Assembly: GCA_027064425.1 (NCBI GenBank)
Contig: JAMOPO010000052.1
Location: forward strand, 140,521 to 204,520
Reading direction: 5' to 3'
DNA length: 64,000 nucleotides
DNA from: Methanobacteriota archaeon
GTDB lineage: Archaea; JAADCQ01; Methanopyri; Methanopyrales; Methanopyraceae
Part shown: positions 1 to 64,000 of the stretch, piece by piece
How the letters are laid out: the number at the start of each line of letters is the position of its first letter
Position numbering within the stretch: position 1 is the stretch's first letter
Notes under the pieces: generated by a model
What the model saw: only the letters and a program-made list of their open reading frames with translations
The model's database searches: none
Told to the model about the DNA's origin: nothing
Program-made: the position numbers and the translations under genes

Positions 1-1105
1 TGACCCCCACGCACCTCACCCGGTACCTACCGTCCTCGAACCCGATATCCTCCGGGTCGACGCCCACCTCCACCCGGGGAAGCTCCGCCTCCGCCCCCTC
101 GAACTCCGCATCCTCCCTCGGGGTTCCCTCCAGGAAGACCCGCCGGGGTTCGACTTCCTCCAACCCGCTCAGCACGACCACGTCCGCGTGGTAGCCGGGG
201 GCCAACCGACCGGTCCTCAGCCCGTAGCACAGGGACGGGTTCAGGGTCACCGTCCCGAGCGCCTCCAGCGGGTCGAACCCCGCCTCCACGGCCCGCCTGA
301 CCATCTTGGCCAGCGAGACCTCGTCCATGTCGCTCGCGTGGAGATCATCCGTCACGAAGCACACGCCGCTGAGATCGTCCAGCGCCTCGAGGGCGGCCTC
401 CAGGTCCCGGGACGAGGAACCCTCCCGGACGAACGTCCACACGCCCAGCTCACGCCTCCACCGGAACTCCTCCCCCGTCGAGCACTCGTGGTCGGTCTCC
501 GGCCCCGCGGAAAAGTACCGCGCGGCCCCGGGACCCACGAGGCCGGGGGCGTGCCCGTCGACCCTCAGCCCCATCCGCCGGGCCAGCCGCACGAGCTCGT
601 CCTTCCGCCCCTCCAGGACCCCCTCCACGTCCATCATCTCGCCCAGCGCCACCACCATCGGGTGGTCGGCGTACCGCTCCACGATCTCCGGCGTCACCTT
701 CCCCCGAACGGTCTCGAACGGCTCCCCAAGGGCCGGCACGCACGATGGAAGCGCCAGGTAGAACTTGAAAGGTCGGGCCCGCTCGGCGGTTCTCAGAGCC
801 CACCTCAACCCCTCCTCGCCCGCCACGTTCACGACCTCGTGTGGATCCCACACGACCGACGTCACGCCGCGCTCGGAGACGACCCGCGCGTAGCCGGGCG
901 GGCTCAGACCGGAGCTCTCCACGTGCACGTGAGCGTCCACGAAGCCCGGGCAGATAACCCCGTCGACCTCGATCACGTCCACGTCGCCCAGCTCGTCGGG
1001 CAGGTCGGAGAACACGCCCAGGATGCGACCCCTCTCCCAGACGACGTAGCCGGGACGAACGCGCGAGAACCAGGGGTCAACGACGCGACCGTGAAGCGCC
1101 CTCAG
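1..1105 (-). CDS. ade: Adenine deaminase (amidohydrolase family), 3' end outside window
   Basis: Missing from the ORF track because it runs off the edge. Manual minus-strand translation gives PGFVDAHVHVESS, GVTSVVWDPHE, LGEMM, VDGHAPGL, TDHEC, REGS, FVTDD and TLNP. Probable CTG start at 1105. Confidence 0.88.
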   Translation of the reverse strand, partial: MRALHGRVVDPWFSRVRPGYVVWERGRILGVFSDLPDELGDVDVIEVDGVICPGFVDAHVHVESSGLSPPGYARVVSERGVTSVVWDPHEVVNVAGEEGLRWALRTAERARPFKFYLALPSCVPALGEPFETVRGKVTPEIVERYADHPMVVALGEMMDVEGVLEGRKDELVRLARRMGLRVDGHAPGLVGPGAARYFSAGPETDHECSTGEEFRWRRELGVWTFVREGSSSRDLEAALEALDDLSGVCFVTDDLHASDMDEVSLAKMVRRAVEAGFDPLEALGTVTLNPSLCYGLRTGRLAPGYHADVVVLSGLEEVEPRRVFLEGTPREDAEFEGAEAELPRVEVGVDPEDIGFEDGRYRVRCVGV

Positions 1106-1148
1106 CGACCGTCCCCCCGAGGGAAGGAGGTACGGCGGGGAGGTAGGC

Positions 1149-1262
1149 GCGCGGGGTCATCGGTCGGCTCGTCGGCCCACTCCCCCGCGCTTGTGGCCCG
1201 GCGGAGCCCACGCGGGGTCATCCCCGGAGTCTCCGCGTCACCCGCGCCGGTTGGACCGGGCC
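1149..1262 (-). ncRNA. Box H/ACA guide RNA plus a second K-turn hairpin (Pab21/Pf1-like)
   Basis: Minus strand: lower stem GGCCCGG/CCGGGCC followed directly by ACA; upper stem CGCGGG/CCCGCG closed by UGA..AUGA (K-turn). Pocket strands AACCG and GGCUCC pair around conserved 16S GGAGCC-U-G-CGGUU, 14 nt from ACA. Second stem GCGCGGGG/CCCCGCGC at 1149-1190. Confidence 0.75.
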
Positions 1263-1302
1263 GTGCCCCGTCCCCAAGTCGCGGCGTATGAAGTTACCGC
1301 CT

Positions 1303-2367
1303 CTAAATCATCGACCCCCGGGCCACGCAGCGCACGTACACCCAGGCCGCCACCAGGAAGTTGTACACGACGGCGCCGTCCAGCAGGGCCCGGGCGAGGG
1401 CCGGGGGAACGTGCACCGCCGGGGTGGGAGGCGGCGGGAGGAACAGATCCTCCAGCCTGTAAAACCGACCATCCTCCGCGTTGAAGTATCCGTGGCTGGC
1501 GGAGACGTGCAGCCCCGCGGCCACGGTGAACAGCGCCCCCGTCGAGAGGAGGAGAAGCCCCAGCCGCTCGGACGCCAGGCACGCGGCCGGACAGCTCACC
1601 GCCCAGTAGTTAGGGTTAACCACCTTGGAGAACGCCAGGAGGGCCGCCCCCACCGCGCACGAGCGACGCTCCGGCTCGCCCGGGGCGACGAGTGGGAGGA
1701 GCATGGCGGCGGCCAACAGCGCCACCGGCAGCTCGGTGGGCGGGGTGACCAGCGTCCAGATGGAGCAGTTCTGCGGCGGGCGGCCCATCTGGAACAGGAC
1801 CACGTCCTGCAGGAACGCCCAGCCGTTGCCAAGGAGGTACGGGACCAGGACGACCGCCGTGACGAGCACGAAAGCGATCAGCGACTCGCGGCGCAGGTGA
1901 GGGAGGGCCAGCAGTCCCGCGGTGGGCTTGGTCCAGAACGCGAGCGCCGCCAGCGTCCCGCCCAGCCAGCGCTCCCGCATGATGATCGCCGCGAGGGCCA
2001 TGGAGACGGGGATGGGATCCAGCTGCCAGAACGCGCACGGGTAGGCCGTGGAGAGCGCCACCACCAGCTGTCCCGTCCGACCCATCCCCACGCGGCGGGC
2101 GCAGTAGACGCACGCCAGGGTCCCGATCCACACGGGGAGCTTCCACAGGAGTCGGAAGCGCCAGTCGAGCGGGTTCAGCCCCAGCAGCCCGTGCCCCAGG
2201 TACCAGACGAGTGCCGGGAGCAGGGAGCCGAGGGGAGGGTAGTGAACGTCGGTCTTAGCGTAGTAAGTCAGCGGGTGGGAGATGATCTTGGGGCACCAGC
2301 TCATCCACTTCTCGTAGTCCGGGGCGTACACGGCCGTCAAGAGCCACCAAATCACGTCCGCCATCAC
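1303..2367 (-). CDS. Polytopic membrane protein, GT-C/GT87 (DUF2029)-like glycosyltransferase
   Basis: Many hydrophobic helices; D..W..W, YPPL, WQLD and K.P motifs typical of GT87/PIG-M-like enzymes; GGAGGTGA SD. Confidence 0.55.
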   Translation of the reverse strand: MMADVIWWLLTAVYAPDYEKWMSWCPKIISHPLTYYAKTDVHYPPLGSLLPALVWYLGHGLLGLNPLDWRFRLLWKLPVWIGTLACVYCARRVGMGRTGQLVVALSTAYPCAFWQLDPIPVSMALAAIIMRERWLGGTLAALAFWTKPTAGLLALPHLRRESLIAFVLVTAVVLVPYLLGNGWAFLQDVVLFQMGRPPQNCSIWTLVTPPTELPVALLAAAMLLPLVAPGEPERRSCAVGAALLAFSKVVNPNYWAVSCPAACLASERLGLLLLSTGALFTVAAGLHVSASHGYFNAEDGRFYRLEDLFLPPPPTPAVHVPPALARALLDGAVVYNFLVAAWVYVRCVARGSMI

Positions 2368-2388
2368 TTCACCTCCGGACCCTGCGAC

Positions 2389-2448
2389 GGTCCGCAGCTC
2401 GTGCCCTCGTCATCGGTTCAACTCAGAGAAGGCCAGATTCTTCATCCC
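2389..2448 (-). ncRNA. Box C/D sRNA, probable 16S rRNA guide
   Basis: C AUGAAGA (2445-2439), 12-nt guide AUCUGGCCUUCU, D' CUGA, C' AUGACGA, 12-nt guide GGGCACGAGCUG, D CGGA. Guides complement conserved 16S CAGCUCGUGCC and GAAGGCCAG. Confidence 0.8.
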
Positions 2449-2514
2449 GTCCCCCGATATCGTTACGCGATCTTTAACGATTCGCGGCAAAGAGGAGGAG
2501 GGGGCGTGAGGGGG

Positions 2515-3567
2515 TTAGAGCTTCAGCGTGCCCAGGCTCACCGAGCCCAGGTACTTCACGACCGGCGAGGCCAGCGTCGTCAGCAGCTGGTCCATCGCCT
2601 GGACCACTGGTGCCACGATCTGCGCGGCCTGCTTCACGCCCTTGTCGGCCAGGTACCCCACCAGCGCGGTGATCACCGGCACCGCCAGGCCGGCGGCGCT
2701 GGCGGTCGTGACCACCATCTTGCCCTCGATGCCCAGCTGCTCAGCCAGGTCCACGATCACGTTGTCCAGCGTGGCCACACCGGCCAGGTACATCGCCAGC
2801 GTGACCACCGGCGCCAGCAGCGTGCCGACGTCCAGCATCGTCAGCGTGTTGACGAGCTGCTTGTGGTCCATCGCCCACCCGGCCAGCAGGTCGGTCGCCA
2901 GTGCCGCCGTCAGTCCGGCTCCGACGACGACGTCCTGCTCGACGTACTCACGGATACCCAGCTGGTCCAGCAGGCTCTGCAGCGTGCCCTTCAGGTCCGT
3001 TCCTAGCGCGTCATCGATCGCACTGGTGATCGGGTACCCCATCAGCGCGTCCAGCATGGCGATCGCCGGCACAGCCAGCAGCGCGTCCTTGACCAGCGCT
3101 CCCGTCAGGTGGACCGGCTTCACCGCCGGCGCCACGACCTCGACCGTCACCTCCTTGGTCGCGGTGCCACCCTTGATGCCGTACTGCGGCAGGTCTGGGA
3201 ACCGCGCGGTCACCGTGATCGTGTGCTTACCCGGCGTCAGCTCCAGGGTCGCGGTCACCGTCTTGGTCTCGCCGAGCCGGTACGGTGGGGTGATCTTGGT
3301 CGTGTGGACCACGTTCCCGTCCACGGCGAACGTCACGGTCGTCGGCGTGCGCCGGATCGTGTACGGGTAGTTACCGGACCACGTGATGACCGCGGTTACC
3401 TGGACGGCGGCCTTCTTCTCGCCCGGCTTGAGCTGAACCTTGGCCGGCGCCTGAACCTCCTTGATCTCCGGCTTGATGGTGTACTTAGCACCGTACACCT
3501 TGGCCTCCGCGGCGCCCACTAGGGCGCCCGCCAGAGCCACGAGGAGGGCGAGGAGCAGGCGCTTCAT
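2515..3567 (-). CDS. Secreted/surface protein: signal peptide, Ig/CARDB-like domain, hydrophobic C-terminal half
   Basis: MKRLLLALLVALAGALVGAAEA signal peptide; Thr/Val-rich beta domain with PGKHTITVTA; Ala/Leu-rich helical C-terminus. Confidence 0.7.
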   Translation of the reverse strand: MKRLLLALLVALAGALVGAAEAKVYGAKYTIKPEIKEVQAPAKVQLKPGEKKAAVQVTAVITWSGNYPYTIRRTPTTVTFAVDGNVVHTTKITPPYRLGETKTVTATLELTPGKHTITVTARFPDLPQYGIKGGTATKEVTVEVVAPAVKPVHLTGALVKDALLAVPAIAMLDALMGYPITSAIDDALGTDLKGTLQSLLDQLGIREYVEQDVVVGAGLTAALATDLLAGWAMDHKQLVNTLTMLDVGTLLAPVVTLAMYLAGVATLDNVIVDLAEQLGIEGKMVVTTASAAGLAVPVITALVGYLADKGVKQAAQIVAPVVQAMDQLLTTLASPVVKYLGSVSLGTLKL

Positions 3568-3599
3568 GCGAGGTCACCCCGGACCCGCGGGCCGATCAG

Positions 3600-3620
3600 A
3601 CTTATTTTACCTTTTTGGGA
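3600..3620 (-). promoter_or_regulatory. Putative BRE/TATA promoter for the secreted protein gene
   Basis: Minus-strand AAAAAGGTAAAATAAG about 35 nt upstream of the ATG at 3567, in a GC-rich background. Confidence 0.55.
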
Positions 3621-3635
3621 AACCTTGGTCGGTGA

Positions 3636-4616
3636 TTAGTCCTCAAATCCCATCATCTTCCTCAACTTCCGCCCTACCCGCTCGATCTCGTGGTTCTCGA
3701 TCTCCTTGCGCAGCCGCCGGAGCACAATTCGTCCCGACTCGTTCTCCATGGTCCACTCCCGGGCGAACTCGCCGCTGCGGATCTCCTCCAGCACCTTCTT
3801 CATCTCCTCCTTGTTGATGATCCGCTTGCCGCGCGTGAGTCCTCCGTACTCAGCGGTGTTCGAGACGGCCTCCAGCATCCCCGTGAGTCCCTTCTTGTGG
3901 ATCAGGTCCACGATGAGCTTCAGCTCATGCAGCGTCTCGAAGTAGGCTACCTCCGGCTGATAACCCGCCTCCACCAGCGTCTCGAAGGCGTACAGAATCA
4001 GGTACAGCACGCCGCCCACCAGGTCGACCTGCTCTCCGAACAGATCCGTCTCGACCTCCTCCCGGAACGTGGTCTCGATGACGCCCGCGCGGGTGAACCC
4101 CATGGCCTTGGCCATGGCCAGGGCGATGTCCTTCGCCTTGCCCGTGTAGTCCTGGTGCACGGCCACCAGGGCCGGGGTGCCGAACCCCTCCGTGTACAGC
4201 TTGCGCACCATGTCCCCCGGTCCTTTGGGTGCTACTAGGATCACGTCTACGTACTCCGGCGGTTCAATGAGGCCGTAGTGAATGTTGAACGCGTGGCTGA
4301 AGCCCAGCGCGTCTCCCTTGCTCAGGTTGTCGTGAATGTGTTCTCGGTACACCTTGGGCTGGACCTCGTCGGGGATCAGGATGTGCACGATGTCGCCCTG
4401 CTCGGCCGCCTCCGGGATCGGCAGGACCTCGAACCCGTCCTCCTTCGCCCGCTTCCAGGACGGTCCGCCCTCGCGCACGCCGATGATCACGTCGACGCCC
4501 GAGTCCCGGAGGTTCTTGGCCTGAGCCTCGCCCTGATTCCCGTAGCCGATCACCGCAACCGTCTTGCCCTCCAGCACGTCTAGGGAGGCGTCCTCGTCCC
4601 CGTAAATCTTGGCCAA
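3636..4616 (-). CDS. ilvC: Ketol-acid reductoisomerase
   Basis: [48 protein letters not shown]. Confidence 0.97.
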
Positions 4617-4635
4617 GCCGCCCGCCCCGCTGGCC

Positions 4636-4920
4636 TCAGTCGGACTTAACGATGCCCTCCTTAACCAGGTCCAGGAGGCCGGCCTCCTCCAGCGCCTCCT
4701 TCACCTCCTCGTCCGACGCGCCCCGCTCGATGTCGATCTTCTCCGGCGTCGGCTCCAGGTGCTTCACGTTACACCTTCTCCGACGAACCCCGGTGATCTC
4801 CTTCGGGCCGGTCACGATGACGAAATTCTCATCTATGATGTCCACGACGACGCAGTACCTGCCGGCCTCCCTGCCGGCGGTTTTCACGCAGATTCGACCG
4901 ATCTCGATCGGGGCCGCCAC
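4636..4920 (-). CDS. rpl14e: 50S ribosomal protein L14e
   Basis: [47 protein letters not shown]. Confidence 0.95.
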
Positions 4921-4944
4921 GGCATCATCCCCCGGGGGTTCCGG

Positions 4945-6405
4945 TTGGCCAGGTTGTTCGGCAGGTCGGCGTGGCTTGCCCTAGCAGCCGGTTTAACAAC
5001 GTTGTTGGCCTACTTGGCGCACCTCGGGCACGAGTCCGTGACCCACGCCCCGAACCGTCACGCGGCCGAAAACGCCCCGCTCCACTACGCGATCTGCGCC
5101 ATCATCGCCGCGTGCGCGGTCCGGCTCACGCCGGGTTATTCAGCCCTGAACGTCCTCCTGAACTGCGCGCTCAGGGAGACGCCGAGACCGCTACCGACCG
5201 GGCCGTGGCTGGCGTGGCAAGGGCTCAAGGTCGGGGCCCTGATCGTCCTCCTGCACGGATTCCCCACGGTCCCCGTCGTGCACTGGATCGCCTCCGGCAA
5301 CCCGGCCCGGGTGGTCCTGGCCCTCGGGATCCTGCTCGGTCCCCCGTTCAAGGTCAGGGCCGCGATGCTCCTGCTCTCTCACCTGGCCAGCGCCGCGCTG
5401 GACGCGCAGGAGTACGCGAACGACCGCGAGCTGCTGGAGTCCGCGATGATCTCGCACGGCCTCCGCATCGCGGCCGTGGTCCTGGGGATCGCCACCGTCA
5501 CCCTCGCCACCTACCCCATTATCTCAATGTACCTCCTCCCACTGCTGGCCTTCCTGGCGGCCCTCAGCCTGCACCTGTGGTCTCAGTCCCGGCTTCCATG
5601 GCGGGAGTACCGCCAACTGAGCGGGCTGATCGACCGGATTAAGCGAGGCCTTATCCTGGCGGTGGCGCTGCTCCCCACCGTTCCGGTCCTGGACCTCCTG
5701 ACCGGCGTCCCCACGGAGCTGACGATCCACGCGTGGGCCACCATGGTCGGAGAGGCCGTCCTGCAGCCCCACTCGGTGAAGCTCGACCCCGCCTCCTACC
5801 TGACCCAAACCCCCGCCCAGCTCTCCCGAGCCTGGAGCGCGGGACGCTCCCCGGTGTGGGGCGTCACCGGAGACCGGCTGCAGGTCGTGGTCAGCGACGG
5901 GCGCGGCCACGGCTGGGTCATCGACCCCAGGTCCGGGGCGATCAGAGGTACTCTCAAGGTTCCCATCGAGGCCATTGAGCGGCAGGAGGACGCGCTCCGG
6001 CGTGCGTTCCCGTACCTCCGACCCGGGGCGCCCGTGCTGAGGGACGGTCGAGTCCGGGTGAGCGCGTGGATCGTCGCCGACGTGTGGCTGCCGTTCCTGG
6101 GGTTCACCCTGGCACTGCCCGTCTCGGGTGATCCGGCCCTCCCGAGGAACGAGTGGGGGCTCGCCTGGTACCCGGCCCGCTGGAGGGGTCGACTGGTGCC
6201 CGTGCTCATCCCGATCGAGACGCTGGCGATGCCGGTCCTTGAGGTGCCGGGCGAGGCCCTGGTCTCGATCCCCCCGCCGCGTTCCCTGAAACTGTGGCTG
6301 CACGGGCCCGGGTTCGTCCGCATCGACCGGGGGAGGGTGATCCTCCTGAGACCGGAGTATCGGTCCGACGGGACGCTGAAGCGCCTGGAAGCGATCAGGG
6401 TGTGA
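4945..6405 (+). CDS. Uncharacterised membrane protein with soluble C-terminal domain
   Basis: 3' part of ORF 4609-6405. Start re-called at TTG 4945 after a GGGGG SD to avoid overlapping rpl14e. Several TM helices. Confidence 0.6.
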
Positions 6406-6418
6406 GGGGTACGGTAGC

Positions 6419-8884
6419 GTGAAGGCGGCCGTCTTCCTCGAGCGGAAGGGGAACAAGGTGCGGATCGCGTTCACCGAGGACGATCCCAGGTCCGGGGCGG
6501 AGATAGAAAGGGAGGCTCTGCTGGAGCTGGGCCCGGACGAGCGGCCGGTGAGAGGCGTGCTGGACGGTGATCCGACCCCGCCGGACAAGATCCTCAACCG
6601 GGTCCGGGCGGCGGGCACCGTTCTGGCGCGCGGGGACCTGGCCAAGACCGCCGAGCGACTTCTCGGCGGCAAGGTCGAGCGGGCGGAGTTCTGCCGCCGT
6701 TGCCTGGCCTCGGACAAGATCACGGTCCTTGACGGCGGGTACAAGTTCGGGGACGTGCGCGTCTGCGGGGAGTGCGCCGAGGAGATCCTGGAGGAGGAGC
6801 TGAGGTTCCGCGTCCCGAACTTCTCGCAGACCCTGCTGGAGCGCCTGAAGGAGCTCTTGGACCGGTTCCGCGACGTCGACCGCGTGATCGAGATGGTGGA
6901 CCCCTCGTTCGACCCGGCCCGCGAGGACGAGAAGACGCGGTGGGACGTGGTCGAGGCGGAGGATGAGGAAGAGGAGGAGCGCCTGCCGATCTCGAAGGTG
7001 GACGCCCCGGCCCGACTCATCAGCCTCCTGCGCGAGCTCGGGTACCGCGAGCTGACCCCGGTTCAGACCAAGTGCGTACGCGCGGGCCTGCTGGAGGGCG
7101 AGAACCTGCTGGTGGTGTCTCCCACCGGGTCCGGGAAGACGCTCGTGGCCGAGCTCGCGGGCCTGACCCGGGTGCTCGAGGAAGGGAAGAAGATGGTCTA
7201 CCTGGTGCCCCTCGTGGCGCTGGCCAACCAGAAGTTCCGCGAGTTCCGGGAAAAGTACGGCGAGAGGCTCAACGTCGGCGTCCGACTCCAGGTCGGTGCG
7301 ACCAGGCTGAAGGAGTTCTCGAGACCGGAGCGGGGCCCCGACCCGGAGGAGGCGGACATCATCGTGGGGACGTACGAGGGGTTCGACCTGCTCCTCCGCA
7401 CCCGGGCGATCGACCCGGACGAGATCGGTGTGGTTGTGATCGATGAGGTGCACAGCTTGGCCGACGAGGACCGAGGTCCCCGGCTGGACGGTCTTATTTG
7501 CCGCCTTAAGACCCTGACCGACGCGCAGCTACTGGGCCTGTCGGCCACGGTGGGCAACCCGGAGGAGCTCGCGGAGTACCTCGACGCGCGCCCGGTCATC
7601 CACGAGCGGAGGCCGGTACCGTTGGAGTATCACCTCGTGATCAACCAAGACCGACGGCAGAAGTGGGACCGCATCGCCCGGCTCGTGGAGGCGGAGTGGG
7701 AGACGGAGTACTCCACCGGCTACCGGGGCCAGACGATCGTCTTCACCCACTCCCGGCAGAACACGCACCGCCTGGCCGACTTCCTCCAGGAGCGGACGGG
7801 GCTGGACGTCGCCCCCTACCACGCTGGGCTGCCCTACGACCGGCGCAAGTCGACCGAGCAGGCCTTCGAGCGGGGCGAGCTGGCGGCCGTCGTCACGACC
7901 GCGGCCCTCGGCGCGGGCGTCGATTTCCCAGCCTCTCAGGTGATCTTCGAGAGCCTGGCGATGGGTGTCGAGTGGCTGACGCCCATGGAGTTCCAGCAGA
8001 TGGCGGGGCGGGCTGGACGGCCCGGTTACCACGACCGGGGCAAGGTCGTCCTGATGGTGGAGCCGGGGCGCCGGTACCACTCCGGTCAAGAGGACACCGA
8101 GGACAAGGTCGCCTTCCGACTGCTCGAGTCGGAGCCGGAGCCGGTCGAGGTGGAGTACGACGATGAGGACGAGCGCGAGCAGGTGCTGGCGCACGTGGCC
8201 AGCGGCGCCGCCTCCTCCCCGGAGGAGCTCCGACGGGTCTGCTCCGAATCCTTCGGGTTCGCCGGCGACCCGGAGCGGAGGCTCAAGGAGCTTCGGGAGA
8301 TGGGGTTCGTGAAGGGGTTCAAGCTGACGCGCCGGGGCCGGGTGGCCGCCCGCTACTTCGCCGGACCGCGCACGGTGCACCGGCTCGTCGAGTCCGAGCG
8401 AGAGGATCCACTGCAGGCCGTGGCCGAGGTGTGCCCGTTCGAGCGGCTGCAGCTGTCCCCCTCGATCCGGCGGGCGGTCGAGCGGGTCACGAGGATGTCC
8501 GTGCCCGCCCGCTTCGAGGACGCCCTGGAGGTCATCCACTCCGAGCGCCGCGAGGTGCTTGAGCACCTACCCAAGAAGGAGCGTGACCGACTGATCAAAC
8601 TGATCCGAGCGGTGGACTGCGGGTGCGATGCGTTCCCGCACTGCGATCACGTGCCCGCCAAGGCCTCTGCGCTGCTGCTGAGGACGCGCTTAGAGGGTAA
8701 ATCAGTCTTCGCCATGCCCAGGGAGCTGGAGCGGAGGTACGGTCTAACGGCGTACCCGACCGACGTCGCGAGCTGGCTGGAGGAGGTGATCCGGCTCCTG
8801 GAGTGCGCGGCCGAAATCGCGGAGGAGCCGGGGATGAGGGCGGCGGCGGAGGCCCTCGCCGATCCCTGGTCTACCCGCCGCTGA
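6419..8884 (+). CDS. SF2 DEAD/DEAH helicase with N-terminal Zn site (DUF5814/MJ1401-like)
   Basis: LTPVQ Q-motif, SPTGSGKT, DEVH, LSAT, YHAGL, QMAGRAGR; CxxC pairs at the N-terminus and CGC..PHC at the C-terminus. Confidence 0.9.
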   Translation: MKAAVFLERKGNKVRIAFTEDDPRSGAEIEREALLELGPDERPVRGVLDGDPTPPDKILNRVRAAGTVLARGDLAKTAERLLGGKVERAEFCRRCLASDKITVLDGGYKFGDVRVCGECAEEILEEELRFRVPNFSQTLLERLKELLDRFRDVDRVIEMVDPSFDPAREDEKTRWDVVEAEDEEEEERLPISKVDAPARLISLLRELGYRELTPVQTKCVRAGLLEGENLLVVSPTGSGKTLVAELAGLTRVLEEGKKMVYLVPLVALANQKFREFREKYGERLNVGVRLQVGATRLKEFSRPERGPDPEEADIIVGTYEGFDLLLRTRAIDPDEIGVVVIDEVHSLADEDRGPRLDGLICRLKTLTDAQLLGLSATVGNPEELAEYLDARPVIHERRPVPLEYHLVINQDRRQKWDRIARLVEAEWETEYSTGYRGQTIVFTHSRQNTHRLADFLQERTGLDVAPYHAGLPYDRRKSTEQAFERGELAAVVTTAALGAGVDFPASQVIFESLAMGVEWLTPMEFQQMAGRAGRPGYHDRGKVVLMVEPGRRYHSGQEDTEDKVAFRLLESEPEPVEVEYDDEDEREQVLAHVASGAASSPEELRRVCSESFGFAGDPERRLKELREMGFVKGFKLTRRGRVAARYFAGPRTVHRLVESEREDPLQAVAEVCPFERLQLSPSIRRAVERVTRMSVPARFEDALEVIHSERREVLEHLPKKERDRLIKLIRAVDCGCDAFPHCDHVPAKASALLLRTRLEGKSVFAMPRELERRYGLTAYPTDVASWLEEVIRLLECAAEIAEEPGMRAAAEALADPWSTRR

Positions 8885-9203
8885 GCTCCTCGAGCGCCCG
8901 GCGCGCGAGCTCCGCCGCCTTCCTGCCCCGGACGGTTAACGCCCCCTCCACCTCCGTGCCGAGCACCGTGGCGCGAATGCGGGCCTCCACCTCCTCCTCT
9001 CGCACCTCACCCTCAACGTCCACGGAGTATCGATCCTTCGCGTCCTTCAGCCTCACCTGGTAGGAGTCACCCTCTAGCTCGACGTCGATCTCCGCATTCT
9101 TGACGACGTCGACGACGGCCACCACCGACTGCTCCAGCACCTGCATCGCGAGCCGCATGACGTTCTCCGGCGTCATGTACTTCTTCACCAGCTTGTCGAG
9201 CAA
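8871..9203 (-). CDS. Hypothetical protein
   Basis: Acidic, typical codon usage from TTG 9203 (LLDKLVKKYMTPENV...), preceded by a GGGGG SD. Confidence 0.65.
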   Translation of the reverse strand: MLDKLVKKYMTPENVMRLAMQVLEQSVVAVVDVVKNAEIDVELEGDSYQVRLKDAKDRYSVDVEGEVREEEVEARIRATVLGTEVEGALTVRGRKAAELARRALEELSGG

Positions 9204-9228
9204 GGCGGTGCCCCCGGTGGTGGTACCC

Positions 9229-10101
9229 ATGTCCGGCGAGCGCCGGGAGTACCGGCTGATCCCGGTGAGGGATAAGTACTGGCGGGTAGGCTCCGGGGCG
9301 TTGAAAAACGCGTTGACGGCGCTCGAGGGGGTTGAGCTGCGGGACGGGGACGTGCTGCTGGTCTCCGAGAAGGCGGTGGCCGTGGCCGAGGGAGAGCTCA
9401 TCGACGAGCGCGAGTACGAGCCCGGTCCCCTGGCCAAGCTGCTGGTGACCCTGTGGATGAGGATCGTCTGGGGGCGGATACTGGGGCCGCTGCTGGGACC
9501 GCTGATGGATCCGCCGCTGCGCGAGGAGACCATCCGGAACTTTCGACGCTATCCGAAGCGGGAGGGAGCGATGCACAAGCAGATGATCCTTGAGGAGTTC
9601 GGCCTGCTTCACGCGCTGGAGCCGGTATCGGAGGCCGGCTGCGACGTGGGGAACGTCCCGGGGTACTTCGCCGCGCCCGTCCCGGCCTCGGCCGACCGGT
9701 TCGCGCGACGCTTGAGGGAGCGGCTGCGCGAGGACCGCGGGGTGGACGTGTCCGTCGTCGTGGGAGACACCGACAAGACGTACGAGCTCTTCGGTGTACT
9801 CTTCACGACGATCGCTCGGGCGCACCCGGAGATAATCTCCGGGACGGGCGTCCTAGGGTTCCTAATCGGCCGACTCCTGGCGCGAACCCTGGGCCCGACG
9901 CCCGTCGCCATCGCGGGCGACGTGGAGGTCCGGGAGGCGATTCGGCTCCTGAAAGAGGCCGAGCGGGTCCGGACGAAGGGGGCGGGGCGCACGGTCTACG
10001 ACGCGCTGGACGAGGTGGGCGACCCGGGGCGCCTCGACGAGGACTTCCTGAACAGGTTCGAGCACGTGCCGATCGTGGTGGCTCGCCCCGTCAGCCGGTG
10101 A
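9229..10101 (+). CDS. F420-0:gamma-glutamyl ligase (CofE)-like protein
   Basis: DGDVLLVSEKAVAVAEG, GCDVGNVPG, VVVGDTD, TPVAI. Start re-called at ATG 9229. Confidence 0.8.
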   Translation: MSGERREYRLIPVRDKYWRVGSGALKNALTALEGVELRDGDVLLVSEKAVAVAEGELIDEREYEPGPLAKLLVTLWMRIVWGRILGPLLGPLMDPPLREETIRNFRRYPKREGAMHKQMILEEFGLLHALEPVSEAGCDVGNVPGYFAAPVPASADRFARRLRERLREDRGVDVSVVVGDTDKTYELFGVLFTTIARAHPEIISGTGVLGFLIGRLLARTLGPTPVAIAGDVEVREAIRLLKEAERVRTKGAGRTVYDALDEVGDPGRLDEDFLNRFEHVPIVVARPVSR

Positions 10102-10681
10102 GCTTCAGCCCGTACTTCTCGATCTTCTCCGCGACCTTCCGTGCCGCCTTCTCCGGCTCGTCCTCGGTCTTCGCGCCCGTGCACACGGCCTTACCCGAGT
10201 AGAACAGGAGCATCGCCACGTCGGGCTCCTTGAGCCGCAGCACCAGGCCGGGGAACTGCTCGGGCTCGTACTCGATGCCCTCCACGTCCTCGTCCTCCGT
10301 GAGCACCTCCGCGATCATGTCCAGGTCCAGCGAGACGTTGAAGTCAATCGAGGCCACGATGTTCTGGATCTCGATCTCGGGCTCGCCCTCGAACTCGACC
10401 CCGCACTTCTTCTCCAGGTCCTCCCGCACCCGCTCCACGCTCTCGTAGATCTGCTCCCTGGTCTTGGCCCCGGTGCAGACCATCTTTCCGGACCGGAAGA
10501 TCAGCACCACGGTGCCGATGTCCTCCAACCGGTAAACGAGGCCCGGGAACTGCTCAGGCTCGTACTCACCCTGCAGGATCACGGAGCACTCGTCCAGGTT
10601 AACTTCACCCTTCAGATCCACCGAGGCCACGATGTTCTGGATGTCTACCTCGGGCTCGATTTCCTTCGATTCTTCCGCCAT
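10091..10681 (-). CDS. tbp: TATA-box binding protein
   Basis: Two repeats of IQNIVAS..YEPEQFPGLV..LIF.SGK.VCTGAK. Confidence 0.97.
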   Translation of the reverse strand: MAEESKEIEPEVDIQNIVASVDLKGEVNLDECSVILQGEYEPEQFPGLVYRLEDIGTVVLIFRSGKMVCTGAKTREQIYESVERVREDLEKKCGVEFEGEPEIEIQNIVASIDFNVSLDLDMIAEVLTEDEDVEGIEYEPEQFPGLVLRLKEPDVAMLLFYSGKAVCTGAKTEDEPEKAARKVAEKIEKYGLKLTG

Positions 10682-11636
10682 TGGGAGGGGACCCCCCATC
10701 GCATGGTAGTGCCGGGACCGGCTCGCCCTCCAAATACCTCAGCCCCAGCAGGCACAGCCCTCGCGCCTCGAGGTCCTCACCCGCGAAGACGGCCACCTCG
10801 CCACCCCACAGCTCCGACACCCTCCGTTTTAAAAGTTCGTTTTTAACACCACCGCCCGAGAGCACCAGCAGGTCCGCGTCGAACCGGGACGCGTTCCTCA
10901 CGATCGTCTCCGCCACCAGCTCGGTCACCGTCCGCAGCGCGTCCTCCGGCTCCCCCTCGAACTCGGAGAGCACGGGCTTCAGCAGCCGCTCCTGCTCCGG
11001 CGGAACGACGCCTAGACTGCCCTTGACCGGGCCGAACACCGGCTGACCGTCCGCCTCCAACCCCTCCAGCCTCCGCCTCAGCCCTCCGTCCACCTCGCCC
11101 CGGGCCGCGGCCCGCCCGCCCTCGTCGTACTCCTCCCCCAGCAGCTCCCGGGCCGCCAGATCGATGGGAAAGGTGCCGGGGCACACGACCGCCTTCCCGA
11201 AGTCCGGGTCGCCGCCCTCGATCGGCGTCACGACCGCCATCGCGCCCACGTCCACGTGCACGCAGTCCGGGTACTCCTCCGCCACGCAGTACGGCGCGCC
11301 CACGGCGTCACCGTCCGGGGCTCCCCACGGGTCCCCGTACACCGCCAGCGTGGGCACGCCCGTCCGCTCGTGGATCATCGGTCCCAGGATCAGACCCAGC
11401 TCGTCCACGATCGTGCCCACGACGACCAGGTCCGGATCCACCTCCCGGACCCGGCGGACGACCCGGGGGGCGATCTCGCGGCGCAGCGCGCGCCGGCTCT
11501 CCTCGAGCGGGAACACGCACGAGATCTTGCCGAAGACCCCCTCCTCCCGGGCCACGATCTCCCACTCGCCCCGCTCGTTCATCAAGCAGTAGTCCGTGCC
11601 CGTGTTCCCCAGCTGAACCCCCAGCACCCGGACCAA
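10605..11636 (-). CDS. ASKHA-superfamily kinase (AnmK-like; resembles M. kandleri MK0840)
   Basis: VLGVQLGNTGTD (phosphate 1), VDVGAMA (phosphate 2), LSGGGVKN (adenosine motif), YDEGG..A..G.V as in AnmK. Confidence 0.7.
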   Translation of the reverse strand: MVRVLGVQLGNTGTDYCLMNERGEWEIVAREEGVFGKISCVFPLEESRRALRREIAPRVVRRVREVDPDLVVVGTIVDELGLILGPMIHERTGVPTLAVYGDPWGAPDGDAVGAPYCVAEEYPDCVHVDVGAMAVVTPIEGGDPDFGKAVVCPGTFPIDLAARELLGEEYDEGGRAAARGEVDGGLRRRLEGLEADGQPVFGPVKGSLGVVPPEQERLLKPVLSEFEGEPEDALRTVTELVAETIVRNASRFDADLLVLSGGGVKNELLKRRVSELWGGEVAVFAGEDLEARGLCLLGLRYLEGEPVPALPCDGGSPPNGGRIEGNRARGRHPEHRGLGGSEG

Positions 11637-11713
11637 GCGCGCCGGCCCCCTTCCCGATGACGATTTAAGAGCAGTGAAACCCCGGCCGGGGTCCGGAAAC
11701 GGGGGCGGATCGC

Positions 11714-12193
11714 TTGACGAGGACGAAGAAGTGGCATTACTCGATTCCACCCGAGGAGCTGGACGAGGACCGCACCGCCAAGGCCTTCATCCGCGAGCTG
11801 AGGATCTCGCCCAAGCACGCCCGCGAGATCTGCCGGGCCATCCGCGGCAAGCCGCTCGACGAGGCCAAGGAGTTCCTGAAGCGCGTGATCCGGAAGGAGG
11901 AGGCGGTGCCCTTCAGGAAGCACAAAAAGAAGGTTCCGCACCGCCGGCAGATCCGGCCGGGATGGGACGCCGGTAGGTTCCCGCAGAAGGCCGCGCGCGA
12001 GATCCTACGGGTCCTGGAGCACGCGGAGGCCAACGCCGAGCAGAAGGGCCTGGACACGGACCGCCTCTACATAAAGCACATAGCGGCGCACAAGGGCCGC
12101 GTGATCCGCGGCTGGATCCCGCGAGCCTTCGGGCGAGCGACCCCGTTCAACACGCCCACCACGCACATCGAGGTGATCCTGGAGGAGCGCTAG
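11714..12193 (+). CDS. rpl22: 50S ribosomal protein L22 (uL22)
   Basis: [38 protein letters not shown]. Confidence 0.97.
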
Positions 12194-12207
12194 GGGGAGC
12201 CCCCGCC

Positions 12208-12924
12208 ATGGTGATGTACGGTGAGAACGTCCCGGTGCACAAGAAGTTCGTGCAGTACGGCATGCTGAAGACCGAGCTGGACGAGTACCTGGAGAAGGAG
12301 CTGGATCGCGCCGGTTACGGCGGGATGCGGCTCCAGCGCGTGCCGAACGCGACCAAGATCATCGCGTACGTCGAGCGGCCGGCCATCGCCATCGGTCGCC
12401 GCGGGCGCAACATCCGCCGCATCGAGGAGGAGGTGCAGGAGAAGTTCCCGCTCCTGGGCCGCGTCACGATCGAGGTCAAGGAGATCCCAGTACCGGAGCT
12501 CAACCCACGCGTCGTCGCCCGCCGGCTCGCGTCCGCGATCGAGCGCGGCGTCCACTTCCGTCGTGCGGCCTACGGCGCCCTGCGTCGCATCATGAACGCG
12601 GGTGCCAAGGGCGCGCTCATCAAGCTCTCGGGCAAGCTGATCGGCGCTCGGGCCCGGACGGAGAAGTTCATGGACGGCGTGGTCAAGTACTGCGGCGAGC
12701 CCGGTGACGAGTACATGATCGAGGGCTACGTCCAGGCGATCACCAAGCCGGGAGCCATTGGCGTTACCGTAAAGATCATGCCACCCGACGTGGAACTGCC
12801 GGACGAGATCGAGGTCAAGCCGCCGGAGGAGGTGGAGGACAAGCTGAAGGAGCTCGTCGGCGAAAAGGCCGAGGAGGAGAGCGAGGAGGAGAAGCCGGAG
12901 GAGTCCGAGGAGGGGGAGGAGTAG
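12208..12924 (+). CDS. rps3: 30S ribosomal protein S3 (uS3)
   Basis: KH domain AIGRRGRNI; HFRRAAY, GAKG..I.LSGKL. Confidence 0.97.
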   Translation: MVMYGENVPVHKKFVQYGMLKTELDEYLEKELDRAGYGGMRLQRVPNATKIIAYVERPAIAIGRRGRNIRRIEEEVQEKFPLLGRVTIEVKEIPVPELNPRVVARRLASAIERGVHFRRAAYGALRRIMNAGAKGALIKLSGKLIGARARTEKFMDGVVKYCGEPGDEYMIEGYVQAITKPGAIGVTVKIMPPDVELPDEIEVKPPEEVEDKLKELVGEKAEEESEEEKPEESEEGEE

Positions 12925-12927
12925 CCC

Positions 12928-13161
12928 ATGGGCAAGTACAAGCTGCACTCGGACGACATCCGCGAGATGTCCCCGGAGGAGCGGCGCGAGAAGCTCAAGG
13001 AGCTTAAGGCGGAGCTGCTCAAGGAGATGACCTCCAAGTCCGTCGCCGGCGTCCCGGAGAATCCCGGGAGGGTAAGAGAAATAAAGAAGAACATCGCCAG
13101 AATTCTCACGATAGAGCGCGAGGAGGAGCTTAAGAAAATCCGAGAGGCCGAAAAACGCTGA
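12928..13161 (+). CDS. rpl29: 50S ribosomal protein L29 (uL29)
   Basis: IREMS..E..ENPGRVREIKKNIARILT; position in the S10-type operon. Confidence 0.95.
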   Translation: MGKYKLHSDDIREMSPEERREKLKELKAELLKEMTSKSVAGVPENPGRVREIKKNIARILTIEREEELKKIREAEKR

Positions 13162-13179
13162 GGGGAAGGCCCCGGAAAG

Positions 13180-13500
13180 ATGCAGGACGAAGACGTCTGC
13201 CCCGTTTGCGGACTTCCGAAGGAGCTCTGTGTTTGTGAGGAGGTCTCTAAGGAGACCGTTGAGAAGATCAAGATCTACACGGAGCAGGTCCGGCCCGGCA
13301 AGATCGTCACCATCATCGAGGGCCTCGATGACACGGACGTTGACCTCCAGGAGCTCGCGAGCAAGTTGAAGAAGGAGTGCGCCTGCGGAGGCACCGCCAA
13401 GGAGGGCAAGATCATCCTACAGGGCGATCACCGGAACAAGGTCCGGGAGTACCTGATTAAGAAGGAAGGGTTCCCGGAAGACACCATCGAGGTCTCCTAG
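13180..13500 (+). CDS. Translation initiation factor aIF1 (SUI1 family)
   Basis: CPVCGLPKELCVCE, LKKECACGGT, ILQGDHR. Confidence 0.93.
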   Translation: MQDEDVCPVCGLPKELCVCEEVSKETVEKIKIYTEQVRPGKIVTIIEGLDDTDVDLQELASKLKKECACGGTAKEGKIILQGDHRNKVREYLIKKEGFPEDTIEVS

Positions 13501-14225
13501 CCGGCACCGGCCCTGAGCCCGGCGATGAACACCCTCCTACCAGAGACCTCCCGCGGGAACGCCACCCCAACCTTCACCTTGAACCCCTCTTTCTCCAGGA
13601 ACTTGCCCCGGATCCGGCACACGGTCAGCTGGTGACGCACCGAGTCTTCGGCCCGCTTCAGCTCGCGCTTAAGCCACTCGTACTCGCTTTCTTCTTTCAC
13701 GCCGGGCCGCACCCCTAGTTCGTCTATTATCACCCTAGGGCTCGCCCGCCCGTAGCAGCACGGGACCACCAGTGCGACGCGCGCCCCGAGCTCCCGGGCC
13801 AGCTCCAGCATCCGGTCCGTTAGCGTGCCGCAGAGGTGCAGTCCGACCACGACGTCCGCCCGTTTCACGCTGATCCCGACGCGGCCCGAGACCACCTCGT
13901 GCAGGTCCCACGTCTCGAACCTCAGGTTGCTCACACCCACGGACTCCAGGTACTCCTCCAGGACCGGCCACGACTTGAACTCGCGGACGTCGAACCCCAG
14001 CACCTCGCACGAGGGACACGACAGGGCCATCGCGGCGGTCAGCGCCCCGCGACCGCACCCGGCGTCCACGATCACGTCTCCCGGCCTGACCCACGTGCAC
14101 AGGAGCTCCAGCAGCCTCCCCACCTGCTCCCGCTTACGATGGGCGTCCCGGGCCGAGCTGGGGAACGCCTCTCGAGGCAGGTACAGCCGCTCCTCCCCGT
14201 GGGGGCCACGATACTTGACCTCCAC
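13497..14225 (-). CDS. Class I SAM-dependent methyltransferase
   Basis: HRKREQV, IVDAGCGRGAL, VGLHLCGTLTD, VPCCY (Methyltransf_32-like). Confidence 0.8.
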   Translation of the reverse strand: MEVKYRGPHGEERLYLPREAFPSSARDAHRKREQVGRLLELLCTWVRPGDVIVDAGCGRGALTAAMALSCPSCEVLGFDVREFKSWPVLEEYLESVGVSNLRFETWDLHEVVSGRVGISVKRADVVVGLHLCGTLTDRMLELARELGARVALVVPCCYGRASPRVIIDELGVRPGVKEESEYEWLKRELKRAEDSVRHQLTVCRIRGKFLEKEGFKVKVGVAFPREVSGRRVFIAGLRAGAG

Positions 14226-14469
14226 GGCTCACCCCCCGAGGCCCGAGGACCTCCTTGGCAAAAAATTCAGGGTCGTAAGGGCCCGCTCCCGGCCTCACTA
14301 CGGCACCCGCGGCAGGATCCTTGGCTTCACCAGGAACTGCCTGGTCTACGGCGACCGCCGGGACCAGAAGCTCCTACCGCTCGACGGAGTCATCCTCGAG
14401 GTGGAAACCGAGGAGGGGAGGATCAGGGTGGAGGGGGACCAGCTACTCCGACTCCTTCGCGATCCTTAG
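14215..14469 (+). CDS. rnp1: Divergent RNase P protein Rpp29/Pop4
   Basis: DLLGKKFRVVRA..P..GTRGRI..TRNCLV..KLLP..VEGDQLL fits the Rpp29 pattern; rnp1 normally follows rpl29-aIF1 in archaea. Confidence 0.55.
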   Translation: MTSTAHPPRPEDLLGKKFRVVRARSRPHYGTRGRILGFTRNCLVYGDRRDQKLLPLDGVILEVETEEGRIRVEGDQLLRLLRDP

Positions 14470-15201
14470 CAGCTCAATGGGTACTGGCACGACCAGCGTG
14501 ACGTTCTCCTCCGCGGACACCTCCGAGAGCGTCTGAAGCAGCCGCAGCAGCCCCGGATCCACGCCCAGCTTCTCCGCCGCCTCCTTCAGGTCCTTAGCGG
14601 CCTGGCGCTCGGCCCGGGCCTGGATGATCCTCGCCCGCCGGTCCCGCTCGGCCTCCGCCTGCCGCGCCATCGCCCGCCGCATCTCCTCCGGGAGGACGAC
14701 GTCCCGGATCTCCACGTCCACGATCCTAACGCCCCAGTCCCTCGTCTTCTCGTCGATGATCTCCTTGATCCGCTCGCTCAGCTCCTCCCGCTTGGCCAGC
14801 ACGTCGTCCAGCTCCACCTCGCCCAGGACCGATCGAAGGGTCGTCTGGGCCAGGTTGAACACCGCCCCCTCGTAGTCCCCCACGTTGAGCACCGCGCGGG
14901 CCGGGTCGACCACGCGGTAGTAGATCACGGCGTCCACCTTGATCGGCACGTTGTCCCTCGTGATCACCTCCTGCGGCGGGATCTCCCGGGTGATGACCCG
15001 CAGGTCCACCTTAACCAGCCGGTCGATGACCGGGATGATCAGGTTCAGCCCGGGTGGTCGCGTGCCCACGTACCTGCCCAACCGCAAGAGCACGCCGCGC
15101 TCGTACTCGTTCAACACCCTCACGGACATGGCCAGCAGGACCAGCGCCGCCCCGAGACCGACCGCCAGCCACTTCCACGGGATCGTCGCCCACGAGATCA
15201 T
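14443..15201 (-). CDS. SPFH/band 7 stomatin-like protein
   Basis: EYERGVLLRLG, QEVITRDNV, AQTTLRSVLG, MARQAEAER. Confidence 0.93.
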   Translation of the reverse strand: MISWATIPWKWLAVGLGAALVLLAMSVRVLNEYERGVLLRLGRYVGTRPPGLNLIIPVIDRLVKVDLRVITREIPPQEVITRDNVPIKVDAVIYYRVVDPARAVLNVGDYEGAVFNLAQTTLRSVLGEVELDDVLAKREELSERIKEIIDEKTRDWGVRIVDVEIRDVVLPEEMRRAMARQAEAERDRRARIIQARAERQAAKDLKEAAEKLGVDPGLLRLLQTLSEVSAEENVTLVVPVPIELLRIAKESE

Positions 15202-15635
15202 CGCTCTTTAACCCCCTCCCGCGAGGGTTCCGCCGGCTCGACCTCGAGCCGGCTCCCCAGCACCCTTCTCACGACGACGCGGTCACCCTCGCCGAGATCC
15301 GCCTCGGACACGGCGTCCCAGACCTCGCCTCGCACCTCCACTCGGAGCGGATCCGAGGACACCACCACTCCCTCCTCACCGCGCAGCTGGCTCGCGTCCG
15401 CGGGGCCGCCCTCCGCCGACCCGGCCCGCCGGCGCCCGACCAGTCCCCAAACCTGCATCACCAAGATCAGCGCGCCAGGCGGCCCGGTGACCAGGAGGAG
15501 CTTGGGATCTCGGAGCCAGCTTCCCAGCCATAGGAGCCCGACTCCCACCGCGGAGACGACCCCGGTGTTGGCCAGGCAGTCCGCGGCGATCATGGTCCCA
15601 CCCGAAAGCATGAGGACGTGCGGGAGCCAGTCCAC
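15198..15635 (-). CDS. NfeD-like membrane protein (stomatin partner)
   Basis: TM helices then VEVRGEVWDAVS OB-fold; directly upstream of stomatin. Confidence 0.8.
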   Translation of the reverse strand: MDWLPHVLMLSGGTMIAADCLANTGVVSAVGVGLLWLGSWLRDPKLLLVTGPPGALILVMQVWGLVGRRRAGSAEGGPADASQLRGEEGVVVSSDPLRVEVRGEVWDAVSEADLGEGDRVVVRRVLGSRLEVEPAEPSREGVKER

Positions 15636-15692
15636 GGCCCGGACCCCGCTACCTCTATTTCCACTACGAGCGTGAACCGAGTGGGGAGCACC

Positions 15693-17003
15693 GTGGACGT
15701 CATCGTGGGTGCCGGTCCGGCGGGGCGGACCTGCGCGCTAGTGCTGGGCCGGGCGGGTAGAAAAGTCCTGCTAATTGACCGGAAGGGTAAGAAGGGGGTC
15801 GGTGGGAAGTGCCTCAACGAGGCGTGCATGGTGGTGGGCGCGCTGGTCGAGGTCGCGCGGTTGGTGGCCTGGTCCAGGCTGGGGATCCCCGGGGTTGAGC
15901 TGTCGGTGGACGTGGATTACAGGGAGCTGACGCGCGGGGTGAAAAAGACGCTCGCCAAGATCAGGTCCAAGCTGCTCAGGGAGGTGCGAGACGCCGGCGT
16001 CGAGGTGGTCAGGGGCGAGGTGGATCGGGTCGAGGAGGGTCCGGCGGTTCGGGTGAACGGTGAGCGGCTGGAGGCGGATCACGTCCTCCTCGCGACCGGC
16101 TCCGTGCCCAAGGTCCCCGACGTGGACGGCGTGGAGCTGGACGACGTGGTGACCTACCGGGAGCTCTTGGACATCGACCTCCCGGGAGAGGCGTGCGTGG
16201 TCGGGGGCGGCCCGACGGCCCTGGAGCTAGCGTTCGTCTTCGCGGCGCTCGGGTCCGAGGTCACCCTGACCTACCGGTCGCAGCTGCTGCCGGGCTACCC
16301 GCGTGAGGTGGTCAAGGAGGCGGTCCGGGACCTGAAGTTGGTCGGCGTCGAGGTGGTGCGCGGGGGCGAGCTGAGGGAGATCCGGGAGACGACCAACGGG
16401 CTGGAGTGCGAGTTCGAGTGCGGCTTCGTGGTGGCGGACGTCGTGCTGCTGGGCACGGGGCTGCGCCCGAACTCCGAGGTGGCGGCCAGGTCCGGGATCG
16501 AGGTGGGTGAGGATGGGGAGGTCGTGGTTGACGACCGGATGAGGACCTCCATGCCGGGGGTGTACGCGGCGGGCGACGTCACCGGCCCTCCCTACCTGGC
16601 CCCGGTGGCGAGGTACGAGGGGCTGGTGGCGGCCCTGAACATGCTCGGGCGCGATGCGCGGCGCGAGCACCCCTCAATACCTCGGGTCGTGAGACTCTTC
16701 CGCGACATCGGGCGCACGGAGGTTAAGGCGGCGTGGGAGGGGCGTCGCGAGGCTCCGGCCGGCGGCTCGGCCTTCTGGCTGTTCGCCCGCGGGTTTGAGG
16801 GGAAGCTGGTGGGGAGAAGGAGAGGCAAGACGTCCGAGCTGTTCACGGTGGGCCCGAACGCGTCGGAGTTCCTCCACTACGCCGGCCTCGTGCTGGACGA
16901 GAACTCCGGCGGATCGGAGGTCATCGAGGTGCACCCGACGGCCGATCCCGTCATCCACCTGGTGAAGGAGCTCAGGCTGGAGGACCTAATGAACCGCTCT
17001 TAA
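15693..17003 (+). CDS. Pyridine nucleotide-disulfide oxidoreductase (dihydrolipoamide dehydrogenase family)
   Basis: GAGPAG, GGKCLNEAC redox motif, LATGS, VYAAGD, HPT. Start could be 15672. Confidence 0.88.
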   Translation: MDVIVGAGPAGRTCALVLGRAGRKVLLIDRKGKKGVGGKCLNEACMVVGALVEVARLVAWSRLGIPGVELSVDVDYRELTRGVKKTLAKIRSKLLREVRDAGVEVVRGEVDRVEEGPAVRVNGERLEADHVLLATGSVPKVPDVDGVELDDVVTYRELLDIDLPGEACVVGGGPTALELAFVFAALGSEVTLTYRSQLLPGYPREVVKEAVRDLKLVGVEVVRGGELREIRETTNGLECEFECGFVVADVVLLGTGLRPNSEVAARSGIEVGEDGEVVVDDRMRTSMPGVYAAGDVTGPPYLAPVARYEGLVAALNMLGRDARREHPSIPRVVRLFRDIGRTEVKAAWEGRREAPAGGSAFWLFARGFEGKLVGRRRGKTSELFTVGPNASEFLHYAGLVLDENSGGSEVIEVHPTADPVIHLVKELRLEDLMNRS

Positions 17004-18658
17004 CCCTCCGGGAGCAGGTTCCTGGCCCTCTCCAGGTCCTCCTCGGTCACCTTCGGGAACACGGGCTCCGGCTCGGGTATCGAGCCGGCGCGCACGTCCC
17101 GGAGCGCCTCCTCCCACTCCTGATCGTGAACCGAGCTCTCGTAACCCAGGCTCCGCCACAGCTTGTCCGCGCTCTCCGGTAGGAACGGGGCCAGCATCAC
17201 GGCTAGCGCCTTCACGATCCTCGCGCAGCCCTTCAGGACGCGCCTGCACTCCTCCGGGTCCTCCTTCCGCAGGTTCCACGGCTCCCGCTCCTGGAAGTAC
17301 TCGTTCCCGAAGCTGGACAGGTCCAGGACCGCGTACAGTGCCTCCCGGAACTTGAAGTCCTCCAGCAGCTCCGTCACCCGCTCATGGTGCTCCTCGATCT
17401 CCTCGACGACCTCCTCCTCCGCCTCCACGCCCGGAATCTCACCGTCCAGGAACCGGTGGATGAACGAGAGCGTGCGGTACGCGAAGTTGCCCAGGTTGGC
17501 GATCAGCTCGTTGTTGATCTTGTCGCGGAACTCGTCCCAGGAGAAGTCCGCGTCCTTCGTCAGCGGGCTCATCGTGATCAGGTAGTACCGCAGGTAGTCC
17601 GCCGGGAACAGCTCCACGAAGTCTCGCACCCAGACGACCCAGCCCCGACTGGTGCTCATCTTCCGACCCTCGAGGGTCAGGTACTCACCCGCCACGACCG
17701 TGTGCGGCAGGTTCGCACCGACGCCCATCAGCATGGCCGGCCAGAACAGGACGTGGTGCACGATGATGTCCTTCCCGATGAAGTGGATGATCTTAGTGTC
17801 ACCATCGAACCAGTACTCCCTCCAGTCCCGACCCTCCCGCTCGCAGTACTGCTTCGTGAACGTGACGTACCCGATCGGTGCGTCGAACCACACGTAAAAC
17901 ACCTTGTCCTCGTAGCCCTCGAGCGGGATGGGCACGCCCCAGTCGATGTCGCGAGTGATGTCCCAGTCTCGGAGCCCCTCCTTAATCCACTCCAGCGCGT
18001 AGTTCCGGACGTTCCTGGGCAGGTTCTCGTTGGACTCTATCCACTCCTTCAGGTCCTCCTCGAACTCGCTGAGCTTGAAGAACAGGTGCTTTACCCTCCG
18101 CACCTCCGGCTCGGAGTTACAGATCACGCACCGCGGGTCCTCGAGCTGCGTGGGCTCGAGGTGCCGCCCGCACGCCTCGCAGTGATCACCCCGCGCTCCC
18201 TCCTCACCGCAGTACGGGCACCGACCCTCCACGTACCGGTCCGGCAGGGGCCGCTCGCACTTCGGGCAGTACAGCTGCTCAACCTCACGCTCCTCGATGT
18301 ACCCCTTCTCGTGCAACCGCTCGAAGAACCAGTGGGTCATCTTCACGTGCTCCTCGTTGAACTCCCGGCACGTGCACGAGAACTCGTCGAACTCAATGTT
18401 CAGCCGCTCCAGGTCCTCCTTGATCCTCTCGTGGTACTTGCGGACGATCTCCTCCGGCTCCTTGCCCTCGAGCTCGGCCTGCAGCGCGATCGGGACCCCG
18501 TGGTTATCCGTGCCGCCGATGTGGACCGCGTCCACGCCTCGCATCTTGAGGAACCGGGTGTACACGTCCGCGGGCAGGTAGGTGCTGCGCACGTGCCCGA
18601 TGTGCAGTGGTCCGTTGGTGTAGGCGAGGGCCGTCGTCACCAGGACCCGCTCGCTCAC
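17000..18658 (-). CDS. metG: Methionyl-tRNA synthetase (no C-terminal tRNA-binding domain)
   Basis: LHIGH, Zn knuckles, YVWFDA, KMSTS. Confidence 0.97.
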   Translation of the reverse strand: MSERVLVTTALAYTNGPLHIGHVRSTYLPADVYTRFLKMRGVDAVHIGGTDNHGVPIALQAELEGKEPEEIVRKYHERIKEDLERLNIEFDEFSCTCREFNEEHVKMTHWFFERLHEKGYIEEREVEQLYCPKCERPLPDRYVEGRCPYCGEEGARGDHCEACGRHLEPTQLEDPRCVICNSEPEVRRVKHLFFKLSEFEEDLKEWIESNENLPRNVRNYALEWIKEGLRDWDITRDIDWGVPIPLEGYEDKVFYVWFDAPIGYVTFTKQYCEREGRDWREYWFDGDTKIIHFIGKDIIVHHVLFWPAMLMGVGANLPHTVVAGEYLTLEGRKMSTSRGWVVWVRDFVELFPADYLRYYLITMSPLTKDADFSWDEFRDKINNELIANLGNFAYRTLSFIHRFLDGEIPGVEAEEEVVEEIEEHHERVTELLEDFKFREALYAVLDLSSFGNEYFQEREPWNLRKEDPEECRRVLKGCARIVKALAVMLAPFLPESADKLWRSLGYESSVHDQEWEEALRDVRAGSIPEPEPVFPKVTEEDLERARNLLPEG

Positions 18659-18670
18659 CTCGCCTCCCCC

Positions 18671-19291
18671 CTACAGGACGTAGCCCCACTTCACTGGGGT
18701 GACGTTGGCCAGCGAGACCGGCTTCAAATCCTCCGCCTTCAGCACTCCCGTGATCGAGTAGGCCACCGGGTACTCGTCGTCCAGCGACGCCACCTCGAAC
18801 TCGTAGATCGATCCCCGCTTCTCGGCCCGGAACACCGCCAGGATCGCCGGCGCCCGCTCCAGCCTCCTCGCCAGCCGCTCCGGGTCGACCCACGGGTTCC
18901 TGACCTGCACCTCCACGACGTACGCCTCCACCTGGTCGAGGAAAACCGCCGGCGCCCTGCCCAGCCCCTCCCGACGCAGCGTCCGGCTGATCAGCTGCCC
19001 CAGCTCCCACTTGGACATGGGCCTCGGAAGCCGCACGATTATGCACGCCTCCACGGACGAGGGGGCCGTCTTAACGCCGCCCACCCTCACGACGTACGGG
19101 ACCCGGAGCAGCGCTCGATGGACGTCCTTCGGCTTGAGCCCCGGCCTCAGGTTGCAGATGACGACGTGGTAGCACGCCACCTGGGCCCCCTTGGACGAGA
19201 TGGCCCACTGGTACGCCAGGATCCCCGCCACCGAGCCCGTCAGGGCGGCCGCCAAAACGACGATCGCCACCCTGCCCGCCCGCACGCTCAC
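18671..19291 (-). CDS. Membrane-anchored hypothetical protein
   Basis: N-terminal TM helix from re-called GTG 19291, overlapping the upstream stop codon. Confidence 0.6.
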   Translation of the reverse strand: MSVRAGRVAIVVLAAALTGSVAGILAYQWAISSKGAQVACYHVVICNLRPGLKPKDVHRALLRVPYVVRVGGVKTAPSSVEACIIVRLPRPMSKWELGQLISRTLRREGLGRAPAVFLDQVEAYVVEVQVRNPWVDPERLARRLERAPAILAVFRAEKRGSIYEFEVASLDDEYPVAYSITGVLKAEDLKPVSLANVTPVKWGYVL

Positions 19292-20181
19292 AGCCCCCTG
19301 CTCACCGCCACGGTCATCAGTATCGACATCCCCGTCACCCAGGCGACGGAGTTCGGCGCCACCGGCTGCGCGAGGTAGCCCAGCACCCGGATCAGCGCCT
19401 GTACCAGCATCGGGAGCACCCCGACCACCGCGGCACCGACCAGCCACCGCTTACACCACCGCGGCCTCACCGCCCAGACCAGGTAGAGGCCCAATCCCGC
19501 CACCAGCGGCTTGCACATGAACCCGCCGTCAACGGCCCCGAGCACGGTGAGGAACCCGGCGACGGAGAGCATGATCGGCTCCAGCACCGTCCCGCGCCGC
19601 TCGTGCACGCTCAGCGGGTGGAGGAACCCCAGCGCGACGTAAGCGGCCACCGTGATCAGCGCGAGGGGGACGGCGAGAGGCCAGGGGACGTACTTCGCCA
19701 GCACCGAGCCGTAATGGTACTTGGTGCGGACGTGGCGGAGCGCCAGGTCCAGAATCTTACCCACGCACGCCTTCAGCGCGTGGGTGTGCGTGAGGGACGT
19801 CGTCTCCCCGACCGAGCCTCCACCCGTGATGACGACGAGGGTGCCGGCCTTCATCCGGTACGGCGTGTTCAGCTGGATGACCAGCTGGCCGAGGTAGGGA
19901 AGCAGGGCGATGCCGACCACCGTCGCGCCCGCCGCGCGGTTCCCAACCTCGAGCACGGGCCGACCGTGGCCCGCCAGCAGCAGGCACATCAGCCCAACGT
20001 GAGCGAGCAGGAGCGCGGGTTTAGCCTCCGTGGACCCCGTCAGTACCGGGTAGAAGAACTCGCGCACCAGGGCGTCGAGTGGCGTGTCCGTAGCGACCAG
20101 GAGCGCCGCGATTCCCAGCAGGAACGCTCCCGCGAGCCGGAGGTACCGGTCAACCCTCGACCGCCTCGAGGATGCGGTCAA
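19288..20181 (-). CDS. Uncharacterised polytopic membrane protein
   Basis: About 8 hydrophobic segments; tandem within a minus-strand gene run. Confidence 0.65.
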   Translation of the reverse strand: MTASSRRSRVDRYLRLAGAFLLGIAALLVATDTPLDALVREFFYPVLTGSTEAKPALLLAHVGLMCLLLAGHGRPVLEVGNRAAGATVVGIALLPYLGQLVIQLNTPYRMKAGTLVVITGGGSVGETTSLTHTHALKACVGKILDLALRHVRTKYHYGSVLAKYVPWPLAVPLALITVAAYVALGFLHPLSVHERRGTVLEPIMLSVAGFLTVLGAVDGGFMCKPLVAGLGLYLVWAVRPRWCKRWLVGAAVVGVLPMLVQALIRVLGYLAQPVAPNSVAWVTGMSILMTVAVSRGL

Positions 20182-21118
20182 CAGCCTCGGCCCCTCCGCG
20201 GACCAGCCACCTGCCGTCCGGGCGCTCGGCGACCTCCACCGGGTCGGTCTCCTCCACCTCGTCCAGGCTCAGCACGGGAACCCCCGACTCCCGGGCGATC
20301 CAGTGACTTAAGTGCCTCGGATGCAGCTCCCACACCTTGACCGCCCTGTTGCCCACCACGCACGCCTCAATGGTCACCCCGAACCCCCCGGAGAAGACGA
20401 CCGTGTCGGCCACCATCATCGCGCCGGGCAGGTCCACGAATCCGCGCAGGCGGTCGAACCCCGGGGGCGCGCCGACGCGGAACGGAACGACGAGCGGGTC
20501 GTGCTCGGACAGCCGCCTCAGGAGCCGCCTCGCCCCCTCCTCCGTCACGTCCCCTCCCAGGCAGACCAGCACACGATCCCGGCACTCCTCGGGCACCGGG
20601 CCCGGGATCTCACCCCTGAGGTGCCGCTCGGCGAGGTACTGGGCCAGCGGCGGCCCCGGGATGACCCTCGCCCGCGCGCCCGACCTCCGCTCCAGCTCCC
20701 TCGCGAACTCCCGGGAGAAGGGAACCAGTACCTCGGAGGCGAACCGGACCACCTCCACCGGGTTGTACACGTCCATTTCCACGTGCACGGACCTGACGCG
20801 CAGCGCCGCGGCCGCGAGCAGGGACTTCCGCGCGTCCCCGGTGTTGCCGGAGGATAGCACGACCGAGGGCCGATCCCGAGCCATCCGCGCCAGCACCCGG
20901 GTCAGGTCCACCGCGAAGCCGAGGTAGCCGCGCCACCCCTCCCGTCGCCTAGACCTGCCGAGCGTGCGCGCGTCCCGCCCCTCCCACCGTAGCACCTCGG
21001 AGCCGCGCCCGTGCCCGTACACCCGAACGTCCCAGCCCTCGCGCTCGAGCCGCTCGAGGACCGGGAGCAGGTTCTTCGCCGGCGAGGGTTCTACAAGGGC
21101 GAACGCCCGCTCACCCAC
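20150..21118 (-). CDS. GT-B fold glycosyltransferase, MurG/GT28-like
   Basis: RPSVVLSSGN..LLAAAALRVRSVHVEMD parallels MurG; FVDLPGAM.VAD.VV.SGG..V.IEACVVG parallels the UDP-sugar binding motif. Confidence 0.55.
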   Translation of the reverse strand: MGERAFALVEPSPAKNLLPVLERLEREGWDVRVYGHGRGSEVLRWEGRDARTLGRSRRREGWRGYLGFAVDLTRVLARMARDRPSVVLSSGNTGDARKSLLAAAALRVRSVHVEMDVYNPVEVVRFASEVLVPFSREFARELERRSGARARVIPGPPLAQYLAERHLRGEIPGPVPEECRDRVLVCLGGDVTEEGARRLLRRLSEHDPLVVPFRVGAPPGFDRLRGFVDLPGAMMVADTVVFSGGFGVTIEACVVGNRAVKVWELHPRHLSHWIARESGVPVLSLDEVEETDPVEVAERPDGRWLVRGGAEAVDRILEAVEG

Positions 21119-21710
21119 GTCCCAGCCTCCCCTTGGTGGACGGGACGCCCTCCTCGACCACCTCCACCGCCTCCCGCAGGGCCCGAGCCACCGCCTTGAA
21201 CATTGCCTCCACGGCGTGATGATCGTTGTCCCACGCCCGGAACTCCACGTGCATCGTGGTCCCGGAGTTCTCGCAGAAGCTGCGCCAGAAGTGCGGTACG
21301 TTCTCCAGCGAGAGCGGTGGATCGCCGATCCCGGGTCGGGAGGGATTGAACCCGCTGACCCGGAGGTAGGCCCGACCGGACAAGTCCAGGGCGCAGAGGA
21401 CCAGGGAGCCATCCATGGGTACCATGGACCAGGCCATCCGGCGGATCCCGGACCGGTCGCCCAGAGCCTCGTCGAGCGCCTTGCCCAGGCAGATGCCCAC
21501 GTCCTCCACCACGTGGTGATCGTCCACCTCCAGGTCGCCCACCACCTCGACCTCCAGGTCCAGTCCACCGTGAAGCGCCAGCTGTTCCAGCAGGTGGTCA
21601 AAGAACGGGAGCCCGGTGTCAACGTCGGCGGAGCCCTCCCCGTCGAGATCCATCCGGACGCTGACGTCCGTCTCCTCGGTCCTCCGCCGGACCTCTCCCA
21701 CCCTGCTCAA
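21111..21710 (-). CDS. hisB: Imidazoleglycerol-phosphate dehydratase
   Basis: RRTEETD, FFDHLL, DDHHVVED, NDHHAVEA.FKA, PSTKG. Confidence 0.96.
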   Translation of the reverse strand: MSRVGEVRRRTEETDVSVRMDLDGEGSADVDTGLPFFDHLLEQLALHGGLDLEVEVVGDLEVDDHHVVEDVGICLGKALDEALGDRSGIRRMAWSMVPMDGSLVLCALDLSGRAYLRVSGFNPSRPGIGDPPLSLENVPHFWRSFCENSGTTMHVEFRAWDNDHHAVEAMFKAVARALREAVEVVEEGVPSTKGRLGRG

Positions 21711-21775
21711 CGCGACTCTCCCCGCCGATCGATCCGTCTAAAAGGCCGGCTCGGGGCATCGGGCCGGGCGATCGC

Positions 21776-22174
21776 GTGGAGCGCGCGCTGGCGGCTGCGT
21801 GCGTGCTGCTGGGCGCGGTGCTGCTGTGGGCGTCCCACGGGGTGCCAGAGGATAAGGTTACGGCCGCGAGCCTTCGCGGGCTTCCGGACGGAACGCTGGT
21901 GCTCGTGGACGGGAAGGTCTCACGGCTTGTCACGCTCCGGCGCGGGTGCTTGGTGGAGGTGCGGGTTAGGGACGGCACGGTGCCGGTGTACCTCACGGAG
22001 TCCGCCGGTCGGGAGCGTGTGCCGGCCCCGGGCGAAAGGTTTCGAGCCCTGGGCCGAGTGGAATCCTACGAGGGTAGGAAGGAGGTGAGGGTTGATGCGT
22101 CGGGGCTACGTGCTGCCGGTGGCGGTGGGCGTTCTGGTGGCCCTGATCCTGCCGTACGTGGTGTACGGTGGTAA
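21776..22174 (+). CDS. Membrane-anchored OB-fold protein
   Basis: N-terminal TM, V.V.G.V, V.DGT, GRVESYEGRKEV. Confidence 0.6.
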   Translation: MERALAAACVLLGAVLLWASHGVPEDKVTAASLRGLPDGTLVLVDGKVSRLVTLRRGCLVEVRVRDGTVPVYLTESAGRERVPAPGERFRALGRVESYEGRKEVRVDASGLRAAGGGGRSGGPDPAVRGVRW

Positions 22175-22898
22175 GCCGGAGGGTCCGGGCTACCCGACGG
22201 AGCTTTACGGGTTCAGGGTCAGCCTGGCGAGTCCCGATCTGGCCGTCACGGACATCGTACCCAGGAAGACGCTGCTGATGGAGCACGAGCTGCGGGTCGA
22301 CTCGCCGGGCTGGTCGGTGCACTTCGTGCCGGACTGGCCTCCCGTCGTTCTGGTTCACGCGGTGAGAATGAGCGACGAAGAACTGGCGGTTAGGAACCTG
22401 TGGGCGGTCGTCCTCCAGGAGGGTGCCGGGCGGATCTTCATGCCGGACGAGTTCGTGGAGGGCGGCGTGCCGGGGCTGATCACGGGGATCGCCGGCCAGG
22501 CGTGGGCGTGGAAGCACCTGAAGTGGGCCCGGAAGTACGGGGTGATCCACGGGCTGCGGAGGTACGCGCGGGAGGTGGGCCCGAGCCGGGTAAGTCGAGA
22601 GATCCGTCGGGAGTACGGGAAGGAGCCGTGGCGGGCCCTGCTGGACTTCTGTGAGATGATGCGGTGCAGCGACGTGGGGCGCTTCCTGCGCTCCAAGCGC
22701 CTGTCCTTCCGGGACTTCTTAACCAGCCGGGATCCGGAGTTAGTCGCCCAGGTCCTGACGGTGCTGGACCTGGGCAGACTGGACCCGGAGGTGGCTAAGA
22801 AGAGGATCCGGTACGTGTTGGACGCTCGGGCGTACCCGCTGCCAAAAAGTGAGGAGTGGGCGTTGAGGGAGGCGGCGCGGAGGCTGCTTCACGGGTGA
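22092..22898 (+). CDS. Hypothetical protein with N-terminal TM helix
   Basis: GGAGGTGA SD before the start; normal coding composition. Confidence 0.65.
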   Translation: MMRRGYVLPVAVGVLVALILPYVVYGGKPEGPGYPTELYGFRVSLASPDLAVTDIVPRKTLLMEHELRVDSPGWSVHFVPDWPPVVLVHAVRMSDEELAVRNLWAVVLQEGAGRIFMPDEFVEGGVPGLITGIAGQAWAWKHLKWARKYGVIHGLRRYAREVGPSRVSREIRREYGKEPWRALLDFCEMMRCSDVGRFLRSKRLSFRDFLTSRDPELVAQVLTVLDLGRLDPEVAKKRIRYVLDARAYPLPKSEEWALREAARRLLHG

Positions 22899-23806
22899 AG
22901 GTCGATGCCCAGGGCCTCGCAGATCTCCTTGTACCGGTTGCGGATGGTGACCTCGGTTACCTTGGCGACCTCGGCGATCTCCCGCTGCGTCCGGCGTTCG
23001 CCCTCGAGGATGCAGGCGATGTAGAGGGCCGCGGCGGCGATGCCGGCGGGACCCTTGCCCACGGTGATGCCCTTCTCCTTCGCCTTCTCGATGATCTCCT
23101 GCGCCTTCGCCTCGACGTCCTCCGAGACGTTCAGCTTGGACGCGAAGCGTGGCAGGTGGTCCGAGGGCTCGGTCGGGCGCTGGTTGAGTCCGAGCTTGCG
23201 CTGCAGGACCCGGTAGGCGCGGAGGATCTCGTTCTCGTCGGGCATGTTCAGCGCCTCGGCGATCTCGCGGGCCGTGCGTGGGTGCCTCGTCTCCTTGCAC
23301 GCGGCGAAGACGGCCGCTCCGAGCACGCTCTCGATCCCGCGCCCGCGGACGATTCCCTTCTCGTACGCCTTCCGGTAGATCGCGGCGGCGCGCTCCTTCG
23401 CCGGCTCGGGGAGCTGCAGCTTGGAGGCCAGCACCTCGAGCTCTTGGAACGCCTGCTGGAAGTTACGCTCCCGGCTGCTGGAGGCCTTGATCCGGTTGTC
23501 CCAGGTTCTCAGCCGCTGCATGTGCGGGTTCTTCCGTCCGGAGGAGTCGCGCAGCTCGCGGTCGATGATCGTGGACAGGCCCTTATCCGGCAGCCGGACC
23601 TTCGCGGGCTCCCCGGTCCGGGAGCGGCGCTGCCGCTGGTCGGAGTTGAAGTGGCGCCACTCCGGGCCGGGGTCGATCACGGGTTCCTCGTTCACGAGCC
23701 CGCACTTCTCGCAAACGTACTCACCGCGCTCCTCATCGAAGACGATCTCGCGGGACCCGCAGGCCGGGCAGACCATCTCCCCAGCATCCTTCTCAGAATT
23801 AGCCAT
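22889..23806 (-). CDS. tfb: Transcription initiation factor IIB
   Basis: CPACGS..GEYVCEKCG, IDPGPEWR, two cyclin repeats, VTEVTIRNRYKE. Start re-called at ATG 23806. Confidence 0.96.
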   Translation of the reverse strand: MANSEKDAGEMVCPACGSREIVFDEERGEYVCEKCGLVNEEPVIDPGPEWRHFNSDQRQRRSRTGEPAKVRLPDKGLSTIIDRELRDSSGRKNPHMQRLRTWDNRIKASSSRERNFQQAFQELEVLASKLQLPEPAKERAAAIYRKAYEKGIVRGRGIESVLGAAVFAACKETRHPRTAREIAEALNMPDENEILRAYRVLQRKLGLNQRPTEPSDHLPRFASKLNVSEDVEAKAQEIIEKAKEKGITVGKGPAGIAAAALYIACILEGERRTQREIAEVAKVTEVTIRNRYKEICEALGIDLHP

Positions 23807-23822
23807 GCCTCGGCACACCCCA

Positions 23823-24101
23823 TTACCTCCGCCGGGGTCGCCTACGCCTTCTCCTCGGGGGCCTACGCCTGCGTCTGGGCGGGATGAACAGCTCCTTGCC
23901 CACGAATCTCTCCAACCGCTCCTTCGACTTGTCCCGGATCGCCACGTAGGGCTTGTCCGCAGGCCCGAACACGTCGACGATGATGCCCACACGCTCCCGG
24001 CGGCGGGTCACCACGGGCGCGCCCAGCGGCGGTACCTCCTCGGCTCGGGCGATCAGGTTCCCCCGAGGGGTTACGTGCAGGGCCTTCCCGAGCCTGCGCA
24101 T
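23823..24101 (-). CDS. gar1: H/ACA RNP protein Gar1
   Basis: MRRLGKALH..VG.IVDVFGP.DKPYV; Arg-rich tail; conserved position upstream of tfb. Confidence 0.88.
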   Translation of the reverse strand: MRRLGKALHVTPRGNLIARAEEVPPLGAPVVTRRRERVGIIVDVFGPADKPYVAIRDKSKERLERFVGKELFIPPRRRRRPPRRRRRRPRRR

Positions 24102-24140
24102 GGTGACACCGCCTCCATGTTCGATGTTGAGGCTCCGGCT

Positions 24141-24665
24141 TTATCCTTTACGCGTGAACCTCCGGCTAACGCGCTCCTGACGCGACCGCTTGTTGGCACA
24201 CTCAGAGCACACGTCGACTTTCTTGTTGCTCTTAAACCTCTTACCACACAGTTTGCACCTGCACTCGTAGAGGCGCGCCCGCTTCCCCTCCCGCCTCGCC
24301 ATCCGCTTGATCCGGCTCGTCCGCTCCACCTCCCGGGTCAGGTAGAACCAGGTATCACCGAACACGTCTCGGCCCCGCATGACCACCTTCCTCGCCACCT
24401 CCAGCCCGGACGGGTCCCCCCTCATGGCCCGGACCATCGCGCTTAAGAACTGCCTCTCCCGGTACCGGTAGATGTCGATGGCGTCGTTCGGGCAGACGCG
24501 GACGCACTCGTCGCACGCGTCGCAGGCCTCCAGGTTTACGATCACGACCTCGTCGCCCTTCACATCCAGCACGCCGCGGTCGCACACCTCCACGCAGAGC
24601 GCGCAGGAGGGACCCTCGCAGCGCTCCCGATCGATCTCGATCCTTCGGACCGCCAACTCCTCCAC
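24141..24665 (-). CDS. 2[4Fe-4S] ferredoxin-domain protein with C-terminal Zn-finger
   Basis: CEGPSCALCVEVC, CDACDECVRVCP, then CKLC..CSEC. Confidence 0.8.
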   Translation of the reverse strand: MEELAVRRIEIDRERCEGPSCALCVEVCDRGVLDVKGDEVVIVNLEACDACDECVRVCPNDAIDIYRYRERQFLSAMVRAMRGDPSGLEVARKVVMRGRDVFGDTWFYLTREVERTSRIKRMARREGKRARLYECRCKLCGKRFKSNKKVDVCSECANKRSRQERVSRRFTRKG

Positions 24666-24673
24666 CCCAGGGG

Positions 24674-25078
24674 ATGAAACGCTTGAACGTGCATGTTAGG
24701 GAGCGGGAAGGAGACGTCGTGCTGGAGTTCTGCGGGGAGGACGGGTGCATCCAGGTGTCGGCCCGGGCCTTCTACACCGCGGTGATAATGAGCGGCGAGG
24801 ACACCGTGGAGAAGACCAAGGAGCTCCTCACCAAGCCCTTCGAGCTGCTCGGGGAGGATCCCCCCGAGGTGCGCGTCCGCAGGTCGGAGGATCCGGAGGG
24901 TACCCTGCTGAACCCTTGGGTGACCTCGTCGCACGAGGAGGTCGAGTTCTTTACGTTCGAGCTGGAACGGGGAGGCGAGACTTTAAAACTCTCCTTGGCA
25001 GTCCCGCGCGGCTCTCGGGGCGGCACCTCAAAAATCAAGGAGGTCATTAACCTATTGAAGTCTCGACTCCCGTGGTGA
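24674..25078 (+). CDS. Hypothetical protein
   Basis: ATG with GGGG SD; acidic coding composition. Confidence 0.65.
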   Translation: MKRLNVHVREREGDVVLEFCGEDGCIQVSARAFYTAVIMSGEDTVEKTKELLTKPFELLGEDPPEVRVRRSEDPEGTLLNPWVTSSHEEVEFFTFELERGGETLKLSLAVPRGSRGGTSKIKEVINLLKSRLPW

Positions 25079-25096
25079 GCCGGAGGTGAGCTCGTC

Positions 25097-26026
25097 TTGT
25101 ACCCGCGGGGTAGAAAGGCCACCCTGGCCGCGATCCTGCGCACGATCCTGAAGGATCAGCCCTCAACGCAGAAAGAGATAGCCGAGAAGGTGGGCGTCTC
25201 GCGGCGGTACGTGACGGAGCTGCTTCAGCCGCTGATGGAGAAGGGGGCCGTTTTCCGGACGTACGCCGTCGACATGACCAAGCTCCGCCGGCACTTCCCC
25301 GAGCTGTTCGAGGAGCTCGGTCGACACATCTACGAGGACATCGAGTCGCACCTGGAGAGCGTCCGCCCCTACTTCGAGCGGATGATCGACCTGACGGAGT
25401 CACAGGTGGAGAGCGCGATCCTGGCCATCGAGGAGGACCCGAGCCTCGCCCAGAAGATCGTGAAGATGGACGAGGAGGTCAACCGGCTGGACGAGGAGAT
25501 CCGGCTGTACGTTCGAGCGCTTCCAACGTTCCACCCGTGCGAGGAGGCGGGGAAAGTCTCGACGCTCCTCCTCGAGATCTCGCACTGCATCGAGCGGATC
25601 GGAGACTACGCGTGCAACATCGCGGAGGTGGCGGACAGGATCGGAACGCTCTCCGACCTGGGGTGCTGGGAGGAGCTCAAGGAGGCCGCGGAGCGGGCCC
25701 GGTCGATGGTCTCGACCTCGTACGACGCGTTCCTATCCCTGTCCAAGCGTCGGGTCAAGAAGGCCGCGGAGGACGTGTACCGGCAGGAGGAGCGCGTCCA
25801 CGATAGCATAATAAAGGCCTGCGACGATGCGATCAAGGAAACGGAGGAGTTTCCGTCCCGCGCCCGGTACCTCTTCGCCGTGTCACGCGTGACGAAGGAC
25901 GTCGAGCGCATCGCGGACAAGGCCGTCGATATCGTCGACTACACGCGAGAGCTGGTCGAGGGTCGACCGCGCGACCTGACCCCGGAGCAGGAGGTGAGGG
26001 GAACCATCCCGGCCGACACCGCGTAA
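25097..26026 (+). CDS. HTH + tandem PhoU domain regulator
   Basis: TQKEIAEKVGVSRRYV HTH; IERIGDYACNIAE and VERIADKAVDI PhoU motifs. Confidence 0.85.
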   Translation: MYPRGRKATLAAILRTILKDQPSTQKEIAEKVGVSRRYVTELLQPLMEKGAVFRTYAVDMTKLRRHFPELFEELGRHIYEDIESHLESVRPYFERMIDLTESQVESAILAIEEDPSLAQKIVKMDEEVNRLDEEIRLYVRALPTFHPCEEAGKVSTLLLEISHCIERIGDYACNIAEVADRIGTLSDLGCWEELKEAAERARSMVSTSYDAFLSLSKRRVKKAAEDVYRQEERVHDSIIKACDDAIKETEEFPSRARYLFAVSRVTKDVERIADKAVDIVDYTRELVEGRPRDLTPEQEVRGTIPADTA

Positions 26027-26042
26027 GGGGGGTGCCGGGACG

Positions 26043-26768
26043 GTGCACTACGTCGGGCTGGGCGGCTTCGGATGCCGGTTCTCCTCCCACGCTTCCAACG
26101 CCGGCTTCCGAGTGCTCGCCTGCGTCGGCTCCAAGGGTGACCTCCTGCGGGTCTCGGAGGGCAAGACCGTCGAGGTAGCACCGGACATCGGCTACAACCG
26201 CGACTGGCGTCGAGCCTCCGAGGAGCTCGCGGATCACGAGAAGGCCATGAACACGATCCGCAAGTGCCTCGAGCAGCACCTGGACGGCCCCACGCTCATG
26301 GCGTTCGGACTGGGCGGAGCAGTGGGGTTCGCGCTCGCCCGACCCTTCCTCGAGGACCCTCCCGTCCCCTTCGTCCTCCTCGTCACGATCCCGGGCGAGT
26401 CCGAGGATCCCCAGGTCCGACGCAACGCGCGCGAGCAGGTGGACGTGGTGCTGAAGGTCTCCTCCAAGCTCCCGATCCTCTGGGTGGACAACGATATTGG
26501 TGGAGGCTACGACCGGGTCAACCGGATGCTCGAGAAGACGCTCTCCGAGTTCCGGGAGTTCCTGAACGTCCCGGTCGAGGAGCTCCCGAACATGGCCGGG
26601 AACTACGCGGTCTCCCCCTCCCTACCCGGCGAGCGCGTGACCGAGGAGATCGTCAAGACGAACCCCAGCGAGATCCGTCGGCTCGTGAGCGATCGGGAGC
26701 CCGAGGAGCGCGTGATCAAGGAGGAGCGGAAGGGGCCGGACCCGGACTCACTGAGGGAGCTGTTCTAG
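26043..26768 (+). CDS. Truncated, divergent tubulin/FtsZ GTPase-domain protein
   Basis: VGLGGFG (T1), FGLGGAVG (degenerate T4), VTIP..E..RRNA (T5), WVDND (T6), YDRVNRML (H7). No C-terminal domain. Confidence 0.7.
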   Translation: MHYVGLGGFGCRFSSHASNAGFRVLACVGSKGDLLRVSEGKTVEVAPDIGYNRDWRRASEELADHEKAMNTIRKCLEQHLDGPTLMAFGLGGAVGFALARPFLEDPPVPFVLLVTIPGESEDPQVRRNAREQVDVVLKVSSKLPILWVDNDIGGGYDRVNRMLEKTLSEFREFLNVPVEELPNMAGNYAVSPSLPGERVTEEIVKTNPSEIRRLVSDREPEERVIKEERKGPDPDSLRELF

Positions 26769-26781
26769 GGGGCGGCCTCCG

Positions 26782-27009
26782 ATGACTCGGAAGGCCAGGG
26801 TCACGCTCACGCTCTCAGAGGACGCCCTGGCCCGGGTCCTGGCGGCCAAGGACGCGCTGGAGGGGGAGAGCATCTCCTCCACGGTCGGCAAGCTGGTGAA
26901 GTTCGGGTTCGCCTACCTACGAGAGAAGTTCCCCGAGCTCTTCGAAGGCATCGACCTGGAGGAGTACCGCCACAAGGCCCGAGAGCGCTGGTTCAGCGAG
27001 CGGTCATAA
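26782..27009 (+). CDS. Small ribbon-helix-helix-like DNA-binding protein
   Basis: KARVTLTLSEDAL..ESISSTVGKLV beta-helix-helix pattern; 75 aa. Confidence 0.6.
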   Translation: MTRKARVTLTLSEDALARVLAAKDALEGESISSTVGKLVKFGFAYLREKFPELFEGIDLEEYRHKARERWFSERS

Positions 27010-27046
27010 CTTTTAACTCCCCGCCTCCCCACGCCCGGGGCGCCGC

Positions 27047-28210
27047 ATGGAGGTTCCCTCGGGCTTCCTGCTTGGCGGCGTGAAGCGGGACGTAGGCGTG
27101 GGCCTGCTGTTCTCCGAGACCAGGTGCTCGGTCGCGGGCGTATTCACGCGGAACACCCTCCGCGCCGCTCCCGTCGAATACTCCGAGGAGGTGTGCTCCC
27201 GCGGGCGCGCCCGTGGAGTGATCGTCAACAGTGGCCACGCGAACGCTCTCACCGGCGAGGAGGGGATGCAGGACGTCCTCCGGATGGCCGACGGCGCCTC
27301 ACGGCTGTTCGGGGTGCCCGACGACGAGGTTCTAGTGTGCTCGACCGGAGTCATCGGCGAGCGGCCGCCCGTGGACAGGATCCTGAAGCTGGCCGAGGAG
27401 GTCTGGGAGTCCCGGATGGGGTCCGATCCGGAGCACGTCCGCGCCTTCAACGAGGCCATCATGACGACGGACACTCGGGAGAAGGTCTCGTCGTACTCCG
27501 GCGGCGACTGGTGCCTCCTCGGGGTGGCGAAGGGCGCCGGCATGATCCACCCGCGGATGTCGACCATGCTGGCCTTCCTGATCACGGACGTCCGGGCCGC
27601 GTCCCACGATCTCCAGCCCGTGCTGCGAGACGCCGTCGAGGACACGTTCAACATGATCAGCGTGGACGCCGACGAGAGCACCAACGACACCGTCCTCCTG
27701 ATGGCCAACGGGGCGTCCGGGCTCGAGGTGGGCAGGGACGTGCCGGAGTCTGAGTTCGAGAAGGCCGTGAGGAAGGTGTGCGAGGACTTGGCCCGGGAGA
27801 TCGCTCGGGACGGTGAGGGATCGACCAAGCTCCTGGAGGTGGAGGTGCGCGGGGCTCGGTCCCGGAAGGAGGCCAGAAGGGCTGCCAGGGCGGTGGTCTC
27901 CTCCAACCTGGTGAAGGCCGCCCTCTTCGGCGAGGACCCGAACTGGGGGAGGGTGGGCGCGGCGATCGGCGCCGCGCGGGTCGATGTCGACCCGAGCTCC
28001 CTCAAGATCATCTTCGAAAGCTCGGAGGGAAGGGTGGTAACCTACGACGGCGGTCCCGTCAAGTTCGATGAGGAGGAGGCGGCGCGGATTTTATCCGACC
28101 GAGAGGTCCGGATCGTGGTGGACCTGGGAGTGGGTGACGAGTCCGCCCGCGCCTGGGGGTGCGACCTGACCTACGATTACGTCAAGATAAATGCCGAGTA
28201 CCGCACGTGA
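27047..28210 (+). CDS. argJ: Glutamate N-acetyltransferase / ornithine acetyltransferase
   Basis: [54 protein letters not shown]. Confidence 0.96.
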
Positions 28211-28239
28211 AGATCGGGCGCGCACAGGGGAAGCCCGCC

Positions 28240-29472
28240 GTGCCGGAGGAGATCATCGAGCTCAAGGGTCACATCATCGACTCCCTGATCCTGTCCAAGG
28301 TGCTAGACACGATCATGGAGATGGGCGGGGACTTCGAGATCCTAGAGTTCGAGGTCGGAAAGCGCAAGACGGACCCCAGCTACGCCAAGATCCTTGTGAA
28401 GGCGGACGACCCCGACCACCTCAGCGAGATCATCACGGAGCTGAGAAAGTACGGCGCGGTGCCCGTCGAGTCGGACGAGGTCCGGGTGGAACCGGCCCCC
28501 GCCGACGGTGTCTGCCCGCGCGGCTTCTACACCACCACCAACCACCCGACCTTCGTGAAGTTCGACGGCGAGTGGATTGAGGTGGAAAACATCGAGATGG
28601 ACTGCGCGATCGTGATCTACCCGGAGGAGAAGCGGGCCGTGGCCAAGCCCATCCGGGAGGTAAAGAAGGGCGAGCTGGTGGTGGTCGGGGACCGCGGGGT
28701 CAAGGTCAAGCCGCCGGAGCGACCGCGCGGTAGGACCGGCATCTTCGGGTTCATGGAGAGCGACGTGTCGCCCGAGAAGCCCACGCCCACCCTGATCCGT
28801 CAGATCGCCGAGGAGCTCGAGGAGCACCGGAAGAACGGCAAAATCGTCGTGGTGGTGGGGCCGGCCGTCATCCACGCCGGGGCCCGGGACCACCTCGCGT
28901 GGATGATCCGGAACGGATACGTGGACGTTCTCTTCGCGGGCAACGCGGTGGCCGTGCACGACGTGGAGGCGAGCCTGTTCGGGACCTCGCTGGGCGTGGA
29001 CCTGGAGACGGGGGAGCCCGTGAAGGGCGGGCACAGCCACCACCTGTACGCGATCAACGAGATCCGCCGCGTGGGCGGCCTCAAGCAGGCGGTGGAGAAG
29101 GGGATTCTGAAGGACGGGATCATGTACGAGTGCATCGTGAACGACGTGCCCTACGTCCTGGCGGGCTCGATCCGGGACGACGGACCCATCCCGGACGTGA
29201 TCACCGACGTCATGGAGGCGCAGAAGGAGATGCGGCGCCACCTGCGCGGAGCCACGCTGGTCCTCATGCTCGCCACGATGCTGCACTCGATCGCCACCGG
29301 GAACCTGCTGCCGTCCTGGGTGAAGACCATCTGCGTGGACATCAACCCGGCCGTGGTCACGAAGCTCATGGATCGAGGCACGGCGCAGGCGCTGGGGATA
29401 GTGTCGGACGTGGGGGTGTTCCTGCCGGAGCTGGTGAAGGAGCTCAAGAAGATTCGGAACGACGGCGAGTAG
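28240..29472 (+). CDS. TIGR00300 family protein (LOR/SDH-type; ornithine cyclodeaminase-like)
   Basis: [23 protein letters not shown]...[23 protein letters not shown]. Confidence 0.88.
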
Positions 29473-29731
29473 GTCGCCCCGGGCCGGAGAACTCCTCCAC
29501 TCTCTTCTCGAGAAGCTCCTCCATCACTTTTTTAGCCTCTTTTAACGCCTCTTTGGTGCCCCTGAACGCCAGTACGGTGGTCTTCATACCTCCCCGCTCC
29601 AGCTCCCGCTGGACGACTTTCACGTCGCACCTCCGCTCGACTTCGGCGATGATGTCAGCCGGCACGCCTAATGGGATGATCATGTCGTACTTTTTGGCGT
29701 CCTTCTCCTCACCATCGCCGTTCTCGCTCAC
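29444..29731 (-). CDS. Small hypothetical protein
   Basis: Charged 95-aa ORF ([14 protein letters not shown]) divergent from the 2-PG kinase gene. Confidence 0.6.
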
Positions 29732-29760
29732 GGCGAGATCCCCGACGGGGGTGTGAAAGG

Positions 29761-30729
29761 TTGGCGGAAAAAGGTAGCGGGCCCAAGAAGAAGGGCGGAA
29801 AGGAGGACCGCGAGCGCGAGCGGATCACGGTGAAGTCCAGGCACTACGAGATGCCATTCTCACGCGGGGTCTTGGCCCGATCACTCACGGCCATCGGCGT
29901 GGAACCGCACAAAGCCTACGAGATCGCCCTGAAGATCAAGCGCGAGCTGCAGAAGGAGGGAGTCCGCGAGATCACCACGGACGAGCTGGCCGAGATCATC
30001 CGGGAGAAGCTCGAGGAGATCGACGAGTCGCTGGCCGAGCGGTACGAGCTCTGGCGCCGGATCAAGAAGCGCGAGGAGCCGATCATCGTGCTGATCGGCG
30101 GTGCTTCCGGCGTCGGGACCTCCACGATCGCCGCCGAGGTCGGCCACCGACTCGGCATCACGAACGTGATCGGCACGGACGCCATCCGCGAGGTCATGCG
30201 CCGCGTGCTGGCCGAGGAGCTGTACCCGACCCTCTACGAGTCCTCGTACACCGCCTGGAAGCGGCTACGGTACAAGCCCGCCGAGGACCCCGTGATCACC
30301 GGGTTCCTGGACCACTCGGAGCCCGTCGTCGTGGGCATTGAAGGCGTTGTCAACCGCTCGATCAACGAGGGCATCCACGTGATCATCGAGGGCGTGCACA
30401 TCGTCCCACGGCTCCTCAAGAAGGAGATCCTCAACTACCCGAACGTGTTCGCCTTCATGCTGGCCGTGGAGGACGAGGAGGCGCACAAGTGGCGATTCTA
30501 CGCGAGGTCCCGTGACACCAAGCTGTCCCGCCCGGCCGAGCGGTACCTGAAGTACTTCGAGGAGATCCGGAAGATCCACGACTTCCTGGTCGAGGACGCG
30601 GAGGAGCACGACATCCCGGTGATCAACAACGAGCATATCGACGAGACGGTCGACCAGATCGTGAGCTACATATCATCCAAGCTGCTGAAGGGTGAGAAGG
30701 AGCTGTCGAAGAGCACATCCTGGTGGTGA
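29761..30729 (+). CDS. pgk2: 2-phosphoglycerate kinase (cyclic 2,3-DPG pathway)
   Basis: ATP-cone MPFSRGVLARSL, GGASGVGTSTIA, IIEGVHIVP. Confidence 0.92.
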   Translation: MAEKGSGPKKKGGKEDRERERITVKSRHYEMPFSRGVLARSLTAIGVEPHKAYEIALKIKRELQKEGVREITTDELAEIIREKLEEIDESLAERYELWRRIKKREEPIIVLIGGASGVGTSTIAAEVGHRLGITNVIGTDAIREVMRRVLAEELYPTLYESSYTAWKRLRYKPAEDPVITGFLDHSEPVVVGIEGVVNRSINEGIHVIIEGVHIVPRLLKKEILNYPNVFAFMLAVEDEEAHKWRFYARSRDTKLSRPAERYLKYFEEIRKIHDFLVEDAEEHDIPVINNEHIDETVDQIVSYISSKLLKGEKELSKSTSWW

Positions 30730-30733
30730 GCCC

Positions 30734-31156
30734 ATGAGCCTGCTGGAGGACCTCGAGCGGTGCCGGGCCGAGGATCTCATGACGGAGGACCCGATCACCG
30801 CCTCCCCGGACGACGGGGTCATCGAGGCCTTCGAGACCATGCTCAGGAACGACATCGGGGCGCTCCCCGTCACGGACGACGAGAACCACCTGCTGGGCAT
30901 CGTCACTCGCACCGACCTCGGGAAGGCGCTCCTCGAGGACCGGTACGAGCCGGGGACCACCGTCGAAGAGGTCATGGAGGAGGACGTGGTGGTGGCGCAC
31001 CCCGACGACGATCTCCGTACCGTCCTGAAAAAGATGTGTTCCGCGCCCGAGGGCATCTACAACCAGCTGCCCGTGGTGGACGATAACGGACGGCTCTTAG
31101 GTATCATCGCGGATGGGGACATCATCAGGTGGCTCGCCAGTCGAGTGGAGAAGTAG
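30734..31156 (+). CDS. CBS-domain pair protein
   Basis: IGALPVTD..LLGIVT..D; LPVVD..LLGII..D. Confidence 0.9.
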   Translation: MSLLEDLERCRAEDLMTEDPITASPDDGVIEAFETMLRNDIGALPVTDDENHLLGIVTRTDLGKALLEDRYEPGTTVEEVMEEDVVVAHPDDDLRTVLKKMCSAPEGIYNQLPVVDDNGRLLGIIADGDIIRWLASRVEK

Positions 31157-31158
31157 AA

Positions 31159-31377
31159 GTGAAGCTGAGCGAGCGGCCCCCGAGGGAGCTCTCAGAGCTG
31201 CTTCAAGATCACGGTCTTACGGTGCGGGACGACGGTCGGACCGTGCTCATCCGTGGGTCCAAGGACGATCTGCTGGAGGCCCTGCTGAACGTCCCACCGA
31301 AGCTGTCCATGTCTTCCCGAAAAGTCATCAAAGAGCTGTGGAGGGCGCTGGGAGCGGACCGACCGCGGCTCCGCTAG
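31159..31377 (+). CDS. Small hypothetical protein
   Basis: Fills the gap after the CBS gene; GTG 3 nt after its stop. Confidence 0.45.
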   Translation: MKLSERPPRELSELLQDHGLTVRDDGRTVLIRGSKDDLLEALLNVPPKLSMSSRKVIKELWRALGADRPRLR

Positions 31378-32261
31378 AACACCGAGTAGCTACCCTTCAC
31401 CACCGAATTGTCCACCAGGAAGACCCGCTGCCGGCCCCCCATGTTGGACATCCAGAGCCAGAGCTCAACGCTGCCGCTCTTGGCGTGTTCCGGCAGGACC
31501 ATCGCGGGCACCGTTCGACCCTCGAAGTTCACCGTCCGGCTCCCGATCTTCTCCTCGCCCGGGCCCAGCAGGGTGACGCTCACCCTACCCAGCTGTACCG
31601 TAAGCTGCTCTAGCACCAGACAGCCTCTGGCCCCCGTCTCCTTCAGCGCCCGCTCGATCTGCCGCTTGACCTCCACGTGCTTCCCGTCGCTAACGTTGCA
31701 CAGGACCCGCCCGATCACCGCGTTGTATCGGACTTTAACGTCCGGACCGTCCATGACCCGGCGGCCGAGCTCCCGCCTAACCGCCTCCTTCACGCGCTTC
31801 GCGTCGGGCTTGCCGTCGTACGAGGCCTGGAACATGAACACGGATCCCTTGATTACCACGCTCCGCTGCGCCATCACCTTGTCCTTCAGCGCCTTCTCCA
31901 CGTCCTTCCTGGCCTGATTGGGGTCCATCGTGATCGGCACCAGGGCGTCAACGATCACGACCTCCTGGCCGGCCAGCTTCGTTTTCTGCGCGGAGACTCT
32001 CTCCACGCCCTCGACGCCCTCCACCACCTTCTTCAGGTCCCGCTCCGACACCCCGGGCTTAGGTACGGTCAGGACCCGGACGATCGACACCTGATAGTCG
32101 CGCACGATCCTCGCCTTCACGACGCCCTCCGCCGCGGCCACCTGGGTCGCCTGCCCGGTGAGGGTGAACGTGGGGATGGCGGACAGAACCATCATCGCGG
32201 CCAGGAACAGGATGCCGCCCACCACGATCGTGCGTCGGTGTCGGCGAATCCAGTCGAACAC
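31374..32261 (-). CDS. Membrane-anchored extracellular protein
   Basis: N-terminal basic stretch plus TM; repeated ferredoxin-like alpha/beta patterns. Confidence 0.65.
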   Translation of the reverse strand: MFDWIRRHRRTIVVGGILFLAAMMVLSAIPTFTLTGQATQVAAAEGVVKARIVRDYQVSIVRVLTVPKPGVSERDLKKVVEGVEGVERVSAQKTKLAGQEVVIVDALVPITMDPNQARKDVEKALKDKVMAQRSVVIKGSVFMFQASYDGKPDAKRVKEAVRRELGRRVMDGPDVKVRYNAVIGRVLCNVSDGKHVEVKRQIERALKETGARGCLVLEQLTVQLGRVSVTLLGPGEEKIGSRTVNFEGRTVPAMVLPEHAKSGSVELWLWMSNMGGRQRVFLVDNSVVKGSYSVF

Positions 32262-32264
32262 GGC

Positions 32265-32819
32265 TCACTCCCCCGCGCGCTCCATGAGCATCTCCAGGTA
32301 GGACTTCCGGATCCGCTCGCCCTCGGCCCCCAGCTCCTCCGCCAGCCGACGGAGGTCCTTCTCCGCCCGCTCAATCTCGGAGCGGTCCTTCACGGAGCAC
32401 TCCAGCTCCAGGAACGTCCCCAACCCCTCGACCTCGTCCAGCGTCACCTCAACCTCCCGTCCCGCGAACTTCACCCGGTACACCTCCCGTCGTTTCTTAA
32501 CCTTCACCCGCTCCAGCGGCTCGAACCCTAGTTTTCGCAAAATTTTGTCCATGGCCCCGAAGTCCTCCACCTCGACCTCCACCTCCTCCCGGGACTTCTC
32601 CTCCCCCACCCGGGGCCCCTTGTACGTCAGGACGGTCCGATCGCCCGCCCGGCGCAGGCGTAGCGCCTCGTCCGTCTCCCCGAAGTCCCTGCACGGGTGC
32701 TGGTAGTACAGGTCCACCTGCTCCACCTCGCCCTCAGGCTCGCCCATCTCCCGGAGCCTCTCCCTGACCTCCTCCGGGTTCTCGACCGCTATCTTCACCT
32801 CCACCTCGAACACGCCCAC
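32265..32819 (-). CDS. cyaB: CYTH family protein (class IV adenylate cyclase-like)
   Basis: EVEVK, QVDLYY.HP.RDF..TDEALRLR, LTYKGP, KKRREVY, FLELE. Confidence 0.92.
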   Translation of the reverse strand: MGVFEVEVKIAVENPEEVRERLREMGEPEGEVEQVDLYYQHPCRDFGETDEALRLRRAGDRTVLTYKGPRVGEEKSREEVEVEVEDFGAMDKILRKLGFEPLERVKVKKRREVYRVKFAGREVEVTLDEVEGLGTFLELECSVKDRSEIERAEKDLRRLAEELGAEGERIRKSYLEMLMERAGE

Positions 32820-33978
32820 TCCCCCGCAACAGCTCGGTCAGGAACCCCGGATTAACGGAAAGGTAGCCCAGGACCGCGCCGAGCGCCGCCGGCACGGCGC
32901 AGTCGATCCCGAAGAGCTCCATCACCAGCACCGCGGCCGAGACCGGGGCGTCGAAGGCCACCGCCAGGAACGCGGACATGGAGGCTGCGACCGCCGCCGG
33001 TGCGGGCAGCCCCACCGCCTCGCGGACGGCGGACCCGAAGAAGGCCGACGCGCACACGACTGGCGAGACGAAGCCCGCCGGCACGCCGCTCCCCAGGGTG
33101 AGCGACGTGGCCGCGACCTTGCCCAGGAACGCCAGCAGCGACTCGGCCGGCCCCATCCGCCCCATCGCCGCCGAGGACGCCCAGTCCAGTCCTAACCCCG
33201 TGGCCTGCGGGACCACCAACCCCAGCGCCGCCACCGACAGTCCGGCGAGCAGTGATCGGGCCTCCGACCTGGGGATCCTGTGCAGCCATCGGTAAACGAC
33301 CTGGACCGCGAGCACCAGCCCCCGTGCGGCCGCGGCCGAGACCAGCCCCACGACTGTCAATTTAGGCAGGTCCACCCAGGAGTAAGCGTACGGGGCGTGG
33401 GCCGTCAGCAGGTAGCGCTTCCCCAGGATCAGGCAGTAGACCGTGTACCCGGTGACGCTGGCGACGACGGCGGGCGGCAGGCACGCGTACCTCAGCCTCC
33501 CCGTGAGCGCCTCCAGCGCGAACAGGGCGGCGGCGACCGGGGCGCAGAGGACGCCGGCCACGCCGCCGGACGCGGCCGCGGCCACCAGCCACTCCCGCCG
33601 CAGCCCGGTCAGGCCCCACCGATCCGCGCACCACCGACCCAGGGACACGCAGGATTGCACGCAGGGGCCCACCTGGCCCCCGCTACCGCCCGCCCCGATC
33701 ACGACCCCGGCCAGCAGGAGCTTGAGCGCGCCGGCCACCGGGTTCCTGGCCTCTCCGCGCCGAGCGACGTCCAGGCCCGTGCCTGGGAGCTCCGGATGCA
33801 GCGAGCTCAGGGCTCCGGCAAGCGCCATTACCACCGGCGTCAGCCACCCTGATCCGCCCGACAGCCGGCTCACGACCGCGATGGTCCAGGTGATGGCGGA
33901 GGCGCACAGTCCGCCGGCAGCCCCCAGGGCCAGGGTCGCCGCCGTCCACCGCACCGCTAACGTTAGATCGGTCCGCAG
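32734..33978 (-). CDS. ClC-family chloride channel / transporter
   Basis: GTGL, GGSGGQVGP, AP.AAALFALE, GFVSP, APVSA.VLVMELFG. Start uncertain (CTG 33978 or GTG 33954). Confidence 0.8.
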   Translation of the reverse strand: MRTDLTLAVRWTAATLALGAAGGLCASAITWTIAVVSRLSGGSGWLTPVVMALAGALSSLHPELPGTGLDVARRGEARNPVAGALKLLLAGVVIGAGGSGGQVGPCVQSCVSLGRWCADRWGLTGLRREWLVAAAASGGVAGVLCAPVAAALFALEALTGRLRYACLPPAVVASVTGYTVYCLILGKRYLLTAHAPYAYSWVDLPKLTVVGLVSAAAARGLVLAVQVVYRWLHRIPRSEARSLLAGLSVAALGLVVPQATGLGLDWASSAAMGRMGPAESLLAFLGKVAATSLTLGSGVPAGFVSPVVCASAFFGSAVREAVGLPAPAAVAASMSAFLAVAFDAPVSAAVLVMELFGIDCAVPAALGAVLGYLSVNPGFLTELLRGSGRVRGGGEDSGREPGGGQGEAPGDGRA

Positions 33979-34000
33979 GGCCGACCCCTCCCGGGGCCGG

Positions 34001-34333
34001 GTGATGGGGTGGGAGCTGAGGGTCGAGCGGCGCTGGGATGAGACCGTCTGCGGTCGGGTCCGGGAGCTGTACTCCAACGAGGACTTCTCACTAGCGGAGG
34101 TCGTGGTGGATGGGGAGGGTGAGGAGCACTACCACGAGCGGACTCTGGAGGTCTATTACGTGCTCGAGGGGCGCGGTCGCGTTCACGTGAACGGGCGCCC
34201 CGTGGACGTGCGGCCTGGGGACGTGATCGTCCTGGAACCTGGGGTAAGGCATAAGGTGGAGGGCAAGCTCAGGCTCCTCGTCGCGTGCTCGCCCCCGTTC
34301 GATCCGGACGACGTGCACGTGGAGGAGGGATGA
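34001..34333 (+). CDS. Cupin domain protein
   Basis: HYHERTLEVYYVLEGRG..PGD.I..PGVRH. Confidence 0.9.
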   Translation: MMGWELRVERRWDETVCGRVRELYSNEDFSLAEVVVDGEGEEHYHERTLEVYYVLEGRGRVHVNGRPVDVRPGDVIVLEPGVRHKVEGKLRLLVACSPPFDPDDVHVEEG

Positions 34334-34391
34334 TGAGCTAAGCCTACGCCGACCCGGGCCGGGAGTGATGGAACGGGTGAGCTGCCTGACC
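34328..34391 (+). ncRNA. Box C/D sRNA, probable 23S rRNA (uL11-binding region) double guide
   Basis: C AUGAUGA overlaps the cupin stop; guide GCUAAGCCUACG; D' CCGA; C' GUGAUGG; guide AACGGGUGAGCUGC; D CUGA. Guides complement archaeal 23S GUAGGCUUAG and CAGCUCACCCGU. Confidence 0.82.
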
Positions 34392-34667
34392 TCCCGGGTT
34401 CGAGTCATCCTGCGGCTCCGGGTACCGGAGGAGGTGATCCGATCCCTCGACCCGGACTCGGACCCCTGGTGCTCCGTGCGCGACCGAACGATCCGGATTC
34501 GAGGGGACGGGTTCGGGCCCGTGAAGCACGCCACCGACGACGTGCTCCGGTGCGTGAAGGCTGGCCTGTCGGCGGTGAGGGTGGCGGAGGATGCAGCCGC
34601 TGACGAGGAGGAACAAGGACGAGCACCCGGCCGTGACCGATCCGGACACGACGATCATCCTGGGTGA
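34365..34667 (+). CDS. Possible KEOPS subunit Pcc1-like protein
   Basis: VIRSLDPD..TIRIRGDGFGPVKHATDDVLRCVKA matches the Pcc1 pattern. Start uncertain and overlaps the sRNA. Confidence 0.45.
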   Translation: MMERVSCLTSRVRVILRLRVPEEVIRSLDPDSDPWCSVRDRTIRIRGDGFGPVKHATDDVLRCVKAGLSAVRVAEDAAADEEEQGRAPGRDRSGHDDHPG

Positions 34668-35298
34668 CGTTCAGGCGACCCCGGACTGCGTGATCGGCGA
34701 GCGCGTCCGGCTGGGTCCCGACGTGGAGATGCGCGGGGCGTTGATCTCCGGGGAGTCCGTGGTCTACAACTCGGAGCTCGAGGGGTGCGCGGTGGGCAAG
34801 AGGACGACCGTCACGGGCCGGGTTTCGGAGGGCGTCACGATCCACCACGGCTCCGTCCTCGGGCAGCTGAAGGTCAGTGGGGACATCGAACCCCCCGTCA
34901 TCGGGTCCGGAGCCTTCGTGGGACCGGGGGTCTCTCTGCTTCCCGGCACCGAGGTGGGCGAGGAGGCCGTGCTCCTCCCGAACAGCGTGGTGACCGAGCG
35001 CGTCCCCCGCCGCGGCGTGGTGGGCGGGAACCCCGCGATGCCTCGCGGCGTGGTCGTGGACGTGGAGCGGGTGGAGGTCGAGTTCGACGGATCGGAGTTC
35101 GAGGTCGAGGGACGCCGGGGGCGCGCCTTCGATCTCAGGCTAACTGACGGCGGGCTGGAGGTCGAGGAGGACCGCCCCCACGAGTTCGGGGTGATCGCCG
35201 AGAAGCGGCCGAGGATCGTCCGGCTGGGACACGCGATCGAGCTGCCGCGGCGGCCCTTCACCTTCCCCCTCTACGTGCTCCAGCTGAAGACCAAGTAG
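34591..35298 (+). CDS. Left-handed beta-helix (hexapeptide) acyltransferase-like protein
   Basis: VIGSGAFVGPGVSLLPGTEVGEEAVL..VVGGNPA. Confidence 0.8.
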   Translation: MQPLTRRNKDEHPAVTDPDTTIILGDVQATPDCVIGERVRLGPDVEMRGALISGESVVYNSELEGCAVGKRTTVTGRVSEGVTIHHGSVLGQLKVSGDIEPPVIGSGAFVGPGVSLLPGTEVGEEAVLLPNSVVTERVPRRGVVGGNPAMPRGVVVDVERVEVEFDGSEFEVEGRRGRAFDLRLTDGGLEVEEDRPHEFGVIAEKRPRIVRLGHAIELPRRPFTFPLYVLQLKTK

Positions 35299-35309
35299 GG
35301 GGACCGCCG

Positions 35310-35915
35310 GTGCCCGTCCGCGACTCGGTCCTCATTGACACGGAGGTGGAGGAGGGCCTGGTCATTGGGAGCGTCCTGGAGGGTTGCGAGGTTCGGAGGG
35401 CGGCGGTCGTAGGAACCGTGGCCCACGGGGAGCGGTTCGAGGGGACGGTGGTGGTCGGCGGACGGCCCACCGACGGTGAGGTGACGGTTGTTCCCGTCCG
35501 CGCCGGTGAGTGGGGGGCCGCGTCCGGCGAGGACGAGGTGAGCGTCCCGGACTCGGACGGTGAGGACGTTCTCGCGATCGTGGCGGACGTGAGCGCGATG
35601 GGGCTGCTCCGCGATCTCCTGAAGATCGAGCCGCGACGGGTGGGGCACCACGCTCTCTTCACGTTCTCGGGCTCGCTGCCGGCCCGGCTCAGGAGGCGCC
35701 TGGTGGGGAACCTGGACCTGTTCCGGGAGTGCTGCCCGTGCGCCTACCTGCGAGTTAGCGGCACCGTCATCGCTTTCCGGGGCGGCAAGCAGGTCTTCGA
35801 TGAGCCCGGGGAGGTCGAGTATCGGGACGTGCTGGTCGTGCGGGACGGCAGGCCGGTGCTGTCGGCCTGGAAGGCGGCGACGAAGAGCGTGATCTCCGAG
35901 CTGGGGGCCGGGTGA
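35310..35915 (+). CDS. Hypothetical protein with N-terminal beta-helix-like repeats
   Basis: VIGSVLEGCEV resembles YNSELEGCAV in the upstream gene; translationally coupled to citG. Confidence 0.6.
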   Translation: MPVRDSVLIDTEVEEGLVIGSVLEGCEVRRAAVVGTVAHGERFEGTVVVGGRPTDGEVTVVPVRAGEWGAASGEDEVSVPDSDGEDVLAIVADVSAMGLLRDLLKIEPRRVGHHALFTFSGSLPARLRRRLVGNLDLFRECCPCAYLRVSGTVIAFRGGKQVFDEPGEVEYRDVLVVRDGRPVLSAWKAATKSVISELGAG

Positions 35916-36826
35916 CTCGCGTGGCCGGTCTCCGCGAGCTCCCGGACCTCTTCTGTCGGGCCGTCGTGGTGGAGGTCCTGTCGGGCCCGAAGCCGGGGCT
36001 CGTGGATCCCGTCTCACCGAGCCCGCACCGGGACATGGGGCCCGGCGAGTTCTTCTCCTGTCTTCCCGAGCTGAACCGGTGCCTGCGCGAGGCACTGGAG
36101 CTGGGGCTAGACCGCGAGCCGGTGGAAGAGGTCGTGGATCTGATCCCCGCCTGGAACGTGGACGTGCTGACGGCGTCCTCCGGCCCGAACTCCGTGCGCG
36201 GGGTGCTGTTCCTGGGCGCCGTGTACTGCTACTCGGCCGGGTGGGAGGGGGACGTCTTCCCGTTCTCTCGGATCCGCGAGGTCGGGAGGCTCTGCGCGGA
36301 GAAGCTGTGGGACAGGACGGAGACGAAGTGCGGTCGAAGGCGAGTCCGAGAGGGATTAGCGGGAATCTTCGGCGAGGCGGCGTCCGGGCTTATGACCGCG
36401 AGGACGGTGTCGTTGTCCACCCTGGTCTCGGTGCTGCGCCGGGGCGGAACGCTTGAGGAGGCCGTCGTGCAGTCGGTCCTGGCCTGCATGTCCGTTCTGG
36501 AGGACGCCGGGCTCCCCCCGCGGACGCGGGAGTGGGTGAGGCGAAGGTCCCGCGAGGTGTTGGAGATGGGAGGGGTGTTGACCCGGCGGGGTCGGGAGGA
36601 GCTCTGGTCCTTTGTGGAGGAGTGCGCACGGAGGGAGGTCAGCCCGGGCGCGTCGGGGGACGTGACGATCGTTGGGCTCGTGCTGCTCTTCCTCCGGTGG
36701 GGGAGGGACCTTTCCTCCCCGTATCTTGATCCTCCGGGACGGTGGGGTCGGGGAGCAGGTGGGGAGGACCGTTCGGGTCCTGGTGCGCGGGGACGGGACG
36801 CGGGTCGTGGCCTCTCGAGGGGATAG
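35912..36826 (+). CDS. citG: Triphosphoribosyl-dephospho-CoA synthase (CitG/MdcB family)
   Basis: EV...PKPGLVD....HRDM, N..RG.LFL, G..GEA..G, SPGASGD. Confidence 0.85.
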   Translation: MTRVAGLRELPDLFCRAVVVEVLSGPKPGLVDPVSPSPHRDMGPGEFFSCLPELNRCLREALELGLDREPVEEVVDLIPAWNVDVLTASSGPNSVRGVLFLGAVYCYSAGWEGDVFPFSRIREVGRLCAEKLWDRTETKCGRRRVREGLAGIFGEAASGLMTARTVSLSTLVSVLRRGGTLEEAVVQSVLACMSVLEDAGLPPRTREWVRRRSREVLEMGGVLTRRGREELWSFVEECARREVSPGASGDVTIVGLVLLFLRWGRDLSSPYLDPPGRWGRGAGGEDRSGPGARGRDAGRGLSRG

Positions 36827-37343
36827 GAAGTTTTTTAAGCGAAGCGAGGTCGGGGTCGAGCGAGAGTTAACGCCGTGGGAGGCCTACCGGGAGATTTGTA
36901 CCCGGCTGGAGCTTAACTCGCTGGAACCTCCCGAGGACGTCGGGCACCCGGTCGACCCCGAGACGGGGTACCGGGTGCTGGAGCTCCTGGACCTGTTATG
37001 GCGGTCCGGGATCGAGGGGCTGGGCGTAACCGGCACGGTGGGCTGCGCGGCACCCCTCCACGACCTTACGGTGGGGAATCCGGTCGGGTGGACGAGCCTC
37101 CGGGTGGCGAACCCCGGCTCCGACCTCGACTTAATAATCAGGGAGAAGGGAACTCTACGGGAGCTCCTGAACCTGGGCTTTAGAGTCGTCAGGCGACGGG
37201 GTGACGGGGCGCTCCTGTCCCCGGAGCGGGTCACGGGTTTCCGTACTCCTCTACTCGACGTGAGGTGGGGGTGCGACGTTGGCGGACGACCTGGACAGCC
37301 TCCTGCCGAAGACCTCAGAGAGCACCAGCCTGAGCACCCTTAA
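36726..37343 (+). CDS. MdcG-like phosphoribosyl-dephospho-CoA transferase (nucleotidyltransferase fold)
   Basis: [17 protein letters not shown] resembles MdcG WG.TGS.G..SDLDLL.R; directly after citG. Start uncertain (36726 or 36759). Confidence 0.5.
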
Positions 37344-38742
37344 GAGCCTGAAGAACGCGCTCGAGGAGCTGGCTGGTAAGTCGGACTCGAACATCGAGGG
37401 ACTGGTGGAGGCGCTGGACGACCTGATCACGCTGATGGAGAAGACCGGGGTGAAGGACCTCCGCGACCTCATCGAGGAGTTCAAGGACCTCAAGCAGGAG
37501 AAGAAGCGCCTGGAGGAGCTCCTGCAGGAGTACTTCAAGCGGCTTGAGGAGCTGGAGCGGAAGCTGAAGGCGCAGGAGGAGAAGCTCAGGATCGAGGCGC
37601 GGCGCCGGAAGACGCTGGAGAAGGAGCTGGAGATGGAGCGGGACGAGAAGGCCGAGCTGCGGGAGGAGCTCCGGCGGAAGGAGGTGATGATCGAGAAGCT
37701 CCGGAACGACCTGCAGCGGCTGAAGAAGCCGCCGCTGATCGTGGGCACGGTGGAGGAGGTGCTCGACGACGGCCGCGTCATCGTCAAGAGCTCGACCGGG
37801 CCGAAGTTCGTCTCGAACGTCAGCCCAACCGTGGACAAGGACAAGATCGAGCCGGGCGCGAACGTGGCGCTGAACCAGCAGAGCATGGCCGTCGTCGACG
37901 TGCTGCCCTCGGAGAAGGACCCGCGGGTCACGGCCATGGAGGTGGAGGAGGATCCGGACGTCACGTACGACGACATCGGCGGCCTCGACAAGCAGATCCA
38001 AGAGATCCGAGAGGTCGTGGAGAAGCCGCTCAAGGAGCCCGAGCTGTTCGAGAAGGTCGGCGTCGAGCCGCCGAAGGGCGTGCTCCTGTACGGACCGCCC
38101 GGCACGGGTAAGACCCTGCTCGCCCGCGCGGTCGCTCACCACGCGGACGCGACGTTCATCCGGCTCGCCGCGCCCGAGCTCGTCCAGAAGTTCATCGGCG
38201 AGGGTGCCCGGCTGGTGCGCGAGCTGTTCGAGCTGGCTCGGGAGAAGGCTCCGAGCATCATCTTCATCGACGAGATCGACGCCATCGGCGCCCGACGCAT
38301 GCGGGACGCCACGAGCGGCGACCGCGAGGTGCAGCGGACGCTGACGCAGCTCCTGGCCGAGATGGACGGCTTCGACCCGCTCGACGACATCAAGGTCATC
38401 GCCGCGACCAACCGGAAGGACATCCTGGACCCGGCACTGCTCCGGCCCGGCCGGTTCGACCGGCACATCAAGATCCCGCTGCCGGACGAGGAGGGCCGCT
38501 ACGAGATCTTCAAGATCCACACGCGGGACATGAACCTCGCCGACGACGTCGACCTGCGGAAGCTGGCCAAGATGACGGAGGGCGCCTCGGGCGCCGACAT
38601 CAAGGCGATCTGCACCGAGGCCGGTATGATGGCCATCCGCGAGGACCGGGACGTCGTCACCATGCGCGACTTCGTGAAGGCCGTCGAGCGCGTCCTGGGC
38701 CAGCGAGAGGAGGAGGGAGAGTACAAGCGGGCGTACCACTAA
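37279..38742 (+). CDS. pan: Proteasome-activating nucleotidase
   Basis: Coiled coil, [30 protein letters not shown]. Alternative start at ATG 37435. Confidence 0.96.
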
Positions 38743-38787
38743 GGCACCACCGGCCCCCGCTCACCCAACGCCCCTCCGGAACACCGG

Positions 38788-38847
38788 GAATGAAGAGGCG
38801 GTTGCTGGCGGACCGGGAAGGGATGATGAGTAGTGGGCGAGCGGACC
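38788..38847 (+). ncRNA. Box C/D sRNA with CGGA D boxes
   Basis: C AUGAAGA, 12-nt guide, CGGA, C' AUGAUGA, 12-nt guide, CGGA. Targets not recognised. Confidence 0.6.
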
Positions 38848-39513
38848 TACCTGCGCGTCGGAAACCTCACCATCCGAGCCTACCCGCCGGATGAGGCCGT
38901 CGAGACCGTGCGCCGACTAGCCTCCGAGCTCGACACCGACGCCCCGGGTGAGCTGAAGGAGGCCGTCCCGGTCGACCTCCTCCAGTCCGACTTCTTCTCG
39001 CCCGAGGCCCGCGTTCTGATCGCCCACTCCGACCGCGGTCCCATCGGCTGCGTCGGCGCCGACCCCGACACCTCCAGGCACCCGCACAACGTCTTCGGCC
39101 TGGTCGTCTCACCACGGGTCCGCAACCGTTACCAGACGGGGCATCTGCTCCTCGCCGCCGCGCTGCGCTTCCTGCGAGAGTCCGGGACCGAGGTCGCCCG
39201 GACCACCCCCATTCGGAGGGCCCTACCGTTCTTCACGGGGATCCGCGCCGACCCGACCCACGTCTGGAAGGAACTCGACCTTCGAGTAAAGTGGTACCGG
39301 CGGACCCGCGACGACGCCTTCTTGGACCTGTCCAGGGTGCCCGAGGAGCTGCGCGAGGAGCTCCTCTTGATGCGAGTAGAGACCGTGGACGCCCCGCGGG
39401 AGCCCACACCGTTCCACCGCCTGGACCCGGAGAGGCCCGTGCACACCTTCCGGTCGGGCGTGAGAGGATTCACCCTCACGGCCCGGCTGGGGGGAGCCGG
39501 AGGTGGAGGTTAG
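38833..39513 (+). CDS. GNAT-like acetyltransferase
   Basis: PIGCVG, LVVSPRVRNRYQTGHLLL, ALPFF. Confidence 0.55.
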   Translation: MGERTYLRVGNLTIRAYPPDEAVETVRRLASELDTDAPGELKEAVPVDLLQSDFFSPEARVLIAHSDRGPIGCVGADPDTSRHPHNVFGLVVSPRVRNRYQTGHLLLAAALRFLRESGTEVARTTPIRRALPFFTGIRADPTHVWKELDLRVKWYRRTRDDAFLDLSRVPEELREELLLMRVETVDAPREPTPFHRLDPERPVHTFRSGVRGFTLTARLGGAGGGG

Positions 39514-40222
39514 CATCATCCTGCCGACGTACAACGAGCGCGAGAACCTGCCCAGGATCGTCCCGGAGATCGAGCGGGTGATCGACCGCGAAGGTTGGGA
39601 CGCGGAGATCCTAGTCGTGGACGATGACTCACCGGACGGGACCGCGGAGGTGGCCAAGGAGCTGGCGGAGGAGTACGGCAACATCCGCGTCATCGTTCGC
39701 AAGGAGCGGCCCGGGCTGGGACTCGCCTACCGCCGAGGCTTCCGGGAGGCGGAGGGTGACGTCGTCGTCTGCATGGACGCCGACGGTCAGCACCCGCCCG
39801 AGCACCTGCCGGACATCGTGAACCCGGTCCTCGACGGAGAGTGTGACTTCGGGCTGGGTTCTCGGTACGTGGAGGGGGCTCGGGTCGAAAACTTCCCGTG
39901 GTACCGCCGGCTGAACTCCTGGGGCGCGCGGCTCGTAGCCAAGCTCCTCCTGAGGCTCCCCTACCGCGACCCTACCAGCGGCTTCCGGGCCATTCGGCGG
40001 GAGATCCTGGAGGAGGGGAGACCGTTCGTCTCCGAGGGCTTCGAGATCCAGGTGGAGACGCTGGCCAAGGCTCACCACCTCGGGTACGAGGTTCGGGAGG
40101 TCCCATTCACGTTCAAGCCCCGGGAGCGGGGGTCCTCGAACGTCGACCTCCAGCAGATCCTGCGCTACCTGCGCGGCGTGCTGAGAATCCGCAGGGACCT
40201 TCGTCAGCGGGGTCTCCTGTAA
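39503..40222 (+). CDS. Polyprenol-phosphate hexosyltransferase (GT2, DPM1-like)
   Basis: ILPTYNERENL, VDDDSPDGT, MDADGQHPP, GSRY, DPTSGFRA. Confidence 0.93.
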   Translation: MEVSIILPTYNERENLPRIVPEIERVIDREGWDAEILVVDDDSPDGTAEVAKELAEEYGNIRVIVRKERPGLGLAYRRGFREAEGDVVVCMDADGQHPPEHLPDIVNPVLDGECDFGLGSRYVEGARVENFPWYRRLNSWGARLVAKLLLRLPYRDPTSGFRAIRREILEEGRPFVSEGFEIQVETLAKAHHLGYEVREVPFTFKPRERGSSNVDLQQILRYLRGVLRIRRDLRQRGLL

Positions 40223-40264
40223 ACGATATATCAGGCGTCCCCGTCGGCCCGCCCGGGCCCCGCG

Positions 40265-41602
40265 ATGCGCGTGGTGGTCGTCGGCGGAGGGGCGGCCGGC
40301 ATCACCGCCGCCCGAACCGCCCGGGAGCTGGGCGCGGAGGTCACGCTGATCACCGAGGACGATCGAGTCGCGTACTCCCCCTGCGCCATCCCGTTCGTTC
40401 TTTCGGGTGAGATCGAGGACGCCGATTCCATCGTCATGCGAGACCCGGAGTACTACGAGCGGCTGGGCATCAACCTGAGGCTCGAGACGAGGGTTGAGGA
40501 GGTGGACCCGGAGGAGGGGATCGTTGAGACCGAGGACGAGACGTTCGAGTTCGACGCGGCGGTCCTGGCCGTGGGTGGGGAGCCACTGATCCCTCCCATC
40601 GAGGGGTCGGACCTCGACGGCGTCCTCACCGTCCGCTGGTTCTCGGACATCGAGCGGCTGGAGCGGGCCGTTCAGTCCGCCGAGCGGGCGGTGGTGGTCG
40701 GGGCCGGCCCCATCGGCGTTGAGATGGCGCACGCGCTGCGCAGCCGCGGGCTCGAAGTAACCCTGGTCGAGATGCTGGATCGAGTCCTCCCCCAGCTGCT
40801 GGACGGCGACACCGCCGCGGAGCTGCAAGAGGTGATGGAGAAGGAGGGCGTCCGGGTCCTGCTGGGCGACCCCGTCGAGAGGATCGAGGGCGACGAGTCG
40901 GTGGAGGCGGTGGTGGTGGGCGGCGAGGAGATCGAGGCGGATCTCGTGGTCATGGCGGCGGGGGTTCGTCCTCGAACCGAGCTCTTTGAGGCGATGGGCG
41001 CCTCGGTTACCCCGTTCGGCGTCGAGGTTGACCCGGCCCTCCGGGTCAAGTCCGAGGATGGGGGCGTCATGGAGGGCGTTTACGCGGCCGGAGACTGCGT
41101 GGCCGACTGGTGCCCGATCACCGGAGAAACCGTGCCCAGCCAGCTCGGGACGGTGGCCGTGCGTCAGGGCCGCATCGCCGGCAGGAACGCCGTCGAGGGG
41201 CCGAAGATCACCTGGCCCGGGACGCTCAACACCGCGGTGGTCTGCGCGTTCGGTCTGGAGGCGGCCGGGTGCGGTCTCACGGAGGCCAGGGCTGAGGAGG
41301 TCGGGATGGAGGTGGTCTCGGCGACCGTCAGCACGACGACTCGGGCCCGGTACTACCCGGGCGGTGAGGAGATCACGGTGAAGCTCATCGCCGACGCTTA
41401 CACCCACCGGATCGTGGGCGCGCAGGCGGTGGGGGGAGAGCGGGTCAGGGAGCGCGTGGACGCGATCGCGCTGGCGATCCGGCTGGGAGCGAAGGTGGAG
41501 GACCTCCTATCGTGGGACTACTCGTACTCGCCCCCGGTCGCCCGGGTGGTGGAACCCTTCTACGAGGCCGCGGAGCGGCTCCGGGAGGAGCTCAAGGGAT
41601 GA
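40265..41602 (+). CDS. NADH oxidase / CoA-disulfide reductase family flavoprotein
   Basis: GGGAAG, YSPCAIP, GAGPIGVE, YAAGDC, YYPG, YSPP. Confidence 0.92.
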   Translation: MRVVVVGGGAAGITAARTARELGAEVTLITEDDRVAYSPCAIPFVLSGEIEDADSIVMRDPEYYERLGINLRLETRVEEVDPEEGIVETEDETFEFDAAVLAVGGEPLIPPIEGSDLDGVLTVRWFSDIERLERAVQSAERAVVVGAGPIGVEMAHALRSRGLEVTLVEMLDRVLPQLLDGDTAAELQEVMEKEGVRVLLGDPVERIEGDESVEAVVVGGEEIEADLVVMAAGVRPRTELFEAMGASVTPFGVEVDPALRVKSEDGGVMEGVYAAGDCVADWCPITGETVPSQLGTVAVRQGRIAGRNAVEGPKITWPGTLNTAVVCAFGLEAAGCGLTEARAEEVGMEVVSATVSTTTRARYYPGGEEITVKLIADAYTHRIVGAQAVGGERVRERVDAIALAIRLGAKVEDLLSWDYSYSPPVARVVEPFYEAAERLREELKG

Positions 41603-42111
41603 ACCTGCGCCGTGATCTCCTCGCCGCCTTTTCCTCGCTGATGGCGCTGGTCGTGATGGAATCATTCACGGGGTTCACCCTGGAGGCGCTGAAGGCCAAG
41701 TGGGCCAGGCACCCGGAGCTGCTGGCGATGCTGCCCGCGCTGATGGACTTTCGCGGGAACGTCGCCCTGGCTCACTCCGCCAGGATGACCACCGCGGAGC
41801 ACCTGGGAGACTCGCGCCGGGTCATGATGGGCTCCGCGGCCGCGCTCCTAACGAGCTTCTTCGTGCCGCCCATCATCGCGCTCGTGACGCACTGGTCCTA
41901 CGGTGGCAGTCTCAGCACGCTGGTCGCGGTGGCGCTGCTGACGGTCCTCTCCGTGGCCGCCGCGGTGACCCCGGCCACGATCGGCGTGGTGAGGATCGCC
42001 GTGAGGTGGGGCGTGGACCCGGACAGGGTGGCGCCCGCCGTGACGACGGCGCTGTCCGACGTACTCACCGTCGTCCTCCTGTTCACCCTGGCGGAGGTGA
42101 TCTTCCGTTGA
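41599..42111 (+). CDS. MgtE/SLC41-type membrane domain protein
   Basis: LPALMDFRGNV, GVDPD.V...TT.LSD. Confidence 0.8.
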   Translation: MNLRRDLLAAFSSLMALVVMESFTGFTLEALKAKWARHPELLAMLPALMDFRGNVALAHSARMTTAEHLGDSRRVMMGSAAALLTSFFVPPIIALVTHWSYGGSLSTLVAVALLTVLSVAAAVTPATIGVVRIAVRWGVDPDRVAPAVTTALSDVLTVVLLFTLAEVIFR

Positions 42112-42620
42112 GGCGGGAACTGCTGAGCGTCCTGGCCTCGATGCTTCTGGTGTCCGCCCTGCTGGCCGCCTGGAGCTCCTACGTGGGGTCCTTTTTGGCC
42201 CGGCTCGAGGCCAAGCTGGAGCACAACCCCGGGCTGGCGGCCGTGCTGCCGGTGCTTATGGCCACCACCGGGGCGGCGGCCGCGTCCTTCGGCAGCAAGC
42301 TCTCCACCCGCGTCCACCTCGGCACGGTCAGCGCCCGCAGGCTGGTGTACGACGCCGCCGTTCAGGCACTCGCGCTGATCCTGGCCATGTCCGCGTACAC
42401 GACCCTGGTCACGACCGTCTTCTCGGGCCAGCTGTCCCTCGTGCGCACGGTTCTAGAGTCCACGGTCCTGACGTACCTGCTCGCGGTGTTCGTTGCGCTG
42501 GTCTCCACTTTCGCGAGCGTGAAGCTGGGCCTCGACCCGGACGACGTGGTGGGTCCCATCGTGACCACGGCGGCCGACTCCGCGGGCATCGTGATCACGC
42601 TACTCCTCTCGCCGGGGTAG
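42108..42620 (+). CDS. MgtE/SLC41-type membrane domain protein (second copy)
   Basis: LPVLMATTG, GSKLSTRVHLG, GLDPDDVVGPIVTT.AD. Confidence 0.8.
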   Translation: MRRELLSVLASMLLVSALLAAWSSYVGSFLARLEAKLEHNPGLAAVLPVLMATTGAAAASFGSKLSTRVHLGTVSARRLVYDAAVQALALILAMSAYTTLVTTVFSGQLSLVRTVLESTVLTYLLAVFVALVSTFASVKLGLDPDDVVGPIVTTAADSAGIVITLLLSPG

Positions 42621-42625
42621 GGACG

Positions 42626-43243
42626 TTGAGCGAGGCCGAGGAGAAGGACATGGAGCGCATCGAGGAGATCCTCAAGCGCCGGACCGTCGTCGACCTGCTG
42701 ACCGAGATGAAGAACCTGGCGCAGCTCTCCGTGGACCTGGCCTACGCCGTGCTGCTGTTCGGCAGCGAGGAGCTGGCCGAGGAGGTGAAGAGGATCGAGT
42801 CCAGGATCGACGAGCTCTCGCTGTCGCTGAAGGCCAAGCTGGCCCTGGCGGTCCGCAGCGTCGAGGACGTGCGGAAACTGCTCCCGCTCATGGAGCTGGC
42901 CCAGTCCATGGAGGTCATCACCGACGCGGCCAACGACGTCGCCGAGACCGTCGCGATGGGCGCCGAGCCGCACCCGATCGTTAAGGAGGCGATCGCGAAG
43001 TCCGAGGAGAAGTTCAAGCTCGTACGCGTGGAGGAGGGGTCCGAGCTCGACGGGCGAACCCTCGGCGAGCTGAAGCTGGCCAGCAAGACGGGGATGCACG
43101 TGGTCGCCATCCGGCGCGGGCGGACCTGGATCGTGGGTCCCGACAAGCACACCGAGATCCGCGCCGGGGACGTGCTCATCGTCCGGGGCCGGGAGGAGGG
43201 GTTCAAGAGGTTGAAGCGCATGGCCCGGGGGTCACCCGAGTGA
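42626..43243 (+). CDS. PhoU + TrkA-C (RCK_C) domain protein
   Basis: EMKNL..L.VDLAY; GRTLGEL..G..VVAIRRG..GDVLIVRG. Confidence 0.85.
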   Translation: MSEAEEKDMERIEEILKRRTVVDLLTEMKNLAQLSVDLAYAVLLFGSEELAEEVKRIESRIDELSLSLKAKLALAVRSVEDVRKLLPLMELAQSMEVITDAANDVAETVAMGAEPHPIVKEAIAKSEEKFKLVRVEEGSELDGRTLGELKLASKTGMHVVAIRRGRTWIVGPDKHTEIRAGDVLIVRGREEGFKRLKRMARGSPE

Positions 43244-43536
43244 GCGAGTGGGAGACTCGACGTGAGAAGATCATCCGACTGCTGACGGAGTCCAAGGAGC
43301 CTCTAACCCTGGACGAGATTGCGGCGATGGTGGGAGAAGAGGACCGCCGCAAGGTCATCGAGGATCTGGAGCACATCGCCAAGACCGTCCGGAAGGAGGG
43401 TAAGCGGCTTCTAATGGAGCCCGCCCGGTGCAACAAGTGCGGCTACGTGTTCAAGAGCGCCCGGGTCCGGCCCCCATCCAGGTGCCCGCGCTGCAAGTCC
43501 GAGTGGATCCAGCCTCCGCGATTCACGATCAGGTAA
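43240..43536 (+). CDS. HTH + Zn-ribbon transcriptional regulator (COG3357-like)
   Basis: TRREKII, EDLEHIAK, CNKCGYVF..PSRCPRCKSEWI. Confidence 0.88.
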   Translation: MSEWETRREKIIRLLTESKEPLTLDEIAAMVGEEDRRKVIEDLEHIAKTVRKEGKRLLMEPARCNKCGYVFKSARVRPPSRCPRCKSEWIQPPRFTIR

Positions 43537-43538
43537 CG

Positions 43539-44123
43539 CTAGGACTCGTGCAGCAGCCTCAGATGGTACTCCAGCTGCCGCCCCCCGACGGGCACGTGCA
43601 GGTAATCCCCGACCACCCGGGCCCGGCCCAAGGTCTCAACACCCGACTCGGTGGCCTTGACGACCTCCAGCTCCTCCGTCACCGCAACCATCTCACCGGG
43701 CCGGGTGAACCCCAGGGGTCGGCACCTCACGCCATCGACCTCCAGGTACCCGGACTGCATGTTGAAGGCGATCCGGTCCCACCGGATCCAAACACCGTCC
43801 CGCTCCCCGGTCACGATCAGGCTCTCGTACGTCCTGACCTCGAAGTTCCGGCCGAAGAACGCCAGGACGTATCTCCCGCGAACCCGCCGGACGTCCAGGT
43901 AGACCTCTCCGACCCGTCGGTGCGGGACCACCGACGGGACCACGATCCCGCGGCCCACCTTCCGCACGCGCACCGGCTCGACCAGCGCACCCTCCTCTGC
44001 GCGCACGGGTACCACGTAATACCCGGCCTTAGACTCTACGGAGACTAAACACATCGTTCCGAACTTCTCCAGCCCCGCCACCCGGCCCAGCTTGACGTAA
44101 TCGTCGTGGGAGCGGGTCATCAC
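43539..44123 (-). CDS. Hypothetical protein
   Basis: AGGAGGTG SD; coupled to the upstream gene. Confidence 0.6.
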   Translation of the reverse strand: MMTRSHDDYVKLGRVAGLEKFGTMCLVSVESKAGYYVVPVRAEEGALVEPVRVRKVGRGIVVPSVVPHRRVGEVYLDVRRVRGRYVLAFFGRNFEVRTYESLIVTGERDGVWIRWDRIAFNMQSGYLEVDGVRCRPLGFTRPGEMVAVTEELEVVKATESGVETLGRARVVGDYLHVPVGGRQLEYHLRLLHES

Positions 44124-44932
44124 CTCCTATTTCCAACCCCCTGCACCGCACCGGAGGCTCCTGCACGTTCTTGGGGACGTACATCATCGAGCACGGCCCC
44201 CTCCACCTCCACGACCCGCTCCACGAGACCCGTCACGATCTCCGAGGTCCTACCCAGCACCACCGCGGGGCTCCAGCTGAACATCCGATAGCCCGTGTTC
44301 CGGGAGGTCAGCACGCCGGCCGCTTCCAGCGCGTCGAGTATCCTCGTCCCCAGGCTGAACCGGCGCAGGTCGGGGCACAGGTCTCGGAGGATCTCCGTGG
44401 CTGAGAGGTAGTCGGAGCGTACCTTCCTCACGTCCCACTCCGCGATCTTGGCCAGGATCCTGGACTTAACCTGCCCCACGAACGAGCGGACGTTCTCCTC
44501 CATCGCGTCCGCCCTCACACCCTCCGCGGCCGGACACTTCCCGTGAGGCGGCCAGGACGTCAGCTCGTCGCCGTCCTCTCCCGACCTTACAAACTCGACC
44601 TCCACTTCGCGGCGCAGGCTGGCCGGGAGGAAGTCCAGGAACACCTGGGAGTACACCAGGAGGGTCGCCTCCTGGGCTCGATCCGCGATCGTAGAGACCA
44701 CGTTGTAAACCTTCGATCGCAGGGTGCGCAGAGGATCCCCATCCGCGCAGCCCAGCCACTCGTGGGCGGCGGGCACGTCGATGTGAGCCACCACCAGCCG
44801 CTCTACATCGGGCTCGATCCCGGCGGTGATCCCCGACAGGGAGGTCGCGTCCGACACGTCGAGGAGCTCACAGTTCTCGGGCAGCGCGCCCTCGGGGTCG
44901 TAACACGGCGGGCAGACTATTACTCTTAGCAC
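44120..44932 (-). CDS. Hypothetical protein (possible C-terminal winged helix)
   Basis: Long ORF immediately downstream of truA. Confidence 0.6.
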   Translation of the reverse strand: MLRVIVCPPCYDPEGALPENCELLDVSDATSLSGITAGIEPDVERLVVAHIDVPAAHEWLGCADGDPLRTLRSKVYNVVSTIADRAQEATLLVYSQVFLDFLPASLRREVEVEFVRSGEDGDELTSWPPHGKCPAAEGVRADAMEENVRSFVGQVKSRILAKIAEWDVRKVRSDYLSATEILRDLCPDLRRFSLGTRILDALEAAGVLTSRNTGYRMFSWSPAVVLGRTSEIVTGLVERVVEVEGAVLDDVRPQERAGASGAVQGVGNRR

Positions 44933-44934
44933 GG

Positions 44935-45705
44935 TTAGCCCTCCCCACCCGTCCTCAGTAACAACTTGCCTCCGTGCAGTATTACATCTTCGCTTGAGAA
45001 CCAGTCCTCCTCCTCATCCAGACGGTCCAAGTTGACGTTCCGGTACTCCACCTTCCAGAGCACCAGCCCGCCCGCGGGCATGCACCTGGGCTTCTCGTCC
45101 GGCCGGTAGTCGCCGGAGAGCAGGCGGTCCGCATCCTCCGGCTCCCGGTCCCCCCGCCCCACCTCCCACACGAACCCCGCCATCCTCCGGACCATCTCCC
45201 ACAGGAACCGCTCGGCCCGGACGCGTAGAACGTAGCGACCGGGAACCCACTCCACGACCTCGCACTCCTCAACGCGCACGCGCGGGTCCCGGCCGTCCTC
45301 CCGCCTGAAGGCCGAGAAGTCGTGCTCACCGACCAGCCTCTCCGCGGCCTCCCGGGCCTCCTCCGGGCGGTCCAGCGGGCCCAGGAAGTACCGGTACTCC
45401 TTAGCCACGGCGTCCCGCCGGGGGTCGAAGCCCGAGGGCACGCGCGCGGTCGCCACCACCCGGATGTCCTCCGGTAGCCGGGCGTTGAGGGCGCCGGGCA
45501 CCGCCCTCTCGATCTCGCCCCTCACCGTCACGACCTGGTAACGCGCGTGAGCTCCGGCGTCCGTCCTCGAGGCGTACCCGACCAGCTCGAGCTTCAGGTC
45601 CGACAGCGCCCGCCTCAGCTCCCCTTCCACCGTGGGCACGTCGGGCTGATACTGAAACCCGTGGTAATTCGTCCCGTCGTAGGCGACTCGGAGGGCCGCG
45701 AGCAC
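44935..45705 (-). CDS. truA: tRNA pseudouridine synthase A
   Basis: AYDGT.YHGFQ.QP, SRTDAGAHA, GEHDFSAF, FLWEMVR. Confidence 0.94.
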   Translation of the reverse strand: MLAALRVAYDGTNYHGFQYQPDVPTVEGELRRALSDLKLELVGYASRTDAGAHARYQVVTVRGEIERAVPGALNARLPEDIRVVATARVPSGFDPRRDAVAKEYRYFLGPLDRPEEAREAAERLVGEHDFSAFRREDGRDPRVRVEECEVVEWVPGRYVLRVRAERFLWEMVRRMAGFVWEVGRGDREPEDADRLLSGDYRPDEKPRCMPAGGLVLWKVEYRNVNLDRLDEEEDWFSSEDVILHGGKLLLRTGGEG

Positions 45706-45711
45706 CTCGGC

Positions 45712-46611
45712 CTACCCCGGCGGCTTGTAGGGCAGCCGCTTGAAGACCTCGATCATCTCGTCCCGGGAGACGATCTCCCGATCACCGAACCGCACGCAGG
45801 GCTCCTCGATGATCTCACCCGCCACGGTGAACGGGCAGTTCTCCTCGAAGGCGATCTCGGCCGCTCGCTCCACGTCGTCCGGGTGAATGCACACCATGAA
45901 AATTCCGAGGTAGCCGGTCCACGTCGAGTACGGCATGGAGCGCAGCACGGCGCCCTTCCGGGCCTTGCCCAGCATCTCCAGCAGGTTACCTAATATCCCG
46001 CCCCGGCTCGCGTCCTTCGCCGCGCTGATGTCGATGCCCTCCCGGATGAACCGAAGGAAGGCGTTGAACTTCACCTTCGCCCGCCGAACCCGCTCGCCCA
46101 CCTCGCCTCGCACCGGTTCACCCAGGAAGACCAGCTTGTCCCCGGGCCGCGCCGTTCCGTCCGGGATCGGCTCCTTGGAGATCAGTCGACCAACCACCGC
46201 CACGGACACGCACGGAACCAGCTCCGGGTGCGACTGCGTGTTCCCGCCCAGGATCTGAATCCCCAGCCCTTCCGCCTGCTTGCGCAGGTCCTCCAGAATC
46301 TCCTCCGCCTGCTCCTCGTCCTCCGCCTGCACGGAGTCGAAAGCCACCAGCGGCTCGCCGCCCGTCACCACCACGTCCGCGGCCGAGTGGATGATCGCCG
46401 TCTTGCGCCCGATCTTCGCCGGGTACGGCCCCTCCATATTGATAACCAGACGCTCGCCGTCCACCTCTATGACCGTCGCGTCGTCTCCCTGGAGCGGCCC
46501 GAGGATCACGTTCCACTCCTCGGGCACCTCGCGAAACAGCCGCCGACAGAAGTTCGTCTCCTCGATGTGCTCCAGCAGCCGCTCCAGGTCCACCTCTGGG
46601 ACCTCGCTCAA
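45712..46611 (-). CDS. AIR synthase-related (PurM/ThiL/HypE family) protein
   Basis: GDDATVI, D....GGEP, ILGGNT, ARPGD, AKDASRGG. Confidence 0.8.
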   Translation of the reverse strand: MSEVPEVDLERLLEHIEETNFCRRLFREVPEEWNVILGPLQGDDATVIEVDGERLVINMEGPYPAKIGRKTAIIHSAADVVVTGGEPLVAFDSVQAEDEEQAEEILEDLRKQAEGLGIQILGGNTQSHPELVPCVSVAVVGRLISKEPIPDGTARPGDKLVFLGEPVRGEVGERVRRAKVKFNAFLRFIREGIDISAAKDASRGGILGNLLEMLGKARKGAVLRSMPYSTWTGYLGIFMVCIHPDDVERAAEIAFEENCPFTVAGEIIEEPCVRFGDREIVSRDEMIEVFKRLPYKPPG

Positions 46612-47783
46612 CCCGCAACCCCCGCGAGCTTCAGCGCCGTTGGTACGGCGAGCGCCGCGCTGCACACCGACGGATCGACGCCCCTCCTCAGCGCGTAAAT
46701 CCCTATTCCCGAGCAGAGCAGGCAGAGCCCCAGCGCGCCCGGGCCCCGGTGAGCCGCCAGCGCCAGGAGCGCCGCGGTGACGATCGCGGTCGCCACCTGG
46801 GCGCGGACGCCCGTCAGCACACTCCCAAAGACCCGGGACGAGTACACCAGGAGCCACGTCCCGAGCGGGAGGGAGGCCGCGTAAAGGCCGGCCGCGGTCA
46901 GCGCCTCCCCCAACGTCAGCTCCCCTACGTGCTCCTGCAGGAACACCGAGGCACCGCTCCTCGGGTTGCCAAGGGCGTGGAGGGCGAGAATGGACGAGAG
47001 ATTATCTGAGGCGTCGACCCCGGAGACAACCATGATGTACTCGTCCTCGCCCCTCACCCCGAGCCGCCGCAAAAGCGAGATGACGTTGGCCGGACCCAAG
47101 CCGAGCAGGAGCCCCAGGACCACCCCGGTGAACGTCCCCAGCAGTCCGCATCTCACCAGCTTGGCGCCCGGGACGCTGGCTCTCGCCCTCGCCTGCCTCG
47201 GCACCTCCGGCCGGTTGAGGGCGCAAGACACGCCCGGTCCCACCGCGTAGAACCCCGTCAGCATCGACTCGATCGGTCCCGGGACGCTGACGCCGGCGCC
47301 CAGCAGGGCCAGACAGCCCGCGCCCGCGCTGGCCCCCGCGATCAGGAAGCCGTCGAGGCCGTTGTCTAGGATCTGGAGCCCGATCACCGCCAGGATCAGG
47401 ATCGGGACGATCGGCCGGAGGGCGTCGTAAGCCGTCGCGATAACCCCGGAGAGAATCGGTAGGAGCGGGGCGGTGATTAAGGCCGCCGCTAGGGTGCCGA
47501 GGGCGGAGAGCCTGGCGGCCTCCTCCGCCCGCCCGGCGAGTGTGTACCGCTGGAACGGGATCAGGACGACCGTCGTCGTCTGGTCGTCCGGTACTCCCAG
47601 AAACATACTTTCAAGCTTGGATACCGGAGTGTTGATCGCGGAGGACACCACGGCGAACGATAACAGGTCGTCCCGCCGCAGCGGGCCGGGATCGAACTCT
47701 GAGAAAAATGTGTTCGGGTGGAGGCCCGGGACGTACCCGGAGATTATACCCGTCAGCACCCCTAGGCAGGCTCCACCGATCAA
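46608..47783 (-). CDS. TctA/DUF112 tripartite tricarboxylate transporter-like permease
   Basis: G.VPGLHPN, FLGVPD, GNPRSG. Confidence 0.8.
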   Translation of the reverse strand: MIGGACLGVLTGIISGYVPGLHPNTFFSEFDPGPLRRDDLLSFAVVSSAINTPVSKLESMFLGVPDDQTTTVVLIPFQRYTLAGRAEEAARLSALGTLAAALITAPLLPILSGVIATAYDALRPIVPILILAVIGLQILDNGLDGFLIAGASAGAGCLALLGAGVSVPGPIESMLTGFYAVGPGVSCALNRPEVPRQARARASVPGAKLVRCGLLGTFTGVVLGLLLGLGPANVISLLRRLGVRGEDEYIMVVSGVDASDNLSSILALHALGNPRSGASVFLQEHVGELTLGEALTAAGLYAASLPLGTWLLVYSSRVFGSVLTGVRAQVATAIVTAALLALAAHRGPGALGLCLLCSGIGIYALRRGVDPSVCSAALAVPTALKLAGVAG

Positions 47784-47811
47784 CGCACCCCGTCGGGGAG
47801 TGTCGTCGGAG

Positions 47812-48357
47812 ATGCTGAAACACATTTGGAACTCGTTTGCGATAGGGATGGGAGCGGCCTGGATCCTCGGGACACTGGCCCTCTCGATCGCGGTGCTGGG
47901 CCCCTTCACGACCCTAGCCGCCTTCCTGGCCCTATCAGCGGTGCTGGGGGTGTCCGTCTACCGGTCCGTGTCCCCGGCGGCGCTGGTGCGGGGGGCCGGG
48001 CTGTTGCTGCTCCTGGTGCTGAACGTCGCGCGGCTGTCGTACCTGACGCCAATCCTGGCGGCCTCGGTCCTGGTACCACTCTTCTACGTCAACCGGCTGT
48101 GGTTCCTGGCGGTCATGGCCCTGTCCGGCGTCGTTTTGATCCTTCGGGCTATCGTGGAGTTCCACCGAGCGATGCTGGAGGTGGACCCAGAGTACAGGGC
48201 CCGCGTGAGCGCGCTGGCCGCGGCGCTGACCCACGTCTGGCAGAGGATGGTGGAGGGACTGAGAGCGGTGGCGGCGGCGTCCGTGGAGCGCGGTGAGGAG
48301 CTTCGAGGGTCCCTTACCGTGTGGGGTAAGCGCCTGCTGCGGTGGGTGATGAGCTGA
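47812..48357 (+). CDS. Uncharacterised membrane protein
   Basis: About 5 TM segments from ATG 47812. Confidence 0.6.
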   Translation: MLKHIWNSFAIGMGAAWILGTLALSIAVLGPFTTLAAFLALSAVLGVSVYRSVSPAALVRGAGLLLLLVLNVARLSYLTPILAASVLVPLFYVNRLWFLAVMALSGVVLILRAIVEFHRAMLEVDPEYRARVSALAAALTHVWQRMVEGLRAVAAASVERGEELRGSLTVWGKRLLRWVMS

Positions 48358-48361
48358 ACCG

Positions 48362-48413
48362 CGTCCGCGGTCCAATCGTCATCACCGCTCAGCAGCGCGG
48401 GACGTCGTCATCC
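48362..48413 (-). ncRNA. Box C/D sRNA candidate
   Basis: C AUGACGA overlaps the glmU stop; 12-nt guide CGUCCCGCGCUG; D' CUGA; C' AUGACGA; short second guide then CGGA. Confidence 0.55.
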
Positions 48414-49682
48414 GCGTCCGTCCCAGTCCACGAGCACCCCGTCCTCGATCAGCATTTTGCCCTCCGGGACGTTCTTGCGCACGACCGTGGACGGGGCCGT
48501 GGCCGAGTAGGGACCGAGCTTCCGACCCGGCAGGATCGAGGTGTTAACACCCGTCTTCACGCCGTCCCCGATCACCGCGCCGAACTTCCGCCGTCCGGTA
48601 TCCTCCAGCTCGCCCTTCACGACCACCTTCACGTTGCGCTCGTCGTGCCGGAGGTTGGCGATCACGGTCCCCGCGCCGAGGTTGCACTCGGCCCCGATGA
48701 CGCTGTCCCCGACGTAGGACAGGTGGCTCACGTTCGTGTCCTCCATGATGATTGAGTTCTTGATCTCCACGGCTTGCCCCACGCGGACGTTCCCTACGAG
48801 CGTCGTGGCGGGTCGGATGTAGCAGTTGGGACCCAGCTCGCACCCGGGTCCGATGTACGCGGGACCCTCCACAACCGTGCCCGGCTTGAGTACGGCGCCC
48901 TCCGCCACCCACACCGGGCCCCGGAGCTCGACGCCCTCCTCCACGATCCCTTCAACCTCAGGGCGGTCCATGACGTTCCTGAGCGCCCACTCGTTCGCGT
49001 CCAGTAGGTCCCACGGTCGGCCCACGTCCGACCAGTACACGTCCTGCGGAACGCCCTTGACCTCCTCCTCGCGCGCCGCCGTCAGCAGCGCGTCCGTGAT
49101 CTCGAACTCCCCGCGCGGGGACAGCTTCACGTCCTCCAGGTAGCGCTCGAACTCGGGCTCCAGCACGTAGACTCCCGCGTTCGCGAGGTTCGAGGGGGCC
49201 TCCTCCGGGTCCGGCTTCTCCACCAGGCTCCGGACGTAGCCATCCTCCAGCTCCACCACGCCGAACTCCGAGGGGTCGTCGACCTCAACCAGCGCCATCG
49301 AGGCGACTCCTTCGTGCTCCTTCACCGTCCGCTCCACGAGCTTCGGGTCGAAGACCAGGTCACCGTTGGCCACGACCACGGGCTCGTCCGGCTCGATCTC
49401 GCGCCACGCCACGTACACGGCGTGCGCGGTGCCGAGCGGCTTACCCTGCCGGACGAACGAGAGCTCGACCTCCCCGCCCCACCGGTCCTCAACGTACTCC
49501 TCCACCGCCCCCGCCTTGTACTCCGTCACCACGACCAGCCGCTCTACGCCCGCCCGGACCAGCGCCTCGATCGAGAAGTCGATGAGCCGCCGGTCCGCCA
49601 CCGGTAGCAGGACCTTGGGGCGCGTCCGCGTCAGCGGCCTCATCCTCGTGCCCTCACCGGCCGCGAGCACGATGCCGATCAT
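48408..49682 (-). CDS. glmU: Bifunctional sugar-1-phosphate nucleotidylyltransferase/acetyltransferase
   Basis: LAAGEGTRMRPLT..RPK, EKP, beta-helix with HLSYVGDS; coupled to glmM. Confidence 0.9.
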   Translation of the reverse strand: MIGIVLAAGEGTRMRPLTRTRPKVLLPVADRRLIDFSIEALVRAGVERLVVVTEYKAGAVEEYVEDRWGGEVELSFVRQGKPLGTAHAVYVAWREIEPDEPVVVANGDLVFDPKLVERTVKEHEGVASMALVEVDDPSEFGVVELEDGYVRSLVEKPDPEEAPSNLANAGVYVLEPEFERYLEDVKLSPRGEFEITDALLTAAREEEVKGVPQDVYWSDVGRPWDLLDANEWALRNVMDRPEVEGIVEEGVELRGPVWVAEGAVLKPGTVVEGPAYIGPGCELGPNCYIRPATTLVGNVRVGQAVEIKNSIIMEDTNVSHLSYVGDSVIGAECNLGAGTVIANLRHDERNVKVVVKGELEDTGRRKFGAVIGDGVKTGVNTSILPGRKLGPYSATAPSTVVRKNVPEGKMLIEDGVLVDWDGRG

Positions 49683-51037
49683 CCTCTCACCCCGCGCAGG
49701 CACTCCTCCACCAGGCTCACGAACTCATCCCGCAGCTCCCTCGCCCGCTCCTCCGACTCCGCCTCGACCGTGACCCTTACCACGGGCTCCGTGCCCGAGG
49801 GCCGGATCAGGGCCCAACCGTCCTCCAGCTCGACCCGGACGCCGTCCACGGTGTCGATCTCGTCGTAGTTCTCCCGGACTCGGCGCTCCACGCACTCCAT
49901 CACCTTCGGCTTCAGCTCGTCCGGGCACTCCACGTTCTCGCGCAGCGTTGGGTACCTCGGCACCTCCTCCAGCAGCTCCGACAGTGGCCTCCCCTCCTCC
50001 GCGAGTAGACTCACCATCCAGGCCGCGGAGAGCGGACCGTCCGGGCACATGTGCGCGTCCGGGTGGATCCACGTCCCGTTGGGCTCGCCGCCGAAAACGC
50101 AACCCTCCCGCTTGATCGCCTCCGCCACGTACACGTCGCCCACCTTGGTTCGGACCACCTCACCGCCCAGCTCCCGCACGACCTCGTCCACGACCATCGA
50201 GGCATCCACGTTGACCGCCACCTTGCCCGCGCCCTTCTCCTCCAGGATCCGCCGGCACACGAGCGCCAGCACCTCGTCGTACCCGGCGAACTCGCCCTCT
50301 TCCGTCACGAACACGACCCGATCCGCGTCCCCGTCGTGCGCGATGCCGAGGTCCGCGTCGACCGACCTCACCGTTCGCATGAGCTCCCTCAAGTGCTCCG
50401 GCCGGGGCTCCGGGTGTCGGCCCGGGAAGTGACCGTCCAGGTGCGCGTTGATCGTGATCACCTCGCAGCCCATCTCCCGAAGCACGGTCGGGGTGACCAG
50501 GGACGAGGGACCGTTCGCACAGTCCACCACGACGCGCAGGCCCTCGCCGTCCGCCTCCACCTCCCTCAGGATCCTCTCCACGTGCACCTCCGGCGCGCCC
50601 TCCTCCCGCGTGACCCCCTTAAACTCGCGCCAGTCCGGGTACTCCGGCTCCCCGTCCATGATCTCCTCGATCTCCCGCTCCTGATCCGGCGTGAACGCCA
50701 TGCCGTCCGAGTTCCAGAACTTGATCCCGTTGTACTCCGGCGGGTTGTGCGACGCCGTCACCATCACGCCCGCGTCGAGGCCCTCCTCGGACACGTAGCA
50801 GCCCAGGGTGGGCGTGCAGACCACGCCCACGTCGACGACCTCACACCCCTGCGAGAGCAGGCCCGCGATCACCGCCGAGGCGATGGCGTCCCCGTGGACC
50901 CGCGTATCGCGGCCCACGGCTACCCTCCCACCGCCCAGGTACTCACCCAGCGCTCGACCCGCTCGGAGCGCGAGCTCCGGCGTCAGAAACTCACCTACCT
51001 TGCCCCGGATGCCCGAGGTGCCGAAGTACTTACCCAC
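49679..51037 (-). CDS. glmM: Phosphoglucosamine mutase
   Basis: FGTSGIRG, TASHNP, DGDADR, RPSGTEP. Confidence 0.93.
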   Translation of the reverse strand: MGKYFGTSGIRGKVGEFLTPELALRAGRALGEYLGGGRVAVGRDTRVHGDAIASAVIAGLLSQGCEVVDVGVVCTPTLGCYVSEEGLDAGVMVTASHNPPEYNGIKFWNSDGMAFTPDQEREIEEIMDGEPEYPDWREFKGVTREEGAPEVHVERILREVEADGEGLRVVVDCANGPSSLVTPTVLREMGCEVITINAHLDGHFPGRHPEPRPEHLRELMRTVRSVDADLGIAHDGDADRVVFVTEEGEFAGYDEVLALVCRRILEEKGAGKVAVNVDASMVVDEVVRELGGEVVRTKVGDVYVAEAIKREGCVFGGEPNGTWIHPDAHMCPDGPLSAAWMVSLLAEEGRPLSELLEEVPRYPTLRENVECPDELKPKVMECVERRVRENYDEIDTVDGVRVELEDGWALIRPSGTEPVVRVTVEAESEERARELRDEFVSLVEECLRGVRG

Positions 51038-51049
51038 GGGGGAACCCCC

Positions 51050-51856
51050 TTGCACGCGTTCCTTCTCGCCGGCGATAACGTCGAGCTGGCGCTGATGGAA
51101 TTAAAGGGCGCGCTCCGGGCGGAGGTGGGCGAGAGGGAGGTCGAGGTCCACGACCGGGTCGCGGTGGTCGAGGGACTCACCGACGATGAGGCGGAGCGGG
51201 TCGTTCGGCGGCTCGCCCGGACGCACGCGGTTTACCGGCTCGGTGAAGGGAACGCCAGGCTCGAGATCGGGGGCGAGCGCAGGCGGGCCCGACTCCTCGC
51301 GGAGCGCGAGAAGCTGTCCGACCGTAAGCCGCACAAGCGCCCCGAGTTCATGCCCGACTCCACGGAGCCCTTCCTGGCCCGAGCCCTGGTCAACCTGGCC
51401 GAGGCACGGCGCGGGGAGCGCCTGCTGGACCCGATGTGCAACGTGGGTGGGATCCTCATCGAGGCGGGGCTGATCGGGTGCGTACCCGTCGGAGTCGAGG
51501 TCCGGGAGGAGCTCGTGGAGCGGGCGGAGCGTAACCTGCGGCACTACGGGATCAAGGAGTACGAGCTGCACGCGGGCCGGGCGGAGGAAGTGGACGAGAT
51601 TCTGGATGAACCTGTGCAGGCGGCCGCCGTGGACCCACCGTACGGTAGGTCCTCCTACATTGAGGGGGGCCCGGTCGAGCGGCTGCTGCTGAACACCCTG
51701 GACGCGCTGTCCGAGGTCGTCGAGGGTAAGGTCTCGCTGACCGCGCCCGTGGACGCCTGGGAAGAAGTTAAAGGGAGCGTGAGAAGGGTGGAGGGCGAGA
51801 CCCGGGACCGCGTTCACCGCAGTCTCACCCGAGTCATCGCCGTTGTCGTGCCCTAG
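51050..51856 (+). CDS. tRNA m2G10 methyltransferase (Trm11/TrmG10-like), short
   Basis: RKPHKRP, LARALVNLA, LDPMC..GGILIEA, DPPYGRSS, VHRSLTR. Confidence 0.8.
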   Translation: MHAFLLAGDNVELALMELKGALRAEVGEREVEVHDRVAVVEGLTDDEAERVVRRLARTHAVYRLGEGNARLEIGGERRRARLLAEREKLSDRKPHKRPEFMPDSTEPFLARALVNLAEARRGERLLDPMCNVGGILIEAGLIGCVPVGVEVREELVERAERNLRHYGIKEYELHAGRAEEVDEILDEPVQAAAVDPPYGRSSYIEGGPVERLLLNTLDALSEVVEGKVSLTAPVDAWEEVKGSVRRVEGETRDRVHRSLTRVIAVVVP

Positions 51857-51910
51857 CGGTGATGACCGCGGACCGCTCCTGACCTGTGATGAGTTTTCGG
51901 GGAGCTGACC
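51857..51910 (+). ncRNA. Canonical box C/D sRNA, probable 23S rRNA guide
   Basis: GUGAUGA, guide, CUGA, GUGAUGA, guide GUUUUCGGGGAG, CUGA. The D guide complements conserved 23S CUCCCCGAAA. Confidence 0.85.
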
Positions 51911-51916
51911 CCCGCC

Positions 51917-53293
51917 TCACAGGCGCTGCCGCAGGTACGCTATCACCGCCCGGGCCCCGGACGCGATTATCCTTTTGAACAGGAACAGGTTGCCCTCGCG
52001 CAGGGCGCTCAGCAAGTACCTAGGGTTAAGGTAGTACGAGATGTACGCCCACTGCAGCAGCCGGCTCAGCTCCTTCCGACTCAAATGTTCGGTCCTCATC
52101 ACCGGATCCAGCGTTGTGTACCTCGACCAGTCGCGCACCTCAATTAGCCCCTTCTCCTCGGCCATGTCGTACAGAGGCGTGCCCGGATATGGGGTGCACA
52201 CTGTGAACTGCACGTAATCTGGTCTGATCCGGCGGGCGAACTTGATCGTCCTCAAGACGTCCTCCCGATCCTCCCATGGAAACCCCAATATGAACGACAG
52301 CAGTATCCTTAAGCCGTGCCGTTTTGCCACCTTCCGGCACCCAATAATGTCTCGTACCGTAATCCCCTTGTTGATCCTTTTCAGCGTCTCATTACTAGCC
52401 GACTCGGCCCCCACGTAAACCGTGGTGCACCCATGGTCACGCAGAATTTTGGCGACCTCGGGCGTGAGTAAATCCGCCCTCGCTCCGCAATCCCACGGGA
52501 CGTCGATTCCCTCCTCCCGCATCTTTTCACAGATCTCTCTCAACCGGCGCTTGTGCACGGTGAACACGTCGTCCACGAACTCGATTCGATCCACTTTGAG
52601 CTCCTCCACCAGGTACCGCAGCTCCTCCACCACGAGCTCCGGGCTCTTCCCCCTCCATCTAGGGAACAGTCGAGAGGAGGCGCAGAAGATGCATCGGAAC
52701 GGGCATCCGCGGCTCGTGATCACCGGGGCGAACCTGACCCCGTCCGCCGCGTAGTTGTCCAGGTCGACCTTGTCGTACGCCGGGATCGGCAGCCGATCCA
52801 GGTCCTCCGGCTCCTTCCGGTCCGGGTTTCGCACGATCCGGGAGCCGTCCCGGTACGTGATTCCATCGATATCTGAGAAGTCGGGCTCATCCCACCCGTC
52901 CACCTCTTCCAGTACCCGGGTAGTCGGCGTCTCCCCCTCACCGCGGATGATCACGTCGGCCCGGCCCTCTCTCAGGGCTTCTCGGTCCATGAAGGTGGGG
53001 TGCGGGCCCCCCAGGAACACGAACTTGCCCAGCTCCTTCGCCATCCTGGCGACCCGGTAGGCCGACGGGGCCACCGGGGTGGTGGCCGTGACGCCGATCG
53101 CGTCGTACTTCTTCAGCACTCCGGGTAAGTCCTCCATGCCGACGCCCTCGGCGGGGCAGTCCAGGATGTCCACGTGGAACCCTTCCTCCTCGAGCTTGGC
53201 GGCCAGGTGCACCAGCCCGAGCGGGAACGAGGAGACCCCGAGCACCCGGGCGATGTTGTCCTCAAACGGCGGCTGGACCAGCAGCACTTTCAC
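51917..53293 (-). CDS. Cobalamin-binding radical SAM protein (class B methylase-like)
   Basis: PLGLVHLAA, GGPHPT, RGEGE, SRGCPFRCIFC, TPYPGTPLY. Confidence 0.92.
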   Translation of the reverse strand: MKVLLVQPPFEDNIARVLGVSSFPLGLVHLAAKLEEEGFHVDILDCPAEGVGMEDLPGVLKKYDAIGVTATTPVAPSAYRVARMAKELGKFVFLGGPHPTFMDREALREGRADVIIRGEGETPTTRVLEEVDGWDEPDFSDIDGITYRDGSRIVRNPDRKEPEDLDRLPIPAYDKVDLDNYAADGVRFAPVITSRGCPFRCIFCASSRLFPRWRGKSPELVVEELRYLVEELKVDRIEFVDDVFTVHKRRLREICEKMREEGIDVPWDCGARADLLTPEVAKILRDHGCTTVYVGAESASNETLKRINKGITVRDIIGCRKVAKRHGLRILLSFILGFPWEDREDVLRTIKFARRIRPDYVQFTVCTPYPGTPLYDMAEEKGLIEVRDWSRYTTLDPVMRTEHLSRKELSRLLQWAYISYYLNPRYLLSALREGNLFLFKRIIASGARAVIAYLRQRL

Positions 53294-54699
53294 TCGCCGG
53301 TGCCCCCAGCGGCCATGACGCACCCGGGGTCCGGGCCGCGCACACCGCCCTCGATCGCGTAGGCGCGCGCTCTGCACCCGCCGCACACGTACCGGAACTC
53401 GCACTCGCCGCACGGACCTTCCAACTCGTCGCGGTCCCGACACGCCCAAAGCACCTCGTGGTCCCAGAGCTCCTCCGGGTCGTCCTCCAGGATGTTCCCG
53501 ATTTTAATCGGAAGGAACACGCACGGCTGGACGTCGCCGTTCGGTCGGATAGCCAGCAGGAATCGGCCGGCGCCGCACCCACCCAGGAACTCCACCAGGG
53601 GCTCGACCCACCGACCCTCCCCGGAGTACGCGAAGTGGGTGCCGTAAAGCACGCCCCCCTCCCCGGACTCGGACATTTGGAGGCTCACTCGGGCCATCTG
53701 TGGTGCGGTGGAGTAGACCATCAAGTCCCGGTCCAAAGCCTCTCGAACGAGCGTCTTGAGCACCTCCTCGCGGACCTCCGGCGGCAGGTCCAGCTCCGGA
53801 CGGAACCGGCCCTGCCCCGTGGGTATGAAGTTGAACACGGCGACCCCGTCGGCCCCGAGCTCCTCGGCGAGGTCCAGCATCTGCGGGAGCTCGTCCACGT
53901 TGTTCCGGTGCACGGTGAACGCGATCACCGTCATCATGTCCGTCTCGGCGCAGTGGCGGACGCCCTCCACCGCCCGCTCCCAGGCGCCCTTGACCCCGCG
54001 GAACTTGTCGTGCGTCTCGGGGCGTGCCCCGTCCAAGCTGATCTCAACGTACTCCACGCCGGCGGCCTCCAGCCGCTCCGCCGTGTCCCGATCGATCAGG
54101 GTGCCGTTCGTGGCGAGCGCCGTGAACATTCCCTCGCTCGCGGAGGCCTCGGCCAGCTCGAAGAAGTCGTCCCGCATCAGGGGCTCACCGCCGGAGAACG
54201 CCAGCCCGGGGACGTTCCACTCCGAGAGCCGCTCGATGACCTCCAGCGCCCGCTCGGTGTCCAGCTCGCCCGGCGCGGGCTTGCCCGCCTCCGAGTAGCA
54301 GTGCTCGCACCGCAGGTTGCACAGCCCCGTCACGTCCCACACCACGAGGTACGGGGCGGCCGGGACGAAGGGCTTCCGAACCCCGTATCGGTAGATTCCG
54401 AGTAAGGTGACCGCGACGCCCCTCCGGTAGGCGTCCATCGACATTATCTCTCGGAGGGTCTCCTCCTCCACCCCGACCGCTCCCGCCGCCTTCTCCACGA
54501 ACTTCCTCACGGTCTTGGCCGCAACCTTGCACTTCCAGCACGCATCCTCACGTCCTCCGTAGGCCACGTCTAACGCGACTTTCACCCTTACATCTCCACA
54601 CGATTCACACTCCTTGGTGGCCACTTTCATCAGTTTCTTACCCACTCTCGAATCCAGAATACGGTTCAGCACGCGTATGAACTCAGCAACCCTAGCCAT
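53290..54699 (-). CDS. Radical SAM/SPASM protein with N-terminal Cys-rich extension
   Basis: CNLRCEHC, SGGEP, GCGAG..PNGDVQPC, CGEC....CGGCRARAY..DP.C; N-terminal CESC and CWKC. Confidence 0.92.
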   Translation of the reverse strand: MARVAEFIRVLNRILDSRVGKKLMKVATKECESCGDVRVKVALDVAYGGREDACWKCKVAAKTVRKFVEKAAGAVGVEEETLREIMSMDAYRRGVAVTLLGIYRYGVRKPFVPAAPYLVVWDVTGLCNLRCEHCYSEAGKPAPGELDTERALEVIERLSEWNVPGLAFSGGEPLMRDDFFELAEASASEGMFTALATNGTLIDRDTAERLEAAGVEYVEISLDGARPETHDKFRGVKGAWERAVEGVRHCAETDMMTVIAFTVHRNNVDELPQMLDLAEELGADGVAVFNFIPTGQGRFRPELDLPPEVREEVLKTLVREALDRDLMVYSTAPQMARVSLQMSESGEGGVLYGTHFAYSGEGRWVEPLVEFLGGCGAGRFLLAIRPNGDVQPCVFLPIKIGNILEDDPEELWDHEVLWACRDRDELEGPCGECEFRYVCGGCRARAYAIEGGVRGPDPGCVMAAGGTGE

Positions 54700-54714
54700 A
54701 TCGTGCAGTCCCTC

Positions 54715-55803
54715 CTAATACATCTTCACCGGCTCGTAGAGGGTCGTGCGCTGCACCGGGGTGAAGCCGGCCTCCCGGATTATTTCTACCATTTCTTCGG
54801 GTTCCAACCGTTCCCCCTCGGTTGCTCCAGCCTCTCTGGATATATTCTCTTCCATTAACGTCCCGCCCAGGTCGTTGGCGCCCGCGTGCAGGGCGGCCTG
54901 AGCGAGCTTAACCCCGAGCTTGACCCACGAGGCCTGTATGTTCGGAATGACGGGTCCGAAGTACAGGCGGGCAACGGCGTGAACCAGCAGGTCCGTCATC
55001 CCGGAAACGCCCGGTCGAACGTCACCCTCCTTGTACAGCGGCGAGTTCGCGTGGACGAATGATAACGGTACGAACTCCGTGAAACCACCCGTGTCCTCCT
55101 GAATCCGCCGAAGACGCTTCATATGGTCGATCCAGTCGTGGGGTGAGTCCACGTGACCGTACATCATCGTGCACGTGGTCGGGATGCCCATCTCGTGGGC
55201 CGTCCGGATGATCCGCTCCCACTCGTCCGCGTCGATCTTGTCCGGGCAGATCCGCTTGCGGACCCGGGGCGAGAAGATCTCGGCCGCCGTCCCCGGCATT
55301 GAGTCCAGCCCGGCCTGCTTCAGCTCCCGCAGCACCTCCTCGAGCTCCTCACCCGCCAGCTCGCAGCAGTACTTGACCTCCATGGGAGAGTAACCGTGGA
55401 TGTGGATGTCCGGAGCCTGCGACTTGATCTCCTCCAGGATCTCCAGGTAGTACTCGAACGTGGCGTCCGGGTGCAGCGCGCCCTGCACGCAGACCTCCGT
55501 CGCCCCCTTGTCCCGGGCCTCGGCCGCCTTCTCGCCGACCTCCTCGGGCGACATCATGTAGGCGTCCGGGTCGTCCGGGTCCCGGCGGAAGGCGCAGAAC
55601 TTGCACCGGTTGATGCACACGTTGGTGAAGTTGATGTTCCGGTTGACGACGAACGTGACCTGCTCGCCGACCAGCTTCAGCCGGGCCTCGTGCGCCGCCT
55701 CCAGCACCTTGTACGGGTTGATCTTACCCTCCAGCGCCTTCAGCGCGGTCCCCTCGTCGATCCCACCGGAAACGGCCATGTTGACCAGCTCGTCCACGCT
55801 CAC
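54715..55803 (-). CDS. cofH: FO synthase subunit 2
   Basis: NRNINFTNVC...C.FCAF, SMPGTAAEI, NIQASWVKLG, DLGGTLMEENIS. Confidence 0.95.
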   Translation of the reverse strand: MSVDELVNMAVSGGIDEGTALKALEGKINPYKVLEAAHEARLKLVGEQVTFVVNRNINFTNVCINRCKFCAFRRDPDDPDAYMMSPEEVGEKAAEARDKGATEVCVQGALHPDATFEYYLEILEEIKSQAPDIHIHGYSPMEVKYCCELAGEELEEVLRELKQAGLDSMPGTAAEIFSPRVRKRICPDKIDADEWERIIRTAHEMGIPTTCTMMYGHVDSPHDWIDHMKRLRRIQEDTGGFTEFVPLSFVHANSPLYKEGDVRPGVSGMTDLLVHAVARLYFGPVIPNIQASWVKLGVKLAQAALHAGANDLGGTLMEENISREAGATEGERLEPEEMVEIIREAGFTPVQRTTLYEPVKMY

Positions 55804-55810
55804 GTCGTCG

Positions 55811-56890
55811 TCATCCCGCCGCGAATCCCTCCTCGTCCGCGAGCTCTTCGATGACGTCGGCGAGGTTCGCATGGTACCAGCCCCGGCGGACGTACTCCGG
55901 GTATATGGGCAGCCGCTCCCGGAGCCGTAGTCCCACCTCTTCGGTGAGTCTTTTCAGCTCTTCAATCTCCGGCCACGGCGCCTCCGGGTTCACGTAGTCC
56001 TTCGTGACCGGGGAGACGCCGCCCCAGTCGTTGGCACCCGCCAGCAGCGCCAGCTGCCCGGTCTCCCGGTTCAGGTTAGGCGGGACCTGAATCGGCACGT
56101 CCGGGAGCATGAGCCGGGCCTTCGCCACCGTCCTGAGCAGGTCCGCCGGCGTCGGCTCCGGGTGGTCCTCCATCGGAATCCCCGGCTTGGCCCGGAAGTT
56201 CTGGACGATCACCTCCTGCACGTGACCGTACCGCTCGTGCAGCTCCCGGATCTTCTCCAGCGTCTCCACGCGCTCCCTCCACGTCTCCCCGATCCCGATC
56301 AGGATGCCCGTCGTGAAGGGGACCTTCAGCTGCCCCGCGTACTTGAGCACCTTCAGCCGCTCCTCCGGCCGCTTGCCCGGTGAGTGCTCGTGCGGCCCAC
56401 CCTCCTCGCACAGCCGGTCCGAGAGGATCTCCATCATCAGACCCAAGCTCGCGTTCCACCGGCGCAGCTTCCGCATCTCCGACTTGGTGACCACCCCGGG
56501 GTTGCTGTGCGGGAGCATCCCGTACTCCTCCACGCACCGCCGACACAGGTCGACCAGGTACTCGATCGTGCTCGAGTACCCGTGCTCCTCCAGCCACTCC
56601 AGCGCCTCGTCGTACCGCTCCTCGGGCCGCTCCCCGAACGTGAACAGCACCTCCTTGCAGCCGGCGCGCCGGCCCGCCTCCACTATCTTGAAAACCTCCT
56701 CCGGAGGGAGGTAGGGGGAGTCCACCTCGTCCGGCTCCCGGCGGAACGTGCAGTACCGGCACCGGTTCCTGCAGAGCCTCGTCAGCGGCACGAATACGTT
56801 CTTCGAGTAGGAGACCACGCTACCGAACCTTTTTCGAGCCACCTCGTTGGCGCGCCGCATGAGGTCCAACAGCTCGCCTCCGAGGTTCAA
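55811..56890 (-). CDS. cofG: FO synthase subunit 1
   Basis: YSKNVFVPLT.LC...C.YC, PFTTGIL.GIGE, QVPPNL, DWGGVSP..D.VNP. Confidence 0.95.
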   Translation of the reverse strand: MNLGGELLDLMRRANEVARKRFGSVVSYSKNVFVPLTRLCRNRCRYCTFRREPDEVDSPYLPPEEVFKIVEAGRRAGCKEVLFTFGERPEERYDEALEWLEEHGYSSTIEYLVDLCRRCVEEYGMLPHSNPGVVTKSEMRKLRRWNASLGLMMEILSDRLCEEGGPHEHSPGKRPEERLKVLKYAGQLKVPFTTGILIGIGETWRERVETLEKIRELHERYGHVQEVIVQNFRAKPGIPMEDHPEPTPADLLRTVAKARLMLPDVPIQVPPNLNRETGQLALLAGANDWGGVSPVTKDYVNPEAPWPEIEELKRLTEEVGLRLRERLPIYPEYVRRGWYHANLADVIEELADEEGFAAG

Positions 56891-56916
56891 GGATCCGCCC
56901 CCTCGGGGGTCCCAGG

Positions 56917-59900
56917 TTGGAGCCCGGCCCGGAGCTGGAGCGCGAGATCCAGGAGCGTTGGGAGGAGGAGAACCTGCTGGAGAAGGTCCGTGAGAAGAAC
57001 CGTGACGGGCCGGTCTTTTACTTCCTAGACGGCCCCCCGTACGCCAGCGGCTCGATCCACCTGGGCACCGCCTGGAACAAGGTCATCAAGGACGCCGTCA
57101 ACCGGTACAAGCTCATGCGCGGCTACCGGGTCCGCCTGCAGCCCGGCTGGGACTGTCACGGCCTCCCGATCGAGGTGAAGGTGGAGCAGGAGGTTCTCTC
57201 GGACGAGATCGAGTGCAAGAAGGACATCGAGGAGAAGATCGGCGTCGACAGGTTCGTCGAGAAGTGCAAGGAGTTCGCCCTCAAGCACGTCGAGATCATG
57301 ACGGAGCAGTTCAAGCGCCTCGGCGTCCTGATGGACTGGGACAACCCGTACATGACCCTTGACAACGAGTACATCGAGGGCGCGTGGTACACGCTCAAGC
57401 GCGCCCACGAGCGCGGTCTCCTAACCCGAGACGTGCGCATCGTGAACTGGTGCCCGCGGTGCGAGACCGCCCTCGCCGACCACGAGGTCGAGTACAAGGA
57501 GATCGAGGATCCGTCCATCTTCGTCCTGTTCCCCGTCGAGGACGACTCGGAGGCCGAGGCGGATCTGCCCGACAACGCCGCCCTGTTGATCTGGACGACC
57601 ACGCCCTGGACCCTGCCGGCCAACCTGGCCGTCGCCGTGCACCCCGAGGAGGAGTACGTGCTCGCGCGCGCCGAGGTGAACGGCGAGGAGTGGCACCTGA
57701 TCGTCGCGGACAAGCTCAAAGTCGTGCTCTCCACCGTGGCGGACTCGTACGAGATCGTGGACAAGTTCTCGGGCGAGGAGCTCGAGGGCGTGCGCTACCG
57801 GCCCGCCCTCTGGGACGAGGTGCCCAAGCTGCGCGAGCTGCACGAGGAGAACGACCGCGTTCACCGGGTCTACGCCGCCGAGTGGGTCACGATGGAGGAG
57901 GGTACGGGCTGCGTCCACGTCGCCCCCGGTCACGGTGAGGAGGACTTCGAGCTGGGCCGCGAGGTCGGCCTGCCGGCGCACTGCCCGGTGGCCGACGACG
58001 GGACGTTCACCGAGGACGGGGGCAAGTACGAGGGTCTCTACGTGCGTGACGCGAACGAGGAGATCATCGAGGACCTGCGAAAGAAGGGTCTCCTCGCGCA
58101 CGAGGACACGGTCAAGCACCGGTACGGCCACTGCTGGCGGTGCAAGACTCCCATCATTTACCGGGCCACCGAGCAGTGGTTCCTGAAGGTGACCGAGGTC
58201 AAGGACGAGATGCTCGACTGGATCGAAAAGGTCGAGTGGATTCCCGAGTGGGCGGGCCACTCGCGCTTCAGGGACTGGGTCGAGAACGCGCGCGACTGGT
58301 GCATCTCCCGGCAGCGGTACTGGGGCATCCCGCTGCCCGTCTGGGAGTGCGAGGAGTGCGGGCACATCGAGGTCGTCGGCTCGCTCGACGAGCTGAAGGA
58401 GAAGGCCGAGAAGCTCCCCGAGGGTGAGCCCGATCTGCACCGGCCCTGGGTCGATAAGGTGATCCTCGAGTGCCCGGAGTGCGGCGGCGAGATGCGGCGC
58501 GTGCCGGACGTGCTGGACGTGTGGGTCGACTCCGGCGTCGCCGCCTGGGCCTCCCTGGGCTATCCCAAGCGCAGGAAGGAGTTCGAGGAGTGGTTCCTCA
58601 AGGAGGGCTCCTGCGACCCGGACGAGGAGGCGGCCGGGGCGGACTTCATCACCGAGGGTCACGACCAGACCCGCGGCTGGTTCTACTCGCAGCTCGGCTG
58701 CGGCGTGATCACGTTCGGCACGTGCCCGTACCGGACCGTCCTGATGCACGGGTTCACGCTGGACGAGGAAGGCCGCAAGATGAGCAAGTCGCTCGGCAAC
58801 GTGGTCGACCCGATGGACATCGTGGATAAGTACGGCGCCGACACGCTCCGGTGGTACGTCCTGCGGTCCAACGCCCCGTGGCGCGACATGCACTTCAGCT
58901 GGAAGGACGTGCGCGACACGCACCGCGCCCTCAACGTGCTCTGGAACGCCTACCGGTTCACCAAGATGTACTCCGAGCTGGACGAGTTTGACCCGGAGGA
59001 GCACCCGCTGGAGGAGCTTGAGGAGCACCTGCAGCCGGAGGACCGGTGGCTCCTGTCCCGGATCAACACCCTCGTCCGCGAGGTCACGGACGCGATGGAG
59101 CGGTACCACGTGCACGAGGCCGCGCGCGCCCTGTACGAGTTCGTGACCGAGGACCTGAGCCGCTGGTACATTCGGCTGGTCCGGGAGCGGGTGTGGCTCG
59201 AGCGCGACGACCCGCGCAAGCTCGCCGTGTACGCGGTGCTGTACTACGCGTTCGACCGCCTCGTGAGGCTGCTGAACCCGATCATCCCGCACGTGGCCGA
59301 GCACATCTACCGGGACCTGCTCCGGGGCGAGGACGATCCGGAGAGCGTCCAGCTCCTCGACTGGCCCGAGCCCGAGGAGAGGTGGATCGACGAGGACCTG
59401 GAGGAGGCCATGAAGACCGTGCGCGACGCCGCCGAGGCGGCGCTCTCCCTGCGGCAGAAGGCCGGCGTCAAGACCCGGTGGCCGCTGCGGAGGCTGTTCG
59501 TGGAGGTCGAGGAGCCGGACCGGCTCGAGGGGCTCGAGGACGTCCTGGCCCGGATCGTGAACGTCAAGGAGGTCGAGCTGGGCGAGGAGTTCGAGGAGAA
59601 GGTCCCGGTCGCGCGGCCCCGACCGGACAAGATCGGACCCGAGTTCCGGGACCTCGCCGGGCGGGTCATCCGGCACGTGGAGGAGCACGGCGAGGAGGTC
59701 GCGAGGGAGATCCGCGAGTCGGGCGAGTACCGGCTGGAGGTGGACGGGGAGGAGGTCGTGCTCACGGAGGAGCACGTGGAGATCGAGGAGCGGCTGCCCG
59801 AGGGCTGGGAGTCCGCCGAGTTCGAGGGTGGCCGAGTGTACCTGTACACCGAGATGGACGAGGAACTGCGCCGGGAGGCGTGGGCGCGGGAGGTCATCCG

Positions 59901-60135
59901 GCGGATCCAGGAGATGCGTAAGGAGCTGGATCTGGACCTGGAGGAGCGGATCGAGGTGTGGGTCGAGGGCGATGAGGAGATCCTGAAGGCCGTGCGAGAG
60001 CACCTGGACGAGGTCGCGCGGGAGGTGCGCGCCCGGGAGCTCAACCTCGAGGAGCCGCCGGAGGGGTGCGACCTCGAGCGCGAGTGGGAGGTCGAAGACA
60101 GGGAGGTCGTGATCGGCATCCGCCGGGGGTCCTAA
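56917..60135 (+). CDS. ileS: Isoleucyl-tRNA synthetase
   Basis: DGPPYA..IHLG, GWDCHGLP, WTTTPWTLP, DQTRGWF, KMSKS. Confidence 0.98.
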   Translation: MEPGPELEREIQERWEEENLLEKVREKNRDGPVFYFLDGPPYASGSIHLGTAWNKVIKDAVNRYKLMRGYRVRLQPGWDCHGLPIEVKVEQEVLSDEIECKKDIEEKIGVDRFVEKCKEFALKHVEIMTEQFKRLGVLMDWDNPYMTLDNEYIEGAWYTLKRAHERGLLTRDVRIVNWCPRCETALADHEVEYKEIEDPSIFVLFPVEDDSEAEADLPDNAALLIWTTTPWTLPANLAVAVHPEEEYVLARAEVNGEEWHLIVADKLKVVLSTVADSYEIVDKFSGEELEGVRYRPALWDEVPKLRELHEENDRVHRVYAAEWVTMEEGTGCVHVAPGHGEEDFELGREVGLPAHCPVADDGTFTEDGGKYEGLYVRDANEEIIEDLRKKGLLAHEDTVKHRYGHCWRCKTPIIYRATEQWFLKVTEVKDEMLDWIEKVEWIPEWAGHSRFRDWVENARDWCISRQRYWGIPLPVWECEECGHIEVVGSLDELKEKAEKLPEGEPDLHRPWVDKVILECPECGGEMRRVPDVLDVWVDSGVAAWASLGYPKRRKEFEEWFLKEGSCDPDEEAAGADFITEGHDQTRGWFYSQLGCGVITFGTCPYRTVLMHGFTLDEEGRKMSKSLGNVVDPMDIVDKYGADTLRWYVLRSNAPWRDMHFSWKDVRDTHRALNVLWNAYRFTKMYSELDEFDPEEHPLEELEEHLQPEDRWLLSRINTLVREVTDAMERYHVHEAARALYEFVTEDLSRWYIRLVRERVWLERDDPRKLAVYAVLYYAFDRLVRLLNPIIPHVAEHIYRDLLRGEDDPESVQLLDWPEPEERWIDEDLEEAMKTVRDAAEAALSLRQKAGVKTRWPLRRLFVEVEEPDRLEGLEDVLARIVNVKEVELGEEFEEKVPVARPRPDKIGPEFRDLAGRVIRHVEEHGEEVAREIRESGEYRLEVDGEEVVLTEEHVEIEERLPEGWESAEFEGGRVYLYTEMDEELRREAWAREVIRRIQEMRKELDLDLEERIEVWVEGDEEILKAVREHLDEVAREVRARELNLEEPPEGCDLEREWEVEDREVVIGIRRGS

Positions 60136-60138
60136 CCC

Positions 60139-62883
60139 GTGCGGGCCGACCCGTCCGAGTTCGAGCTGGAGTTCTTCGAGGAGATCGGGTTCGAGCGGAA
60201 GAGGTGCCCGAAGTGCGGTGAGTACTTCTGGGCCCCTCCCGACGTGGAGGTCTGCAACGAGGCCCCGTGCGTCGAGTACTCCTTCATCGGCGACCCGCCA
60301 GCGAGTCGAGAGCTGGACGTCCGCGAGGCGGGCGAGCGGTTCCTCAAGTTCTTCGAGCGGCACGATCACGAGGTCATCGACCGGTACCCCGTCGTGGCCC
60401 GCTGGCGCGAGGATATCCACCTGACCATCGCCTCCATCGCCTGCTTCCAGCCCTGGGTGACCTCCGGCGAGGTGCCGCCGCCCGCCAACCCCCTCGTCAT
60501 CAACCAGCCCTGCATTCGGCTCAACGACATCGACAACGTGGGCCGGACGGGCCGTCACTTCACGCTCTTCCACATGGGCGGCCACCACGCCTTCAACGAG
60601 CACCCACACGACCGGCGGCGCGTGTACTGGAAGGAGGAGACCGTCCGGCTGTGCTACGAGTTCACCGTGGAGGAGCTGGGCATCCCGGAGGAGAAGATCG
60701 CGTTCAAGGAGTCCTGGTGGGAGGGCGGAGGCAACGCCGGCCCCTGCTTCGAGGTCGTGGTCGACGGCCTCGAGCTCGCCACCCTGGTCTTCATGCAGTA
60801 CGAGCAGGTCGGCGGCGAGTACCGGGAGCTCGCCCAGAAGATCGTGGACACGGGCTACGGCATCGAGCGCTACGCCTGGATCACCACGGGCGAGCCCACG
60901 GCTTACGACGCCGTCTTCGGCGACCTGGTGAACCGCGTAGCCTCCGACCTGGGCGTGAAGCCCGACCGCGAGGCCCGGCGCGTCCTCGGCGAGCTGGCCC
61001 GCATCGCCGGGCTCTTCGACCTCGAGGGCGAGTCCGACCTGGAGCGTCTGCGCGAGCGTGCCGCGGAGCGGCTCGGCCTGGACGTGGGGGAGCTGAAGCG
61101 CATCGCCGAGCCCGTGGAGAGCGTTTACGCCCTGCTGGACCACGCCCGCTGCCTGACCTTCATGCTCGGTGACGGCGTCGTCCCGTCCAACGCCGGCGAG
61201 GGCTACCTGGCCCGACTGGTCCTGAGGCGCGCCCTGCGCCTGCTGGAGACGCTCGGCGCCGAGCACGAGTACCTGCTGGACCTCGTAGACCTGATGCTCG
61301 AGGAGCACGCCGAGGAGTACCCGGAGCTGAAGGAGCGGTCCGACTACGTGCGAGACGCAATCGAGTGCGAGATCGACCGGTACCAGCGCACGCTGAAGCG
61401 CGGCCGGAAGGAGGTCCGGCGGCGGCTCCGCGAAAAGAAGGAGCTCACGTTCGAGGACCTGGTGGAGCTGTACGACTCGCACGGCGTGCCGCCGGAGATG
61501 GTCCGGGAGATCGCGGAGGAAGAGGGGGTCGAGGTCGAGGTCCCCGACGACTTCTACTCCCGAGTCGCTGAGCGGCACGAGGGCGTGGAAGAGGAGGAAC
61601 CCGAGACCCTGCGCGAGCTCGAGCGGGCCGCCGTCGACCGGGACCTCCCGGAGACGCCGCTCAAGTTCTACGAGGACGAGCGGCGCTACGAGTTCGAGGC
61701 CGAGGTCGTCGACGTGGTGGAGACCGAGGACGGCAGCTGGGTGGTCCTCGACGAGACGTACTTCTACCCGGAGGGCGGCGGCCAGGAGGCCGACCGGGGC
61801 GAGCTCAGGTGGGATGGCGGCGAGGCGAGGGTCGTCGACGTCCAGAAGGTGCGAGGCGTGGTCTTCCACAGGGTAGAAGGCGACGTCCCCGAGCCGGGGA
61901 CGAAGGTCGAGGCCAGGATCGACCGCGAGCGGCGCGAGCGGCTCACCCGGCACCATACGGCCACGCACATCATCCTGGAGGCCGCCCGCCGGGTTCTGGG
62001 GGACCACGTCTGGCAGGCGGGCGTGCACAAGGCCCCGGACGAGGCCCGGCTGGACATCACCCACCACCGGCGCGTGACGGAGGAGGAACTCCGGGAAATC
62101 GAGCGGCTGGCGAACGAGATCGTCATGCGCGACCTGCCGGTCCGGAAGTCGTTCATGGACCGGAACGAGGCCGAGCGCCGGTACGGCCTCGAGCTGTACC
62201 AGGGCGGCGTGGTACCGGGTCGGAAGATCCGGGTCGTCGAGATCGAGGACTGGAACGTGCAGGCCTGCGCCGGCACGCACTGCGACCGGACCGGCGAGGT
62301 TGGCCCGATCAAGATCCTGGGTCGGGAGCGGATTCAGGACGGCGTCGAGCGGATCCGGTTCGCCGCGGGTGAGGCCGCGCTCGAGCGGGTTTGGGAGCTT
62401 GAGGACACGCTGAAGGAGGCATGCGGCGTGCTCAAGGTCGATCCGGAGAGCCTGCCCAAGACCGTGGAACGGTTCTTCAACGAGTGGAAGGAGCAGCGGA
62501 AGCGGATCCAGGAGCTCGAGCAGCGGCTGGTGGAGGCCGAGCTGCTGGCCGCCCCGGAGCGCGCCGAATCGGTCGACGACCTCCGCGTCGCCTACCTGGA
62601 GCTGGAGGAGGTGGAGCTCAAGCCGGTCGCGAGCGCGGTGAAGGAGCTGGTCGAGGAGCACTCGGACCTCGTCGTGGTGGTCAAGATCACCGCCGGGGAC
62701 TCATGCCAGGTCGTGGTCGGCAGCGGTGAAGACGCCCCGCCGGCCGTCGAGCTGATCCAGGAGATCGGCAAGATCGTGCGCGGGGGCGGCGGTGGTGACG
62801 AGCTCGTGGCTCAGGGCGGCGGCTCGGAACCCGACAAGCTCACGAAGGAGAAGGTCCTGGAGGTGGTCCGGGAGGCGGGATGA
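60139..62883 (+). CDS. alaS: Alanyl-tRNA synthetase
   Basis: QPCIR..D..NVG.TGRH, DTGYGIER, HHTATH, CAGTH, GGGG. Confidence 0.98.
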   Translation: MRADPSEFELEFFEEIGFERKRCPKCGEYFWAPPDVEVCNEAPCVEYSFIGDPPASRELDVREAGERFLKFFERHDHEVIDRYPVVARWREDIHLTIASIACFQPWVTSGEVPPPANPLVINQPCIRLNDIDNVGRTGRHFTLFHMGGHHAFNEHPHDRRRVYWKEETVRLCYEFTVEELGIPEEKIAFKESWWEGGGNAGPCFEVVVDGLELATLVFMQYEQVGGEYRELAQKIVDTGYGIERYAWITTGEPTAYDAVFGDLVNRVASDLGVKPDREARRVLGELARIAGLFDLEGESDLERLRERAAERLGLDVGELKRIAEPVESVYALLDHARCLTFMLGDGVVPSNAGEGYLARLVLRRALRLLETLGAEHEYLLDLVDLMLEEHAEEYPELKERSDYVRDAIECEIDRYQRTLKRGRKEVRRRLREKKELTFEDLVELYDSHGVPPEMVREIAEEEGVEVEVPDDFYSRVAERHEGVEEEEPETLRELERAAVDRDLPETPLKFYEDERRYEFEAEVVDVVETEDGSWVVLDETYFYPEGGGQEADRGELRWDGGEARVVDVQKVRGVVFHRVEGDVPEPGTKVEARIDRERRERLTRHHTATHIILEAARRVLGDHVWQAGVHKAPDEARLDITHHRRVTEEELREIERLANEIVMRDLPVRKSFMDRNEAERRYGLELYQGGVVPGRKIRVVEIEDWNVQACAGTHCDRTGEVGPIKILGRERIQDGVERIRFAAGEAALERVWELEDTLKEACGVLKVDPESLPKTVERFFNEWKEQRKRIQELEQRLVEAELLAAPERAESVDDLRVAYLELEEVELKPVASAVKELVEEHSDLVVVVKITAGDSCQVVVGSGEDAPPAVELIQEIGKIVRGGGGGDELVAQGGGSEPDKLTKEKVLEVVREAG

Positions 62884-62940
62884 AGAGCACCCCCGGCACC
62901 GACCGTCAGGGATGACGAGGGTGGTCCTTACAGCCTGACC
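62878..62940 (+). ncRNA. Box C/D sRNA overlapping the alaS stop codon
   Basis: C AUGAAGA, 12-nt guide GCACCCCCGGCA, D' CCGA, C' AUGACGA, guide, D CUGA. Confidence 0.65.
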
Positions 62941-63076
62941 GCCACCAACCGGTCCAGGGTCACAGCCCCCACCGACCGCCCACCGGCGACGCACGTGACC
63001 CTTCTTGCGCCGCCCTCCGGGGATCGTAACGATGTTCGTAACGTTTCGATGGAGGAAGGAAACCGGCGGCGTGGCG

Positions 63077-63985
63077 TTAGCGACGCCGGCGTAGGACCGG
63101 CAGCACCGCCGCCAGCGCCGCCACCACCGGCGACACTGGGATCTTCTCGAAGAGGCTCTTGGCCGTCCGCGCCACGGTCACCAGGTCGCTCAGGTGCCGC
63201 TTGACGAAGTCCAGCGCCGCCTGCGCCGTGTTGACCAGCTCCTCCAGGTTCTCCCGCTTCGAGAAGAACTCCAGGATCTCTCGCGCCACCTCGCCGCCCG
63301 CCTTAGCCAGCTCCTGGAACTCCGACCGGTTCAGCTCGAAGAAGTCGCTGGCGTTCACGTTCACCGTGGCCTGGACGTCCACGGTGACGCGGACCCGCTG
63401 GCTGGGCTGCTGGGGCACGACGGCCTCCGTAACCCACACGATCGTCTGAGCACTCCGCTCCCACCGCTTCGGCGTGACCACGCCCTCAACGCGCTTGCAC
63501 ACGGCCTTGACCCACTCCGGCGTTAGGTAGCGCTCCTCCGTCTTGACCTGGTTGGGCCCGGTGACCACCTTGACTTTAACGCACCGGTTCTCGATCTCCG
63601 ACCACTTGGGGACCACCATCTCGCCGATCGGGTGACGACCGGACGGGTTCAGACAGTACCCCGGGAACGTGTCGCCTACGACCTTCTCCGAGAAGGAGAC
63701 CCTGGTCCCCTCGATCTTCACGAGCTCCTTAGGAATCGGCACCAGGAACGGCTGAGTCTTGAACGCTCCCGAGCCCTGCTGCAGGTCGTCCTTCTCGACC
63801 ATGATCAGGGTCACGTACTTGTCCCCGATGATCACCGCGTACTCGCTGGCGTCCAGCGGCTCGGCACGCGTGATTCTCACCTTGAACGGTCCGGTGACTT
63901 CGCCCGCCACCGGGTACTCCTGCGCTACCGCGGCACCCAGGCTCGCCAGGAGGGCCGCGGTGAGGAGAAGCAGCGCGCGCCTCAT
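63077..63985 (-). CDS. Secreted protein with C-terminal membrane anchor / sorting signal
   Basis: MRRALLLLTAALLASLGAAVA signal peptide; ends IPVSPVVAALAAVLPVLRRRR. Confidence 0.8.
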   Translation of the reverse strand: MRRALLLLTAALLASLGAAVAQEYPVAGEVTGPFKVRITRAEPLDASEYAVIIGDKYVTLIMVEKDDLQQGSGAFKTQPFLVPIPKELVKIEGTRVSFSEKVVGDTFPGYCLNPSGRHPIGEMVVPKWSEIENRCVKVKVVTGPNQVKTEERYLTPEWVKAVCKRVEGVVTPKRWERSAQTIVWVTEAVVPQQPSQRVRVTVDVQATVNVNASDFFELNRSEFQELAKAGGEVAREILEFFSKRENLEELVNTAQAALDFVKRHLSDLVTVARTAKSLFEKIPVSPVVAALAAVLPVLRRRR

Positions 63986-64000
63986 CCCCGGAGCCCCCGG

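Follow-up and report, generated by a model that had tools for sequence, protein, structure and literature searches.

A mini-tubulin/RHH gene pair in Methanopyrus as a candidate partition-like module

What is a gene for an FtsZ-like protein without the C-terminal domain doing between a gene for an HTH-PhoU regulator and a gene for a small RHH protein? This question is raised by a locus in the window, that is, the whole 64,000-nucleotide stretch of contig JAMOPO010000052.1 that was analysed. The original prediction described a tight run of four + strand ORFs in the order hypothetical, HTH-PhoU, FtsZ-like, and RHH, and both the order and the positions hold when the run is checked. All four ORFs are on the + strand, and they are separated by intergenic gaps of 18, 16, and 13 nt. 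The features of the run are as follows.

24674..25078, + strand: hypothetical ORF of 134 aa, a Methanopyrus-only protein that keeps company with HTH-PhoU (context)
25097..26026, + strand: HTH-PhoU regulator of 309 aa, called from Pfam (context only, outside the module)
26027..26034, + strand: ribosome-binding-like motif GGGGGGTG, 8 nt upstream of the mini-tubulin start codon
26043..26768, + strand: mini-tubulin of 241 aa with a GTG start, a single-domain tubulin/FtsZ-superfamily protein of subfamily Q, called from fold and profile homology
26782..27009, + strand: RHH (CopG-like) protein of 75 aa with a C-terminal helical extension, the constant partner of mini-tubulin
26025..27033, no strand: presence/absence segment of 1009 bp that holds mini-tubulin and RHH, called from junction contigs and a junction alignment

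The predicted HTH-PhoU gene is recognised by Pfam as such (PhoU at 1.5e-27, HTH_24 at 2e-8), and the 134-aa ORF upstream of it has no family match in the Pfam, NCBIfam, and PHROGs scans. The ribosome-binding-like motif is identical across G000, G001, and G002 in an alignment, and it begins right after the HTH-PhoU stop codon, with no space for a separate mini-tubulin promoter. HTH-PhoU and the two genes behind it are probably co-transcribed. We also considered an inverted repeat at the HTH-PhoU/mini-tubulin junction (26003-26013 / 26034-26044) as an operator and dropped it because it is not conserved in G001 or G002. A scan for sigma-70 promoters and terminators, which was not designed for archaea, gave nothing useful.

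The first matter to settle is whether the 241-aa ORF belongs to the tubulin superfamily at all. Family models do not recognise it: mini-tubulin has no Pfam or NCBIfam match at E≤1 and none in PHROGs or PADLOC, and the Pfam models Tubulin, Tubulin_2, TubZ_C, and FtsZ_C all lack a match. The Pfam Tubulin HMM had been proposed as a check, and PF00091 was absent at E≤1 in the query and in 12 family members. A search of PDB sequences with a profile of 7 family sequences placed SRP, FtsH, and lipases on top at E≥0.001, which we took as chance, and returned no FtsZ. The tubulin/FtsZ-like fold on which the original prediction depends is predicted by AF2 and Foldseek. In the AF2 model, residues 1-148 have a pLDDT of ~80-90 and residues 178-241 a pLDDT <50, and the order of secondary structure elements is that of the S1-S6/H1-H5 Rossmann-like nucleotide-binding domain, followed by the core helix H7. 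The best 50 Foldseek matches listed against the PDB are all FtsZ, CetZ, or TubZ (E 6e-7 to 1e-5, prob 1.00). When the family was aligned to an FtsZ alignment with hhalign, the probability was 91.6-94.2 % with E 8e-7 to 1e-7 at an identity of 17-22 %. In an HMM profile search of 1.84e9 proteins, the 12 clusters of the family itself were followed by one true FtsZ (E 4e-4) and one TubZ-like protein (E 7e-4), and the nearest structures in the ESM Atlas are tubulin/TubZ/CetZ clusters with a TM of 0.70-0.75 over residues 1-222/233. Thus Foldseek, hhalign, the search of 1.84e9 proteins, and the ESM Atlas agree on the degenerate tubulin/FtsZ homologue that had been proposed. In a tree, the mini-tubulins form a monophyletic group (SH-aLRT 99) that falls outside the sampled FtsZ, CetZ-like, and TubZ-like rows.

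Which parts of the FtsZ GTPase domain remain can be read from the hhalign register and the model. The relevant segments of mini-tubulin are these.

26055..26078, + strand: T1-like glycine loop GLGGFGCR, residues 5-12, from the hhalign register against FtsZ invariant columns
26307..26333, + strand: T4-like signature GLGGAVGFA, residues 89-97, which replaces FtsZ GLGGGTGTG
26586..26606, + strand: T7-equivalent PNMAGNY, residues 182-188, from hhalign, with a register uncertain by +/-2 residues
26610..26735, + strand: predicted disordered, highly charged linker, residues 190-231 (pLDDT <50)
26736..26765, + strand: acidic-hydrophobic C-terminal tail PDPDSLRELF, from comparison of family C-termini

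The T1 glycines G5, G7, G8, and G10 match FtsZ G51, G53, G54, and G56 and satisfy GxGGxG; G7 and G10 are invariant across the family, and FtsZ Asn58 is replaced by Arg12. The change of GGGTG to GGAVG was read correctly from the start, and with GLGGAVGFA in this position the tubulin signature [SAG]GGTG[SA]G is not matched. Across 19 family sequences, the T4 residues G89, G92, A93, and G95 do not vary. The T7 region is degenerate as predicted, in that both catalytic acidic residues of NxDxxD, the FtsZ synergy loop through which GTP hydrolysis is activated in the adjoining subunit, are missing while Asn183 is conserved in at least 90 % of the family, but the stretch that had been assigned to T7, LNVPVEEL (174-181), is placed by hhalign at the end of helix H7. 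In all, mini-tubulin has kept the T1 glycine loop, most of T4, the T5 Glu, and the T6 Asn-Asp, and it has lost the T2 NTD, the T3 GAG, the T4 Thr, the T7 acids, and the entire activating domain. The protein stops 58 residues past the T7 position and the PF12327 domain is missing. The alignment runs from residue 47 to residue 239 of the 400 in FtsZ and there is no FtsZ_C match, as expected from the claim that the C-terminal domain is absent. What follows instead, residues 190-241, is the linker and the 10-residue tail, with 13 D/E, 10 K/R, and 6 P among 52 residues. Every mini-tubulin subfamily has a C-terminal peptide similar to PDPDSLRELF, and when compared by eye this tail resembles the Methanopyrus FtsZ tails …[ST][IL][DE][DE]LEKIL (…SIDELEKIL in the host).

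The gene is intact and conserved. Orthologues of mini-tubulin in G001 and G002 are 65-67 % identical to it, and dN/dS is 0.028 for G001 versus G002 (dS 0.20) and 0.17-0.22 for G000 versus G001/G002, with 0.07-0.11 for the neighbouring argJ. The dN/dS check that had been called for therefore gave 0.03-0.22 and no sign of pseudogene decay, and the reading frame is unbroken in every orthologue and in the 12 family clusters. We conclude that the 241-aa ORF of this Methanopyrus genome is a genuine gene that encodes a very divergent member of the tubulin/FtsZ superfamily and is under purifying selection.

Conservation of the gene is a separate matter from conservation of its place. In the related genomes G003, G004, and G005, the hypothetical and HTH-PhoU genes adjoin argJ and both the FtsZ-like and RHH genes are missing; the 134-aa gene is still upstream of HTH-PhoU in all three, and HTH-PhoU is spaced from argJ by 54 nt in G003 and G005 and by 5 nt in G004. 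Metagenome runs X1 and X2 each hold both the form with the segment and the form without it. The form that skips the 1009 bp has a depth of 49.5 versus 14.3 for the other form in X1 and of 751.5 versus 66.7 in X2, and the X1 and X2 contigs join position 26024 to 27034 through a 40-nt filler that resembles the G003 junction. Hence the neighbourhood did not prove conserved as one block: the four-gene run consists of two units, and HTH-PhoU is kept without the pair in three genomes. The window copy is chromosomal, dispensable, and cleanly lost in sister lineages. Other copies occur elsewhere, with two in G004, a Q type and a B type in G002, and in G000 the Q type together with a C-type RHH fragment on C51.

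The partner that stays with mini-tubulin is the RHH gene. The RHH protein of the window is 88 % identical in G001 and G002, with a dN/dS of 0.02-0.04. It has no Pfam match of its own, and the earlier RHH call is borne out through its family members, one of which (L044) passes Pfam RHH_9 and RHH_1; the best sensible match of the RHH family profile in the PDB is CopG (E 0.036). The window RHH can be aligned with the genes that follow mini-tubulin in paralogous cassettes, and the relationship between Q-type and C-type RHH proteins is only moderately supported (hhalign E 2.7e-4, prob 42 %). Of 13 distinct loci, 11 have a same-strand RHH-like ORF 6-69 nt downstream of mini-tubulin, which in one of the 11 is truncated by the end of the contig; the exceptions are L008 and L041. 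This pairing sustains the proposed tie to a small DNA-binding gene in the manner of TubZ/TubR. Outside Methanopyrus, related loci were sought with the C-subfamily alignment, and L051, a fragmentary match of 84 nt, was excluded from all counts. No conserved third gene was found around the cassettes in a neighbourhood comparison made without P0004, P0005, P0011, and P0013. Both families are equally small, with ~12 clusters for mini-tubulin (~25 % identity between subfamilies) and 13 for RHH, and the mini-tubulin family is located on Methanopyri chromosomes and on unassignable hydrothermal contigs. The real module is thus mini-tubulin plus the RHH gene 13 nt downstream; it is self-contained, and the upstream HTH-PhoU and hypothetical genes are not part of it.

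On some contigs, the mini-tubulin/RHH pair is preceded by iteron arrays of ~7-8 x 11 bp that lie beside a TATA-like box. The array at 5845-5923 of L043 has period 11 and 7.4 copies, the array at 1637-1711 of L050 has period 11 and 6.9 copies, and for each 0 of 200 shuffles reached the score. Clear iteron arrays are present in 2 of the 12 loci examined. There is no iteron array at the window copy, at the G002 orthologue, or at any chromosomal paralogue, and TRF on the G000 genome found no period-10 or period-11 array, the periods among the matches listed being 12, 21, 23, and 33. The arrays could be ordinary autoregulatory operators. Weaker repeats were seen at two further loci: by our own reading, L044 has six C-tracts spaced 10-22 nt apart just upstream of its TATA-like box, and at L049 there are three direct repeats, each 35-63 nt long.

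What kind of DNA carries these arrays was approached through the genes of the contigs. None of the ORFs on the 4 iteron-bearing contigs has a tblastn match in G000, 1 of 44 scanned ORFs matched Pfam at 1e-3, PHROG gave nothing with E below 0.007, and an Rfam scan of the iteron-bearing contigs gave no families. The 1092-aa ORF of L044 has a single marginal match (E 8.9e-6) in a non-Methanopyrus genome among 61 relatives. The contigs have no terminal direct or inverted repeats and no tRNAs. Neither tblastn of P0009 against phage and plasmid collections nor the C-subfamily alignment run against IMG/VR gave a match. There was no spacer-like match of at least 28 nt between the contigs and G000, a result that carries no weight as G000 yielded no CRISPR array in a simple k-mer scan. 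That they have no recognisable cellular genes is the sole ground for taking the iteron-bearing contigs as mobile elements, and they show no hallmark of a plasmid or virus.

The explanation that we tentatively prefer for these observations is a partition-like module, in which the RHH protein would bind DNA and recruit a non-canonical, tubulin-fold NTP-binding protein. By analogy with ParR, SegB, and omega, RHH dimers on repeated DNA sites would both repress the operon and build a nucleoprotein complex, and the two proteins may be coupled through the RHH extension, the mini-tubulin tail, or both. Mini-tubulin would then position the bound DNA as a nucleotide-dependent assembly or switch, and it would hydrolyse slowly or not at all because the phosphate loops are kept while residues of T2, T3, T4, and T7 and the activating domain are lost. 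No cytomotive tubulin is known to function when the C-terminal domain and the T7 acids are missing, and filament-driven segregation is therefore doubtful here. The window copy itself is probably transcribed by read-through out of the HTH-PhoU operon, and its role may have drifted to regulation or to interaction with FtsZ or SepF.

The logic of the cassette would be the ParMRC layout with a tubulin-fold NTPase. ParMRC of plasmid R1 likewise has iterons at the promoter, an NTPase gene, and an adaptor with an N-terminal RHH and a C-terminal extension, and the repeats of parC have a period of 11 bp, the same as the iterons here; the difference is that ParM has an actin fold. The resemblance to TubZRC lies in the combination of a tubulin-superfamily NTPase with a small DNA-binding protein, in the iterons upstream of the relatives L043 and L050, in the flexible C-terminal tail of the NTPase, and in the closest ESM Atlas clusters, which are mostly viral TubZ-like. 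Unlike TubZRC, the cassette has the NTPase gene before the adaptor gene, its NTPase has neither the C-terminal domain nor the T7 acids, and in the window the cassette is part of the chromosome and without iterons. The adaptor differs too, being an RHH protein here and a winged HTH protein in the case of TubR, as described in PMC9178275, which also treats ParM/ParR/parC, TubZ/TubR/tubC, and the archaeal RHH centromere-binder SegB. SegAB as presented there is a chromosomal archaeal pair of an NTPase and a site-specific RHH DNA-binder, as is the pair here, but SegA is a ParA-type Walker ATPase. For TubZ, PMC5322520 reports that dynamics need the C-terminal tail.

Set side by side, the type II traits of the cassette are the ParR-like RHH adaptor, the 11-bp iterons, and the order of NTPase then adaptor, and the type III trait is the tubulin-fold NTPase. 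The bolder proposal is that the module represents a new kind of DNA segregation in hyperthermophilic archaea and mobile elements, a type II/type III hybrid built on the smallest known tubulin-superfamily protein, one that would function in the absence of the C-terminal activating domain, with the Methanopyrus chromosomal copies as its domesticated descendants; we regard this as possible but doubtful.

A role in cell division has to be weighed against partition. The loops on the nucleotide face are kept and the T7/activating face is lost, which is the geometry to be expected of a cap, and the tail PDPDSLRELF has been likened above to Methanopyrus FtsZ tails and is also similar to the acidic-hydrophobic CTD with which archaeal FtsZ binds SepF (PMC8178401). 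Mini-tubulin might bind the end of the host FtsZ filament as a cap, as the original prediction suggested, or compete for the membrane anchor SepF via its tail and so tune the Z-ring, with RHH as its regulator in the manner of CdrS/ftsZ2. SepF is present in G000, and each of the 6 Methanopyrus genomes has a single canonical FtsZ gene, with two or more matches in 31 of 35 other relatives. That gene, archaeal FtsZ1 (G000 C52:133665…, 400 aa, followed by secE-nusG), shares with mini-tubulin the N-terminal fold, the T1-T6 order, H7, and a disordered linker with an acidic-hydrophobic C-terminal peptide, whereas mini-tubulin is outside the ftsZ-secE-nusG context, is dispensable, and has no FtsZ_C. 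As in cdrS-ftsZ2 of Euryarchaeota, where an RHH regulator and a tubulin homologue are co-transcribed, a co-oriented RHH gene adjoins an FtsZ-family gene in an archaeon; an RHH gene is upstream of FtsZ in L037, and an RHH-ftsZ pair in other archaea appears in PMC7439475. The gene order is the opposite, however, with CdrS upstream of a full-length FtsZ2 and RHH here downstream of a truncated, non-FtsZ2 protein. There is no second canonical FtsZ in Methanopyrus, and the long extension of the RHH protein here has no counterpart in the 53-aa L037 example. Moreover, sister lineages with the same FtsZ do without the module, the module-less form is the more abundant one in X1 and X2, and a host division factor would leave unexplained why the family occurs behind iterons on contigs without cellular genes. 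For these reasons we consider a division modulator rather unlikely.

The tight spacing of two genes, the autoregulator type of the RHH protein with its N-terminal RHH and extension, the patchy presence among close relatives with several paralogous copies per genome, and the occurrence on contigs that resemble mobile elements would also fit an addiction, toxin-antitoxin-like, or conflict module, where mini-tubulin would be a growth-arresting FtsZ mimic and RHH would neutralise it and autoregulate. In the usual toxin-antitoxin pattern the arrangement is the opposite of what is seen here, where RHH follows the putative toxin and is the better conserved of the two (88 % versus 65-67 %). Seven to eight phased iterons exceed typical toxin-antitoxin operators, which have fewer, and PADLOC had no match, so we find such a module distinctly unlikely.

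A nucleotide-sensing co-regulator is improbable. Here a non-polymerising mini-tubulin would modulate RHH or HTH-PhoU, for example according to phosphate or energy state, and the kept phosphate-binding glycine loops agree with this, as does the pair's position 16 nt behind HTH-PhoU in G000, G001, and G002 with a conserved ribosome-binding site and no promoter space. The link to PhoU and phosphate that the original prediction had proposed is not supported by the comparison, however, with the pair missing beside HTH-PhoU in G003-G005 and PhoU adjoining none of the paralogous cassettes (the pair is without PhoU in 10 of 10 such loci). The PhoU linkage is limited to one lineage and may be a mere site of insertion or retention. 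Finally, a functionless, truncated FtsZ paralogue heading for loss would account for the degenerate motifs, the missing domain, and the loss in sister lineages, but this is very improbable and is close to refuted by a dN/dS comparable to that of argJ, with the frame intact in all orthologues and 12 clusters and with length, motifs, and tail conserved across subfamilies at ~25 % identity.

The module had been called undescribed. This stands as far as the literature goes, in which our search found no paper on the mini-tubulin protein or the mini-tubulin/RHH module, but the M. kandleri orthologue does carry a database name, 'FtsZ GTPase involved in cell division'. On either the partition or the division reading, the label 'cell division protein FtsZ' on this orthologue is misleading. 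Should mini-tubulin be an FtsZ cap or a SepF competitor, archaeal division would have a natural protein inhibitor, and this in a lineage with a single FtsZ. To our knowledge, and from our literature search, no archaeal tubulin-superfamily partition system is known, and if the partition-like module does segregate DNA, it would be the first such system in Archaea. It would also mean that a tubulin N-terminal domain can function by itself, which would bear on the origin of the two-domain FtsZ/tubulin fold, and the iterons with two small genes would make a compact, heat-stable cassette for vector stabilisation in hyperthermophiles.

The DNA examined here (C52:140521–204520; GC ~64–71%) belongs to a 1.54-Mb, 99% complete genome of the genus Methanopyrus (G000), in which four co-oriented ORFs occupy positions 24674–27009 with intergenic gaps of 18, 16, and 13 nt.

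24674–25078, + strand: ORF, hypothetical gene of 134 aa (hyp134)
25097–26026, + strand: ORF, HTH-PhoU, 309 aa
26043–26768, + strand: ORF, mini-tubulin, 241 aa
26782–27009, + strand: ORF, RHH (ribbon-helix-helix), 75 aa

The run is followed 37 nt downstream by argJ and preceded by a divergent ferredoxin-like gene (2×4Fe-4S plus a Cys-rich C-terminal part, within 24141–24673). Because only ~8 nt separate the longest-ORF starts of this divergent gene and hyp134, at least one of the two probably starts further in, or their promoters overlap. A GGGGGGTG element that is conserved in the genomes carrying the mini-tubulin/RHH pair lies 8 nt before the mini-tubulin start codon, directly past the HTH-PhoU stop, and this placement suggests that the pair is transcribed by read-through from HTH-PhoU.

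The original prediction held that the 241-aa ORF is a degenerate tubulin/FtsZ homologue. Pfam, which it had proposed as a check, gave no match at E ≤ 1, nor did NCBIfam; PHROG and PADLOC also gave none, and a 7-sequence family profile found only chance-level matches among PDB sequences. Four other lines nevertheless agree on tubulin/FtsZ likeness. First, an AlphaFold2 model built on 7 homologues (pLDDT ~80–90 over residues 1–148, <50 from residue 178 on) has the strand and helix order of the FtsZ N-domain. Foldseek of this model against the PDB returned 120 matches at E ≤ 0.001, and the best 50 of these are all FtsZ, CetZ (3zid, 4b45, 4b46), or TubZ (4ei7), with E from 6e-7 to 1.3e-5, probability 1.00, and TM(query) of ~0.5. 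Second, when the family was compared by hhalign with an alignment of 17 FtsZ/CetZ-like sequences, residues 2–181 fell on FtsZ 47–239 (probability 91.6%, E 8e-7), and a 19-sequence family alignment gave 94.2% and E 1.2e-7. Third, an HMM search of 1.84 billion representatives recovered the family as 12 clusters (E 5e-93 to 1e-29), beyond which the next matches were, at E 4e-4, a bona fide FtsZ with Pfam Tubulin and FtsZ_C domains and, at E 7e-4, a TubZ-like protein. Fourth, the ESM Atlas has its own model of mini-tubulin (pTM 0.80), whose nearest clusters are tubulin/TubZ-like (mostly viral) and CetZ, with TM 0.70–0.75 over residues 1–222/233. Further short tubulin-domain clusters in the Atlas (174, 215, and 227 aa) come from viruses and Bacteroidota; tubulin relatives that consist of the N-domain alone may occur more widely than in this family, or these short clusters may be fragments.

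We set the motif register by hhalign against the invariant FtsZ columns, whose residues have functional roles in FtsZ. T1 retains GxGGxG (G5, G7, G8, G10), with FtsZ Asn58 replaced by Arg12; T2 has VGS for NTD; of GxGAG..P..G in T3, only G50 is left. T4 reads GLGGAVGFA for GLGGGTGTG, which bears out the predicted change of GGGTG to GGAVG. T5 keeps its Pro and Glu (P117, E121) followed by Asn-Ala, T6 keeps Asn-Asp (N150, D151), and H7 keeps one Asp (D157). In T7, Asn183 alone is retained and the catalytic acids are absent, which upholds the proposed degeneracy of T7, but the segment LNVPVEEL that had been read as T7 is the end of H7 in the register of the profile alignment. Beyond T7 lie 58 residues, made up of an L-DGE-V-xxE segment with weak conservation, a stretch with charged residues and prolines, and the tail PDPDSLRELF.

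The gene is not a pseudogene, because its orthologues in two other Methanopyrus genomes (G001 and G002) are intact (238 aa, 67% identity) and its dN/dS lies in the range of its neighbors. The ratio is 0.028 for G001 versus G002 (dS 0.20) and 0.17–0.22 against the window copy, where dS is saturated, compared with 0.07–0.11 for argJ, 0.07–0.13 for HTH-PhoU, and 0.02–0.04 for RHH. The pseudogene decay that the original prediction had allowed for is thus absent. In a quick maximum-likelihood tree with long branches, the family is monophyletic (SH-aLRT 99) and stands apart from the sampled FtsZ, CetZ-like, and TubZ-like rows. It divides into three subfamilies.

Subfamily Q: query type, 238–241 aa
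Subfamily B: P0003, P0004, P0005, 276–291 aa
Subfamily C: P0006–P0014, 230–270 aa

Common to the family are G7, G10, G50, D54, G89, G92, A93, G95, and P117, with N183 nearly always present, and an acidic-hydrophobic C-terminal peptide (e.g., …DLDPWSLL, …DLDPLDFL, …DIDSFFDL, …SPWDIF). Among species-representative genomes, the family was found in Methanopyri only (3 loci in the contig scan), and a genome search gave matches in five of the six Methanopyrus genomes, G000 included. One more match of that genome search, in the relative G023, is to a true FtsZ-family gene, and one B-type protein is labeled as coming from a Thermoproteota MAG.

Source names of the M. kandleri orthologue AAM02076.1 (UniRef100_Q8TX16) and paralogue AAM02339.1 (Q8TWB0) are "FtsZ GTPase involved in cell division" or "cell division protein FtsZ," so the homology is already on record; RefSeq copies are mostly "hypothetical protein." Full-text literature and accession searches found no paper on mini-tubulin; reviews of archaeal tubulins in subscription journals may bear on it, and a term search of Makarova and Koonin (2010; PMC2875224) returned no mention of Methanopyrus. 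Thus, while the homology cannot be called undescribed, the single-domain architecture, fixed RHH partnership, iteron-bearing relatives, and presence/absence polymorphism appear to be.

The predicted pairing with a small DNA-binding gene is borne out: of 13 distinct loci, 11 have a co-oriented RHH-like ORF 6–69 nt downstream of mini-tubulin (the window, G001, G002, L040, L042, L043, L044, L045, L046, L049, and L050, where it is cut by the contig end). These proteins align over R-x-R-V-x-L-x-L(P/S), a G-x-(S/P)-x-S turn, and an extension with a DDWEE-like motif. The L044 member is above the Pfam RHH_9 and RHH_1 thresholds, CopG is the best sensible PDB match to the profile of the family (E 0.036, over the full length), and Q-type and C-type profiles match each other at E 2.7e-4 (probability 42%). 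The RHH family, with no more than 13 clusters in 5.8 billion proteins, mirrors that of mini-tubulin. The two loci without RHH are L008 (B-type) and L041 (C-type P0006). At L008 (572–1120, − strand, in the M. kandleri-type genome G002), the place of RHH after P0003 is taken by a 183-aa ORF that weakly matches HEPN (E 0.022), and an MFS-like neighbor is common to L008 and L041. A short G000 contig outside the window (C51, 1878 bp) ends inside an RHH gene (1734–1877) that is 92% identical to the C-type RHH of L040, L045, and L046, and G000 therefore probably holds a second, C-type cassette cut off by the assembly.

Three Methanopyrus genomes have the order hypothetical–HTH/PhoU–argJ with both pair genes missing: HTH-PhoU and argJ are 54 nt apart in G003 and G005 and 5 nt apart in G004, and HTH-PhoU is 84%, 82–84%, and 58% identical to the window copy, respectively. 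Both genes are present in G000, G001, and G002. Public contigs from two metagenome runs (X1 and X2) contain both forms in each run. The cassette-carrying contig follows the window (depth 14.3 in X1, 66.7 in X2). In the contig of a ~85–88% identical relative, 26024 is linked to 27034 by a 40-nt filler resembling the one at the G003 junction, 1009 nt are skipped, and depth is ~3.5-fold (X1, 49.5) and 11-fold (X2, 751.5) greater. Over 24600–27400, two Methanopyrus lineages of this divergence co-occur in both runs, and we rejected a deletion inside one population, as the joint belongs to another lineage. Because both genes are missing together in the three genomes and in this relative, we conclude that mini-tubulin and RHH are gained or lost as a unit and are dispensable. 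HTH-PhoU and hyp134 are independent of the pair, and the four-gene run, predicted to be one module, is two units. The proposed phosphate link is not supported either, with the pair absent beside HTH-PhoU in three genomes and no PhoU, hyp134, or argJ beside any paralogous locus. No third neighbor is common to the loci compared.

Some relatives carry repeat arrays upstream of the cassette, and in two of them the arrays are clear. In L043, ~8 units of CGGGnnGAGnn (5845–5923, period 11, 7.4 copies by TRF) immediately precede a TTTTAATAT box that lies ~45 nt from the start codon. L050 has seven GCACG cores (1637–1711, period 11, 6.9 copies), an array that stops 20 nt short of the start codon. None of 200 mononucleotide shuffles scored as high as either array. 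The R1 parC repeats have a period of 11 bp. Six C-tracts in L044 (starts at 5875, 5897, 5908, 5929, 5940, and 5950) are followed by AAAAATTCTTAAG; they were seen by eye and not called by TRF. L049, a 5.2-kb contig without recognizable genes, has three direct repeats of 35–63 nt (GTCGTGGTACCAGGGGTG…AATCGGAAACGGG), spaced 76 and 96 nt, at 609–830, upstream of its C-type cassette. These four contigs stand apart from the others: no ORF of theirs matched G000 (tblastn, 1e-8), one of 44 scanned ORFs (overlapping frames included) had a Pfam match at 1e-3, a weak one to a glycosyltransferase, and the sole PHROG match (0.0075) is at chance level. For the 1092-aa ORF of L044, a search of 61 relatives gave a single marginal match. 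This gene profile is as expected of archaeal viruses or plasmids; no positive virus or plasmid hallmark was found on the iteron-bearing contigs. Chromosomal copies (the window, L002, L008, L040, L041, L042, L045, and L046) have no such arrays, and the TRF rows listed for G000 (periods 12, 21, 23, and 33) include none of period 10 or 11.

In sum, mini-tubulin is a tubulin-fold N-domain protein under selection, its RHH partner is obligatory, the two are lost together, and some relatives carry iteron arrays. The reading we tentatively favor is a partition-like module. In the order of its parts, [iterons + promoter]–[NTPase]–[small N-terminal-RHH protein with an extension], the cassette follows ParMRC; in NTPase fold it follows TubZRC, and RHH centromere binders also occur in archaea, as SegB does (PMC9178275 for these known systems). 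A modulator of the Z-ring or SepF, as the capping factor of the original prediction would be, is unlikely, though it leads the alternatives: Methanopyrus has a single FtsZ, SepF is present, and the mini-tubulin tail by eye resembles the FtsZ tail (PMC8178401). The canonical FtsZ gene, followed by secE and nusG, is single in all six Methanopyrus genomes (split over two contigs in G005), and in G000 it lies ~7 kb before the window start (C52:133665–134147; locus L009, 1366–2568). Of 35 other archaeal relatives searched, 31 have at least two Pfam Tubulin matches. G023 has 7 tubulin-family matches, several inside a cluster (L006, G023:C17:13536–16970) of three tandem FtsZ/CetZ-like genes of 324, 329, and 332 aa. 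It is doubtful that the pair acts as an addiction or conflict module, a nucleotide-sensing co-regulator is more improbable still, and a mere relic is hardly credible.

In a partition-like module, RHH dimers would coat the repeated sites and recruit mini-tubulin, with the RHH extension, the mini-tubulin tail, or both providing the contact. The retained glycine loops would let mini-tubulin bind nucleotide, but because the canonical T7 mechanism would be closed to it, it would act not by treadmilling as a filament but as a slow switch or static assembly. The window copy, which is chromosomal, expendable, and without iterons, may be a domesticated or residual form.
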